64,000 nucleotides of DNA from Klebsormidium nitens (Eukaryota; Plantae; Klebsormidiophyceae). The position numbers and the translations under genes are program-made. Positions 1 to 64,000 of the stretch are shown here, piece by piece. The stretch is taken from positions 124,001 to 188,000 of the forward strand of contig DF236987.1 in NCBI GenBank assembly GCA_000708835.1, read 5' to 3'. Positions within the stretch are counted from its first letter, which is position 1, and each line of letters begins with the position of its first letter. The notes beneath the pieces are model-generated. The model did no database searches, was not told where the DNA came from, and saw nothing but the letters and a program-made list of their open reading frames with translations.

Positions 1-657
1 ACATTCATCGTCCGGGATCGCATGCATGCTGGCTTTGTAATACGGGCAGCTGGCTTGGTACTCGTATATGATATTAATGTACGTAATCGATCATGGCCGC
101 CGCGCCGCATCAACTCTACACATGCACTAGCGCATGCGAGCTTTGTGCATAGCCTTTACAAACCATTCGATGATGTCCAGCGCCCATAATGAGTCGATCA
201 TTCAGGATGGATCGAGGCCCGGCCGCGTCTGCAGCGAGCGCGGTGCTGGCGCTTCGATTCGCAACCTGATAGTTTATAGCCCCTGCCACTGGTTGGGATG
301 CAAGCGCCTGCATCCCCTTGATTGGCCCACGGGCCAGGGGCTTATTATGCAAGTGCGTCCAACAAATATTCGACGCTGAGCGGGTGAACATGCGTCAATT
401 TTGCTGACGCATCTGAAATTTCTGACGTGAAGCATCACACAGCGTCTGGCAGCTCAATTTTGAACAAAGCGACCATTAGTAATAAGTCAGATTCACCGGC
501 ATCAGTCTGATCGCAAAAGCTTCTTCTTAACTCCTATCTAAGCGGCATATCTTGGCGAAAAACTGGTACCTTACACAAAGATACCGAATTATCTTGCCCA
601 CCTCAACCCGTCCCCACTGATCAACAGCAAAACTTGTGAGACAGCTTTTTCATCTCT

Positions 658-870
658 TCACTCAGCGCGCACGATGAGGACCTCCTGCAACTCGCTCAGC
701 TGCCGCCGCTCTAATTCGGCCGAGATCAACGCCTTCTTCTCTGCGACTGGCGCATTGCGCTTGGACAGGGCCAGGGGGCTCTCGCTGCGACTTTCCCCTC
801 CCTCTACTTCCTCCTGCGCCTGCGCCTGTGGATGCTCCCCCACATTCAAGGAACGACTGTCATCTTCTTC
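658..870 (-). CDS. Possible terminal exon of an unrecognised gene
   Basis: Acceptor-like TTTACTGGCAGCACAG precedes an open frame EEDDSRSLNVGEHPQAQAQEEVEGGESRSESPLALSKRNAPVAEKKALISAELERRQLSELQEVLIVRAE* with GC3-rich codons. No domain recognised and no upstream exons resolved. Confidence 0.25.
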   Translation of the reverse strand, partial: EEDDSRSLNVGEHPQAQAQEEVEGGESRSESPLALSKRNAPVAEKKALISAELERRQLSELQEVLIVRAE

Positions 871-1866
871 CTGTGCTGCCAGTAAAGAGAGCAGGCAAAC
901 CTTGATTCCTAGACAGTGCACGACTATGTAAACTATGAGAATCATCCATCCCACCGTCTCCATGAAAGGTACCATCTCGAGACACTGGAGTGGCTCTTTC
1001 TATCCAGCTCGTGTTCCTTTTGTCAGCCGCGCTGAAAAGGGTCTGTTGACACTGGTCGACTCTTCGAAAGCTTTCAAATCAGATGTATAGCTGATTGCGC
1101 TGCAGCAGCCCGCGCAATTCTTTTTATGCAGGCAAGATGACCGTTCATTTCAAAATTCTTCACGCTTCCTCCGATGCTGCAGGAAAGCAGACAGCACTTG
1201 CGAAGCTTGGAACCCTTTGAATGACAGTAGGAGAGTACGGAGGACAGTTTGCAGACAGCAGAAATCCGTCGTATCTGCCGTCTCTCCTTGACCAGGAGCT
1301 TGACCGTTCCACTTCCAGGTCGTTGACACAGATTCTCTCGTTCTCAATCACATTAATCTTCTTCTCGGTGGAACAGGCGTATGCATGCTCGAAGTGAGCT
1401 CCCAACGGTTGCGCATGCAGAATAGCACAACTGAGCTCCCAACTCGTAGCGCGCTGACGCTGACGACAGCAGTACATAATCAGCCTAAATTATAATCAGC
1501 CCTCAAAAGATTTATGTTGTTTAATAGCCACTCGAGAAGCCTCAATTAGCTCTGAGTTATTATGATTTGCCACAGCTCAATCCCAGGACGCAGCTAGGAG
1601 CTAGGTTGATGGTTGGGTTTCTGACCATTTGACAATTCGGGAACTACGACTTTACTGCTACAGATGAATTTCAAGCTGATAAGATCTTATATCCAAAGTA
1701 GCAGTTCGGATTACTTGAATCATTGTCAGATTTTGTCGTCGGATGTTGTTGACATGTGCTCGTCGGTACGACGCGTGTCAAAGAATCAGACCTTTAACTA
1801 GAGATCCTTTCACGCACTATTAAAACTCAGTAGGCTGGAGCCCCAGCACCAGCGCGGAAATACCGG

Positions 1867-2050
1867 TAATACTCGTGTGACATAACGGGCGTGACCTAAG
1901 ATACGAGCTACCCGGGCACTTCAAACTAAAATCCTAACCCGAATATTTACCCGCTCCGCACCCCAACCCACCCCTAACCACCATACCAACCGCACCCGTC
2001 CCCCGGGTGCCTATCTTAGGTCACACGGCTCTTAGGTCACACGAGAGTTA
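1867..2050. mobile_element. MITE-like / foldback element with imperfect ~37-bp terminal inverted repeats
   Basis: GTGACCTAAGAT (1891-1902) is the exact reverse complement of ATCTTAGGTCAC (2013-2024), and CTCGTGTGAC (1872-1881) of GTCACACGAG (2037-2046). The C-rich core (1952-2002) recurs inverted at 6155-6205. No target-site duplication identified. Confidence 0.55.
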
Positions 2051-3508
2051 TCGGAGTGGATTTGGACATCCAAAGAGTCGATTAAGTATCAACGCGGGGT
2101 GCTATCCGATCTCGAGAAACGGGAGACTCATAGTGCCACCTGTGACGAGAGCGTGACGTTGATGACTGTGGTCGGGGACCTACGTCGTAAGAGATACCAC
2201 AGCAATAGGCGCAAGGTACGCCAGCTGATCCAGTAGGAACTTCTGTGCTCCAATCAAGCAGGACTCTGAAAAGACCCTCACCATTCGATCAGAAAAACAG
2301 TTTCAAAAACGAGTCTTTTGGAATAAAGGACTTGAAGCTTCAATTGATTGACTCACTCGATCAACAACGGCGAAACTACAAGAGTGGGCAAGTAAAACCA
2401 GGAGCGAGCAGAAACGGATTCCTTGGCCAGCCCTCCAATTTAAGAAGCTCGAGTGCGCCTGAGGGATGCAGCACAGACGATAGTGCAACGGCAAGGTGCT
2501 AGCTCCAGGATCATTAATACGAAACGAACGAATTCCTTCGTTCACGTTCTCTCTTAGCGTACTACTAGGGCCGTTGTGAAAGCATTGAAGAGCACATGGT
2601 CAAACTCAAACAAAAGCACATTTTCTCGTTCGCGAAGTTGTCGAAAATATGTTGTAAAAACTCAGTTCCTGCGAACTCCTTTTGACATTTGTACCTGCAC
2701 TATGCTCGATCCATGCCTTCGCACTACGCACGTGGGCTTTTAGCTAGAAGTGTTCGTAAAAGAGCTCCGAGCCCGGCGCCGTCAACTTGGGTCACTCTTT
2801 GACGGCTGCACCGCCGCCCAACCGTCTCCACATTCTGCGTGCGACTACTGTTCGGGTGCATGATCACCGTCCACGTACTATGCCGGAATGAATTCTTCTC
2901 ATGATACGGGATTTATTGTACACAAAGATTTCATCAGACTCATTTTCATAGTTCAATTGCAAATCAAGAAGGAATGGCAAACCTGTGCTTGAAACACAAA
3001 CGTGGAATGCTGCATTACGATTCGCCAAGGTGGGCTGGGCTGCAAAGGTGCATCGGTCATGTGTCGGTGTTCGGTGTCTTGACGTAGAATGGAGTCGAGA
3101 GAAAACATAAAGACAACTTTTGAATTCCTTGAGCGGACACAGGAAAACGGAATATAAGTTGCCTGGGGCTTAAGCCGAAGGTACGACCAGTATTGTGTGA
3201 CCCTTTGCAGGATAGGATTATTCGTCAGAAGCTCAACATTTGAATTATACTTCAACTCGCTGCCTTAAGCAAGGCTAAATATCTGGTGTGAGCTTGGTAA
3301 CCCGTCAAAAACCTTTCTAAGTATACCCGAAAACCATGGCTCTCTGCACTCTCTGCACTCAAGCTCGACCGATGAACCAGGCCGGAGAAGCATAGCTCGA
3401 TTTCACTCCTGACAGCTAGACATACATAAATATCGAACCCTTTCCGGATCGAAACCGCGTCCATGAAGATTCCAAAGGAGCGTCGCACTGATCATAAGCG
3501 GGCGCGCT

Positions 3509-6500
3509 CTATGAGGAGATCACACTCCCGCCGGCGTTGGACCGCAGGAACTCGGGGACGCTCAGGATGATGAACTCGTTGTTGTCCACCTGGTTAGGGA
3601 CACGGCCTGCGAAAACCCAAACCAGGGTTACCAATCCTTCGACTTTGCTCAAACTTGATCGTTCGCTTTTTGCATGGGCTTTCGGGGTTTTTAGTCTTAG
3701 AGTTTGTGCACCGCAGTTCAGCGTTTAGCTCAACCATGCCCAGTTTGCGTCGAACGGAAAGGGCTCGCGGCTGAGAAGAATGGACACATCAAGCATCCTG
3801 TTTTCGCAAGCCTGACCTTTATGGAACTCTTGGACTCATTGCCGCCACTCGAACCTTCATCAAACAGCGGAGGCGAAGCGTGCGAAGGGGTCTTTTGACC
3901 CGATAAGAGCCAAACCATAACTAAACTTCAAGAGTAGACCTGGACACTGATCGAAACGGATCGTGAATTCATTTCCACACGGATGCTTGGCTAGCCCACA
4001 CCATCATTCACGCATCGCGCTGCACTTGCCGGAGAAGAGCACTTTGTTGACAACCAGGACCGACCGAGCATGTAGAATTCAACGCTCACTCCACGGACGA
4101 CGGACAAACAAACTGCTTCTCCAAACCACAGTTCTAACCGCAAAATAACCGGCGCTCACCCGCGGAGAAGGGCAGGTTGTTGTCGTTGCAAACGATGATC
4201 TGGCCTGCCGTGGCGTTGGACACGTCCACGCTCTCGATGGTCACGAAGGGGAAGGTGAAGCGACCGCCCACCAACGGAACCCTGCAGCGGAAAACGTGTT
4301 CGTCCGTTACTGAGTTGCTTTACTCAACCGGATTATAACTCTTACTGACTTGCTTAGCCTGATTGGATTTTAGATAGACGGCGTCTATGTTTTCTTTCTG
4401 CCCTGTCGTCCTCAAGCGCTTTGCGAGTATATCTTCAGAGGCGGAGTCAACTCGAAAAGCATTATTCTGGACTTTAGGGGATTGTCTCGTTGACGTATGT
4501 CCAATTACAAGCTTTGAACCTCGTCTGGGTGGCCGAAAAACCACAAACAATCTCTTCATCCTTCGTTCCCAGGACTAGGTCAACTTCAAAAGCCTTCCTT
4601 AGATGCACAACCCTACTCAACAATCGAAAAAATGGATCCCGTTGATCAACGGTTCAGTCCAAAAAGCTACGAAACAGTCGAGCAGAAAGCTCCGCTGAAC
4701 AAGAAGCGCCCCTCAATGATCCGGCAACGTTGCCGGTGCAAAAGAACGTTTGGCAGTTCTCATATCCAGAGACTTCTGAGTCCCCCACAACAGGAAGAGG
4801 GCCGTTGCCTGAATAAGGGTGCAAACGACCGGGCGCAAAATCACACTCTTCTGAAAGAGTACAGGCATCGTAAGTTGCTCTGATCAACGGAAGGAAAGCT
4901 TTGTATGGCATGCGAAGGTCGAAGGTTGCTTGTGCTTCGAGCAGTCAAGGTAGAGTTCTTCGCCGTCGAGCTTGTTAAGATAGTAATCTCAACTCCAGAT
5001 TGGCAGCTTTATGCGCCACACACCGGCCTAGGCTGGCGCCTTTATGACTCTCACCTGGAAACGGCGTTGGGGTCCGCAATGTCCAGAAGATCGATGTACG
5101 AGTTCTTGACTAAGAAACCGTCCGCATCCGTGTTGTTCAGGTTGATCATATAGATGCGCTTCAGCAGAGCTGCATTACAGGAAAACGGTATGAAGCGGAT
5201 TCAAACGAGAATGTGAGATCGTGACATCTGGGTTCAAGACAGCTCGAATCGAATCTTCCGTGCCGTACCTCCGGACTGTCTTACCGGACTGTCTTAATCC
5301 GACTTTCCTGTTGCGAAGTCTATGTGTGATCTTGAAATGGACAGATACGAAGTCTTTCAACCACTTCGCACTCTCATTCTGGCCTTTGGAAAACCCGATT
5401 GGATGGAACGGACGTGCTGAACAAGCAAGCACTCTCTTCGGCTCAAAAAGCACACAAAGTTAGTGCTGTCCCTCTGAATTACTCCAAGCCAGAGGAGTAC
5501 TTGAAGCCAGGTGGGCTATGAATCCAGGTGGATATGACTCCAAATCCGTGTTACTAATAACTTGCAAAGTTTCTCCAGGTTCAAGGACAAAACCGCCGTC
5601 ACCTGGGGTACCGAAGCAGTTGATGGTTCTGCCCGAATAGCAAGCACGACTGGAACTCAATACCCATTGGACAAATCAGGCTATGCGTCCGCTTTCGACT
5701 AAAACAACATCATGTCCAAGTCGAACGATTGCAAACCCAGAATTACTAAGAACCTGGAAGCGGTTTAGGGTACTTGCAAAATCGTTACACCCAAGTCAAA
5801 TCGGTCCTCACCGGGGGTGTCGAAGCAGTTGGTGGTGGTGGTCCCCGGGGTGCACGCATTCGCCCTGTCTCCCGCCCCGTTGTCGCGCTCGATGATCATC
5901 CCCCGGGTGGCGTCAACCATGTTGAAGTCACCAATGGCGTTGCCGTTGGTTTCTAGGGGGTACTTGTAGGTCGTGGACGTGAAGTTGCGGATGCTGAGGT
6001 CGAACTGCGCGGCGACACGTGGCACGAGCTTAGAGGGGGAGCTGTCTCGTCAAACGTGGCACGATGCGCGAACAGCCAAGAACTGCCTCCAGGCTGTGAG
6101 CTATCTTTCTTTTTTGATCGATCTTATGAATGGTATGCGCTATGAAGGGTAATTGGGACGGGTGGGGTTGGTTTAGGGGGTTAGGGTGGGTACGGGTGCG
6201 GAGCGTGTAAACCATTAGTCTAGGTTTCTAGTTAAGTTTGGCTCTTATCCTTCATGGTGCTCATACAATCGAAAATTACATCTTTTATGGAGCACCGAAT
6301 AGAAACCGAAGATGCGGGTAATGATTTCCAGCAAGAAAGGGGTTCCTGGTTTTGGGAGGACATTGACAAAACCTGTCTGAACCTAACAAGCGTAGAATGG
6401 AGCGAAGAAGCAACCCAATCGACGCGTCATAAGCAGACTGCGTTACGAGTAAATGAACTGTAGAGACGAGGAGCAGACACTTTGTTTCGAGCTGGAAAGT

Positions 6501-9500
6501 AACGTCCGTTCGTCCTACCGGACTGGAATGCAAGCACGTTAAGATAAACTCTGACAATTTAAAAATGTCAATGCGAACAAGCATACGAAAACGCTGGCTC
6601 GAAAAAAAAAATCGCAGCCCTTGGCAGGTGGGGAGACGGAGACGGTCAAATGAACTTTAAGAAATGGAACTGAATGGAATGGAACGGAACGGCACGTCAT
6701 CCGTTAGTGGATGGTGAACTGAAGATGTGGGACTGAGTTGGGAAGCACAAAATGAATTGCAATGTGCGCTGTGGCAGCAGAGCTTGCAGCTATAATCGAG
6801 GGGACGATTTTCGGATACGTCTGTGTAGCGACTGAAGTTTCACCACCTGCTGTGTGAGCCAACTGATATCACGACTGCCGACTCTATTCGTCAATGAGAT
6901 AACATCTCATGGATCCTCTTCGACCAAGTGTAACTGACTGGGTCAAAGTGCCGCATTGTACAGCTCTTTGCGTCAAACCTGCCATCGGGTTTCAGATGCT
7001 CCGATCATGGTCCCTGATTTTGGACTGTTCGATCGACGACAAGGCAGGCATCGGACGGCCCAAGATCAGGAACCACGCTCCGAGAGTCTGGAACCCGATG
7101 GCAAGTTTGATGCAAACAGCTGAACGCTGAAAGCAAGGGTAAAGTTTCACTTAGTCGCCAGGCGATTCTTACTTGCATGATGCGAAGGAACTCCTTGCCA
7201 GCTGGCGTCTTCTCGTAGGTCTTGGCGGTATAGTTCCAGAGCGGTCCCTCCAGCAGGGGGTAAAGGTACCGGCCATCGGGCGACTGAGCCATGCCCTCGA
7301 AACCCTTTGAGTGCTTCAGCTCGTACACTGCAAAAGCGCATGGGATGACGTCAGGATTTTGTACTCGTAGATGCTTTTCTTTTGGATATTGCTCGTCGAA
7401 GTTGGAAAGTGGTGCAATCTCTGCTTGTGACGGGTTGACAAGATATTGCAACCAAGTCTTTGACAGTCATGCTCGATGAGCGTCGAGAGATGTGTTTGAA
7501 TGTTTGCCGGTTCAGTCGTCTCGACTCTCAAGAAAAGCTAGCCATCGAGAGATGGCAGTGACAAGCAGGCCCTTTCAGGATTTGTTACTGGTCACTCCTT
7601 TGACGCTGCTGACAAAAACTGTCTTGGCCCTCATATTTCTGTGGCAAACTCTGTAATTTTTGAAGAGGATCACTTTCCCCAAAGAATGACGAGTTTTCCA
7701 TGAAGATGTAATTACCTTAACGGTTCTGAAGACGTTTTTTTTGGAATATTTTCAGCTGTCCATCAGACTTGGAGATACGAAAAGGCAACGAAGTGCCTGG
7801 CATTCCAGATTCCAACCTAGAAATGCTTGAGCGAGCAACACATTGCTCCTTATCCGAGACACCAAAGTGGTCGCGACTCACCAGGGAGCGACGCGTCGGG
7901 GTTGGGCAGAATGAGCTTGTCGTTGTCGGGGCTGCGCACGGCGCCGAGTCCGGGTACCACGGTGTCGTAGAAGTTAAGGACCTGGAAAAGGAGGGTTATG
8001 ATACGGTTGATCTCTGGAAGGACCGGGGAAAAGGAGGTCATGCTATGGTTAATTTCTGGACGGACTGGGGAAAAGGAGGTTGTGCTACGGTAAATCTTTG
8101 AAAGGACCTGGAAAAGAGAGGTTATGATATGGTTAAAGCTCTGGAAGAACCTGGAAAAGGAGGTCATGTTACGGTTTGGTCCGTTTAAGGATCATCCCTG
8201 ACTAGCTCTGGTTTAGCCGAAGACCTGGGAAAAGGGGGTTATGATGCAGTTAGTCGTGGTGAAGGATCAGCCCTGACTAGCGCTGGTTTATTTGAAAACC
8301 TGGAGAAAGGGGGTTAAGATGCGATTAGTCTTTGTTAAGGATCAGCCCTGACTAGCGCTGGGTTAGTCGAAGACCTGGGAAAAGGGGGTTGAGATGCGTT
8401 TAGTCCCGGTTAACTGGACCAGCCCTGACTGGCGCTGGTTCTGCCGGAGACTTAGTTTGTGCGTTCAGCGATATCAGGTAGGCCTCAGCCATGTGATGGT
8501 GTCTCGACACGGGAAAAAGTTCACAGATTCTAGCAGAAGCAAACCATAAGAACGGCTCGTGGCCATTCTTCCTGTGGCACGAACTGCACGCGTAACGAGA
8601 GTGATGCATCAATACACAAGAATCTCTCAAAACTCGTAACGGCTTGGAGGCGTCTAGACGTTGAATCCAACGAACTAGACGAAAGTCGCGAGCACTTGAA
8701 TCCCCTTCCGTTCACCATTTTTTCTACTGCGCACCAAAGACACAAATCCGTCCTCTTTGGGAGATGTGGCGCCGTAAACGGCGTACTGGTTGTCACGCCC
8801 CGATTACGAAAAGAGAACAACAAGCATCGAACTTACTAGCTTTACCATGTAATATTCCACTTGGTTTTAAAAGGCTACTGTAGTGCCCTGATTACAGGCA
8901 ACCAATGCAAAACCTAATCCCAAGCCCGCCGGTGGGTACCCGGTTCGGACGCCCGGTACGTACCTTGCCGTCCGCAGCGTTGACCTCCAGGAGGTACGGA
9001 CCAAACTCGTCACCGAACCAGTAGCTGGTACCAACCGGCTGGATGGACTCAATGTCGAAGTCGGAGCCGGTCAGGTAGCGCTTGGACGTGTATTCGTTCT
9101 GCGAATGAGAGGGTTGGGAGTAAGATTACGTGTCTTTTTGGGTCGTGGAAGCGTCTCGATATCTGCTATGAGAGTCTTTCGGACGTGCTCTTATTGTTGG
9201 ATGTATTTCCTTTGTGTGGGTAAGACGGGGGGGGGGGAAGGCGTGTCGTTCGAGAGTCTTTCGAGAGTCTCAAGAACCGCGTTTTCAAAAGCACGTCCCA
9301 GTAGAGGCACGGTGGATCGAGTCCAGAGTAAGTCTGAAAAAGGAGACCATATCCATCAAAATGGGTCTTCAATTGAGGGAAAACATTCAAAGCGCGATAT
9401 CGTTTAATTGGACGTTTCCGTCGGAACCAATCTCAAAGCCTACTTCAGACCGATCTCAGTCCGGGATTTCTTTTTCGGTGCGCCACACGGGGCGCTTACC

Positions 9501-12180
9501 TTGATGAGGAAGGGCACCTTCTTGTCTGGGTCGTTCAAAAAGATTGTTTTGAGGAGGGTGACGTTCCCGGCGCCAAAGTTGGGCTGGGTGACGTAAGCCT
9601 GGAGGATGAGATCAGGCGAGTTTGGCTTGTTGCCGAACCTGCATGTGAAGGAGCATTGCGTCATTAGCCATCGTTTGTAACGACATCTCCTCCCAAGGTG
9701 CCTTCTTTTCTCTTCGCTGCAGTCGAATCAGAACTGAGCTTCTCGGGGCAGGATACAGCGGCGGAGTGTGTTTCAATTGGTTCTTCTATAGCTGTTATAT
9801 GCTCCACCTATCGAGGTTCGTGATGCATCGGGAGAAGATGGTCACCTCGGTGGAAATCGGGTCTAGGCCGTTTTTCAATGGGAATTGCAAGGTACGAAGG
9901 GTGTCTCAAGCTTGGCAAACAGTTCCCCACAACTCAGAAAGAGGAGCACTGTCGCTACAGGAAAGCCAAACAACCTCTCACCCTGGTTGCCTCCCACTCT
10001 CTTGCGCAGCAGGATTGAAGCTGCTTTGAGCCACTCCTCTAGTACGCCAAAAGTTAGGCCACAAGAACGTCCGATTCTTATCCAGGCTAAACAAACTTGA
10101 GGAGAAAGAGAAGTTTAGCAAAAAGATAAGAAAGGTTTTCAGGTGAAAGGAGGATTTAGGAGAAACTATGCAAGGAGAAAAGAAAGGTGTTTGGGATAGT
10201 GTCCCGACCCGTTATCCTGCAAGTGAAGGTAGGTCCCATTGCCCAGGGTCTTGATCCCCGAGAGCCCTTGTAGCGGCTGGCCAACGAACGGGTACGACAG
10301 GCCGGTCGGTCTCACAACGGTGCCATTGCCGTCGGTTCCGACAAAGGCCCCGAGGGTGTCAATCCTGCAAGAGTGGAAAGGAAGCGGATTGACACCAATT
10401 CGAGAAGGCTGCGGGAAACTTATGACATAAAGATGTCTTAAGAAGTCAAATATTGAAGACTTCTGCCACTGGAGTTAAAGGCTTTGCCACAGTTCTAACT
10501 AAGCCATTTGAAGAAGTACATCTTATATCAGAGAAGAGCTTTGACATTCAATATTCAAAGCAATTTCAAAGCTGACTGCTTTGCAGCCGATACAACGCCG
10601 TTCAACCAAGTTGCACGCCTGGTAAACAAGAGCTTAGCCAGTAACTATTCAAGCTTGGTGTTGGGAGGACAACCTTTCCTGTCTTCTTCTGAAAAGATTG
10701 GTTGGTACCTTCCCAATTGCTGCCTTGCATTATTTGGGGTGATGCAAAGCAAGCCACATCCAAGGCCCTCAAAGACAACTTTTGTGCATTGTCAACATGA
10801 GCGAGGAGAGAAGATAAACAATCAGTCTTACATTGATACCAAAGCAGATTGAACTCCTGAAGGATCTCCACTAGCTCACCTACGGTTACCGTTGGTCCCG
10901 CTGCAATACTTGCATGAGACATTGAGCTGCGCAGGCGCGTCAGCAGGGGGCGCCTGGAATGTGTTGGCCGGGATGAGAGCATGGCCGACCAGAGTGGCAT
11001 TGTACTTGGTAGCGGCGGTAGCGGGTGCTGCTGCTGCAGGGGCAGGGGCCGTTGCGTTCTGGAGAAAGAAAGTCAGTTTTCAGTTGAGCAATCTGCTGGA
11101 TCGTGCTAACCACCTTGATGGACCGGACTAACCAACTTGGTGGACCTTGATAAGCTCCCTGTTGGACCTGCTGGTCAGGAAAGACTGACGAATATACTTG
11201 GTCAGCAGAGAGACACTAAGAAACCAGATTACTTGAGCTGAAGAACCAGATGGAATATTGGGAGTCTACCAACTTGGTCAGGTTGAGGAATGCGCCTTAC
11301 TTTGAGTCGCTATCAATGGTTTGCTGCCAAACTTGAGCTTTGCGAGTTTGGTACACTAGGCGTCCAACATTACTAAAATGGGAAGAACCATTCCTTTTGT
11401 AGGGAGTAGAAGCTGTGTCTAGGTACTCTGGTATGCTTTCCAGAACGTTGAAATGAGGAGTCTGAATTGTGCTGTTAAGGGGCAACGTGAGACCCCAGTG
11501 ACTCCGGTCTCCAGACTAGAGAAGGAGGGAAAGCATACAGTTTTGCAATGTCAGGACGTCATTAGGCAAAGTGGAAATGATGCATGCACCAAATGGATGG
11601 CTGTCTGCTCTGCAAAGAGTTCCTTCTCTCCTCTTGCTTTCCCTGTCTTTTCTACGTGTCTTTCTCGCTTACCTGCTCTCTACCTGATCTGACATCAGAA
11701 CTTTATCAACCTCTTTATTCAAGTGTGGCCAGCACCTTAGTTCTGCCAGGAACATTCATGGTGATAGATATAGAGGCAATGGGAAAAACACTATCTCTGA
11801 GAAACGAAGCAACTTTCGGAGACAAAGCGCTCCGGGTTTGATTGGGGGCTGGGTTTGATTCAACCAGTCAGCCTGCCCCCCACTCTAAAACAGTTTGCCA
11901 TGAACAAGTGGTAACTGATAATGTTTGCAGGCTTGACTCGACCTTGAGCTCCATAACTTGCCACCAAACGAGCCTTTCAAAAGCAAGAGCGTAAAGCTAA
12001 GTACTTGAACATAGATAAGTGTGATGGAGGGTCAGCAAATGGTGTGTCAGCAAATCCCTTTTCAGAGAGTCAACAGCGACCAAGTGCAGCAATGCCAGGT
12101 GAAGAACATACCTGTGCGCTGACGGCGGTGAAAGCAGCCACCGCGACCAGCACCAGCAGAGCAGACCGAGCAAACGCCAT
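3509..12180 (-). CDS. Secreted phytase-like domain protein (esterase-like activity of phytase family), 11 exons, 486 aa
   Basis: Exons: 12112-12180, 10880-11058, 10209-10364, 9500-9638, 8964-9098, 7882-7981, 7173-7327, 5812-6004, 5055-5169, 4160-4281, 3509-3606. All GT-AG and phase-consistent, 1461 nt. Signal peptide MAFARSALLVLVAVAAFTAVSAQ. Family-typical motifs QPLQGLSGI, QDNGFGNKPNSPD, RYLTGSDFDIES, GDEFGPYLL, SKGFEGMA, YPLLEGPL, IGDFNM, IIERDNG, FPFVTIESV, CNDNNLPFS. Confidence 0.9.
6155..6205. repeat. Dispersed G-rich repeat, inverted copy of 1952-2002
   Basis: GGGACGGGTGGGGTTGGTTTAGGGGGTTAGGGTGGGTACGGGTGCGGAGCG aligns with the reverse complement of 1952-2002 (GGGACGGGTGCGGTTGGTATGGTGGTTAGGGGTGGGTTGGGGTGCGGAGCG). 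Confidence 0.7.
7982..8450 (-). repeat. Tandem array of copies of the acceptor site of exon 6 of the phytase-like gene
   Basis: About 7 extra copies of (minus strand) CCTCCTTTTCCAG|GTC. Spacing is about 42 bp near the exon and about 75 bp further away. Confidence 0.85.
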
Positions 12181-13812
12181 TCTTCCAGAGTCTGAAGATC
12201 AGCCCGCAATTGCTTGTGAGTGGTGATTAGGGCGTAACAACAGCTCAAATTGATGAACTCAGGAGTGCTATCTTCTGATGTGACTTACAGAGCTGACAAA
12301 AAGGTCCACTTCGGAGATGAGAAGGACCGAGCTGGAACGGCGAGCTGCAGCTGTCAGCTGCCAGCATGTCTAGCAAAGCTGGCACAGCATTGCAAGTTGC
12401 AATCAGCCGGGCGTGAGAATTTTGCAGCGCTGGGATGCCCTGACACACGGGAATCAACCGGAATGCAGTCTGGCCAGTCCAAGGACAGCCCTGAATGCAG
12501 CAGGCCGCCGCTGACAGTGAGAGAGGAGTTCACTCTTGAAAGAGTTGAGTTCAGTGTTCCAACTTCCGACGCGGCCGAAAGGAATCTCGGCCGGCGCTAC
12601 GTCACGAGTCGTCATAAAGAGGCAGATGGAATCATTGCATTGGTCATCGATGGCAGAATCTTCAGGGAATATCCCCTGGCAACACAAGGAACTGTGATGT
12701 CGCCATTAAACGACATAAACCGGGTGGAGTTCACCGCCCTCTCCTTCTACCAGCTGTGAACCTTGTAAAGAGCCCGGGGACGGCCGTTCTCCCGAGCCCC
12801 CTCCTTGTTGCCAGTTGGCCTTTGAACAACTTCAAGGCACGTGGCGCGCGTCCATCCTATGATTGGCCGCCTGAAGCCTGAATTCCCGGTAAGTTCCCTA
12901 GCACGACTCTGACTCTGAGTCTTGCTGGCCCGAGCGGGGCATCCGGGCAGTAGGTCCTATTGCAGTGAGGACTCGGGAGTGACATTTGAGGTCCCTGTGC
13001 AAGTGATGGCAACTCACACATACGGTTCTGAGTTGGCCCGGGCTTGGCCAACGACCGGAAGTGGCTACATTAGCATTCACTATACCTAAGGCTGCCAGTG
13101 GGCCGAACGGTCTCTGCCTATAACTACTCCACCTCCATTCACTGGGGCACAGTGATACAAAGATTGGCGCGCATACCTACCCACGAGTACGTAAGAGCGA
13201 TCATACCTACAGCTATGCATTGCATGCGGTTCATGGCATGACCGTCCCCTGGTGCAGCCTCCAACTAGAGTCTTTTGCTATTCAATCATTACCCCTGACA
13301 ATTGGGTGACGCCCCTGACAACTCAAGTCAACTTCCCCCCGACATCTCAACGTCAAGCCCCGGATGGCGGCAGGCTGAGGCGTCCGACTTATCATTCTCT
13401 AGCTTGCAGAACTTTGTTCGGCTATGAGGAACGAAATGCGCACACTGAAATTCACTCAAATATGGAACAACTGGAACCCATATTGTCAATCAAAAGTAAA
13501 GCGAGCCCTTCATCCTGCATGCGCTGTTGTATCGTCGATTTCGGGAATGGACTGATTTTGGGCAATCAAAGAAGTACTGCTGATGTAGGCTGATCGGCGC
13601 CTTCGAGCTACCCAAAACTTTCGAAGCGGTACTCATTGTTGGACAAATTGCGCTGCAAATTGCACTGATAACCAATCCGTGTTAATCGACTCAGCGGGTC
13701 CTGTTTATCCTGTGGACTTCCAACTTGACCGATCGACAAATCCGTGGATGCGATTCCCCGGGCTTCAAAACGCTTTCTAAACCAACTCTTACTTGTATTG
13801 CCAACTATAATT

Positions 13813-16800
13813 TTAACGGGGCGTAAACCGGGCTTTCAGCGGCGTGCGCAATGAGACTTGCAGGCCCCAGTTTCGCTCCTCCATGTCGATGTCTTTTCCG
13901 TCGATCAGCTCAAAGTCGAAGGCTGACAAGGACAAATGGACCCGTATTAGCAAAGAATTTCTGCGAGGCTGCCAATACCCTTCAGGAAACTTTGTCCTGG
14001 TTATCTTCAAGTTTTGCTGATTCAACGGAATAAATGTTTGAAGAGCGGCTGAGAGTGGTTGGGCGTTTCGCTTTGAATTTCCCTGAGAAAGGTGTTTGGG
14101 GAACGGTCAATCTTCGTTAGTCTACAAGCGCCACCTTCGAGGTGGGATGGCTTCGGGATATCTGCGGTTCTATTCAAACCAAAAATGCATTTGTTTGCAA
14201 CCGTCTGCATTGAATCTAAACGAAACAATTGTAACTGACGAGTCGCACCGTGAGCCCACACCTCGTGTCCGAAACCTGTCCAGGAAAACAACGAGCCCAA
14301 GATTCAAAAGCAGGCAGATCAGGAACATCGTCAAGTTCTGCTGTTCAAACCCTCCGACTCGTGCATGAAACATGATTTAAGATTTCGAAATCAACTTCGA
14401 AGAAAGCGAAAGCGGATGCCCGGTGGCTCACCTTGAACGATCCGGGCCACCGCCAGATGTACGACGGCTAGGCCTTGAACGATGCCAGGACACCCCCTCC
14501 GACCTGCGGATTGGGGTCTGATCAATCAGCGGGCCCGCGCATGATAAGGCTACGTTTTTTGCTATATCTGGTGAAAATCCTTGGAGCAGGGGCTGAGGGG
14601 TTCGGTTAGCCTGGAGGTTCACCCGGGGGCTTGGTTTCAAGTGCTTCTGTGCTGCCGCATTTCGGAAAGCCTCGGGTTCGACGGGAGAGCAGCGACCAGT
14701 GACGAGGTTGCGAGCGGGTGTGGTGCACAGACTTTCTATTACTTTGGGGTTTTGAAGCATCTGAGGCCGGATTGTCGTCAGTCGTCTAGCTCATAAATCA
14801 TTCAAAAATGCCAGGGCCCGCTTATGGAGCGACCTTCGAAGTCGCTAGGTGACGATGAGAGTGTTCACCGCAAATGCGCAGGCTAAATTGCACCCGGCAG
14901 CGACGCTCCTATGGGGAAGTTTGACAACGCTTCTCGTTTGGCATTTTTGCATGACAGTGAATTAGTATAAACAGGCCAGACGCCACATCGAGCAGCTAGG
15001 GTGACTGGAATAGACGGTGTGAACGCTCTCATCCGTGTCGGAACCACCACCAGAGATCGATCTTCAGGACCGTCGAACCTTTCCACGACCTTCAGAATCG
15101 ATATGCAGAACCTTATACCGCCAACTAACCGTGTGAATATGCTCACCGCGCCAAAGCACAGCACCCGAAGATTATTCCACTTTTCTTTCACAATCAACTC
15201 TAACCTAGATAAGAAATTGGATTAAACAAAGCGTGTGAATGCGCTCACCTGCGCCAAAAGGTAGCACCCGGAGGTCCTTTCCAGTGATGTCGACGTCCTC
15301 TGCGAGAAAGCGGTCGGGGAGAAACTCATCCGCCCGGGAGAAGACAGAGGGATCCCGCGACAAGCCCCGCGTGTGCACCATCACCTGCGGATATGAGGTT
15401 GGAGGGTTTAGGGAGGGTTTAGGGAGGGTTTTCCCTGACCAAAAGTAAATGAGGAGGGTTGCGCACATCAGCGAGAAGAGGGAGTGGCCTTGCCCCGCGT
15501 GTACACCACTGAGCACCTGCGTATTTGAGGTCGGTAGATTTTCAGGGTTTAAGGGCTTTGAGGAAGTGTGTTTTTGACAAAGTGAATGAGAGGGGCTGCG
15601 CCGAATCGCAAGAAGACGGAGTGGCCTCGCCCCGCGTGTACGCCAGCACCTGCAAGATTGAGGAGACAGAAGCGGTTTAAAAGTGCCATCTAGGGTCTAC
15701 CCTCGACCTTTTTGCCATGAATTGAAGGTTTGATATCATTTTGAGTGGCAGGGGGATGGTTTCGCGACCCCTGCTGGACAGCGGGAATGTGCAACCAATT
15801 GCCTGGTCCGACCAAAAAAAAAAAGCTTTCGAACATTGGGCGACGAAGTCAGCACCCCGCGTGCCATTGACATCACTGTTGAGGAAAGCACCTCCTAGAT
15901 GGAGATCCAAACATGCAAAACTATCAATATCACCTTGCTTTCAACATCTAAAAAGAGCGGCGAAACCAGACTAGCGGCGCAACGCATGCGGTCGGCTGTT
16001 CGACGGTGCAATTGCAAAGTAGGAGCGCTGCGGAATGCGAAGTGACATTGAGATTTAGAATCGAAGGCATGAGCTCCTTTTTGGAGCGCATCTTGACATC
16101 GACCTGACTTGAAAGAATAAGATCCTGTCAATACTGAACACTGAAGGAGTCCACGCATTGAAGACAGACCGCATAATAATGATTAGGTAACATCCGCATG
16201 GCAAGTCCTCGTAGCGGGAAAACTAACCAACACCGACGCTGTGCCTCACCTGCGTTTTGGCGGGAATCCGATACCCCTGGACCGTCGTCTCGACTTCATT
16301 CAGATGCGGTCCGGGGAAGGGACCGACGCCCCGGTATCGAAAATGCTCCTTGATGACTGCACGGAACAGAGGGATGACGTCAATCGGAGCCAGGGAGACC
16401 AAAGATGACGTCAGCGCGAGGTTGACAAGTTGAGAAGGGACACTGTGTCCAAAGTTGGGGAGTGTTGTCGACCGCCAGGGACGACGTGGCCCAAGCACAA
16501 GTATTTGCAACAACCGCCTTGGCACCGGCTTTCCAACACTCGATGCCTGGCTCCTCATTTCGAAATGTTTAGATCGTGCTGAGAGTGGCATTACAAATAT
16601 CGGACATGGACCTTCACGAAAGTTGTGCCCCAACTATGCAATAGCTTGAATCTTACGGGCCTTCCCCCTCCAACACCAGAATGTTATGTACCACTGTACC
16701 GTGTTAGTGAAGTCAACGTGTGGTGTCAAGTTCAAATGCTCGAAGAAAGAAGCGCGACATATGCGACTGACACCAGAACTTTTGCTCAGCCCCTGTCCGG

Positions 16801-19800
16801 TTGCACAATGAACCTGGTGTCAAACCTTCCTGGGGGACGGCCCCGCTTTCCACTTCTCCCTGCCGCAACATAGGACTCTGTTAACACCAAGCGATTCGGT
16901 GAAACTCCATCCAAGCTACGTCAAACAACCTGTGTCAAGCCCACCTGCTCGGAGATACGGCAGATCCTAAAAGTCCTCCTCTTGCATTGGCCTCTCCCAA
17001 TCAATGATCCACACCGCACAGTTCACCAAGGCCTAGATTAGGCTAGTTCCAAACACCTGGCGTCAAACTCACCTGCTCGGAGATATGGCAAATTCTCGAT
17101 GTCCCCTTCTTGCACCGGTCTCTCCCGACCAATTACACTGTCCAGCTCCGCTTGCAACCGTTTCCGGATTTCCGGCCGTCGGGTCAGCTCGGCTAGCGTC
17201 CACTCGATGGAGACGCCGCTCGTGTCCACCGCTGCAGATCGCGCCACGTGTCAGATGCTTGATTTACGGATGATGGTATTCGACTTCTTTCTTTGATTCG
17301 TTTGCAGTGCTGCAGTTTGCCGCCAAGTGTCAGATGCTTAATCTCAAGGATGACGTTCCCTGACTTTTCCTTTGATGCAGAAGTGCGTTTTGAGTTTTTC
17401 CCCAAACGCATCTGCGCTCATATCTACGGCGGCACACGAGAACAGCAAATCTATGCACTCAAATGGCGGGATTCAGCTCTCAGCTATTTCAAACTCAGAA
17501 AAAACTTATCCAACCTTGGCTGGCTTTGAGTTCAACTTATACCCGTTCAGTTTCACCAGTCCGAATTCCAGTCAACGACACTGGCAACAAGCATAAGAAG
17601 CATACGGGGGATGTTGTAAATTGCGATAGGTCAAGGCGCATATTGCACGATGTAGTGAAGCCCACGTCCGGATCCGACTTTGATTCAGTCCTTCGGCACC
17701 GCTGGATTCTCCAAGCGTCCAAAATCTTGGAGGAATCTGATCAAAGCTGCAGCAATTTCCAACCCGAAAATCACTATCTTCCCCGCATGACAGCCCCACA
17801 TTCCATTTTGGGCGTTCTTCACAAGTGCGCTTTCATGAATTGGGTCATGACGAGATAGCCCGGAACCCACCCGCGTTCAGCAGATCGAGAAGCATGTAGA
17901 TCAGGTTCTTGAGCGTCAGGTCCTCCGTTTCGGGTATCGTCAGCAGTACGTCAACCATATCCCGCGCCACGAAGCTGGCCCCCGCCTTCTCCTTGGCGGC
18001 GCGGTGCTCCTCAATCAGAAGCTCCAGCTCCCTGCCACGTGTCAAAATAAGACTGTTCGGAACAGGGTTTGTTACAAAAGCTCGCCAAAGATGCGTCGGT
18101 CGATATGTCACTTCGCGTTCATTCAATGGTAAATAAGAAGTGAAGCTTCAGTCGAAGTGGGCTGTGAAGACATCTCAACACGACGACACAAGCGTGGCGC
18201 TCTGAGCGCAAACCAGCGCGCTGTAGAATCTACCCAAGTTTTCGAAGAGAATTGCTTGGAAAAACACCTCGACGTCAGACTTGCATCGGAGCATGCAAAA
18301 TAGACGCCTTTCTTTTTGCACCGCGACTCCAGCTCCCTTCGACCTGGCCAGAACCATTCCGTTGGTTGACACACAGCGTTCCGCCGGTCTTGCAGCACTT
18401 CAAAGCGTGCAGATTCCGAACCATACCATCGCCTTGGTGGTTGAAAAGAAGAAGGCGAGAATACCGTGTGCAAGTTGATCGACATAGCCCGCTTCCGTTG
18501 CAGATTTCGAATTCAGCAGGTTTCAGTGAGTCAGGCCTTCTGCCTTGAAGAATTCAACTCTGTTGAATCCTGCATGTTGATCCAGGTGGATGGAAGAGCA
18601 GCCTGAGCCAGAACAAAGAACGCCAGTCGACAGATCCCTACCTATCTTCATTCGATATTTAAAATCTCCACGGGGACGGCATTCTTATGAGCCCAGCTCC
18701 GTTACGCCCTTGATTACGTTTTTAGAATTCCGGGGAAGATCCTTTTTAACGACCGTCCCAAGCTTGGCAAGCCCTCTTCTCACCTGTCCCTAAACGCTGT
18801 CGTCTTCCTGACGTCACGGTTCACGACCGGCGCAAGCGCGGGCAGCACGGTTCCCCAATCAAAGTCGCCCATCTGGCGGAAGCTCTCCTGAATGCTCGCG
18901 TAGAGCGCCTCGCGCCTCTCGTTAAAGCCCGGCTCCGTGGGGGCGGGAAAACGGATGCCGAACAGTGGGAGCATCATGGTGTTGAGATTGGTCCTGTAGG
19001 TGACGTCACAAGGTGATCTCAAGAGAATGACATGATCGAGTGCGGATTTGGTGACCAAACAAGGACTGTGGGAATAGATTGACGTCGGCTCGGTGGGGGC
19101 AGGGACAGCGAAACCCAAGCAACGAAGCAGCGTCGTATTGAGATTGGTCCTGCGCAAGATTGAGATTTCTTCAGCATAGATTCAAAAAGAGCCTTCTGCC
19201 CGTCTTTAAAACGCGGCTCGTTAGGGGGCAGGAAACCGGATGCCGAAAAAGTGGGAGCTTCCTGGAGTTCAGAGTGGGTCCTGCGCCCCAGACATCAAAA
19301 AGGCCACGAGAGTGGCGCTATGACGGTCAAAGCTGGGAAGCTTGAGAGCTGGAACAGAGGCCGCAATCAACGTGTTTCGCACAAACCGAAGCTGACAATT
19401 GTTAGCAATGATATTAGCAGGAGCCGCCCGCCTCTTTGTGAAGTCCGGCTCGTTGGGGGCGGAAATAAAGCTTCCCCAGAGTGGAGCATCATGATGTTTA
19501 CATTGATCCTGCGCAGTGAATTTCAAAAAAAGCCTGCCGCCGCATTAGAGAGTCCGTCTCGTTGGGGGCGGGAAAGCAGGTGCCGCACAGTGGCTGCATC
19601 ATTCATGTTCAGGCTTGAATGTGCAGAAGGAACGCTGGCGTCAGACGTGACGTTCGAGGCAGTTATTGCCGCGCTTTGCAGGCCACCTCGATAGGGCCTG
19701 GGAAGCGGATGCCAGATAGCGTACGTGCCAGGGTCTTTGAATATGTGTTGCGCAAAAAGGTGGGTGATGTCAGGAAGCAAACTCCTTGGGAAGTACCGGG

Positions 19801-22800
19801 CATACACGTCCATCTTCGTCCTTCATGAAGACTCATGCGGATACGCTGCAATTAACGGGACAGCCCAGCGGAACTTCCGCAACTTATCTACGCCACAGAA
19901 TTGCATCTGGGAAGGCACCAGCAGTCCTGAGCCGACCATCATATTGCAAGTCGCATTTTTTGAAGTCCAAACTTCGGTCCGCATGAGACATCTCAGAGCA
20001 TTTCAAGCAAGAGAATATTTGACAATGCTCTGCTTCGTGATTGTCGTTGGTAGCAGCCTTACCTGATGATGTGTTCGCGCGGCTCCACAATGCCCCCCTC
20101 CCGCTTGCACTCTTCCTTCAGATGGCCGATGAGGGTGTTAAGTTCTTCATCACGAACTGAGGCGTTGGTCTTGACAGCCTTGTTGGAGAGTAGATGGAGG
20201 ACCGACAGCTTACGAGCCCTGCATTCGGTTGGAAGAACACTTTCTCCCTCAATCGTTTGATGAACGTGCTCTGAGGGTGTTCGAAGATTTAGCAAACACT
20301 TGAAATAAAGTTATCTTTGAACCTCTTGCGACCAACTCAGTGCCGCTAACAAAATGGAACCAGGGCAGTTTCCAGAGTTCTCCCGCAAACTCTCGTTCTG
20401 TGACTCAAGCAGACTCGTTTTCCGTGTACCAATCTGGTGGCTGCTTCTCAAACGTGAAAATGTATTGGGCAAAAAGGCAAAATTGCTGCCAGTAGTTTGA
20501 CAGGTTGGACCTACGAGCAAACAAAACGCTGCTTGAAAATCGAAGTCGACTTCTAGAAGCTGATGTTCTGATTTCGTAGGTTCATTGGGAGCTTAAGCGG
20601 AGCACAAGCCATCAGAAGGGGTCTCGATATGAGAGGTGGGAGTTTTCTGAAGTTGGAAGCAGTGGAAGCACCAGCTCAGCCTTGAAAACGGACAATATGA
20701 TTTCAAAGTTCGGACGCAACTGTTTCCCATGCCCAAACGACGCCTCCATGCCGAACGTCCAGATTTTCTCTTCTTTAACTAGTCAAACACTGATGGTACC
20801 GACTTGAAACACAATCCTCGCATTTTAAGTTACAAACCCCCAACAACACATGACGAACGTGTAAAACTGTTGCGAGATAAGCTCAGTGGCAATTGGAAGA
20901 GCAAGCATCCACGCAGAAGATGGGGGGCACCGGGACAAGTGATGGAAGGAGTAGCTTTCAATGAAAGGGACGTGTGGGGATCACTCACTGGCGCCAGTAT
21001 TCCCCGTAGCTTGACATGAAGATGCTCTTCGGCCCCAAAGTGAGGGCGACACGCTCAGGCATCAGGGGCCTCGATGCAAACTCTTTATCCTAGGAAAGGG
21101 AAACAGCGGGAGGAGAAATGAGGACCTGAAAAGTTCAAAGTAGCTTGACGATCAAGGGGTCAAAGGCTTGGAAGGAGGTCGCAGTAATCAGGAGTAATTG
21201 GCCTTTTCCGTGTGACATGCATCGTTTGCTAGATTCCCATGGAGGACATTAAAGTGAACTCAAGTTATCCTCCGGACTTGGTTGAGTTTCAAACATGGGC
21301 ACTGCCAAATAAACTTTTCTTCCAAACGTATCAACCGCCTAGTTGTACCCATGGCACAGGGAGTGCAAAGCACCTAGCGCTGGCCCTACCAACCTTCGCG
21401 CGCAGGAATAGCATAAGAAAATAGCGCGTAACATTTCCTCTGGTGTCCCGGTTATGCATTGCGAATCAGGCCAGATCAATTTATCGTTTCCAACTTTAGA
21501 AACCCTTCTCTGCGTTGGCCAGTGCTTGACTCTGAAACTTGCTCATTCTAGAGAGGAGAATCTGAGGAGATGATATGCTTTGAATGACATACGCTGATGC
21601 TGAGGAAGTCTTGGACAACCCCCTCCTGTCCCTTAAAGAATGGGTTGCGAAGGTTTCAGGCTTCTTGTATGTGTTGAAAACCACCTTGAGAGAGAAAACT
21701 GTTGTGGTTCTGAGGCGTACCTTCGTAACCAGGACCTCCTTGACCGCTTCATACGAGCTGACGTACACAAACAGCTGATCTCCCATCCAGAAGCTGAACA
21801 TGCCGCCATATGCCTTGGCCTGTTTGCATGGAGAATTGCGCCAAGTCAGGTAGGAACATAAGGGTGCCGTCACCAGCTCAGAGGGGAAAATGCATGACCT
21901 TAGGACACAGTTCCTTTGAAAAGGAGGGCGACCGTTTGTGGAATACTTTCGGGTTTTAAATCCAGCTTCACGAGTCCTTCAACCACGGGCATTGAGATTC
22001 CTTCAACAAACTTTTCTGATCCAACATTGGCACTCCATCACGGAGGGTGGAACTTTCTTTAGTCATCGCTACAATTGTCTTTGTGCTCTAATGAAAGAGA
22101 CGCTACCCACCCTTTTACGTCATTGCGCATACCGGTTGTTTTTGAGAGTGCCTAAATAGCTCCAACTGAATCCTATATCCATGGTTTGCAGGAGGGCCAG
22201 TGCCTCTATTCAAATTGCGCGCAAAGTATAGTCTGCATCCGTGGGGGAAGATAAATCCAGAGAGAGCCTCAGAGCATTAATCTTTACATTGGTGAGGATA
22301 AGCTCAGACCATATGTGGAAAGCCTGCCGGGGACAGCTTGGGTAGTAAGGGGGTTTGTGGTGAGCACGGGTGCAGAGCAGAGTGCAATGTTGAGTTTCAA
22401 ACTCTTTTAAGTTTGCTTCATTCTAATTACAACATGTGCCTGTTGTATCGGTTCTAGAGAGTATATCCCAGTCTGCGAATCTCTGTTAGAAGGCCCCACC
22501 ACTCCTGCCATAACGGGCGGGGCTGGGGCCAAGGAACTGGGGGGAAGTGAGAATGAAAAAAAAGAAGGAGCTTAGCGCTGTTTGATACTTTCCCCAACAA
22601 GGGACTGTTGTGAAAAGGTGGATGGCAAAAGGTGGATAGAAAGGAGCCAAGGCTAAGGTGACGGGGGCTGTATCACAGACAAAGAGCAGTTGGATGCCAC
22701 AGGTGGCAGAGGAGGAAAGAGACACGCCAACATCTCTAGCTCACCTTTTGAAGGCACCACTCATCAAAGCGCTTGGGGCTCGAAAGAATTTCCCCCAGGT

Positions 22801-22969
22801 TGCCCAAGACTGGCAGTGGAGCAGGGCCGGGGGGAATGCCCCGGGCTCTCAGCACCTTAACATATTGGTGCACGATAGTCCACAAGATTGGGGTCAGAAA
22901 GACAACCACCAAGGAGATCAGAAATGCATTGACTGGATTGGTTTTCAAGCCCTCAGTAAAAGTGTCCAT
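13813..22969 (-). CDS. Cytochrome P450, CYP71-clan/A-type-like, 11 exons, 511 aa
   Basis: Exons: 22745-22969, 21721-21819, 20989-21089, 20063-20218, 18784-18993, 17871-18031, 17073-17231, 16250-16356, 15249-15384, 14432-14503, 13813-13922. Phase-consistent, 1536 nt. Motifs: N-terminal membrane anchor, PPGPAPLPVLGNL hinge, FASRP, GEYWRQARKL, I-helix DLLNAAVDTS, ExxR (KEHFR), PDRF, haem motif PFGAGRRGCPG. Confidence 0.92.
19030..19620 (-). repeat. Degenerate tandem copies of P450 exon 5 acceptor plus exon 5' end
   Basis: About 4-5 copies resembling CAG|GACCAATCTCAAC...CCCGCCCCCACGGAGCCG upstream of the live exon 18784-18993. Confidence 0.8.
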
Positions 22970-23764
22970 GCTGACTTTCGCCACTCCCAGCTTGATCAGG
23001 ATTCTGAGAGCGTAGGCTGGTGTATCTCCTGAAGCTTCCTCAGCTAGCTTCTTACAGAAGTCACTGGCTTCAAGCACGAACGGAGGGGCAACCACCTAAA
23101 AAGATCATGCAATGCCGCCACATTGAGCATAGCTGGTCGGCCCAACACAAGCAGGCCCGTTGGTTGCTCAGAAGCTTGGACCGATAGGAGGGAATGTCTT
23201 ATTACAGATGCACATGCCACAGAAGCACCTGAGGCAACAATTTAGGTGCTGCTTTTCAGAAGAAACAGCTTTCCAAAGTTGCACACCAGAAGCACCAGTG
23301 TTCCGTATCATGCAGATTGCAAAGCACCAGCTTGAGCAGGTGTCCAGATTTTATCCCCCTACTGGCATGTGCCAATGCCAACGCCATGCGGCGGCGGCCA
23401 GCAATGCTGGACCGCCAAGTTCATGCATGGCCTCAGCAGAATGAAACGCAACGTTACGCAAGGTCTCAAGCCTTGGCTGGTCGCCGCATCCAGACTGCGA
23501 AGTATTCACATTAAGGACCGATCCCTATACCTTACAACATTTAAAATAATAGTTTGCGGAAGTGTGAACTGGTTCGTGTGGCCCGTGGAAGCCGCGCCAC
23601 AGCCGGCGCGGCTCCAGCTCAACAGGGTTTGCAGGGCTTTACAAGGTACTTTCGAGCAACCGTTTCCGGTCACAGCCCTTCCTTCCGTCATTATCTTCCA
23701 ACGGAATACCCGAGCGCCGGAGCACTTGACGGCCCGCTATGAGTCACGTTGCAAGGTACGCTTA

Positions 23765-23772
23765 TAGGGTTT
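23765..23772 (-). promoter_or_regulatory. Telo-box (AAACCCTA) upstream of RPS9
   Basis: TAGGGTTT at 23765-23772, about 175 nt upstream of the RPS9 ATG. Telo-boxes are established elements of plant ribosomal-protein promoters. Confidence 0.45.
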
Positions 23773-23945
23773 CCCGCCAAGGAACAATGCCAGGAATTGA
23801 ATGCAAAACGTTTAGATGTTCCTTGTCTGTTTCCTGGGGTCATCACTACGTTGACAGGCATTCTCGTCCTCTTTCCAGGCTGACGTTGGCGGGCAGCCAC
23901 AGCCGCAGGGGCGCATAGGCCAGGAGGTTCAAGGGGGCCGCAAAG

Positions 23946-27582
<3,637 letters not shown>

Positions 27583-29472
27583 ACACAGCGATGCCCCACT
27601 TCTTGGATTGTTCTCGGTCCGGAATTGCAAAAGACGGCGGTGCACTCGTTTGTCTCGATTGAATTTGTGCCGTTTGCCTCAAGAGTAGCTGTGTTCGCTC
27701 ATATATTCCAACCACTGCGTGGACGTCATGCATTCGACTTATGTCTACTTGGTGAAGCGGACATTGTTTGATCCTTGATACTTGCGATATCACCATCCAA
27801 CTCGATCCAAGGGCATGCGCCAGAGTGAACAATTGAAGCTGGAGGCAGCTCCAGACCGCGTGCTTTCCGTGCGTTATGAAGATTCAGTCATGCAGGCGCC
27901 GCTCTCAAACACATCGAGTAATGCATCACATGCAGATTGGGACTCAGAGAATCAGAGTGCTCGCGAGTCATTGAAAAGGTCCCAGTTTCATCGATCGATG
28001 ATGAGATGGTTTTTACAATGTTTGAAACGCAGTCCCATATATATCCGTGTGCATGATTTGCTAAGAATTGCAGTGTGTTAGTGTGCTGCTTGTGTTCAAT
28101 TCCGTAGTAATAAACATCGGACATGACTTGCAGCCGTAGCAAGCTGCAGAGTCGATTCATTGTACCCCGGTCTCACCAGAGCATTGCCCGATGGCTCAGC
28201 GTGGCCCAGGGTTTATAAGAACATGTGACCATATGTACCATAGCATGAGTCACTGGCCTACGGACGCAGCCGCCCTGGCATGGCGTTGTAATTCATGCCT
28301 GGCATTATATAAGTTTCACGCAAGCAAGCTATATGGCTTGCATGGCCATATAGCTAGGTTTCCATGTCTGGCCGCGCATCAGTGTCCGACGGACGCGAGC
28401 CATGCATCATGCTTAACCAACTTCCATTCTATATCCCTATCTATGTTATAAAAAGGTTTATAACATGCCATCTGCAATTTTAACTCCAATGATCCTCGTT
28501 GGGCACAAATGTATAGCCGCCCATAAAAAACTTCATGCGCGCGTTCAATCCTCCTACAGGCGCGGCCGCTGGGCTTGACTATTATAGTATTAGCTAGGCC
28601 GGCGCGACATGCATGACATATGTCCATGATTTATGCATAGCTTAAGTTCCGAACATGGGCGCGGCCGCGCCTATACTTTAATACAGTGATCGACGGGACT
28701 GTGGTTGAATCATGTTCACTGTCACATGATCCTGGCCGCCCGCCTGATCGGTCTGCGCAGTCGCGATTGCTGCATGCCCGGCCCATTGGACGGTTCAATT
28801 GATACTGTAGCATATGCGCCGGCGGGCTGCCGGCCCGTATAGCTAAAGCTAGTTCTTATATCATGTTCAATGATCAGGAAGTAAAAATCCATCATGGGAA
28901 GTCAGGCCCTCATATAACAATACATCCAAGGCCATCATGCAATGATGATCATTTCAAGCACCGCCTAGCTCTATACATAGTCACTGGCATTTGTTCCCGT
29001 ACTGATTGCTTGATATTAATAAGCAGTCATGCAGCTAGTGCTTTGGCAAAGCTCATGCCCGCTTGGTGACTCGGATTCGGGAATGGACCGCTGTAAGCTG
29101 CACCATTAGACTCCACACGCACCAATCATATAAAAGCTGTCTATAGGTCAATCATCAATATTGGACCTCTTTTTTAAGATACACCGTCCTACGCCTGGCC
29201 TCGCCAGGACCTATATCCTACATGTACGCCATAAATCAGTTTTGGCAATTTCAATGTCTAGTCTACGCATTAGCAGTCCGTCCTAGCTTAGACAAATGGG
29301 CGCGCTAAGAATATACTTACTTGACAGGCGTCGACTCTCTCGGAGGCTAGCTAATCCACAGGAACCAGAACGGTTGACGACATTAGGGGTTCACTCGGTT
29401 CGTAGAGAGGCAACTCCTCCTATTTCCGAGCAAACACCATGGTATTACTTGAGCAGAATTTTTTTGCAGCAC

Positions 29473-32400
29473 CTATTCGAGCGAAGGTCTATCGCAGCAG
29501 ATTTCTGAAATGGAAGTGCCATCCATTAGCGCTTTGGTGCAAGGCTCCAACCCGTTCGGATTTCGAATACTATCCCTCACTTCTTGTACGAAGCTCTTTG
29601 GGCAGAAGGAGGTCGGTACCGCAGGGAACGCTTTTGCGCAACTATACGCATACCCGGTACTCCATTCGTTGAAGCTTTCGAAATGGAGTGCGTTCGCTTC
29701 CTCTAGGGTCGACGCAACCCCACTGCTTTTGAACGAGCAAACGAACTCTAGCAGTACCGCAGTAATCACAGATTCTGAAGCAACCGGGGGGGCGTCACTT
29801 AGCGTAACCAGTGAAAAGAATACCCGCCCCGTCAAGGCTCGGCAGAGGTCTCCAAAAGCAGACGCAGCTTCAAGCTCTATATCGTCCCCTCGCAAAGTGA
29901 CGGGAATGAAGATTTGCTTGCCGGGTCGTCGTCTTTCCCATTCTGCGGAAGAGGCAAACATGGAGAGTCTAGGTTGAGAACAATATGTCAGATGTCTCAG
30001 CAGAACATCTGGATGGGAGTACGCAGGAAAAAGACCTTCCACAATCCGTTAAAAGATCAACATGGCATCTTCGTTCGTCATACAGTGAATACCGTTGGAC
30101 TAAATGTCGGCAGGTATAGAAAGATGATTCTGGATCTCATCAAGCGGCAAATCCTGGAGATCTATACCGTTGAGAAGCCGAAAACGCCCACCGGCATACC
30201 CACCACAAACTCCCATTCAATCCTCACAGCACCAGGAACGAAACATCCAATAGAAAGAAGACCCTTGTATTTCACACTCGAACCCCTGACTGCGTTGAAC
30301 GTCTTACCCGTGTTCTCCAGGAAAAACTCCCAACTCTATCTCCCACAGCACCAACAACAAACATGCTGTAAATGGACAAATCCGATACCGTACACCGAAA
30401 CCCCTGAATACGTCGAAACTTCTTCCCCGGCCCCTCCACCAGAAACTCCCGCTCAGTGCCCTCAGCACCAACAACAAACTTCTTCCTACAAGAAGTTTGT
30501 TCCATTCTGCTACCAAACACCAATGCGTTGGATTTTCTTACCCGTGTCCTCCACCAGAAAATTTCCCACTCACTTCCCCTCAGCACCAATGACAAACATC
30601 CCAGAGAAAAAGACCCACGCAATCACACCCAAACTTTGAACGCAGTCAAACTGCTTACCGGTGCCCTCCACCAGAAACTCCCCCTCAGTCCCCTCAGCAC
30701 CAACAACAAACATCCTGTAGAAAGAACATTCTGCTACCAATGCGTCGGATTTCCTTACCCGTGTCCTCCACCAGAAAGTTTCCCACTCACTTTCCCTCAG
30801 CACCAATGACAAACATCCCAGAGAAAAAGACCTACGCAATCACACCCAAACTGTGAACGCAGTCAAACTGCTTACCGGTGCCCTCCACCAGAAACTCCCC
30901 CTCAGTCCCCTCAGCACCAACAACAAACATCCTGTAGAAAGAACATTCTGCTACCAATGCGTCGGATTTCCTTACCCGTGTCCTCCACCAGAAAGTTTCC
31001 CACTCACTTTCCCTCAGCACCAATGACAAACATCCCAGAGAGAACGACCCATGCAATCACACCCAGACTCTGAACGCATTCAAAATCCTTACCCGTATCC
31101 TCCACCAGAAACTCCCGTTCCGCCTCCCACAACACCTTCCCCGTCTTGGTCCTCAGCACCAGATGCCCGTCGTTCCCCAGCGCCATGTGCGCCGCCTTTT
31201 TCGGCTCTTGCACCGTGCCCGTCGCGTGCTTCACCGACCCGTCGAACGCGTACGCGACCAGATTGCCGTCGCCCTGTTGCAAAGTTTTCGAGATTTAAGG
31301 ATTCTTAGCATTCGGGGGTTGGGTGTTCTCAGGTTTCGGGGCTTCTGGGTCAAGAGGTTTTAGCTTTCCGGTTCATCACTTGAGGTGAAGTGTTGACAAC
31401 TTACAAATGGAAAGCCGTGGGGATAATAAGATTGCCAGCCGGAACGGGTAGGGCTACATTGGGAATTCAAGGTGGGTTAAGGTGTGAGGCAGGTGAATCC
31501 GCGGGTTAAACATCAACTTACTTCCGAGTTCACTCGTTCTAAAAAGTCACGTCGTCTGCAGGCGACCGCCCAGTCGACAAGGAGTCAGAGGACCGAACAA
31601 ATGGCGGGATTCGGAACCGTAGAACCGAGAGCGTGGTATCCTTAGTTGCTTCTAAAGGTTCACTTGACACACCCTCTGGACGACCATGTCGCTTGCAATG
31701 TGGGCGTTCCACGTCTTACATCTCAAGTCGATTCTCAAGTTGATTCTTGACGTCCATCAGGAAACAATGCGAAGAAGAATCGAGTCATTCACGCGCCTGG
31801 GTTTGTTGTCTTTGGTGGACGGGTCGTCGTGTATGGGTCATCACCAGAGGGGCTTCGTAGGTGAGATTTGGCGAATTTCACATATTTCAAAGTTCAGAGT
31901 TTGAAATTTCGGGCTTTTGACCTGCCTGGAACTCGATGTAGTTGATGGACATGTCGTTGCACATTGGCCACCGCCAGATGGGCTCAGAGGGCGGGTTTTG
32001 GGGTTATAAGATTAGGATTGAAGGGTTTAGCTTGTCCGGAAGTCAAAATAATGGACGAGTCATAGTAAATGGGCCACAACCAGGAGGATTTGAAGGGCGG
32101 GGACCGAGCATTCCACCCTTGCGAGATTTGAAGTTTTAGGGTGTCCACTTGCCTGGAACTCGATGTAGTTGATGGAGGGATCGTCGCACATGGGCCACCT
32201 CCAGATGGGCTTGAAGGGTGTCGTCATGGTGTGCATCACGCACTCCCGGTTCTTCTGCATGATGAACATGTACTGGAAGTTGGGCGACACCAGCCGGTCG
32301 CCCCCGCCGATCGTCAGCCGCTTCTGGTCGAACACCTGGCGGCCTGCAAAAGCAAGATAACCGGGTTTTCACAGGAGGCGGAGACGACAGGCGCTTTTAC

Positions 32401-35400
32401 AAGCAATAAAAAAAACAGGGACTTTTCGCGGGGGTTTAAACCACACCAGCCCATCGCCCCCGCCAATCGTCAGCCGCTTCCGGTCGAACACCTGGCGGCC
32501 TGTGAGACAGGACAACCCGGTTTTCACGGAGGGGTTTGACTTAAAGGTTGGTCATTGTTCATAGGGTTTTCACGAAGAGTTGGCCGACACCAGCCAGTCG
32601 CCTCCGCCGATTGTCAGCCGCTCTCTGGTCAAAAATCTGGCGGCTTGCAGAGCAAGATAAGCGGGTTGTCGCGGGAGGGTTAGAAGTAAGAGGTCTATCT
32701 CGAATTCAATGATAACAAGGTTTTCAAGAAGTTTGGGCGGTTCGGGTCGCTGAACCCCGCCGATCATCAGCCGCTTGTGGTCGAACACCTGGCGGCCTGC
32801 AGGGCAGGAATCAACCGGGTTCTCAGGGGGTTTAGCGATAACAGGTATATCACGAGGTTTGGAGATAACAAGATATTTATGAGAAGTAGCGACTTCAGCG
32901 GGTTGCTCCCACCAAACATCAGCCGCTCTTGGTCGAACACCTGCCGACCTGCAAGGCAGAATAACCAAGTTTTTGCCGGGGTTCGTAGATGACAAAGTTT
33001 TCGCGGTATGAGGAATAAAGATCAGCAGGCTTTTTACGGGGAAAAAGAGGTGACAGGGTTTTCACGGGGGTTTGAAGAGGACAGGTCTTCCCCGGTGCTT
33101 CCGAAGATTCGTGCCCTCAAAAGTACTCTGCAACTTCCGGACTGGTCGAGAGGTGCCACCAATGGGGTCAGGCATATTCTGGCTGCACACTTGGCGACCT
33201 GCAAGGAGGTGGATCAAGGTCTCAAAGTTCCTGAGTCGTCGACAGAGCTGGGTACCATATTAAGGTTCCGACCCTCTCCAGATTGGGGAGACGTTAACTC
33301 GCGCAACTGGTCGAGGAGCGGCGTGTGATCGCCAAAAAAAAAGAGCGGAAACTTCAGTTCTGCTCACAAGACGAATTTTGACGACCGGCAAACCCGACAA
33401 AGCCCGAAGCGCAAGAGCAGAAAGAGAAGCATTTGCGACAGCTCTCTACTTCACACCCGATCTTCGACCTCCTAACCCGACTGCTCTTCACACAATCTCA
33501 TCTTGTGAATGTTGTAAACGCGTCAAGCAATCATTACACACTTGCGTTGTCACGCAATGGGCACACAAAAAGACATCCAACTGACGAAACAATTCGTTCA
33601 GCCTCAGCAAGATAGTAAACGAGCAATTATCCGCTTCCGCAAGCAAAAGCTCGTTAGACAGTCTCAGTTTTAATCAATTTAAACCTAGGTATCAACTTCT
33701 CAGAAGTACGGCACTGATGGGACTATCGAAAGCGTGCTTCTGTTTGTACATTCAATCATAATCCTACGCTCCTTGGAAACACTGGCTCTCAAAGGTATGG
33801 CGAATGAAGACTTTAGGAGGGCTGAAAGCGGGTCTCGAAAGGAATTCTGCCAGTCCTGACGGAAAACAGCCCACCTGCGCTGTTGAAGTAATACATGCTC
33901 TGCCCAGGATCCGTATTTCGAGACGGGTACGCATCTGCGAAACACAGCACGATCGATATATGAAGCAAGCTGATATGGTTGCAACGCCTGCTCATGCGGG
34001 TCCAAGTCTGTTCCGCCAAAGTCTCGGCTCATGAGGAGCCCTTTGATCGAGAGTGTCTTGCAGAAGAACTGACCCTGAGAAGGGGGTGCAAACCCGGTTT
34101 GCGAGAAAGAGCGAAAGCACACCAATGTGCCTCGATTCCGTACTCCAGATCCTTAGTCCCCAGCTCCTACGTCCAGACCGGAAATAACCGACCTTTTGAG
34201 ATATGAGTTCAACTGCAAAGACTTCTCGAAACACCCTGCCCTTCGTTGTTGCCCCGTTTCCTGTACCTATCCTAGGTATCCCCAAACTTTGCAACCATCG
34301 TGATGCCAGAATGCGCTCTTAGTCTCCACCTGCTTCAATCAGGCACACTCTGGTTTCCTTGACCGACAACCCTTGCAGGTAAACCCTTGATTCAGTATTC
34401 AGCTTCTAAAGATTTTCTAGGCACCGCAAGTGGGGCGAGCCTGTAATTGCCAGCACCCCCGGGACCTGCTGTAGTAGGCGCTCCATATCTTTTGCCACAC
34501 ACCAAAATAAAGCGGCTTGTGATCTGTGCCAGCAAACAAAGAAGGAAAGCGTCCGAACGCTACATGCAACCTATAGGATATGGTTAATCATAACACTCCG
34601 CAATCCCGCAACCCCTACTTGCTTTGTTTCGACACTCAGCTGCCGTGGCCTGAGAACCTCATCGGTGCCCCTGATTAAAAAAATTCTAACTTTGCAAAGA
34701 CCGTCAGTGTGAAAAGGAGTACCCTGCTTCGGTTAGGCACTCCGCTGCCTGGCCGCGCGTCAATGGATAACCCTAGATTCAACAATCCTAGACACACACT
34801 CGCTATCAAAGTGTAAATTTGACGAACCCGTTTCGCTAACCTGCTTCGGTTAGGCACTCCGCTGCTTTGGCCCACAGCCCCCCGGGGATCCCCCTAAACC
34901 CAGCACTCGTAGACACCCAAAAACCGTCATACGGTGAGATTGGTTAAGCCCTTTCACTAACCTGCTTCGCTTCGGCACTTCATTAACTGACCCACGTCCC
35001 CCGGGGATAACCCTAAACCCTATAACTTCAGGCATCCAGAAATTGTCCAGATTGACAACAAAACCGTTTCGCTAACCTGCTTCGGTTAGGCACTCCGGTG
35101 CCCTGGCCCACGGACCCCGGGGATACACCGTCACGCCCTGACTATTCTCCTCGTATTTCCCGATGAGCGCCGCCTCGCGGATGCTCTCGTGGTGGATCGG
35201 CGCGCACGTGACCTGGCGGGGCACCGTCAACTTAAGCCCCCGCAGGTGTCGCAACGTGTCCCGCACGAACTGCATCGGATGACAACATCGGGATTCAGAA
35301 ATGTAGGGGTTTTGGGCATCGACGCGATCAATGTTTTCCTCGATCATCATTGCTTACTCTTTGCATGGCGGAAGCGCCGTNNNNNNNNNNNNNNNNNNNN

Positions 35401-38400
35401 CCGTTCTTATTTGGAATTTTGGGGTGTCGAGGCGATCAATCTTTTCCTCGGAAGAGATACTCTTTGTAGGAGGGAGCGCCGTCAACTTGAGGCCCCACAG
35501 GTATCGCAACTGTCCGGCACAAATTGCATAATACAAAAGCGGGAAAGTGTCGATACGGCCGTTCGTATGTCGAGGGACCCAAAACCCTATCAAGATTATC
35601 CGAGTGGTGTCGTGCGGGTTGAGGAGGACTTTCTATAAAAGGAGGAACAAGGGCGGGGGGCGCCTACTTCGACGCCCGGAAGTGTCGCAACGTATCCCGC
35701 ACGAATTGCATCAGAAAACAGCATGATGTATTTGAGTTTTAGGGTGTCAACGCAATCCATTTCCTTTCGGCATCGACAATCATTTGCAGCTGCTTCTGCA
35801 TGTGACGGATGAGCTTCAGCGAAACGAGATTGAGGCTAGGGGGCCCCGTTGAAGCTGGCGCAATTCGTGTCAAAGAAACGGATGGGGAGACAACAAGGTT
35901 TACTGGTTCCTCCTGTATTGAAAGAATCAAAAGTCGTTTCGGGGTGAACTCGTCCGGACTAGAGTGAACAGGGAATGAGATGTCGGTGTGGTAAGCCGAT
36001 CCCCTCCTGCATTGAAGACACCTGTTTTTCTTGTTGCTTCATTTCTACGTTTTGAGAAATCCAAGTCAATGGATAAACGACATCACTGATTCTCCCTTTT
36101 CCAGAAACAATCCCGCCCGTAACCCATCTAGCTTACACTCGAGTAGCGGTCCAACAACCTGGATGACTGCCCTTCCACCAAGTTATGTCTCGAGTCCGAT
36201 GAGTAACCGTCAGCCAATCATGGTGGGAGCAACAGCGCATTTTATCTGCAGAGACTCTAAAAAGCAAAGGAGTCTGAGACGCCGTACCGACATGTCCATA
36301 TCCGGGAGCTTGCGCCAGGGGCTGGGTTGGATTCCGACGTCGAACGGAGCCTCCTTGAAATGCGAGGGCAGCTTTTTCGACCGCGCGAGAACGACGTCTT
36401 CCCATGCGGGCTCGTCGACGCCGATGACGACCCGCGGGTCCATGACGATGCGCGTGTCGTTCCCGTACGCGCGCCAAATGTCTTTGCACAAGAAACTGTC
36501 GAGAAAAGAAGCGTGAATAAGTCAAGTGTCCAGCCAGAAGCGCTTCTAGCTTCATAATAACAAGTTTTCCGAGATTTCTGCGAAGGTGCTTAACTTTTAC
36601 TGAACAGAGCAAAGCATTCTATTTTCTATACGGACTGGACGGTCTTGCGCTTGAGAGCGGTTCACAGATTGATCCGAGGGAAAGAACTAAGGGTGGAAGT
36701 CTCTTGGTTCCTATTTGACGAAGTCCACCGGCGCAAGGGATACTCTGAGCCGGCTTTTGGCAATTAAGTGCACAATCGAAAGCATCCTACTCCGTTTTCC
36801 TTGACACGTCGGGACAAGCGAACACGTGGAACAACGTGTGCTAAGCCCAATCGCAGCGGTCCAAACGGCTCTGCACGATCGGAAGATCGGAAATTCAGAA
36901 GCTCTGTCCATGTAATGACACGGCCTGATGTTGGATCAGTTTGAAATATTCGTAGACCCAACCTTGAGATTACGCCCTCTCATTAGACATGACCTTGATT
37001 CGACAACACGGTCAGACAAAACTACCCTGTGCTGAATTAACAGCCAAACGCTTGCAAATGCTGAGAGGCTACGTGCATGAAGAGCCTCATCCAAGCCATT
37101 TGTCCCACCTTGGGACCCCAGGTCCCTCAGAATCTATTTCACCAAATTTCGGAGGCAGAGTCTCCCCCCAGTAAGAGTTTCGCCGCTCCCGCGAGTGCAA
37201 TTCAACAACACGACGACATATGCCTTCCGCACTGGTATGTTGAACATGTCTAAACCTGACAATGTGCTGCTCAGATTGGATCGGACCCTTACGAGCCGTC
37301 CCGGTTTGTCCGGAATGTTTCCACACTAGTTCCTGCAACGACATAAGGCGATTCACCTGTACTCGGAGGCCGCACACTCGCCCTCCCAGCCGCGGTTGCG
37401 GAACGTGATGCGCTTCTTGTAAAACACGTCCGCATCAATGTTGACGGCCCCGTGGCACGCGCAGAAGACGGGGAACGGCTTGCCCTCCGCAAACCTGGGG
37501 TTAGACAGCAGAGGAAGAGTTAGTACGGGGGATTCATGGTGGAGCGGAACTGGGGTTATAACCGCCGGGGTGAAGATTGATCGGATCAAAGTTTGATTCC
37601 GCTACATAAGGGTGGTGCTGGAACTAGACTAGGGACTGACCGGAAGGCCAGAAGCGGAGTTATATTCCAGTCCACAGCACCTCGGTGTCGAAGTGAAGCG
37701 AGTAACAATCATGTTGATGGATTGCATACGAATTGAGACATGAACAATTATTGCACCGACAGGGAACCGGGGCATTGCTGAGCGGGGATGCTGCTCCTGC
37801 CGCTTTTCGTCGCACTGATCCGCCCGACACATCCCATAAACCTCAAAAGTGAAAGAGGAAACCAAACGAACCAAAGCAATACAAAAGACAGGTGCAAAAT
37901 TAGCGACGAAAGACAACGCACCACTGGCGGAACTGCGGAATGTTGCTCAGCGGGAACTCGCGCCCCTGCTCCTTGCCGTTGACGTCCCGCCCCACCCACG
38001 TGTCATACACCTGCAGCCGGCGCGTCTTCTCTTCCTCGCGCAGTCCGATCGTGTCGACCGCGGTCACCATGTGGGCGTCGTGCATCAGAAGAAGCAGAAT
38101 GTCCTCCAGGCACAGGTACCCGTCGTTGAGGATCAGGACCCGGTCGAAGCGGGGATGCTGCAATGCGGGTGGGGGGACATTCCAAAGTAAATCACGGAAT
38201 ATGGTAGGTCGAGGAAGACATTTGGGAGAATCATAGCTTCGTTGGTTGTCGAGCATTGAGAGAAGCAGAGTGTACTTCAAGCACAAGTATCCGTCGCTGG
38301 GATCAGGACCCGGTCGAAGCGGGGATGCTGCAAAGGCGGGGTGGGGGGCTTTAGAGAGTGACGGGATGGAAGCCTTGAGGGGTGGGGTTGAGGACAGTCG

Positions 38401-41400
38401 AGGATTTAAAGCGTACTGGTTGTCAAGCATTTAGCAGAATGTCATTCCAGGCACAGGTAACCCGTAGAAGCGGGGATGCTGCAAAGGCGGGTTGGGGGAA
38501 AAGGTAGCTCAAAGGAGAGATTGTGGAGTGTTGAAGAATCAAAGCTCGATTAGTTGTCGAGTATTAGGAGAAGCAGAATGTCCTCCAGGCACAAGTAACT
38601 GTCGTTGAGGATCAGGACCCGGTCGAAGCGGGGATGCTGCAAACGCGGGTTGGGGGACTTTGAAGAAAGTCAAAGAACATGGTAGCTCGAGAGATTTTGA
38701 AGGGTTCAAGAATCAAAGCTTGACAAGTTGTCGAGCATTAGAAAAAGCAGAACATCTCCAGGCACAGGTAACCGTCGTTTGGGAATAGAACCCGGTCGAA
38801 GCGGGGATACTGCAAAGCAAGTTGCGGGGCATTTCAAAAAGTAACGGGATAGAGACCTCGAGGAGGAGAGTAAAGAACACTAGGAGAAGATAGAGCAGGA
38901 TCAGCTGTCGAGCATTACAAGAAGCAGATTGTCCTGGAGGCACAAGTAACAGTCGTAAGGATCGAGACCCGGTCGAAGCGGGGATCTGCAAAGGCGGGTG
39001 GCGGAAACTTTGCAGAGAGTTAGTGGATACGGAGGATATCTCTAGGGGGAAATGGAAAACACCAGAAACGATTGAATGGTCCATTTGTCGCACATGAGGA
39101 GAGGTAGGATAAACTACAGGCACAACCAGCGGTCGCTGAGGTTGCCGACGACTGCAGAAAGATAATCACAGAAGCTTCACAGGAAATCACGGAGTCGAAT
39201 TTCTATTGAGGTAATTCCGAGCCCCGCTAGCAGCTTTGTGCAATAAGACCAAAGGAACGCAGCAGGACGCTGCTAGCTGGAGAGGACAATCAGAGATTTT
39301 CCTCTGGGGAACGAGGGTTTAAGGGAACCATGTCCAAGTTACTGGCCTTGCAACAGGACAAGAAGAATAGTTTTTGGTGATGAAGTAGCCGTTGCTCAGA
39401 TTGACGACCCGTTTGAAGAGAGATTCTTGAGGCGAAGAAGTCGGACTTTTCGAGACAACGGGTTCCATAGCAGCTACAATCGTCGTTCACAATGACGACG
39501 CGGTCATGGAGGGGCTCTATGAAGTGCCGCTGGATTGAAGAGCGAAGGCGGAACTGAGATTGCAAGTGGTTACACTCTGATGGCCCGCCAAGGTGGCCAC
39601 CGCTAGCTGACCGGTTTAGTGAAAACTTCCTACTAACCGTGATTAGATCTTGGGAGGGTCTGGGACAGGAAGGGACACATGCTTTCTGGGGCGTAGCATG
39701 GCTGTGCGGTCGAAACAAGGCGTCGCAGCCCTTGAAGAACAGCCACTAGAAAGCCAAGATTAAGCAGCCCAGGCGTAGAAGATCTCGGACGAAAGTCAGG
39801 GCACTCAAAGAGGGTACAACACTCATCGAACATGACTGTGAAATTCGGAGTCAAGCACGCACCGGTCGCGGTGCCCCGTCGTCCTTCGCCCACGCGAACG
39901 AAAGCGCGTGCACCGCCTTCTCGGACGCGTACCCTCGCACGTCCTCCAGCCTCGCGCCCTTGCTCTCCCACCCCTTCTGCTGCACATTGCCCGCAGCCAA
40001 CATGCGCCCCAGACTCGTGGTGACGACAAGCTTCGTCACCTCATTACCCCCAGCCCCCGCCACCGACACGACGACCTCCTTCGGTTTCAAGATGAGCGCA
40101 AATAGCTCCCCAAGGGGGGATCCAACCCGACCCTTGCGGACCCCCCCAAAGCTGAATTGGATGCCGTAGATTTTGGACTCGGACGCGTAGACCTCGATCG
40201 CTGAGAGCGGTTCGCAGCAACCATGCCCGTGGTAGTACTTGCCGGCGTTATGGTTGCCGAACGGACCGTGCCAGATCTGCACGTAAACCAAGCAAACGGC
40301 GGTCAGTGGCAGAAATCTTGTGGCGAGCCTGTACTGAGAAGAAGCGGATCCTAAAGAGGCCATTCAGATTGCCCTTGCACTCGAATGTCCAGAATTCTAA
40401 TAGTACCGAGATTGATTTTTGTCCAGGCGCAGGGCAAGCAAAACGGTTCGTGCTGTCGAACGGAAATGGATGCCCTTCAGGACTTGAGGTTCTTTGAGGC
40501 GGGCGCCAGATGCTTCGCTGAGCACACTCTCGCTGAGCCCCTAGTCTCCTCGGTTATGCTTGACGAGCTCTGACAACCTCCGAGCTGACCTATGTACCTG
40601 TTCGGCAAGTCTTGCATTCCCCGCATAGGCGCGTGCTCACCTCGTGCAGAAGGGGCGCCAGCGCAGTGTTCCGCGCGTTTGCCAGGAAGTCAATCCGCGT
40701 CTGGTCCGCTCGCTTCCCGACGCCGTTGGTCAGGATCATGTTCGGGATCTGCAGGAGGCGTAGCTCCTCTTTGAACGTCTGCAGTTTTTGGGGGGTGCTG
40801 TCGGAGGACCCCGACTCGTAGATGGAGATGTACAACCGGGAGGGGCCTAGGTAGTCGGCGAGAAGAAGGAGCTCGCCACGGAGGTGGTCGAACACTGCAG
40901 AGAGGGAAAAAGTTCCAATCAAGTCATCCTTTGTGTATCGTGCATAGAATGTGCGGCACTGGCACTAACGACTTCCAGGTCATAACATTTTGCTGGTTTG
41001 AAATCGTGACCTCTTGCTGCTTTTTCAAATGAAGCTGGACAAGTAGATCTGCGGTGCCCCAGATAGTTGGTGAGCAGAAAGGAGCTCGCCGCATAGCCGG
41101 TTGAATACTGCGGAGATGGAAGTTTTGTAAGTCCGCAGAGAATTTGCGGCGCATTTCACTAACGACTTTTCAGACATGAACTTGAATCAATCCTGAATCG
41201 AAAAGGGACATCTCCGATTGGAAGGGCCGCAGGTAGTCGACAAGAAGGAACTCACCGTACACGTGGTCAAGGTGCGGAGATGGGAAGATTCAAATGTCTT
41301 ATTGGACGAGGACGCGTTCAGCTGAGATTAGCTGCTCGCTGTCTGGGTGGTCTTAAATTCGAAACGGCATCCAGGTTCAAATCAGTACAAGTAGTTGACC

Positions 41401-42482
41401 ACTTGACTGACGTCGACTCTGATACTTTCAGTGCAAGACCGAGAAAAGGTCTAGCTAAGAGTGCGCGGGTCAAAATCTTGTTCCAGTGAATGGTCGAAAA
41501 GTATTGAAAGGTTCAGCACCTGGTGCCAAAGACTGAGTAGAATCGAGCTCTGAAGCTGAACTTGGCTGGCCGCACAAGTGCAGAGGTGGGGGCACAAGGG
41601 CAAAGGTGCGTGTTGGCGCATACCCAGGCGTTGCTGACAGTCAAGCCCAGTGACAGCAGAATCTGATGAGTCAGGTAACAACAACTTGGACAGAAACGCG
41701 TCTGTAGACTTTCTGAATTGCCCTAGTCTTTCAAAGGACCAAGAGACTAAGCAGATCATTGAGACAAACAGGGGAAGATGCAAGTCAGCTCAAAGCTGGA
41801 GACAGTAGACTACTGCAGAAGTTTGGAATGATTAGCCTACAATTCAAGTCAATCTATTTCACACGCCGTCAGGAAAAAGCAAGGACCAATCATGGGGACT
41901 GCCTATGATATGACCAATGGAAACAAAACTGCGATCCAAATCAAGAAACGTTCAATACTATATTAAAGATTGACGTAGTTATGCATACCGGTGTCCCCTC
42001 CTGAGGGCATCTTCTGGGCCAATAGTACCTCTTCCAAGTTTCTGATGTGAATCCTTGCAATTGCTTGATTCTGCTTTGCGGTGTGATGCACGCACAGAAC
42101 GTCACTTGGAAAGTGAAAGGCTTCAAAGTGCTGACATCATACACTTCAGCATTTTAACGTGCAGAAAGTGTTGCGTACCTTGCTCGTTGTTTTTCAGGTT
42201 CATCGCAAGAAAGATTCGCTTTTTCGCCAGCTTCACGTGGGCCACTCTGTCGATGCCCTCCGCCCAGTGCTCTGCACACGCCTCCCTGGTCCATCTCCTA
42301 TCCCCCGGCAAGGCTCTTATTGTCTCCCTTCGTAAGGCCTTGCTAGCCGAACATGTTTCCAACTCTTCAGAAACTAGACTATGTATGTCACCACTCCTGT
42401 GGAAATGGGACAGGGCCATGGAGCTCAAGCCTACCAAAAGGACGGCGCAGGAGAGAAGCATCAGGGCGCAAGACTTGAACAT
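29473..42482 (-). CDS. GT69 / CAP59-like (cryptococcal mannosyltransferase 1-like) glycosyltransferase with inserted jacalin-like domain and bulb-type lectin domain, about 862 aa
   Basis: Exons: 42179-42482, 40641-40894, 39863-40276 (jacalin-like), 37922-38157, 37357-37494, 36288-36495, 35077-35269, 32153-32343 (GC donor), 31093-31273, and probable last exon 29473-29942 (strong acceptor TGTTTGCCTCTTCCGCAG, correct phase). N-terminal hydrophobic anchor. CAP59-type motifs IFLAMNLKNNE, YISIYESGSSDST, RIDFLANARNTALAPL, FDRVLILND, YDTWVGRDVNG, PFPVFCACHG, FRNRGWEGECAASE, LCKDIW. B-lectin motifs LVSPNFQYMFIMQ, EFQGDGNLVAY, LGNDGHLVLRT, VLWE. Confidence 0.85.
30300..31090 (-). repeat. Tandem copies of the 3' end plus donor of the bulb-lectin exon
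   Basis: About 7 copies of TTTCTGGTGGAGG(A/G)CAC(G/C)G|GTAAG-like sequence spaced about 100-117 bp, including a near-perfect 217-bp higher-order duplication. Confidence 0.9.
32390..33210 (-). repeat. Tandem copies of GT69 exon 8 acceptor plus exon 5' end
   Basis: About 5 copies of CAG|GCCGCCAGGTGTTCGACC, near 32484, 32628, 32780, 32933 and 33185. Confidence 0.85.
34700..35740 (-). repeat. Echo copies on both sides of GT69 exon 7; includes the 20-N gap
   Basis: Donor-side copies of GGAGTGCCTAACCGAAGCAG|G(T/G) at about 34725, 34840 and 34960. Acceptor-side copies of CAGTTCGTGCGGGACACGTTGCGAC at about 35500 and 35690. Ns at 35381-35400. Confidence 0.8.
35381..35400. other. Assembly gap (20 N)
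   Basis: Run of n characters. Confidence 1.
38200..39150 (-). repeat. Tandem copies of GT69 exon 4 acceptor plus exon 5' end
   Basis: About 5-6 copies of TTTGCAG|CATCCCCGCTTC(G)ACCGGGTC at roughly 150-180 bp spacing. Confidence 0.88.
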
Positions 42483-43003
42483 ACTTACTGAGTGCCACCA
42501 CCCCTTTTGAAAAGTATGCGAGCGCGTAGCTCAGGAACGGGGCTGGTTTGCTGGTGGTACGAGTGCGGCTGTTCTTTGAGCGTTTGATCACCCACGTGAA
42601 AGCTCGCTCTTCCTTACATTTGTTGGGTGCGTTGTCACCGGCTAGTTCAAGGAGTTGTCGAAGCTAGCCCTGCTACCGGCATCAATTTACGTAAAATTGT
42701 ACAAATGCACGAGGATGCAGCGCGTGGGAAGACGCATTCCACCTCCTGGTGCAGAGTGGCTGAAAGGGCTCCCTTTCAACTCCAGAATCAAGAAAGCTTG
42801 AACGTGCAGATGCGGCCATTCCGGATCTCAAACACGAGGCATTGTTAGGCTTTTTGAAGATCTTCAATGCATCCGTTCCACTGCCCCATCCCAATTGATC
42901 GGTATCAGGCTTCCATCTCCGCAGAAACGTTCATTGCTTCTTTCTTCAGATCAGTTCTTGAAGTTGATCGAACCTTGTGTTGACTGAAAGTGCATGACAG
43001 CTG

Positions 43004-43215
43004 ATACCGTACCGATTGTCCGGTTGGGCAACAATTAAATATTCTTCGACTTGCCCACATATTTGAATATACGATAAATTCGAATCTCAATTGTGCAAGT
43101 CATTTTGCCCCGTACGAAAACGAAATAAATTAGTAAAATGAAGCTGCCCAAATTCCATAGCATACGAAAATAATTATTGGGCAAAATCTGCCCAACCGGA
43201 CAATCGGTACGGTAT
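43004..43215. mobile_element. MITE-like element with perfect 27-bp terminal inverted repeats
   Basis: ATACCGTACCGATTGTCCGGTTGGGCA (43004-43030) is the exact reverse complement of 43189-43215. The interior is AT-rich and non-coding. No clear target-site duplication. Confidence 0.7.
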
Positions 43216-43802
43216 ACCGGTAGTACGGTAATACGGTATCACGTGAACTGAGGAGTCTCATTCCGGTGTACCGTACAGCGTCATTCTCATGCAATTTTAC
43301 GCACCTGTAGGCATTTTACCGGCGCCCGGAAGATGCATGGGGTTATGTACTTGGGTGGGTCAATCCGTGCGGAGGGCGTGCGGATACCGGTACCGTAAAC
43401 CAAAAATAGACCCCTAATCATAGGTCTTGGTTTGAGTGCCCGGTTACTTGCTGCTCTCCCGAGTCTAGAGGTGAAATGAGCTAGGTACCGGTTCGGTGCG
43501 AGTACCGTACGGTGTTAAACACTAGCTAGTGTACACTTGGATTCTGGAAGTACCAGTACCAACGGACCGCAATCTGTGGTTCTTAACCGGGATTTCCAGA
43601 TTTCGGTTGTCGGGACCGCAAACCAGGCAGGGAACCCACACGGAATGAGCCGCAAACCGCGTATAACGACCGCCCGGTCCAATGCCCCAGCCTTGCGGTC
43701 TTAACTCGCGGCTCCTGTCCCCGTCGGTTACCACCCGGTTAGCTGCCCTTTTAAGCTACAAGGACCATATATTTGCCCGGCAGCGGGCGAGCGATCCACC
43801 CC

Positions 43803-43873
43803 GCGCCGGTGGTACAATGGTAGAATAACAGCCTTCCAAGCTGTCGATCCGGGTTCGATTCCCGGCCGGCGCA
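43803..43873 (+). tRNA. trnG-UCC: tRNA-Gly (anticodon TCC)
   Basis: Acceptor stem GCGCCGG/CCGGCGC with discriminator A, anticodon arm ACAGC-CTTCCAA-GCTGT, T-arm GGTTCGATTCC, 71 nt, followed by a TTTTT Pol III terminator. Confidence 0.97.
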
Positions 43874-44563
43874 CCTTTTTGGGCAAAAAGCTCGAAATTG
43901 CAGAGCGGACGGGCACATGCATGCACGCCCGGCTCTGTTGACGGAATGTCAGGGGTCACTTCTGAGGCTCAACTTGGACCCCCTAGAGTTACAAAAGTCT
44001 CCGGTTTTGCCGGGCGAGCTTCAGAAAGCCACGCCACGTGGCATTGGGTTCGCGTAGTGGCAAGTTCGCGCCATTTTCCGCCACCCTGGTTTTGAAAGCA
44101 GGCCTGAGCTCACTCTGACTCAGAGTCTCAGAGGCTTTCGCTTTGCAGAGCTCTTGCAAGTCTTCCTCATCTTTTGGCATTGCAATTGTCAACCTGACAC
44201 GGGCCAGTGGCAGGCGTCTGGAAGCGACAGGGGAGAGAAGGGATTGCATTCAGAAGGCTTTTGAGCGGTCTCTTGCAGCGATTGATAGTCCTAGTACACC
44301 AAGTTGATTGGGAATGAACGGCGCGGCACGCTAAGGAAGAGGTGTTAGATTTTTCTGTACAGATCAACACTTTAGCGACGCCAAAAGGGAGGTTGAAACG
44401 CATTGGATTAGCGAATCCCGATTGCGGACTTTCTTGGCCCATTTTTGAGGCGAATATTCTTTTAGGCACAGCTTACTAGCAATCCCCCACTTGCAGAAGT
44501 TCTAATTGCCAAGAACATCCTCGACGCAATCCCATCAATGCTCCAATAGCAGGGGAGAGAAAG

Positions 44564-47500
44564 ATGCAGACCTCCGGCAAGCGCCCCGGAATGCAGTCGG
44601 TGGGTGCACCGCCCCCTTCAAAGCGTCTGAATGGGGGCCCCACACATGACACCCCGGGGGACTCGCCTGACCCGTTTGAAGACCCTGACTTTATGGAGGA
44701 GGAGGAGGAGTTTTATGTTGAGGAGGAAGCACCACCCGCTGCAGCTGAGATCAGGTTGGGTGGGGACGATGAGAGGATGCGCCAATGGAAGCGGCCGCCG
44801 GTAGAGCCCCCCATTAACCAGGCTACAGATGACATAGGCAAGTCTTTGCAAGTTTAGGGTTTTTCTTGATTTCCATGGAGGTTTCGCTTCACACGGGTCG
44901 ATCAGATGGGAGAGACTTCAGCTGGTTCTCAGCAAAGCGGGGGGCGGCAACATGGAGCGAGCAGTGTCTAATGTTTCTGCACATGTGACAAGCTTCATAG
45001 GATAGGTCTGAATTGATAGCATTCCTCGCTAAGTCTCACCAGTCGGCAGAAGGAAAAGTTCTGGTGTTTGCTGTGTTTGATGCCTCCTGATCCATTGAGG
45101 CACCAGGCCGGAATGTTACAGCTGCTAAGAAGTAAGTGCTTTCCTAACCGTTGCTAACAATAAACTCCCAGTTAATTGGTTCTCCATACCAAGTATTCCA
45201 AGTTTTCGTGGCTCTAAACATGATGCAGCAACTGTTGTATGGTTGGTAGAATCATGATTTGCCACCATCGCATGCATAAAGCGTAAAGCGTAACATTTCG
45301 TAACCTGGCCCTCGATCATAACTCATTCTTTGGCAGACTGCCCATTACTATACCTTGACCTCCCTCGTGCGGCATATTTCATAATCCTGGCCTTGATCCT
45401 GTGTGCAGTTTTTCAGCAGCTGGACATCGACTATGTGGTTGGCACGACCAATCGCGACCTTCTCCCCTACCGAAGGTCCGACAAGGCCGCAATCATCAGA
45501 ATGTTTGGTGTCAACTCACAAGGTATGGCTCCTTGTCAGGCTTTGGTGAAACCTGCACCTGCCTGAACATCTCTACCTGCCCTCATGGTTGGGGTATCAC
45601 AAGGGCGCCTGATGGGGCGCTGCTAGGCCCTGGGAGCTAATGTTAGAGTCTCGGACATGCCAAGTTATCTGAGTTCACATAGCAGCCGTTGCTTGGCTGG
45701 TGCTGGAGAAGGGTGTTGGCACGGGCAATCGCATGCCTCTTAAAACAGCATTTTCGCCACGGTTTAAACATAGTCTCAAAAGCTGCATTAGGATAGCATT
45801 AGCAGATTGGAAGCAACTTGGGCCTGAATGAGCCTCATCGTGCTTCCATGTTCTACGGACTGGTTAAGACTCGGGTTAGTTTTCAAGTCAGACTCGGTGT
45901 GAACCAGCGTCCTGCACCCATCCTTTGTCTTACAGGTTCTTTGGAGTCTACTCATAGGATGCACTCACATGAATGCTTATTCATGATTAGCACTTCTGGT
46001 TTGTTCTTGCAGGCAACAGCGTCTGCGTCTTTGTGCATGGCTTTGAGCCGTACTTCTACATCCCCCTACCCCCAGGGTACAACCCCGACTCGCGTGATAT
46101 TTACCTCAGGGACCTTGACGTGAGATCCGCTTGCTCCGTGTCTCATTAGCTTCTTGCAGTCCCGAACCGCTGTCAACGAGAAAGCAGATCTCCGGATCAA
46201 GGAATGTCAGAAGTTGTGAAGGGCATCGCCGGAATCCCTCTGAGACCAAGCAATGCTTTCAACCACTTTCTCGGTAATTTGGAGCCATCCCAGATTCTGA
46301 GAAAATGGCTGTGCCAGCTTTGAGAACCAACAGCCAAGGGTATGCCTAGCCCGAATTTGGGAGTACGATTTCTCTTCCTTGGGGTTTGACTGCTCAGAGC
46401 TTTTGCATCAAACCCTCAGACGAAAAGATATTTTCTTGTTCACTGCGCTAACCGGGCCGGTCTAGCGGGACGATTTGCCAGATGCAATCTGACGTGTTGT
46501 GAATGCCAATATAAAAATCCGGGATTGAAAACACCAGAGTAATGCCGGACCCATGGTCACCCCAATCCCTTCCCTTGTAGACCGCGCTCGCAAATGCGGA
46601 CCGGCAAGGTGGCCGGCCGGGGTCAAACGTGCTGGACATCGAAGTGGAGCGGAAGCAGAGCGTGCTATACTACCAGCGGAAACGGAATCGGCCCTTCCTC
46701 AAGATCACGCTGGCGCTCCCAACGATGGTGGCGACGCTCAGAGGTGGGGACAAATGACTGATCTTAGCGCGAGACTTGACTGTGGACTGTGGAAGGGATT
46801 TTGCTGGAGCGCACAGTACCCAAAGCGGAGGACGGAGGATACATTGATATTGTGGAAGGCTCAATGGCCCTGGAGATATCTGAAACCCTGGTGTCCTTGG
46901 ATGCCCACCCAGGCTTGATCAAGCGCGGGCTGAGGGCCGATGGTCGCCATTCAAAACCTACACCTGTGAAAGCAACGTCCTTTTTGAAGTGCGCTCCATA
47001 ATCGACTGCTTCACCAACTGCGAAAACCTCCGAACGGAAAAGCCAGATTCTTGAGCTTTCTGCAGGCTTGATTGAGCGTGGGTTAATGGCTAACGGGAGC
47101 TGTTCCAAAAACGACACGTATGAAAGCCACTCTCTTCGCACTGTGCTCCCTGGTTGACCACAACGTCTTGCGCAAGATGTCTGAATTGCATAAGTAGACT
47201 CTCTCCAGGATTGGTTGAGCGCGGGCTGATGGCCAACGGGGTCTACCTCCCTACCGACACGTACGAGAGCAACGTCCTGTTCGGGCTGCGCTTCACGATC
47301 AACCGCAGCATTGTTACTAAAATCGCCGATTTGAAAGAAAAGTTCTCTTACGTTTTGCAGGCTTGATTGAGCGCGGTTTGATGGCCAACGGGGTCTACCT
47401 CCCGACTGACACGTACGAGAGCCACTTCCTCTTCCGCAGTGCGCTCCCCGGTTGACCGCAACATCAAATGCAAGTTTGTCCGGACCAAATAACCGAACTC

Positions 47501-50500
47501 TGGAGTTTCATTTTGCAGGCTTGATTGAGCGCGGTTTGATGGCCAACGGGGTCTACCTCCCAACGGACACGTACGAGAGCAACGTCCTCTTCGCACTGCG
47601 CTTCATGATTGACCGCAGCATTGTGGGGTGCAACTGGATAGAGCTCCCGGCGGGGGCCTACCGGCTCAACAGGGGCAGGGCACGGTCCTTCTGCCAGATC
47701 GAGGTGCGTAAAAATCTGGCTTAATCTCAGCGTTCTTGGGTTTGCATTACAGGTTCTGGTAGTCCTGCTCAGAAAATGGTGGCGGGAGGCTACCGGCCAA
47801 TAGGGGCAAGCCACGGTCCTTCTGCCAGATCGAGGTGCGTTGGATCACAACATCCTGGTTCACTTTTAGCATTGGAGGTTCTTCTGGTACTTGCTCGGGG
47901 GTTTGTTGAGGGCCTACCGGCTCAACCAGGGCAGGCCAAAGTCGTCTTGCCAGATTGAGATGGGCGGGACTTACGGCGTTATGACATCCAAGAATTTCTA
48001 TCAGAGGATCTGGTAAGATTTGCTCGAGCTTTTGGCGGAGGCCTGCTGGTTGAACAGGCCACGATCTTTGCGTCAGATAGGTGAAAAAGCTTAGCTCAGT
48101 GTTTCTTGTTGCTACAGCCTGCACCGATTTTGCTTGTACTTGCTCGGGGGTTTGGCAGGGGCCTGGCGCTGGACATTGGCAGGCACCTGCTCCCTTACAC
48201 CAGATCAAAGGTGGATTTTGTGATTTTTGAGCTTAAGCGTGCCGCCCCTTCGGAGTTAGGTATTGCTCTCGCGTCCATCCTTTCTCCTTGACAATAGGCC
48301 TGGCCACTTTGTTTCAATATAAGACGACGGAGTTAGCATCCACAACACCCCTCCTTGATCGTCGTTCGTGCAGGTTGACGTCATGTTCGATAAGCTGATT
48401 AGCCACCCCGCGAGCGGTTCCGGTCTCTACTCCACTCTCGCTCCGTTCCGGATCCTCAGCTTCGACATCGAGTGCCAAGGCCGGAAGGGCCACTTCCCCG
48501 ATGCCAAGGAGGACCCCGTCATTCAGGTACGATCTTAGTCCCATGCTCTCTATTTTCTTCGTTTGCTGATGGAGTCATGAGTCCAAATATCGTCGTCGGG
48601 CGATGCGAAATATCTCCGTTCAAGTTGAGCACGGCACGGTTTCTGGGGTGTCTTTCCCATGCTTTCTTTTCTCCAGTCTCTACTTGAAGCTGCAATCATG
48701 TTCGAAGAGGAGAGAGTGTAGGCACCCAAGTCATTACTTGTGCATACCGGGTGGGAAGATGCACTTGTGTCTGAACCTTGGCCCCTTTCTGGGGTTCACC
48801 AAGCCCCTTTCTCCCAGCTTCATGCCCTCTTCATGGTCCAGACCCTCGACTGTTCCGGTAGCAGAGTGCAGTAAAATAGGTCCCGTACAAACCCACAGTT
48901 CAGCTGCTCGCTAAGCTGCTTATCCAGATTGCGAAGCTGGTGACCCTCTAAAGGCCTCCTCGTATTTGTCCTCGTCTTTCAACGCCTTACCTCCGTGAAA
49001 TTTTCCTTCTCAACTCCTCGACCCAAAATCAGAACCCTCTGCTTAATCCTCTCCTCCAGTTCGCTATGCAGGTGACTCTACACGACTCCTCCACAACCAT
49101 CCAACTCTAGGAATGTCTTAAAACTCCCCCTCAAAATTCTACTTTAGCTCAAGATTGAATCCCTGCTTCGCCCTTGCTCCAAATTGCAAACCTGGTGACC
49201 TCCAAGGCTCTTCCAAGCCTCATCTGCAATGTGATGACGCTGAATTCTGGACCCCAGAAGATATTCTCAACTAACCTGCGTCTCAACTGCTCGCTAACCT
49301 GCTCGTCCAGATCGCCGATCTGGGTGACCCTCCAAGGATCACCGATCGGGTGACCCTCCAAGGCTCGTCCAAGTCCTTCTTCAGCTTCTAAGCCTGAATC
49401 CTTGCCTCCGTTAACTCCCCATGCAAACTCTGAACCATTCTCCCTGCGTAACCCCTGACTCTTGACTCTTACTCGTTAATACTCGACCCTTAACCCATTC
49501 GTCCACATCGCTAACCTGGTGACCCTCCAAGGCTCGTCCAGCCCCTCATCCCGCAACGTCATGACGCTCAACTCCTGCCCCCCCAAATCTCAGGATATAT
49601 TCTCCACTAACCCACATTTAACTGCTCGCTAATCCGCTTCTTCAGATCGCCAACCTGGTAACCCTCCAAGGTTCTTCCAAGCCCCTCATCCGCAACGTCA
49701 TGACGCTCAACTCCTGCTCCCCGATCGTCGGCGCTGACGTCTTTTCCCACGACACCGAGGCCGAGCTTCTGTTGCGCTGGGCCAAGCTCGTGCGTGACGT
49801 CGACCCTGACGTCATCATCGGGTACAACATCGCCAACTTCGACCTGCCGTACCTCATCGAGCGCGCCCGCGTCAAGGGCCTGCAGGAGTTCCAGTTCCTG
49901 GGGCGAGTGCAGAACACGCGGATCAAGATGCGGGACACCACCTTCTCGTCCAAGTGAGTCATGCATTTTTCGTCCCCTTTTGTCACTGCATGTATGAAGA
50001 CTTCGTGCGATTCGGTCACTCATTGGCCTTTGAAATCTGGGAATCTGGGGTGAATGCAGAATACGCGGGTCAAGATGCGCGATATCACCTCGTCCACGTG
50101 AGATTATTGCAGTGGCTTCTTTGCTGCTTGCGAGTTCAGAAAAATATTCCGAATTCGAAGTTTTCTTCGGAAGGTCTTCGGGTTCATCTGGCGCTTTACA
50201 AGTCCGCTTCTGCGAGAGTATTGACACGAGGATTGAGATGCGGAATACTGTCTCGTGTCAGTGTGATGCTTTCCAGGAGGCTCGAACTGACTCAGTAGAA
50301 GGGCAACATACTATGAGGCCCACTGCCTAGGACGCGTGGGGTTACTTTGGGGGGTTAAGTATGTGTACAAGTGCGGAACGGGCAAGCATTTTCGGTTGGA
50401 TTTTTAGTGGTCAGAAGACTTACCGAGCTTACATCAACAAATGTCGAAATCATATTGGAGAAACGTAAGAAACCCTTGCCCTCTTTCACCATAACCAACC

Positions 50501-53500
50501 AACTGTGAGGTGTATCTTCAGCTGTGTGGGCTTCAAGGCGACATTCTGTCGTCACATCTTATCCGAAAGCTTCGCACCTTTTTCTGACCTCGTCAACAAG
50601 CCTCGCATCTTTTGGGGACCTTCGAAAAGCCTGTTTGAGAAGCTTTCTTTCTCCTCGTTTCTCTACACAAAAGTTGCCCAAGCCTGCTTCTTTTCCGACA
50701 GCGACGGCTTGTAACTGAATGTGTCGTGCCTCGCAGAGCGTACGGAACGCGGGAGAGTAAAGAGATCACGATTGAGGGGCGGCTTCAGTTCGACGTCCTC
50801 CAGGTAAAGTGCGACGCAAGCCCTTTCGTTTCTTTGCCCCAATCTGCACCACGTAAGTAAAGCTTTTTGTGGATGATAGATTAAACACCCCAAGTCCTAA
50901 GTGTTGCTTTTTCCTAACCTGGGTAAGAAGACTGGCTTAGTGGTGTTGGCATCTTTGGTCATTGCGAGCTGGATTTGTCGAATGAGCAATCTATCTTATG
51001 CATGTCGACAAAGCGCAGTCTCGAGTCGTTAGGCGATTGTTCGTTACCTTTTCTTTCTGTGCCAACGTCTTGCGTCATCATCAATGCAGTAACAGTTGCG
51101 TTTTCCATTCCATCAGGCGATGCAGCGGGACTACAAGTCGAGCAGTTACTCCCTCGAACTCCGTATCCGCCATCTTTCAAACTCGCTTCTGTCTTATCAC
51201 TTTCTCATCAGCACGCTAACCATCGCTTGTGCGTTCTATCAGGCGATGCAGCGCGACTACGTGCTGAGCAGCTACTCTCTGAACTCGATTGGCACTTTTG
51301 TGAGTCGTTTCTGTGCCATGATCTGCTTTTCACCAACGCGCGAATCTTGATTGTGCTTTCAGGCGATGCAGCGCGACTACAAGCTGAGCAGTTACTCCCT
51401 CAACTCGGTGTCGGCCATCTTTCTGGGCGAGCAAAAGGAGGACGTGCATCACAGCATCATCTCCGACCTCCAAAACGGAAACCCCGACACGCGCCGCCGC
51501 CTCGCCGTCTACTGCCTCAAGGTGGGTTTGGAGGATGTAGAAGTTGGGTTTCTGGATTTAGGAGGTTTCAGGAAGTTACGAACCTTGTGACGTGTTCTAT
51601 ATGGGCAGGAGCCCGTGAAATGTTCCCAGAAGTTTGGGGCTGAGATTCTGTCCAGGTTCCGGTTTACATTGACTTGGGCCCAACCTTATCTGTGACTCTA
51701 AAGTCTACAACGGTCTGCCTCCACGCCGCTAATATTGGAAAGGTTGGAGGTTCAAGCCTTCACGTGCACTTTTGTTCTATCTCCCGGCTTCTGGAGTTGT
51801 GCTTCGGTTCGAACCCCGTTCGTGACCTTCGGTTATGTTAGCATACCTGTCCCTTCTAATGTTGTTAGTTTGGTCATCAGATTATCAGGATCACACATGT
51901 TCTTATCTCTATAAAGCCCCCCCCCCCCCTGTTCTCGTAAGAATTTCATAGAGCTTCTTTGCAGAAAGCGGTCCTTCTAGCATATTCTATTATATGTCGC
52001 TTTTGGCTTGTGATTGCTAGAGCGTCCGCTTTCCATGCAATTTCCGGAACGGATTACGCCGACCAGGGGGTGGTTTATAGTGTAAATGTTTGATGTGCAT
52101 TCCAACAAGCACACGTCTCCCCGGCCGGACACTTACCTGCTGAGGTCTCCGTTCATCGGCCTGGAACCTGAGGAGGCTGTTCATCTTATCATTCATTAGG
52201 TTCAAACTAAGTTTTTTCTTTGGTTACTTACACAATTCTAGAACGCTTACCGAGCACGCTAATTGAATACACGTGTCACTTCGCCAGGACGCTTACCTGC
52301 CGCAGCGGCTGCTGGATAAGCTGATGTTTGTCTACAACTACGTCGAGATGGCACGTGTCACGGGCGTCCCCTTCGGCTTCCTCCTCGCGCGCGGCCAGTC
52401 CATCAAGGTCAGCGTAACGTCGACCTTTCTCAAATATGCAATCTGGAAGGCTTTCAGGTAGAATCAAATGTCATTGGTAGCCCACTTCTCAAATTTCGTC
52501 AGTACCGCTTTCGAAGTGCTAGCAAGGGTTCGTTGTATTGTTCAGTAGTCTCTTGTAAGCAAAATTTCTCGTCTCAGCAGCACCTTGGGTTCGACACCGC
52601 GTCTTGGGGTCCGGGGTTCATGTTGAACGTTGACGCATTTCAGAGCGTTCTTTCGTACATCAACATGCACTTTGTCTCTCACTTCTCCTTCAACCTGTTC
52701 GCTGCTCGTCCCTCGTTCTTTCGAACCCCTTCGGAGCTACTCTGTCCTATCAGACGTCGATTCAGACAGATCATTTGTCCCTTACAAAACCCATGCAAAG
52801 CTTGGGTTAACTGCGGAGTTGAGTGCGCATGCCGTCCGACAAGCCCTATCGTTCTCTTTATTCCCTGGAGTTTCACTCCATCCGACGTCCTTTTTTCAGG
52901 TGTTATTTCAGACGATGCGGAAAGCTCGCACGAGAGACCTTCTGGTGCCCAACAGGCTTTCTTAGTCGATCTCGCCACATCTGAAACAATCACATTCCGC
53001 CATACTGGTTCTTCAGGTATTATTGTCACCAATGCGGAAAAGACGCATAAAAGACTTGCTAGTGCCCAAATAGCGTTAGGTATGCCTCCATCTCCTGAAC
53101 ATCCGACTCCAAACTGCTTCTCTTTTCAGGTGCTATCTCAGATCATGCGGAAAGCACGGACGAGAGACTTGCTGGTGCCGAATCTCAAGGTGCAAGGTCA
53201 ACCGGGCGACGGCATAGCGTATGAGGGCGCGACGGTGCTGGAGGCGAAGCAGGGCTTCTACGAAAAGCCGATCGCGACGCTCGACTTTGCGTCGCTGTAC
53301 CCGTCGATCATGATGGCGCACAACCTGTGCTATACAACATTGGTAAGGGCCGAGGTTATCCCGCATTTCTAATCTGGGCTTGGTGCTTTGTTGGCCACAT
53401 GCAGAAGTTCTCGCTGCAGAGAACTCTGAAGGCAACTCGACTACGAAATCTGAAGCTGCGTGGCTTTTTCCGTTGTTTTGTAAAACCCACTACTCCGATC

Positions 53501-56500
53501 GAAATCTTCTCAGCGCTCAACGCAAGGTCCGGATTTTATCCTCGTGGTAATCTGCCAATGACACGAGCTACCGACATGTAAACCTAAGAGAGCTTCTCGA
53601 TGAAGGGTGTGAGCGAAAGAGCTTTGCCTACAAGAAGATACAGTCACAGTGAATAGGCAACTCGCGTACTGCCGTGAAGCCCTCACCATGTCTCCAGCAG
53701 TTGTCCACGTTGTTGTTGTTGCTCACGTTTTCCTGGCTACTTGTCTAGATACTAGACAAGTAGCCGAAGAGCAAGGTGGCAGAGGTGTGGCTGACAAAAT
53801 GAGGGCCTGCTGACAGCCACCACCAAAGAATGCTTTGAGGGATAAATAGTGGTGCAAAAATCCAACGAAAACGGCACGAACGCATGAGTACCTCCCTCGC
53901 TTTACTCTAGCTTACTGCATAATCATGTCCATTTCTCGCAGATTCCGAAGAATCAAGTGGCGGAGGTTGCCAGCGACATCGGGCCTGAGAACGTCACCAA
54001 AACGCCGACGGGGGACACGTTCGTCAAGGCGGACATGGAAAAGGTGGCTGGTCGCTGATTCTCGCTCCCGTCCTTTTGCTTGTTTCCTTCAACGTGCTCA
54101 GTCTGGTGAAATACGTCTTTCGTGCTTTGCGATTGAAGGCACGTTGCGGCTATGTCAAGGCCATCCATTGTTCGAGGCGTTAATAAAATCTCAATCGTTT
54201 TCGCAACGACTGCGAAAAGAAATACCGAACTTATATGTTCCGCCGAGTCGAATTGATTAAGCCGGAACCGCGAGGCGTCGAAAAGTGAGCTCCGCAACAG
54301 ATCATAAGATCGACAATTGTTGGATTTGTTGCATCTTGCCCCAAAAAAAGTGGAGGCGTTGCGAGGTAGGCGTAAGCCCTGCCTGGTAGCCTCAAATTCC
54401 TAGGATGCTAGAACACTTTGTCGACATGTCTTCTGTTCGTTGCAGGGTATCTTGCCTGAGATCCTGGAGGAGCTTCTGGCCGCGCGGAAACGCGCCAAGG
54501 CTGACCTCAAGCTGGCCAAGGATCCTCTCGAGAAGGCCGTGCTGGATGGACGACAGCTGGCACTCAAGGTGGGGAGAGCTTGTGATGGAAAAGCAGTCTT
54601 CAGTTGAGTTGTACTCATTTTCAAGTCTTTCTATTTGGAGGGCCAACGAGAGCGGTTTGGTTTCGATCCTTTGAGCGACATACTCTCCTGAGCGGCCCGA
54701 GTTTGAGTGAACGTCTTCTGACTGTATGCACGCACCCTGCGCGGAGCGGTAAGCATTGACCTCTTCTGAAGCACAGCCCAGAATTAAATCGCAATAAGCC
54801 CCTACTAAATAGGCTTGTGTAAAAACAGCCGTAAAACTCTCTCGGGCCTCGAAACGCCGGTGCACTCTGATATCGTCAACCTCCCTCTTCGAATCCACAC
54901 ACATGGATACGACGTTTCTGAGATTCCTTTCCATCCATAGAAGCCTAAGCGCTTCTGGTCTCCTCAACGTTTCAAATACTGAACCCATACACATGGTTGC
55001 GTGATGCCAGGTGTCGGCCAACTCGGTGTACGGCTTCACGGGTGCCACGGTTGGAAAGCTGCCGTGCCTGGAAATCTCCTCAAGTACGACGGCATATGGG
55101 CGGCAAATGATCGAACACACCAAGATGCACGTACAGTCCAAGTTCAACATCGCCAACGGATACAAGTTCGACGCTGAGGTATGGCTCTTGGCCGCTATTT
55201 TAATTGATAGGGTCTACTTTTTAGGGTCTAGTGCTCAGGGTTTGGTTCGAATTGCATTGGCGTGAAATTTGGGGTTTAGGATGGAGAACAAAATTGGCCA
55301 ACAAGTACAAGTTCGACGTGGAGGTGAGGACCTTGGCCTCTAAATCTAGGGTTAGAGCTTGATCATGGTTCAAAATTTTGGAGTCTTAGCAACGCCAAAG
55401 TGCACGTGTAGTTCAAGTTCAATATCGTCAACGGGTACAATATCGAGATTGAGGTAAGGACATTCGAGGATCGGTTGGGTTTCCGGCGTGGATTTGTGTA
55501 ACTAAGCCCGCGAAACCAGTCTTTATGCTGAACAAATTCGACAACACTAGAGGGTACAAGTCTGTGGCTTAGATGGGCCTCTAATCGTTGTCAAGGTACA
55601 TGCGGCTCTGTGGACTCGGAATCACGAATTCAAGCACACGTTCACGCAGGTAGAGCTGACGGTCAGTTTCGCCGATTGTACAAGTCCGCTGTAAAGGCAG
55701 GGTTTTGTTGTGGGTCAAAGTTCCTGACAATATGCTCATTTCTCAACACCACCAAGGGGTCCTGTATTTTGAGCAGAGTTCAGATAAAGTGAATTCAGAC
55801 TCAGTGCGTGGGTAGCAAGCTTCTTTTCCTACGCGTCATCAGTCTAGCAGATCTGAGACGCAGCCTTGATTGTAGCTGTGCGCTTGCCAACAGATTCCAG
55901 CACAGGCGTATCAGCAGAAAGCTGCAGATGGAAAAGTTTCTGAGTCAAGTATCCGATCCTCCCCCCGCTTCTAGTTGCCCCGAAGGTTTTCTTTCCACTC
56001 CCTGACGGAAAGTTGACTCGGCTCCTGCCAGGTCATCTACGGAGACACCGACTCGGTAATGATCCGGTTCGGGCCGGATGACGTCAGCATGGCGATGGAG
56101 CTCGGTCGGGAAGCAGCCGGTTACGTCAGCGCCACATTCATCAAGGTGAGCCACGAAGACTTGGCTGCTTGTTTTCTTGACTCTTCGTGCACTGGGCCCT
56201 GCTTTCATGGAAAGAGGTATGTCTGTCATCCCGCTTTTCCGTTGCTTATGACGCTCCCAATCCAGAACGGATTGAATGATCCGAATCATGTAGCGTAAAA
56301 TTCGGATGCTTTTGAATAAAAGTTGCATGAATTGGTTGACCCTCGTGTACAACAGCGCATCAAGCTCGGCACACCAAACCGGAAGGACGTAAAATCATAG
56401 AATATTTGACACGCAGCAGATTGGAGAAGTTCGAAGCTTGGAAGAAAAGTATCGCTTTGCGAATCAATCCATTCTCTTCCCTCTGCCAATGGCCCCGCAG

Positions 56501-59500
56501 TCTTGGTTAACATCGCACTCAAAGTTTTGCATAGACGGGCAACTTTGAAGCGAAAGAAAACGCAGTTGCCAGCGATCCCTCCACTTTTCTGCTTCTTTTC
56601 GAAGCCCATCAAGCTCAAGTTTGAAAGTGTCCGTAGGCGAAATTACATCGCTGATATCACAGCCTACGTTCAAAGTTGAGTATATGAGGAGTTGAAAAGT
56701 CATTGCAGTGACAGGAAATCAACCAGCTTGACGTGAAGACTGAATCTGCTCAGGCCAAAAGTCAAGTTCTTCCCTCTTATCACAGCCCATCAAGCTCGAG
56801 TTCGAGAAGGTCTACTGCCCCTATCTGCTCATTAGCAAGAAGCGGTATGCGGGCCTGCTGTGGACGACTCCAGACAAGTACGACAAAATGGACACCAAGG
56901 GGATTGAGACTGTGCGGCGAGACAATTGCCTGCTGGTTAAGAACCTGGTCACTGAGAGCCTGCACAAGATCTTGATCGACCGAGACGTGCCAGGTGAGGA
57001 GGAATGTGGAGGAAAGTCGTTGGGACCTACACCTACAGTCGTCATTTCGAGCGTTCGGTATTTTGATTATTGGGTCGATGTTGGCTTTTCGAAAATGGAA
57101 AACTGCAAAGTCAGGGGCTCCGGTTCGCTGTGTCAGGGTCCAATGTGACCCTTCTCTTTCGACAGGCGCTGTGCAATTTGTCAAGAACCAAAGCAGCGAC
57201 TTGCTGACAAACAAGGTGGACCTTTCATTCTTAGTAATCACCAGAGGGGTCGGCAGATCCGGATTGCTGGTCTAAGACGCACATGGATCCATTTCCAGGA
57301 CAGCTATGTTCCCCGCCAGTTGACATTGACATATTTACCTGATCCCTTCCGCACTCAAACCTTCAACATGCGCTGTGCACCACTCGAAGCAACCCGCTGA
57401 CGAACAAGATTGGCCTATCGATGCTCTTACTCACGCAATGTCTTGGCTCAAAAGCTTTCTCAAACCCCTGTTTTCGACAGGGGCTGTGCAATAAGTCAAG
57501 AACCAGATTGGCAACTTGCTGACGAACAGGGTCGACCTGTCGCTGCTTCTCAATACAGAAGGGGCTCACCAAATTTGCACAGAAGTACGTGATTCCCCCC
57601 GTCAATCCATCCTGGACCCGGCTGTATTGCCCGCCAATGCACAGTCTTTGCTGACCTTTCCAACTTTGTTTCACAGGCGCCGTGCAATATGTCAAGAACC
57701 AGATCAGCAACCTGCTGACGAACAAGGTCGACCTGTCGCTGCTCGTGATCACGAAAGGGCTCACCAAAACGGCGGAAAAGTATGAGAACAAGTCGGCGCA
57801 CAGCGAACTGGCGGAGCGGATGCGCAAGCGCGACCCCGCGACGGCGCCAAACGTTGGGGACCGAGTACCGTACGTCATCATCAAGGGGGCAAAGGGGGCG
57901 AGGGTAAGCGAGCAATGTTCTTTAGCTTGCTGCGAAGGGGTCGTTTGACAAGGCTTAAAGTGTGTCCCGCATTCGCAGAATGACAGATCCAGGGATGGTG
58001 AATGTAACGAACTCTGTCCAGAACGTCGCCAGTTTCTCCCGTGCACTTCCTTGCTCAGACTGGTTGCAAAAGATTGCTTTTGTGAGGAGATTGCGCTGTG
58101 CACGATACGAGAAGGGCCCCCGAAAAGGAGCGTCGGAATGACAGCTTGAGCTCGAGAAGGCTCCACAATCCGCGTGGGCGTCGGCCTGAAATTTCTTGCT
58201 CCCGAATCTGCCACGAGCATCGAGCATACCTGGTCATTGTGGACCTCAACTCGACATCTGTCCAAACCTGTGAAGCTCCTAATCTCGCTCACCTGCAGCG
58301 TGTTATATCTACGAAACATTAGCGTTTCGCTGTTAAGGACCAGTCCCTAAATCCTGCTGAAACCCGCTAACCTCTGCTAGTCCCTTCTCAACCCTGCTAA
58401 CCTCCTGCTAACACGTGCGAAGCTCTGCTAAACCCGCCGGACCCTGCTAAAGCCGCTGAGCCCTGCACCCTCCGCTGTTGCAGGGCTTCGAAAAGTCGGA
58501 GGACCCGATCTACGTGCTCGAGAACAACATTCCGATCGACGCCCAGCATTACTTGGAGAATCAGCTGAGCAAGGTGAGGCACGCTTTAGCGCTTAACCCA
58601 CTTTGCTAACCTGTGGTTAGCAACTGGGTACAAATCGCTGTCCCCGAGCAGATCACGAGATTGCTAATCCGGCGCACGTTCTCTCTGCACTTCGCTGAGA
58701 ATTTGAGACAAGTAGCTTGTTGTCGAGCGAGGGGAGGAAAACCTTCGCTTTGCAAGTCACCCTTTGCTTATGCTGCGAGCAATCTTCACACTGGGTAGGT
58801 GAAAAAATCTTGTCCAACTTTATTTCGTGGCGAGGAGGACCGTACTGAACCGTCCTTGCTGAATCCTCGAAGTCCAGAGTCCAAGGGCCTGCACCTGCTT
58901 TGCTGGCGCCACAGCTGAGGCACCGCTGCATCCGAAATGAGGACCGTCCTGAAAGCCAACATTCGCTATGAACTTCCCGACGGGTTCTTGACCTGGAGAA
59001 CCCTTGGAGTTCGCTTCAAACTCCCAATCTGTTGCCACTTGAGGCTGCTAACTCCCGCAGCCTCTGCATGACCGAGCCTTTGATGGAGTACGCAGAGCTG
59101 CTTCAGAGGCATCAAATTCAAACCTTTCAACTATAAGCCCAGAAAAGAAAAGGAAGCCTTCAGACTCTGGAGACCCCGACTACTTGATCTCGCCAATGCT
59201 CCGCAGCGTATCGTCAAGCCGATCATGAGAAACCGCACCCCTCCTCGCTCACACTACCCTGGAACTCCAAAAAGCCCAAAACCCTCGAACCTCAAACGCT
59301 TCTAAATCTCATACTCGCCGTTTCTTTGCAGTCGTTGATGCGCATCTTCGAGCCGATCATGAAGAGTAAGGCGCGCAATTTGCTTCAGTGCACGAAACTC
59401 TTCAACCTCTTCAAATCCTTGTGATTCTTAGTATCTCTCAAAATTGTAACGTCATTTCCCTCTGCAGCCATTGCTGCGCATTTTCGAGCCGATCATGAAG

Positions 59501-61844
59501 AACGCGGCGCGGGAGCTGCTCCACGGGGACCACACGCGCGCGGTGTCCATTCTGACGCCGACCGTGGGGGGCATCATGAAGTTCGCCAAGAAGCGGCTCA
59601 GCTGCCTCGGCTGCAAGGCGCCCATAGAGTGAGCAACGTTTCTCGGTCATATTTGGTTAACCGCGTTGCTTTTTACTTGTTCAGTTTGTCGCTACTTACT
59701 AGTTCTCCTTAAAGCATCTGGGGAAGACAGAAAGTCAGAGGCTGCTAAGAAGCGGCTCAGCTTTCTCGGTTGCAAGGCGCCCATAGAGTGAGCAACGTTT
59801 CTTTGTTGTCTGGTGTTGCGATTCTGCTTGTTCGGTTGTAACTTCTTGTTTTCGTTCTTCTCAAGAAAGCGAGCGTTAAGGTTTCGCCAAGAAGCAGCTC
59901 AGCTGTTTCGGCTGCAAAGCGCCTATAGAGTGAGCGAGAACCTTTCGATCTTCTGAATACGCCTTTTCACTTTTGTTCGTTCCTTGCTCCATTTTGTTGC
60001 AAGCAGGAGCAACATGTACTAGCCAAGAACGGGCTCCAGCTGCCTCGCTTGCAGGACGCCTGTAAGGTGGCCACGCTTTCTTTATCGTCTGTTCGCTATT
60101 TGCTTTAGATTGTTTTCCAACTTGCCTTTGCAACCCCGCTTTGATTTCTGAGAGGATTCTGGGCTGCAATTATGCCATGCTGTCTCGTCCCGCAACGGCG
60201 CTCATAGACGCAGCTAGCGAAGCCAAATCCCCATACTCCAAACTCGAATGTATTTTGCGAACCTGAGCCCCTTAGGAGACTTTCACAGCCAACGAGGAGT
60301 TGCTTCGTTGTGGCAGTCTCTGCCGAGCCCCTAACAAGCCAAAACCTCGACATTACACAGTGAAAGTCTGAAATTGGTGGCTCGGACACAGCAGTAAAGC
60401 GAGATTGAATCATGCTGTACGAGTTCGCCTTCTATCCAGAGTTGATGGTCTTGATCCATCTAAATTGCCCGTATCAGGTGGCTCTTCGACCTCGCAATCC
60501 GCTGGAAGCGACCCGCTTTCATCCTGGTCGGTTTAGGAACCGTATCGACTCTTTTGTGCAGCTACAATGCCACAAGTGCATCGATGGAGTTTGGTTTCAC
60601 TACGTCAGCAGGTCGAATCATCGCAGGTCAGTTGATCCTCTCGCTGACACGTGCCGCTTGTCCATTCGCAGAAAGGGTACGGTCTGCGAGCACTGCGGGA
60701 AACGGGAGACGGAGCTGTACCAGAAGAGTGTACATAACGGTGAGAATGCGCTCCGGGCTGTCTGGAACCTGCGCTTGTCTGCTTTGAATCAAAAAATCTC
60801 AAGCCCTCGTTGGTACGTTCTCGAAACCTGCATCGATTGCTTTTGCTGCGGGTAGTACCGTGTTTCAACTGCGCGTTCCGAGTCACCGGACTTGTGCATC
60901 CAAAGCACTGTTGATTCAGCGTGCGAAGTCTGCGAGTTGGATGACGTCTGAAAGTCCAGCCCATTGAAACCCCGTTTTGTCCCTTTTGGGAGACAGAGCT
61001 CCTGACAATTTTATATAATCTGAGTTGTTAGCTACGACTTTTGGAACCACCCATCGCTGGAAGACTACATGACTTGACCTCTTGAACCAACTTTCGTCAC
61101 AAAGGCACAAGATCCGACATGACCATGTGTTTTCCCGTTCCGCTTCAACATCGTTCCGTTCGGCTTTTGTGCAGTGCGGGAGATGGAGGACCTGTTCGGA
61201 CGACTTTGGACGCAGTGCCAACGGTGCCAAGGCAGTTTGCATCAGGACGTCCTCTGCACCAGGTGAGCGCCACGTGTCACTCTCCCAGCAAATTCTCTTG
61301 CCACGTGGCGTTCTTTGGGTCGTTCCTCTTTGTTGTGCTACCAGGCTATATTGGGCTGTGTTCGACATTCCTTGCTACGCGGTTTCCTCTGGCCGTTTTC
61401 AGCAACGTAAGGTTCGTCCAAGAAACAATTTCTGCAACGCAGCCCTCTCTTGGCTCGAAGCTGTTGTTACGGAAGGCTACAGAATATCTGGGCCCCCTTT
61501 ACTCTCTTACTAGGTCAGATCAGGTCATGCTATGCGGCAAAGTTTGTTTGGTATTCTCAGTGACCGTTCCCTTCGATTGGGCTTTGTGTTTCCTCGTTAA
61601 AGCATATTACGCCTGCATACCTGTCGCGTCTGTGTCTTGTGATGCGCGTCTGTGCTGGAAAAGTCTGTACGAATGCGAGTGCTTTTCCCAGGCCAGTAAT
61701 GTTGTTGCAGAGCATCCGTGTACCACTGCCGTCTGATCTTTCGTGTCGGTGTGCAGTCGAGACTGCCCCATCTTCTACCGGCGGAAAAAGGTCCAAAAGG
61801 ACCTAGCAGAAGCGACGACGCAACTATCCCGCTTCGAGTTCTGA
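44564..61844 (+). CDS. POLD1: DNA polymerase delta catalytic subunit, 22 exons, 1099 aa
   Basis: Exons: 44564-44837 (GC donor), 45409-45522, 46013-46119, 46581-46743, 47519-47703, 48374-48526, 49646-49953, 50737-50803, 51363-51521, 52288-52407, 53130-53342, 53942-54043, 54446-54568, 55011-55178, 56032-56145, 56786-56993, 57677-57903, 58484-58573, 59468-59628, 60672-60739, 61175-61262, 61757-61844 (3300 nt, phase-consistent). Motifs: [45 protein letters not shown], CysA (CLGC...CEHC) and CysB (CQRC...C...DCPIFY). Confidence 0.97.
46890..48215 (+). repeat. Echo arrays flanking both ends of POLD1 exon 5
   Basis: Four upstream copies of CAG|GCTTGATTGAGCGCGG (about 46912, 47066, 47209, 47361). 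Four downstream copies of TACCGGCTCAAC...CAGATCGAG|GT (about 47790, 47915, 48040, 48160). Confidence 0.92.
48910..49645 (+). repeat. Echo array of POLD1 exon 7 acceptor plus 5' end
   Basis: About 5 copies resembling CAG|ATCGCCAACCTGGTAACCCTCCAAGG near 48925, 49060, 49181, 49308 and 49503. Confidence 0.88.
59150..60070 (+). repeat. Echo arrays flanking POLD1 exon 19
   Basis: Upstream copies of GAGCCGATCATGAAG at about 59215 and 59345. Downstream copies of AAGAAGCGGCTCAGCTG...GCAAGGCGCCCATAGA|GTGAG at about 59745, 59890 and 60025. Confidence 0.88.
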
Positions 61845-63012
61845 TTAAGCTGTGTTTGGCTGGACGAACTTGTGTTGGGACAGAAAAGAAATGCTCATTC
61901 TCAGGCCGCTCGTGTTCATCGGGGTGTAATTGTTGCCGTTGGGCTGGCCCTTGGTCAATCAGACACACATGAACCCTCTGTCACAGGACTTCAATTCATG
62001 AATGCACGCTCGAGTAAAACGCCACATATGCCTTCTTCGAGGTTCAGCCCATCTTCGAAGCAGCCGGTTTGAGTCCGACCATACTGGTTGATCAGCCCAC
62101 TGATCGTTGGCATCATTCACACATTATCACTTGAGAACCGGGTCGATCTTCATTAAGGTTTCATATTAAGCCGGTTGCACATGCACCGTTCTATCTTATA
62201 TGTTATGCAGATCTTTGTATGTAAAAGGCAGACCTAATGCCCCAACAATGTCGGCCTCTGGCCAGGTTAACAAAGCAATTGTCGATCCACAGGTCCATAC
62301 GTTCGGCCCGGGCTGCAGAATTCAGGAGAAAGCAGATTGCCAAACTGATAATTAATCATGAGCATTTCAGGAAACGGGCAGCACGACAACAAGTGAACGG
62401 ACCATTAGGACACGCATACCGGCCGTACTCGTTGTTCAAAGGACCCCATGTGACAACGCAAAACAGCATGATCGGACTGGTCTCCAGTCACTGGTGATTT
62501 AAACCTAGGCCCGCCTGCCCAGAGCTCTTCGAAGTTCGATCAGGCTTCATACGTAATCATTGTTGAGAGAATCCCGAGTTCGGACAAGCAGATTCGAGAA
62601 GTTACTTTTTGGTCGGAAGGAGGTACGTACCGACATGGGGGCCGCTACTTCGACGCCAGAAGATTTTCAAGGTCTCCGTGACCAGTGGCTATTGATTCGT
62701 ATCGAACACAAGAGTTTTGGCCTGGAAGGCGGGAATACCGCCAGGTAACGTGGACGAAGCCCAGGTCCTTGCGGACGTCATGACGGGCGTCAGCATAGCC
62801 CATGGAACAACATGCAAAGCTGCCATATGCAAAGGAAGCCATTGCCAGCTCCTGAATCCTGCGTTTGTTCACATTTCTCCTGTCTTTCAGGGATAGCTGC
62901 ATTGGAGGGAAAGCCACCATATTGTAGGATCCGACCTTCATTTGGATATCTTGGTGTCAGCTTTCCATTGGATTTCTGCATCGCCGCCACCAACCAATCA
63001 ACAATTTGCAGC

Positions 63013-63782
63013 ATGGCTGGAGAACTGGAGAAGATCACGGTGAAGGGCACCGAGGCCAGCAAGGAGCCAGACTTTCCAGGATATGTGATCGGCGAGAAAG
63101 GTGCACCGGGGTTGGTTGTGCTGCAGGTAGGTGACTCAACAGCCGAATCACCCTAAACAGTGTCTGGCCTCGTTTTCTTTCTCCAGCAAGTTGTTGTCTG
63201 CTTGTCTAAGTTGTACTTTCCGGTTGATGTACTGTGGCCATTTCTGGGAAGGTTGCGGGGAGCAACTCTCTTGGAGAACTTAGTTGTACTTTGCAGCAAG
63301 GTTCTTGTGTCACCAGCTTGCACAATAAGGTAACAATTTGGAGTGCTGCGCTTGAGAATGCCTCGATTGTGGAAAATGCATCGCTGTTGGAATAGGATGG
63401 ATCCCTTCCGTCAACCTACAACGAAGATAACAATCAGGCAGATTAAAAGGGCTACCACATTCTGGAGCACCTAGTATTTGAGCTGATCGATGCAAGTCTA
63501 ACAGGATTTGATGCTTGCAAAGTTGCAATCCTCTGATGAGGGGAATGTATTTACTCAGGCCATGTCCCAACCTATTCACACAAATGAAAGATCGGTACCC
63601 CCCGTCACTTTGACCAAGCAAGTGCTGTAACAATAAAAGTAAAGCCTTTTCCATCACCGCTGTTTGTTGGGATTGCCTGACGGTCGACGCCTGTCTCTGC
63701 AGGAATGGTGGGGAATTGATTATGAGATTAAGAAGCAGGCCAAGATTGTGGCTAGCAAAGGCTTCCGCGTGCTGGTACCAGA
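63013..63782 (+). CDS. Dienelactone hydrolase family protein (alpha/beta hydrolase), partial, runs off the window
   Basis: Exons 63013-63126 (MAGELEKITVKGTEASKEPDFPGYVIGEKGAPGLVVLQ) and 63703-63782 (EWWGIDYEIKKQAKIVASKGFRVLVP). VVLQEWWG and GFRVLVPD are family-typical. The true start may lie further upstream. Confidence 0.8.
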
Positions 63783-64000
63783 GTAAGTTTTCTTCCCTTA
63801 GGACAGTGTTTATTTCATGGATGTTGTGCGGGCGCCTGTGCAACTTTGATCCATGGCACTTGAACAAGCTATGGCAGATTGCTTCGCTCGACAGTGCGCC
63901 CCACCAATGTGAGCCCCAGTGGGGCCACATTATCAGATGGGTCCTTGCTCATGCGAAATGCAGGTTGCGGTCTCGTGAACTTTCTCTGCGACACGTTTCT

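Follow-up and report, generated by a model that had tools for sequence, protein, structure and literature searches.

Gene organization and expression

The window, a 64,000-nucleotide stretch of contig DF236987.1 of Klebsormidium nitens, contains on its minus strand (42482 to 29473) a gene of 11 exons. The coding sequence of 2649 nt specifies 882 aa and a stop codon, the phases agree across all 11 exons with zero internal stops, and all splice sites are canonical, comprising nine GT-AG introns and a single GC-AG intron. The preliminary description of this locus had claimed one spliced, phase-consistent ORF, which is what we find over the same span. The architecture of its 862-aa model is likewise retained, but its length is not: that model is 20 aa shorter than ours, a difference equal to the 60-nt exon 8, which was probably omitted.

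Expression is documented by spliced RNA contigs from four runs (X1, X5, X6 and X15) of four studies, which run from the end of exon 5 across exons 6, 7, 8, 9 and 10 to the start of exon 11, as one contig of 1714–1759 nt per run in X5, X6 and X15 and as high-depth pieces in X1. These contigs reach from within exon 5 to the start of exon 11, and the upstream exons 1–4 lie outside their span. The loose ends past 36499 correspond to the last 44–59 nt of exon 5, and the loose end at 31093 matches positions 29913–29942 of the plus strand, i.e., the start of exon 11. The contigs show that the C-terminal half of the GT69 domain, the bulb-type lectin and the tail share one transcript. The locus is confirmed as a genuine, transcribed gene of a green alga, the product of which is a membrane-anchored sugar transferase of the GT69 family (Cap59/Cmt1-type).

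The joints from 36288 to 35269 and from 35077 to 33934, present in all four runs, define exons 6, 7 and 8. If exons 7 and 8 are left out, the phases do not fit between 36288 and 32343, a conflict that the RNA resolved, and an interpretation of 35077–35269 as repeat DNA adjoining the assembly gap was rejected given that the RNA shows it to be exon 7. The gap itself (35381..35400) lies within intron 6 (36287–35270), amid degraded copies of the 5' border of exon 7 (repeat family D12). This intron is removed with GT..AG ends in all four runs, and the gap is irrelevant to the reading frame because it is inside an intron that the contigs of the four runs skip. One low-depth contig of X1 links 35401 to 35275 with 15 other letters in between.

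Among the related loci, L003 and L004 have the complete set of 11 exons in the same order at 50–89% amino acid identity, showing that the whole 11-exon layout is conserved in diverged relatives. L005 contains exons 1–9, with 79–96% identity over exons 1–8 and an 18-residue fragment of exon 9 (67%) followed by the contig end, and L006 carries exons 4–11. Exons 5, 6 and 7 are contiguous, without introns, in L003, L004 and L006, and so are exons 9 and 10. For every exon compared, including the one that encodes the jacalin-like domain, dN/dS is 0.05–0.135.

The membrane anchor and the GT69 domain

Exon 1 (42179..42482) begins with the start codon, which is the first ATG of the open frame, and ends in phase 1 at the donor CAAG/GTACGC. 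It encodes a hydrophobic signal anchor, a stem and the first GT69 strand, and shows 61–83% amino acid identity in L003 and L005, with a dN/dS of 0.075 relative to L005. The hydrophobic stretch of about 20 residues directly follows the start codon and is kept in L003 and L005; as read from the sequence, it agrees with the type II anchor that had been proposed, and the 882-aa product is predicted to be a type II membrane protein that enters the secretory pathway.

The N-terminal half of the GT69 domain is encoded by exon 2 (40641..40894), which ends in phase 0 at the donor GAG/GTGAGC, a donor kept in L001, L003, L004 and L005. Exon 4 (37922..38157), with 77–96% identity in L003, L004 and L005, encodes the middle part, including the RFDRV.ILNDGYLC.ED stretch, which is invariant in all copies compared. 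Exon 2 matches positions 14–109 of the Pfam profile CAP59_mtransfer (PF11735; 7e-18, 65.6 bits) and exon 4 matches positions 112–178 (5e-9, 36.6 bits), both above the gathering cut-off of 28.8 bits, in support of the GT69/CAP59-like assignment made earlier. The C-terminal part of the domain is encoded by exon 5 (37357..37494), and exon 6 (36288..36495) includes its end and the beginning of a conserved extension. Positions 187–242 of the profile, corresponding to the exon 5–6 region, are matched by the contiguous versions in L003 and L004 at 21–26 bits, and the profile is covered in order (14–109, 112–178, 187–242). The exons of the GT69 domain are the most constrained in the gene, with dN/dS values of 0.047–0.076 for exons 2, 4 and 5. 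A sequence search for solved structures revealed none of the GT69 family.

A jacalin-like domain within the GT69 domain

Between profile positions 109 and 112, the GT69 domain is split by a jacalin-like lectin domain of 138 aa encoded by exon 3 (39863..40276), a symmetric exon of phase 0/0. The exact exon scores 25.0 bits against Pfam Jacalin (PF01419; cut-off 22), and scores of 27.7 and 25.4 bits were obtained for the L003 version and P0001, respectively. The domain matches ZG16p, a beta-prism I lectin of solved structure, at 1e-6 with the single sequence and at 2e-8 with the family profile (102 of 135 positions), and 28 of its 30 neighbours in the ESM Atlas belong to Jacalin clusters. The jacalin-like insertion recognized in the preliminary description is accordingly borne out. 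The alignment to ZG16p stops ahead of the last sugar-binding loop, and in our by-eye reading of alignment A6 an invariant His occupies the position where the Asp of that loop is expected.

Exon 3 overlaps a 170-aa ORF (40363–39851) that runs from an ATG to a stop. In an exhaustive search of representative proteins, this ORF had 13 matches, all of them exon-sized fragments or unrelated jacalin proteins, with no GT69 fusion or long Klebsormidium nitens protein among them. A homologue search with the same query returned only fragments from L005 and L001, within a query-length window that places full-length models outside it.

The extension, the bulb-type lectin and the tail

The conserved extension that follows the GT69 domain continues in exon 7 (35077..35269), which contains a TCAPIHH... 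motif. A homologue search with the ORF of exons 5–7 of L003 returned five fragments, again within a query-length window with full-length models outside it, and a metagenome scan with alignment A2 yielded nothing confirmed. Exon 8 (33875..33934; 60 nt, 20 aa) is defined by the RNA joints in the four runs and shows 58–79% amino acid identity in L003–L006 and L008.

The two halves of the bulb-type lectin are encoded by exon 9 (32153..32343) and exon 10 (31093..31273), separated by the GC-AG intron, the ends of which are GC..AG after a permitted 1-nt shift of the RNA joint. The Pfam B_lectin model (PF01453) scores 16.5–20.3 bits (E-values from 0.013 to 0.0008), below its cut-off of 32.4, whereas the profile built from alignment A3 matches the solved structures of pyocin L1 at 3e-11, putidacin L1 at 1e-10 and the snowdrop and daffodil agglutinins at about 2e-7, with more than 20 bulb lectins below 1e-3; for exon 10, putidacin L1 is matched at 7e-6. 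The bulb-lectin assignment, which had been made from the sequence, is supported by the comparison with solved lectins. The predicted model is all-beta with 12 strands (pLDDT 64), and, in a Foldseek search with this low-confidence model, the top 15 matches were all bulb lectins (best E 1.7e-6), but with a TM of only about 0.35. Of the three QxDxNxVxY mannose-binding motifs, only the second is preserved. It reads Q-G/S-D-G-N-L-V-A-Y in the window, L003, L004 and L006 and, as QGDGNLVAY in the window, straddles the exon 9/10 junction; the other two, the first and the third, have degenerated in every copy (alignment A3).

Exon 11 (29473..29942) encodes a 156-aa tail, followed by the stop codon, with 47–57% amino acid identity in L003, L004 and L006 and seven invariant cysteines (alignment A4). 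The tail has no Pfam match, a search for homologous proteins was empty, and all its ESM Atlas neighbours are below 0.9, which fits its earlier description as a probable unknown Cys-containing tail. Its AF2 model (pLDDT 53) gave a best Foldseek E-value of 0.025, to the N-terminal half of GlcAT-I, and a best VIA Z of 7.7 (TarS), within the stated noise range. An alignment of the tail against the GT69 N-terminal half with hhalign found nothing, and the notion that the tail is a second, truncated GT-A half-domain was dropped as unsupported.

Proposed function

The explanation that we favor, with moderate confidence, is that the gene encodes an expressed, lectin-bearing GT69 enzyme in which the lectins guide mannosylation. 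Under this scheme, the GT69 catalytic part would use GDP-Man to add mannose in the Golgi, while the lectin modules would retain the enzyme on acceptors that already bear mannose. Mannosylation of a glycan or glycoprotein in the wall or mucilage would then tend to be dense or repeated. The analogy behind this proposal is with the GalNAc-transferases (GT27), Golgi type II GT-A enzymes whose C-terminal ricin-type lectin domain binds their own product type and steers further glycosylation. A Golgi mannosyltransferase that would act on wall or mucilage and carry its own glycan-binding modules is a plausible reading. A bolder version, which we consider improbable on balance, holds that the jacalin-like beta-prism, predicted to sit in the loop that immediately precedes the conserved LND...ED strand and so nested in the GT-A fold, is part of the acceptor site and, together with the bulb lectin, turns the protein into a processive mannosyltransferase that is tethered to its product and confined to Klebsormidium-like streptophyte algae.

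The foremost alternative, somewhat unlikely but deserving serious consideration, accepts the architecture and assigns to the lectins a structural, oligomerization, sorting or quality-control role, or the binding of something other than the enzyme's own product. The degeneracy of two of the three mannose-type sites in the bulb lectin is compatible with such a role, as is the jacalin alignment that ends short of the last binding loop. ZG16p, the closest solved relative of the jacalin-like domain, is a secretory-granule protein with a role in sorting, and an insertion in front of a beta-strand would, judging from general GT-A geometry, point away from the active-site face. Nevertheless, the single intact mannose-type site is invariant across paralogs at 50–67% identity, and purifying selection acts on both lectin exons wherever it is measurable, which speaks against this alternative.

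It is also conceivable, although quite improbable, that exon 3 serves as an optional cassette or belongs to a separate, nested gene and that the main form of the enzyme lacks the jacalin-like domain. The frame survives skipping of this phase 0/0 exon, the overlapping 170-aa ORF has a hydrophobic start, and the RNA contigs end in exon 5, such that the joints between exons 2, 3 and 4 are outside their span. However, the similarity to L001, L003 and L005 starts at the predicted acceptor and not at the ATG of the ORF, and the acceptor and the phase-0 donor are unchanged in position and phase in these three loci. In L004, a further intron divides the jacalin domain, and therefore there is no free-standing nested ORF in that locus. 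The exon evolves under constraint, with a dN/dS of 0.135 relative to L005, the closest locus. A weaker point in the same direction is that runs X15–X18 contain 0.22–0.28 of the words of 36100–42500, compared with expectations of about 0.22 with exon 3 and about 0.16 without it; X15 is nearly intron-free over 31000–36600. A GT69 domain without catalytic activity, in a protein that works as a membrane lectin or receptor, seems very improbable: the fold is interrupted by a lectin and there is no solved GT69 against which to check the catalytic residues, but constraint is strongest in the GT69 exons, the RFDRV.ILNDGYLC.ED stretch does not vary among the copies, and the Pfam scores are well over the cut-off.

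Relationship to known systems

To our knowledge, studies of GT69 have been confined to fungi, namely to capsule synthesis in Cryptococcus and cell fusion in Neurospora, and we know of no fungal member with a bulb lectin or a Cys-rich tail. The fungal proteins (Cryptococcus Cmt1, Cap59 and Cap6, and Neurospora GT69-2) share with the window protein the CAP59_mtransfer domain over nearly the whole length and the N-terminal anchor; the fungal profile is uninterrupted at positions 109–112, where the window protein contains the 138-aa insertion. The GalNAc-transferases belong to a different glycosyltransferase family, possess a beta-trefoil lectin and have no homology to the window protein, in which Pfam detects GT69, Jacalin and B_lectin and no GT27 or ricin domain, so that the resemblance is one of mechanism only. 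Their lectin is, as far as we know, always C-terminal and never nested in the catalytic domain. The closest solved relatives of the two lectin modules (ZG16p and mannose-binding jacalin-related lectins for the one; snowdrop-type GNA lectins and the bacterial lectin-like bacteriocins pyocin L1 and putidacin L1 for the other) are either lectins in their own right or domains that target toxins, and not parts of a glycosyltransferase. For Cmt1, Cap59 and Cap6, alpha-1,3-mannosyltransferase activity is cited (PMC12493134), whereas the activity of the green-algal protein is predicted only; our literature search found neither biochemical data nor a functional hint for any non-fungal GT69, nor another lectin fold inside a glycosyltransferase catalytic domain.

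Part of the architecture, described as unrecognized in the preliminary description, had in fact been catalogued. In their survey, Van Holle and Van Damme (2019) list the combination “mannosyltransferase 1 (CMT1)/GNA” for three Klebsormidium nitens genes, kfl00329_0110, kfl00004_0390 and kfl00038_0250 (PMC6362431, Supplementary Tables 1 and 3), one of which is very probably the window gene. Like the window gene, these chimeric lectins pair a domain of the Cmt1 type with a GNA (bulb-type) lectin; the combination is rare, being confined to this species within the survey, and it is absent from the main-text discussion (PMC6362431). The catalogue entries (PMC6362431) come without the jacalin domain, the tail domain or transcript evidence, all of which we find for the window gene. 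The novelty claimed earlier is too strong for the CMT1/GNA combination, and the jacalin insertion lies outside the catalogue. Searches of the literature on GT69 with Klebsormidium, jacalin or algae found this architecture described nowhere.

An expressed, selectively constrained GT69 family in which the enzyme is joined to two different mannose-lectin folds is present in an early-diverging streptophyte alga. Should the lectins guide the enzyme, this would be an independent invention of the lectin-guided principle of the GalNAc-transferases, and, if real, the nested arrangement would be a natural case of a catalytic GT-A fold that accepts a whole domain in a loop, which could be of use in enzyme engineering and help to explain the mannans of algal walls or mucilage. 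The published survey is also corrected in one respect: the jacalin family was scored there as absent from Klebsormidium nitens (PMC6362431), and a jacalin-type domain is present.

Gene structure and transcripts

The gene occupies 11 exons on the minus strand: E1 (42482–42179), E2 (40894–40641), the jacalin exon E3 (40276–39863), E4 (38157–37922), E5 (37494–37357), E6 (36495–36288), E7 (35269–35077), the 60-nt E8 (33934–33875), E9 (32343–32153), E10 (31273–31093) and the tail exon E11 (29942–29473). Candidate exons were obtained by three-frame translation and codon-level reading of their edges, and were settled by RNA data and an exon-by-exon phase check, in which phases are consistent throughout and internal stops are absent. 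Their sum is 2649 nt, i.e., 882 codons and a stop. The preliminary description of a single 862-aa open reading frame was essentially right in architecture, but the model has to be extended to 882 aa in 11 exons, the missing 20 residues being the size of E8. Nine introns are of the GT-AG type, and one, after E9, is GC-AG; this donor (CAG/GCAAGT, window positions 32152–32153) is used in 4 of 4 RNA runs. The 11-exon, 882-aa locus is a genuine gene, transcribed and constrained, and its product is an anchored GT69 enzyme that carries two modules of lectin families.

One contig in each of the RNA sequencing runs X5, X6 and X15 (1714–1759 nt) leads from the last 44–59 nt of E5 through E6, E7, E8 and E9 to E10, and identical E5–E10 joints occur at high depth in X1. 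The X15 contig extends 833 letters beyond E10; the first 30 letters past E10 correspond to plus-strand positions 29913–29942, the start of E11. Because the contigs join the end of E5 through to the start of E11, the C-terminal part of GT69, the bulb-type lectin and the tail belong to one mRNA; the contigs end inside E5, and this linkage spans the end of E5 to the start of E11, with the exons further upstream, E3 included, outside it. For E3, there is a weak hint from X15–X18, in which 0.22–0.28 of the sampled words of 36100–42500 are present, compared with about 0.22 expected with E3 and about 0.16 without it by our own arithmetic, so that six exons including E3 give the better fit; of these runs, X15 was nearly intron-free across 31000–36600.

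Related loci and selection

In the protein libraries, this GT69-lectin family is represented by exon-sized fragments only. The contigs carrying these fragments gave eight loci, with which each window exon was compared by tblastn. L003 and L004, both JGI metagenome contigs, encode all 11 exons in order on one strand (57–89% and 50–87% aa identity, respectively). Among the Logan loci, L005 comprises E1–E9 up to the contig end (79–96% for E1–E8; E9 is an 18-residue fragment, 67%), L006, from the same run, comprises E4–E11 (46–91% aa identity), and L001, L002, L007 and L008 are partial. There are at least two paralogue types with different sets of introns: L003, L004 and L006 have E5-E6-E7 fused and also E9-E10, so that intron 9 is missing from them and a single exon encodes the bulb lectin. 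DNA similarity between the window and L005 is limited to the exons and their echo copies (decaying intronic copies of exon borders), and dN/dS is 0.05–0.135 for every exon compared.

The split GT69 domain and the jacalin-like insertion

The Pfam CAP59_mtransfer profile matches E2 (7e-18, profile positions 14–109) and E4 (5e-9, positions 112–178), both above the gathering score, and positions 187–242 are matched by the contiguous E5–E7 versions of L003 and L004. On the profile, the insertion point is bounded by positions 109 and 112, and the invariant stretch RFDRV.ILNDGYLC.ED follows it immediately. PMC12493134 refers to the GT69 members Cmt1, Cap59 and Cap6 as alpha-1,3-mannosyltransferases.

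The exact exon E3, located between the two GT69 halves, scores 25.0 bits against Pfam Jacalin (cut-off 22). It also matches the solved ZG16p, at 1e-6 when searched alone and at 2e-8 when searched as a profile of four sequences, and Jacalin clusters account for 28 of its 30 nearest clusters in the ESM Atlas. Both the jacalin-like domain and the flanking CAP59-like halves proposed in the preliminary description are therefore upheld.

E3 sits inside a complete 170-aa ATG-to-stop open reading frame (39851–40363), the first 29 residues of which resemble a signal peptide, and a prokaryote-style gene caller would score this frame (40363–39851) as a separate gene. Conservation begins only at the splice acceptor, and the longer frame is probably there by chance. 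Despite this start and stop, a nested free-standing jacalin gene is unlikely, given that L005, L003 and L001 share the exact acceptor position, phase-0 GT donors follow 402–414 nt downstream, the phase-0 donor of E2 is kept in all loci compared, and dN/dS of the exon is 0.135 at dS 0.57 against L005. These sequence features support, short of proof, the prediction that E3 is a constitutive coding exon.

In L004 (7054–8651), an extra intron of ~1.6 kb splits the jacalin domain after exon residue 57, and likewise in L002 and L007 (both from the same organism as L004), representing intron gain or loss among paralogues or species.

The bulb-type lectin and the tail

In Pfam, E9 and E10 remain below the B_lectin cut-off (16.5–20.3 vs 32.4 bits), but a profile of the contiguous L003, L004 and L006 versions with the two window exons identifies solved bulb-type lectins, namely pyocin L1 (3e-11) and putidacin L1 (1e-10), as well as bulb lectins such as those of daffodil, snowdrop and garlic. 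Modelled with AlphaFold (pLDDT 64), the L003 version has twelve strands, and its top Foldseek matches are bulb-type lectins (best E 1.7e-6, with TM only ~0.35). One of the three QxDxNxVxY sites is intact, the middle one, which is formed across the E9/E10 junction and is invariant in all copies.

The 156-aa tail encoded by E11 shows 47–57% identity among relatives and seven invariant cysteines; it matched no Pfam family, homologue searches came back empty and structure comparison gave no convincing fold, in agreement with the earlier proposal of a Cys-containing tail outside known families.

Predicted function and previous records

Judging from the family assignment, the enzyme would transfer mannose in the Golgi. 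GalNAc-transferases carry a ricin-type lectin, the model for lectin tethering, and by analogy the lectin modules might tether the enzyme to acceptors already mannosylated. This proposal is weakened by the two degenerate bulb-lectin sites, the putative status of the jacalin binding loops and the orphan tail.

The architecture had been described as unrecognized from land plants or fungi. However, a supplementary table of a lectin survey (Suppl. Table 3; Van Holle and Van Damme, 2019, PMC6362431) includes "mannosyltransferase 1 (CMT1)/GNA", an entry whose three genes are confined to the Klebsormidium nitens column; the K. nitens GNA genes in Suppl. Table 1 are kfl00329_0110, kfl00004_0390 and kfl00038_0250. 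Since the combination is absent from the main-text discussion, the GT69 and bulb-lectin fusion is catalogued but unstudied. In the same survey, Klebsormidium is counted as lacking the jacalin family or having lost it, and the jacalin-like insertion was not found in the searchable literature. By that measure, the conserved tail and the insertion into the catalytic domain appear to be new, and so do the transcript proof and the occurrence of the full layout in related genomes.

Echo copies and the assembly gap

Nearly every exon border is accompanied in the adjoining intron by 1–5 decaying head-to-tail copies that include the splice site, with periods of ~115–236 nt. At the 5' edge this applies to E4, E9, E7 and E2, and at the 3' edge to E9, E10 and E7, in the stretches 38076–39016, 32278–32973, 31900–32218, 30180–31169, 34822–35122, 35225–35724 and 40866–41121; comparable copies occur at E2, E4, E5, E7 and E9 in L003, L004 and L005. 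Among the copies, RNA contigs use only the one joined to the exon body. A second contig, present in X1 and X6, exits E10 at 31099 and continues with letters matching an echo copy near 30416–30482 (window 31093–31111 and ~30400–30430); it could represent intron-retaining pre-mRNA, splicing from the donor of an echo copy, or a route taken by the assembler through the repeat.

A run of N (35381–35400) lies within intron 6 (36287–35270), surrounded by decayed copies of the E7 5' edge (repeat family D12). The joint 36288 to 35269, with GT..AG ends, is present in contigs of X1, X5, X6 and X15, four runs from four studies, and because the intron holding the gap is spliced out in all of them, the reading frame is unaffected. 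A low-depth X1 contig spans the gap by joining 35401 to 35275 through 15 different letters, omitting 35276–35380, and the letters beside the gap may come from a repeat copy put in the wrong place. Together with a further joint in RNA contigs that runs backward, from 35376 to 35224, the bridging contig suggests that a local tandem duplication of ~150 bp broke the assembly.
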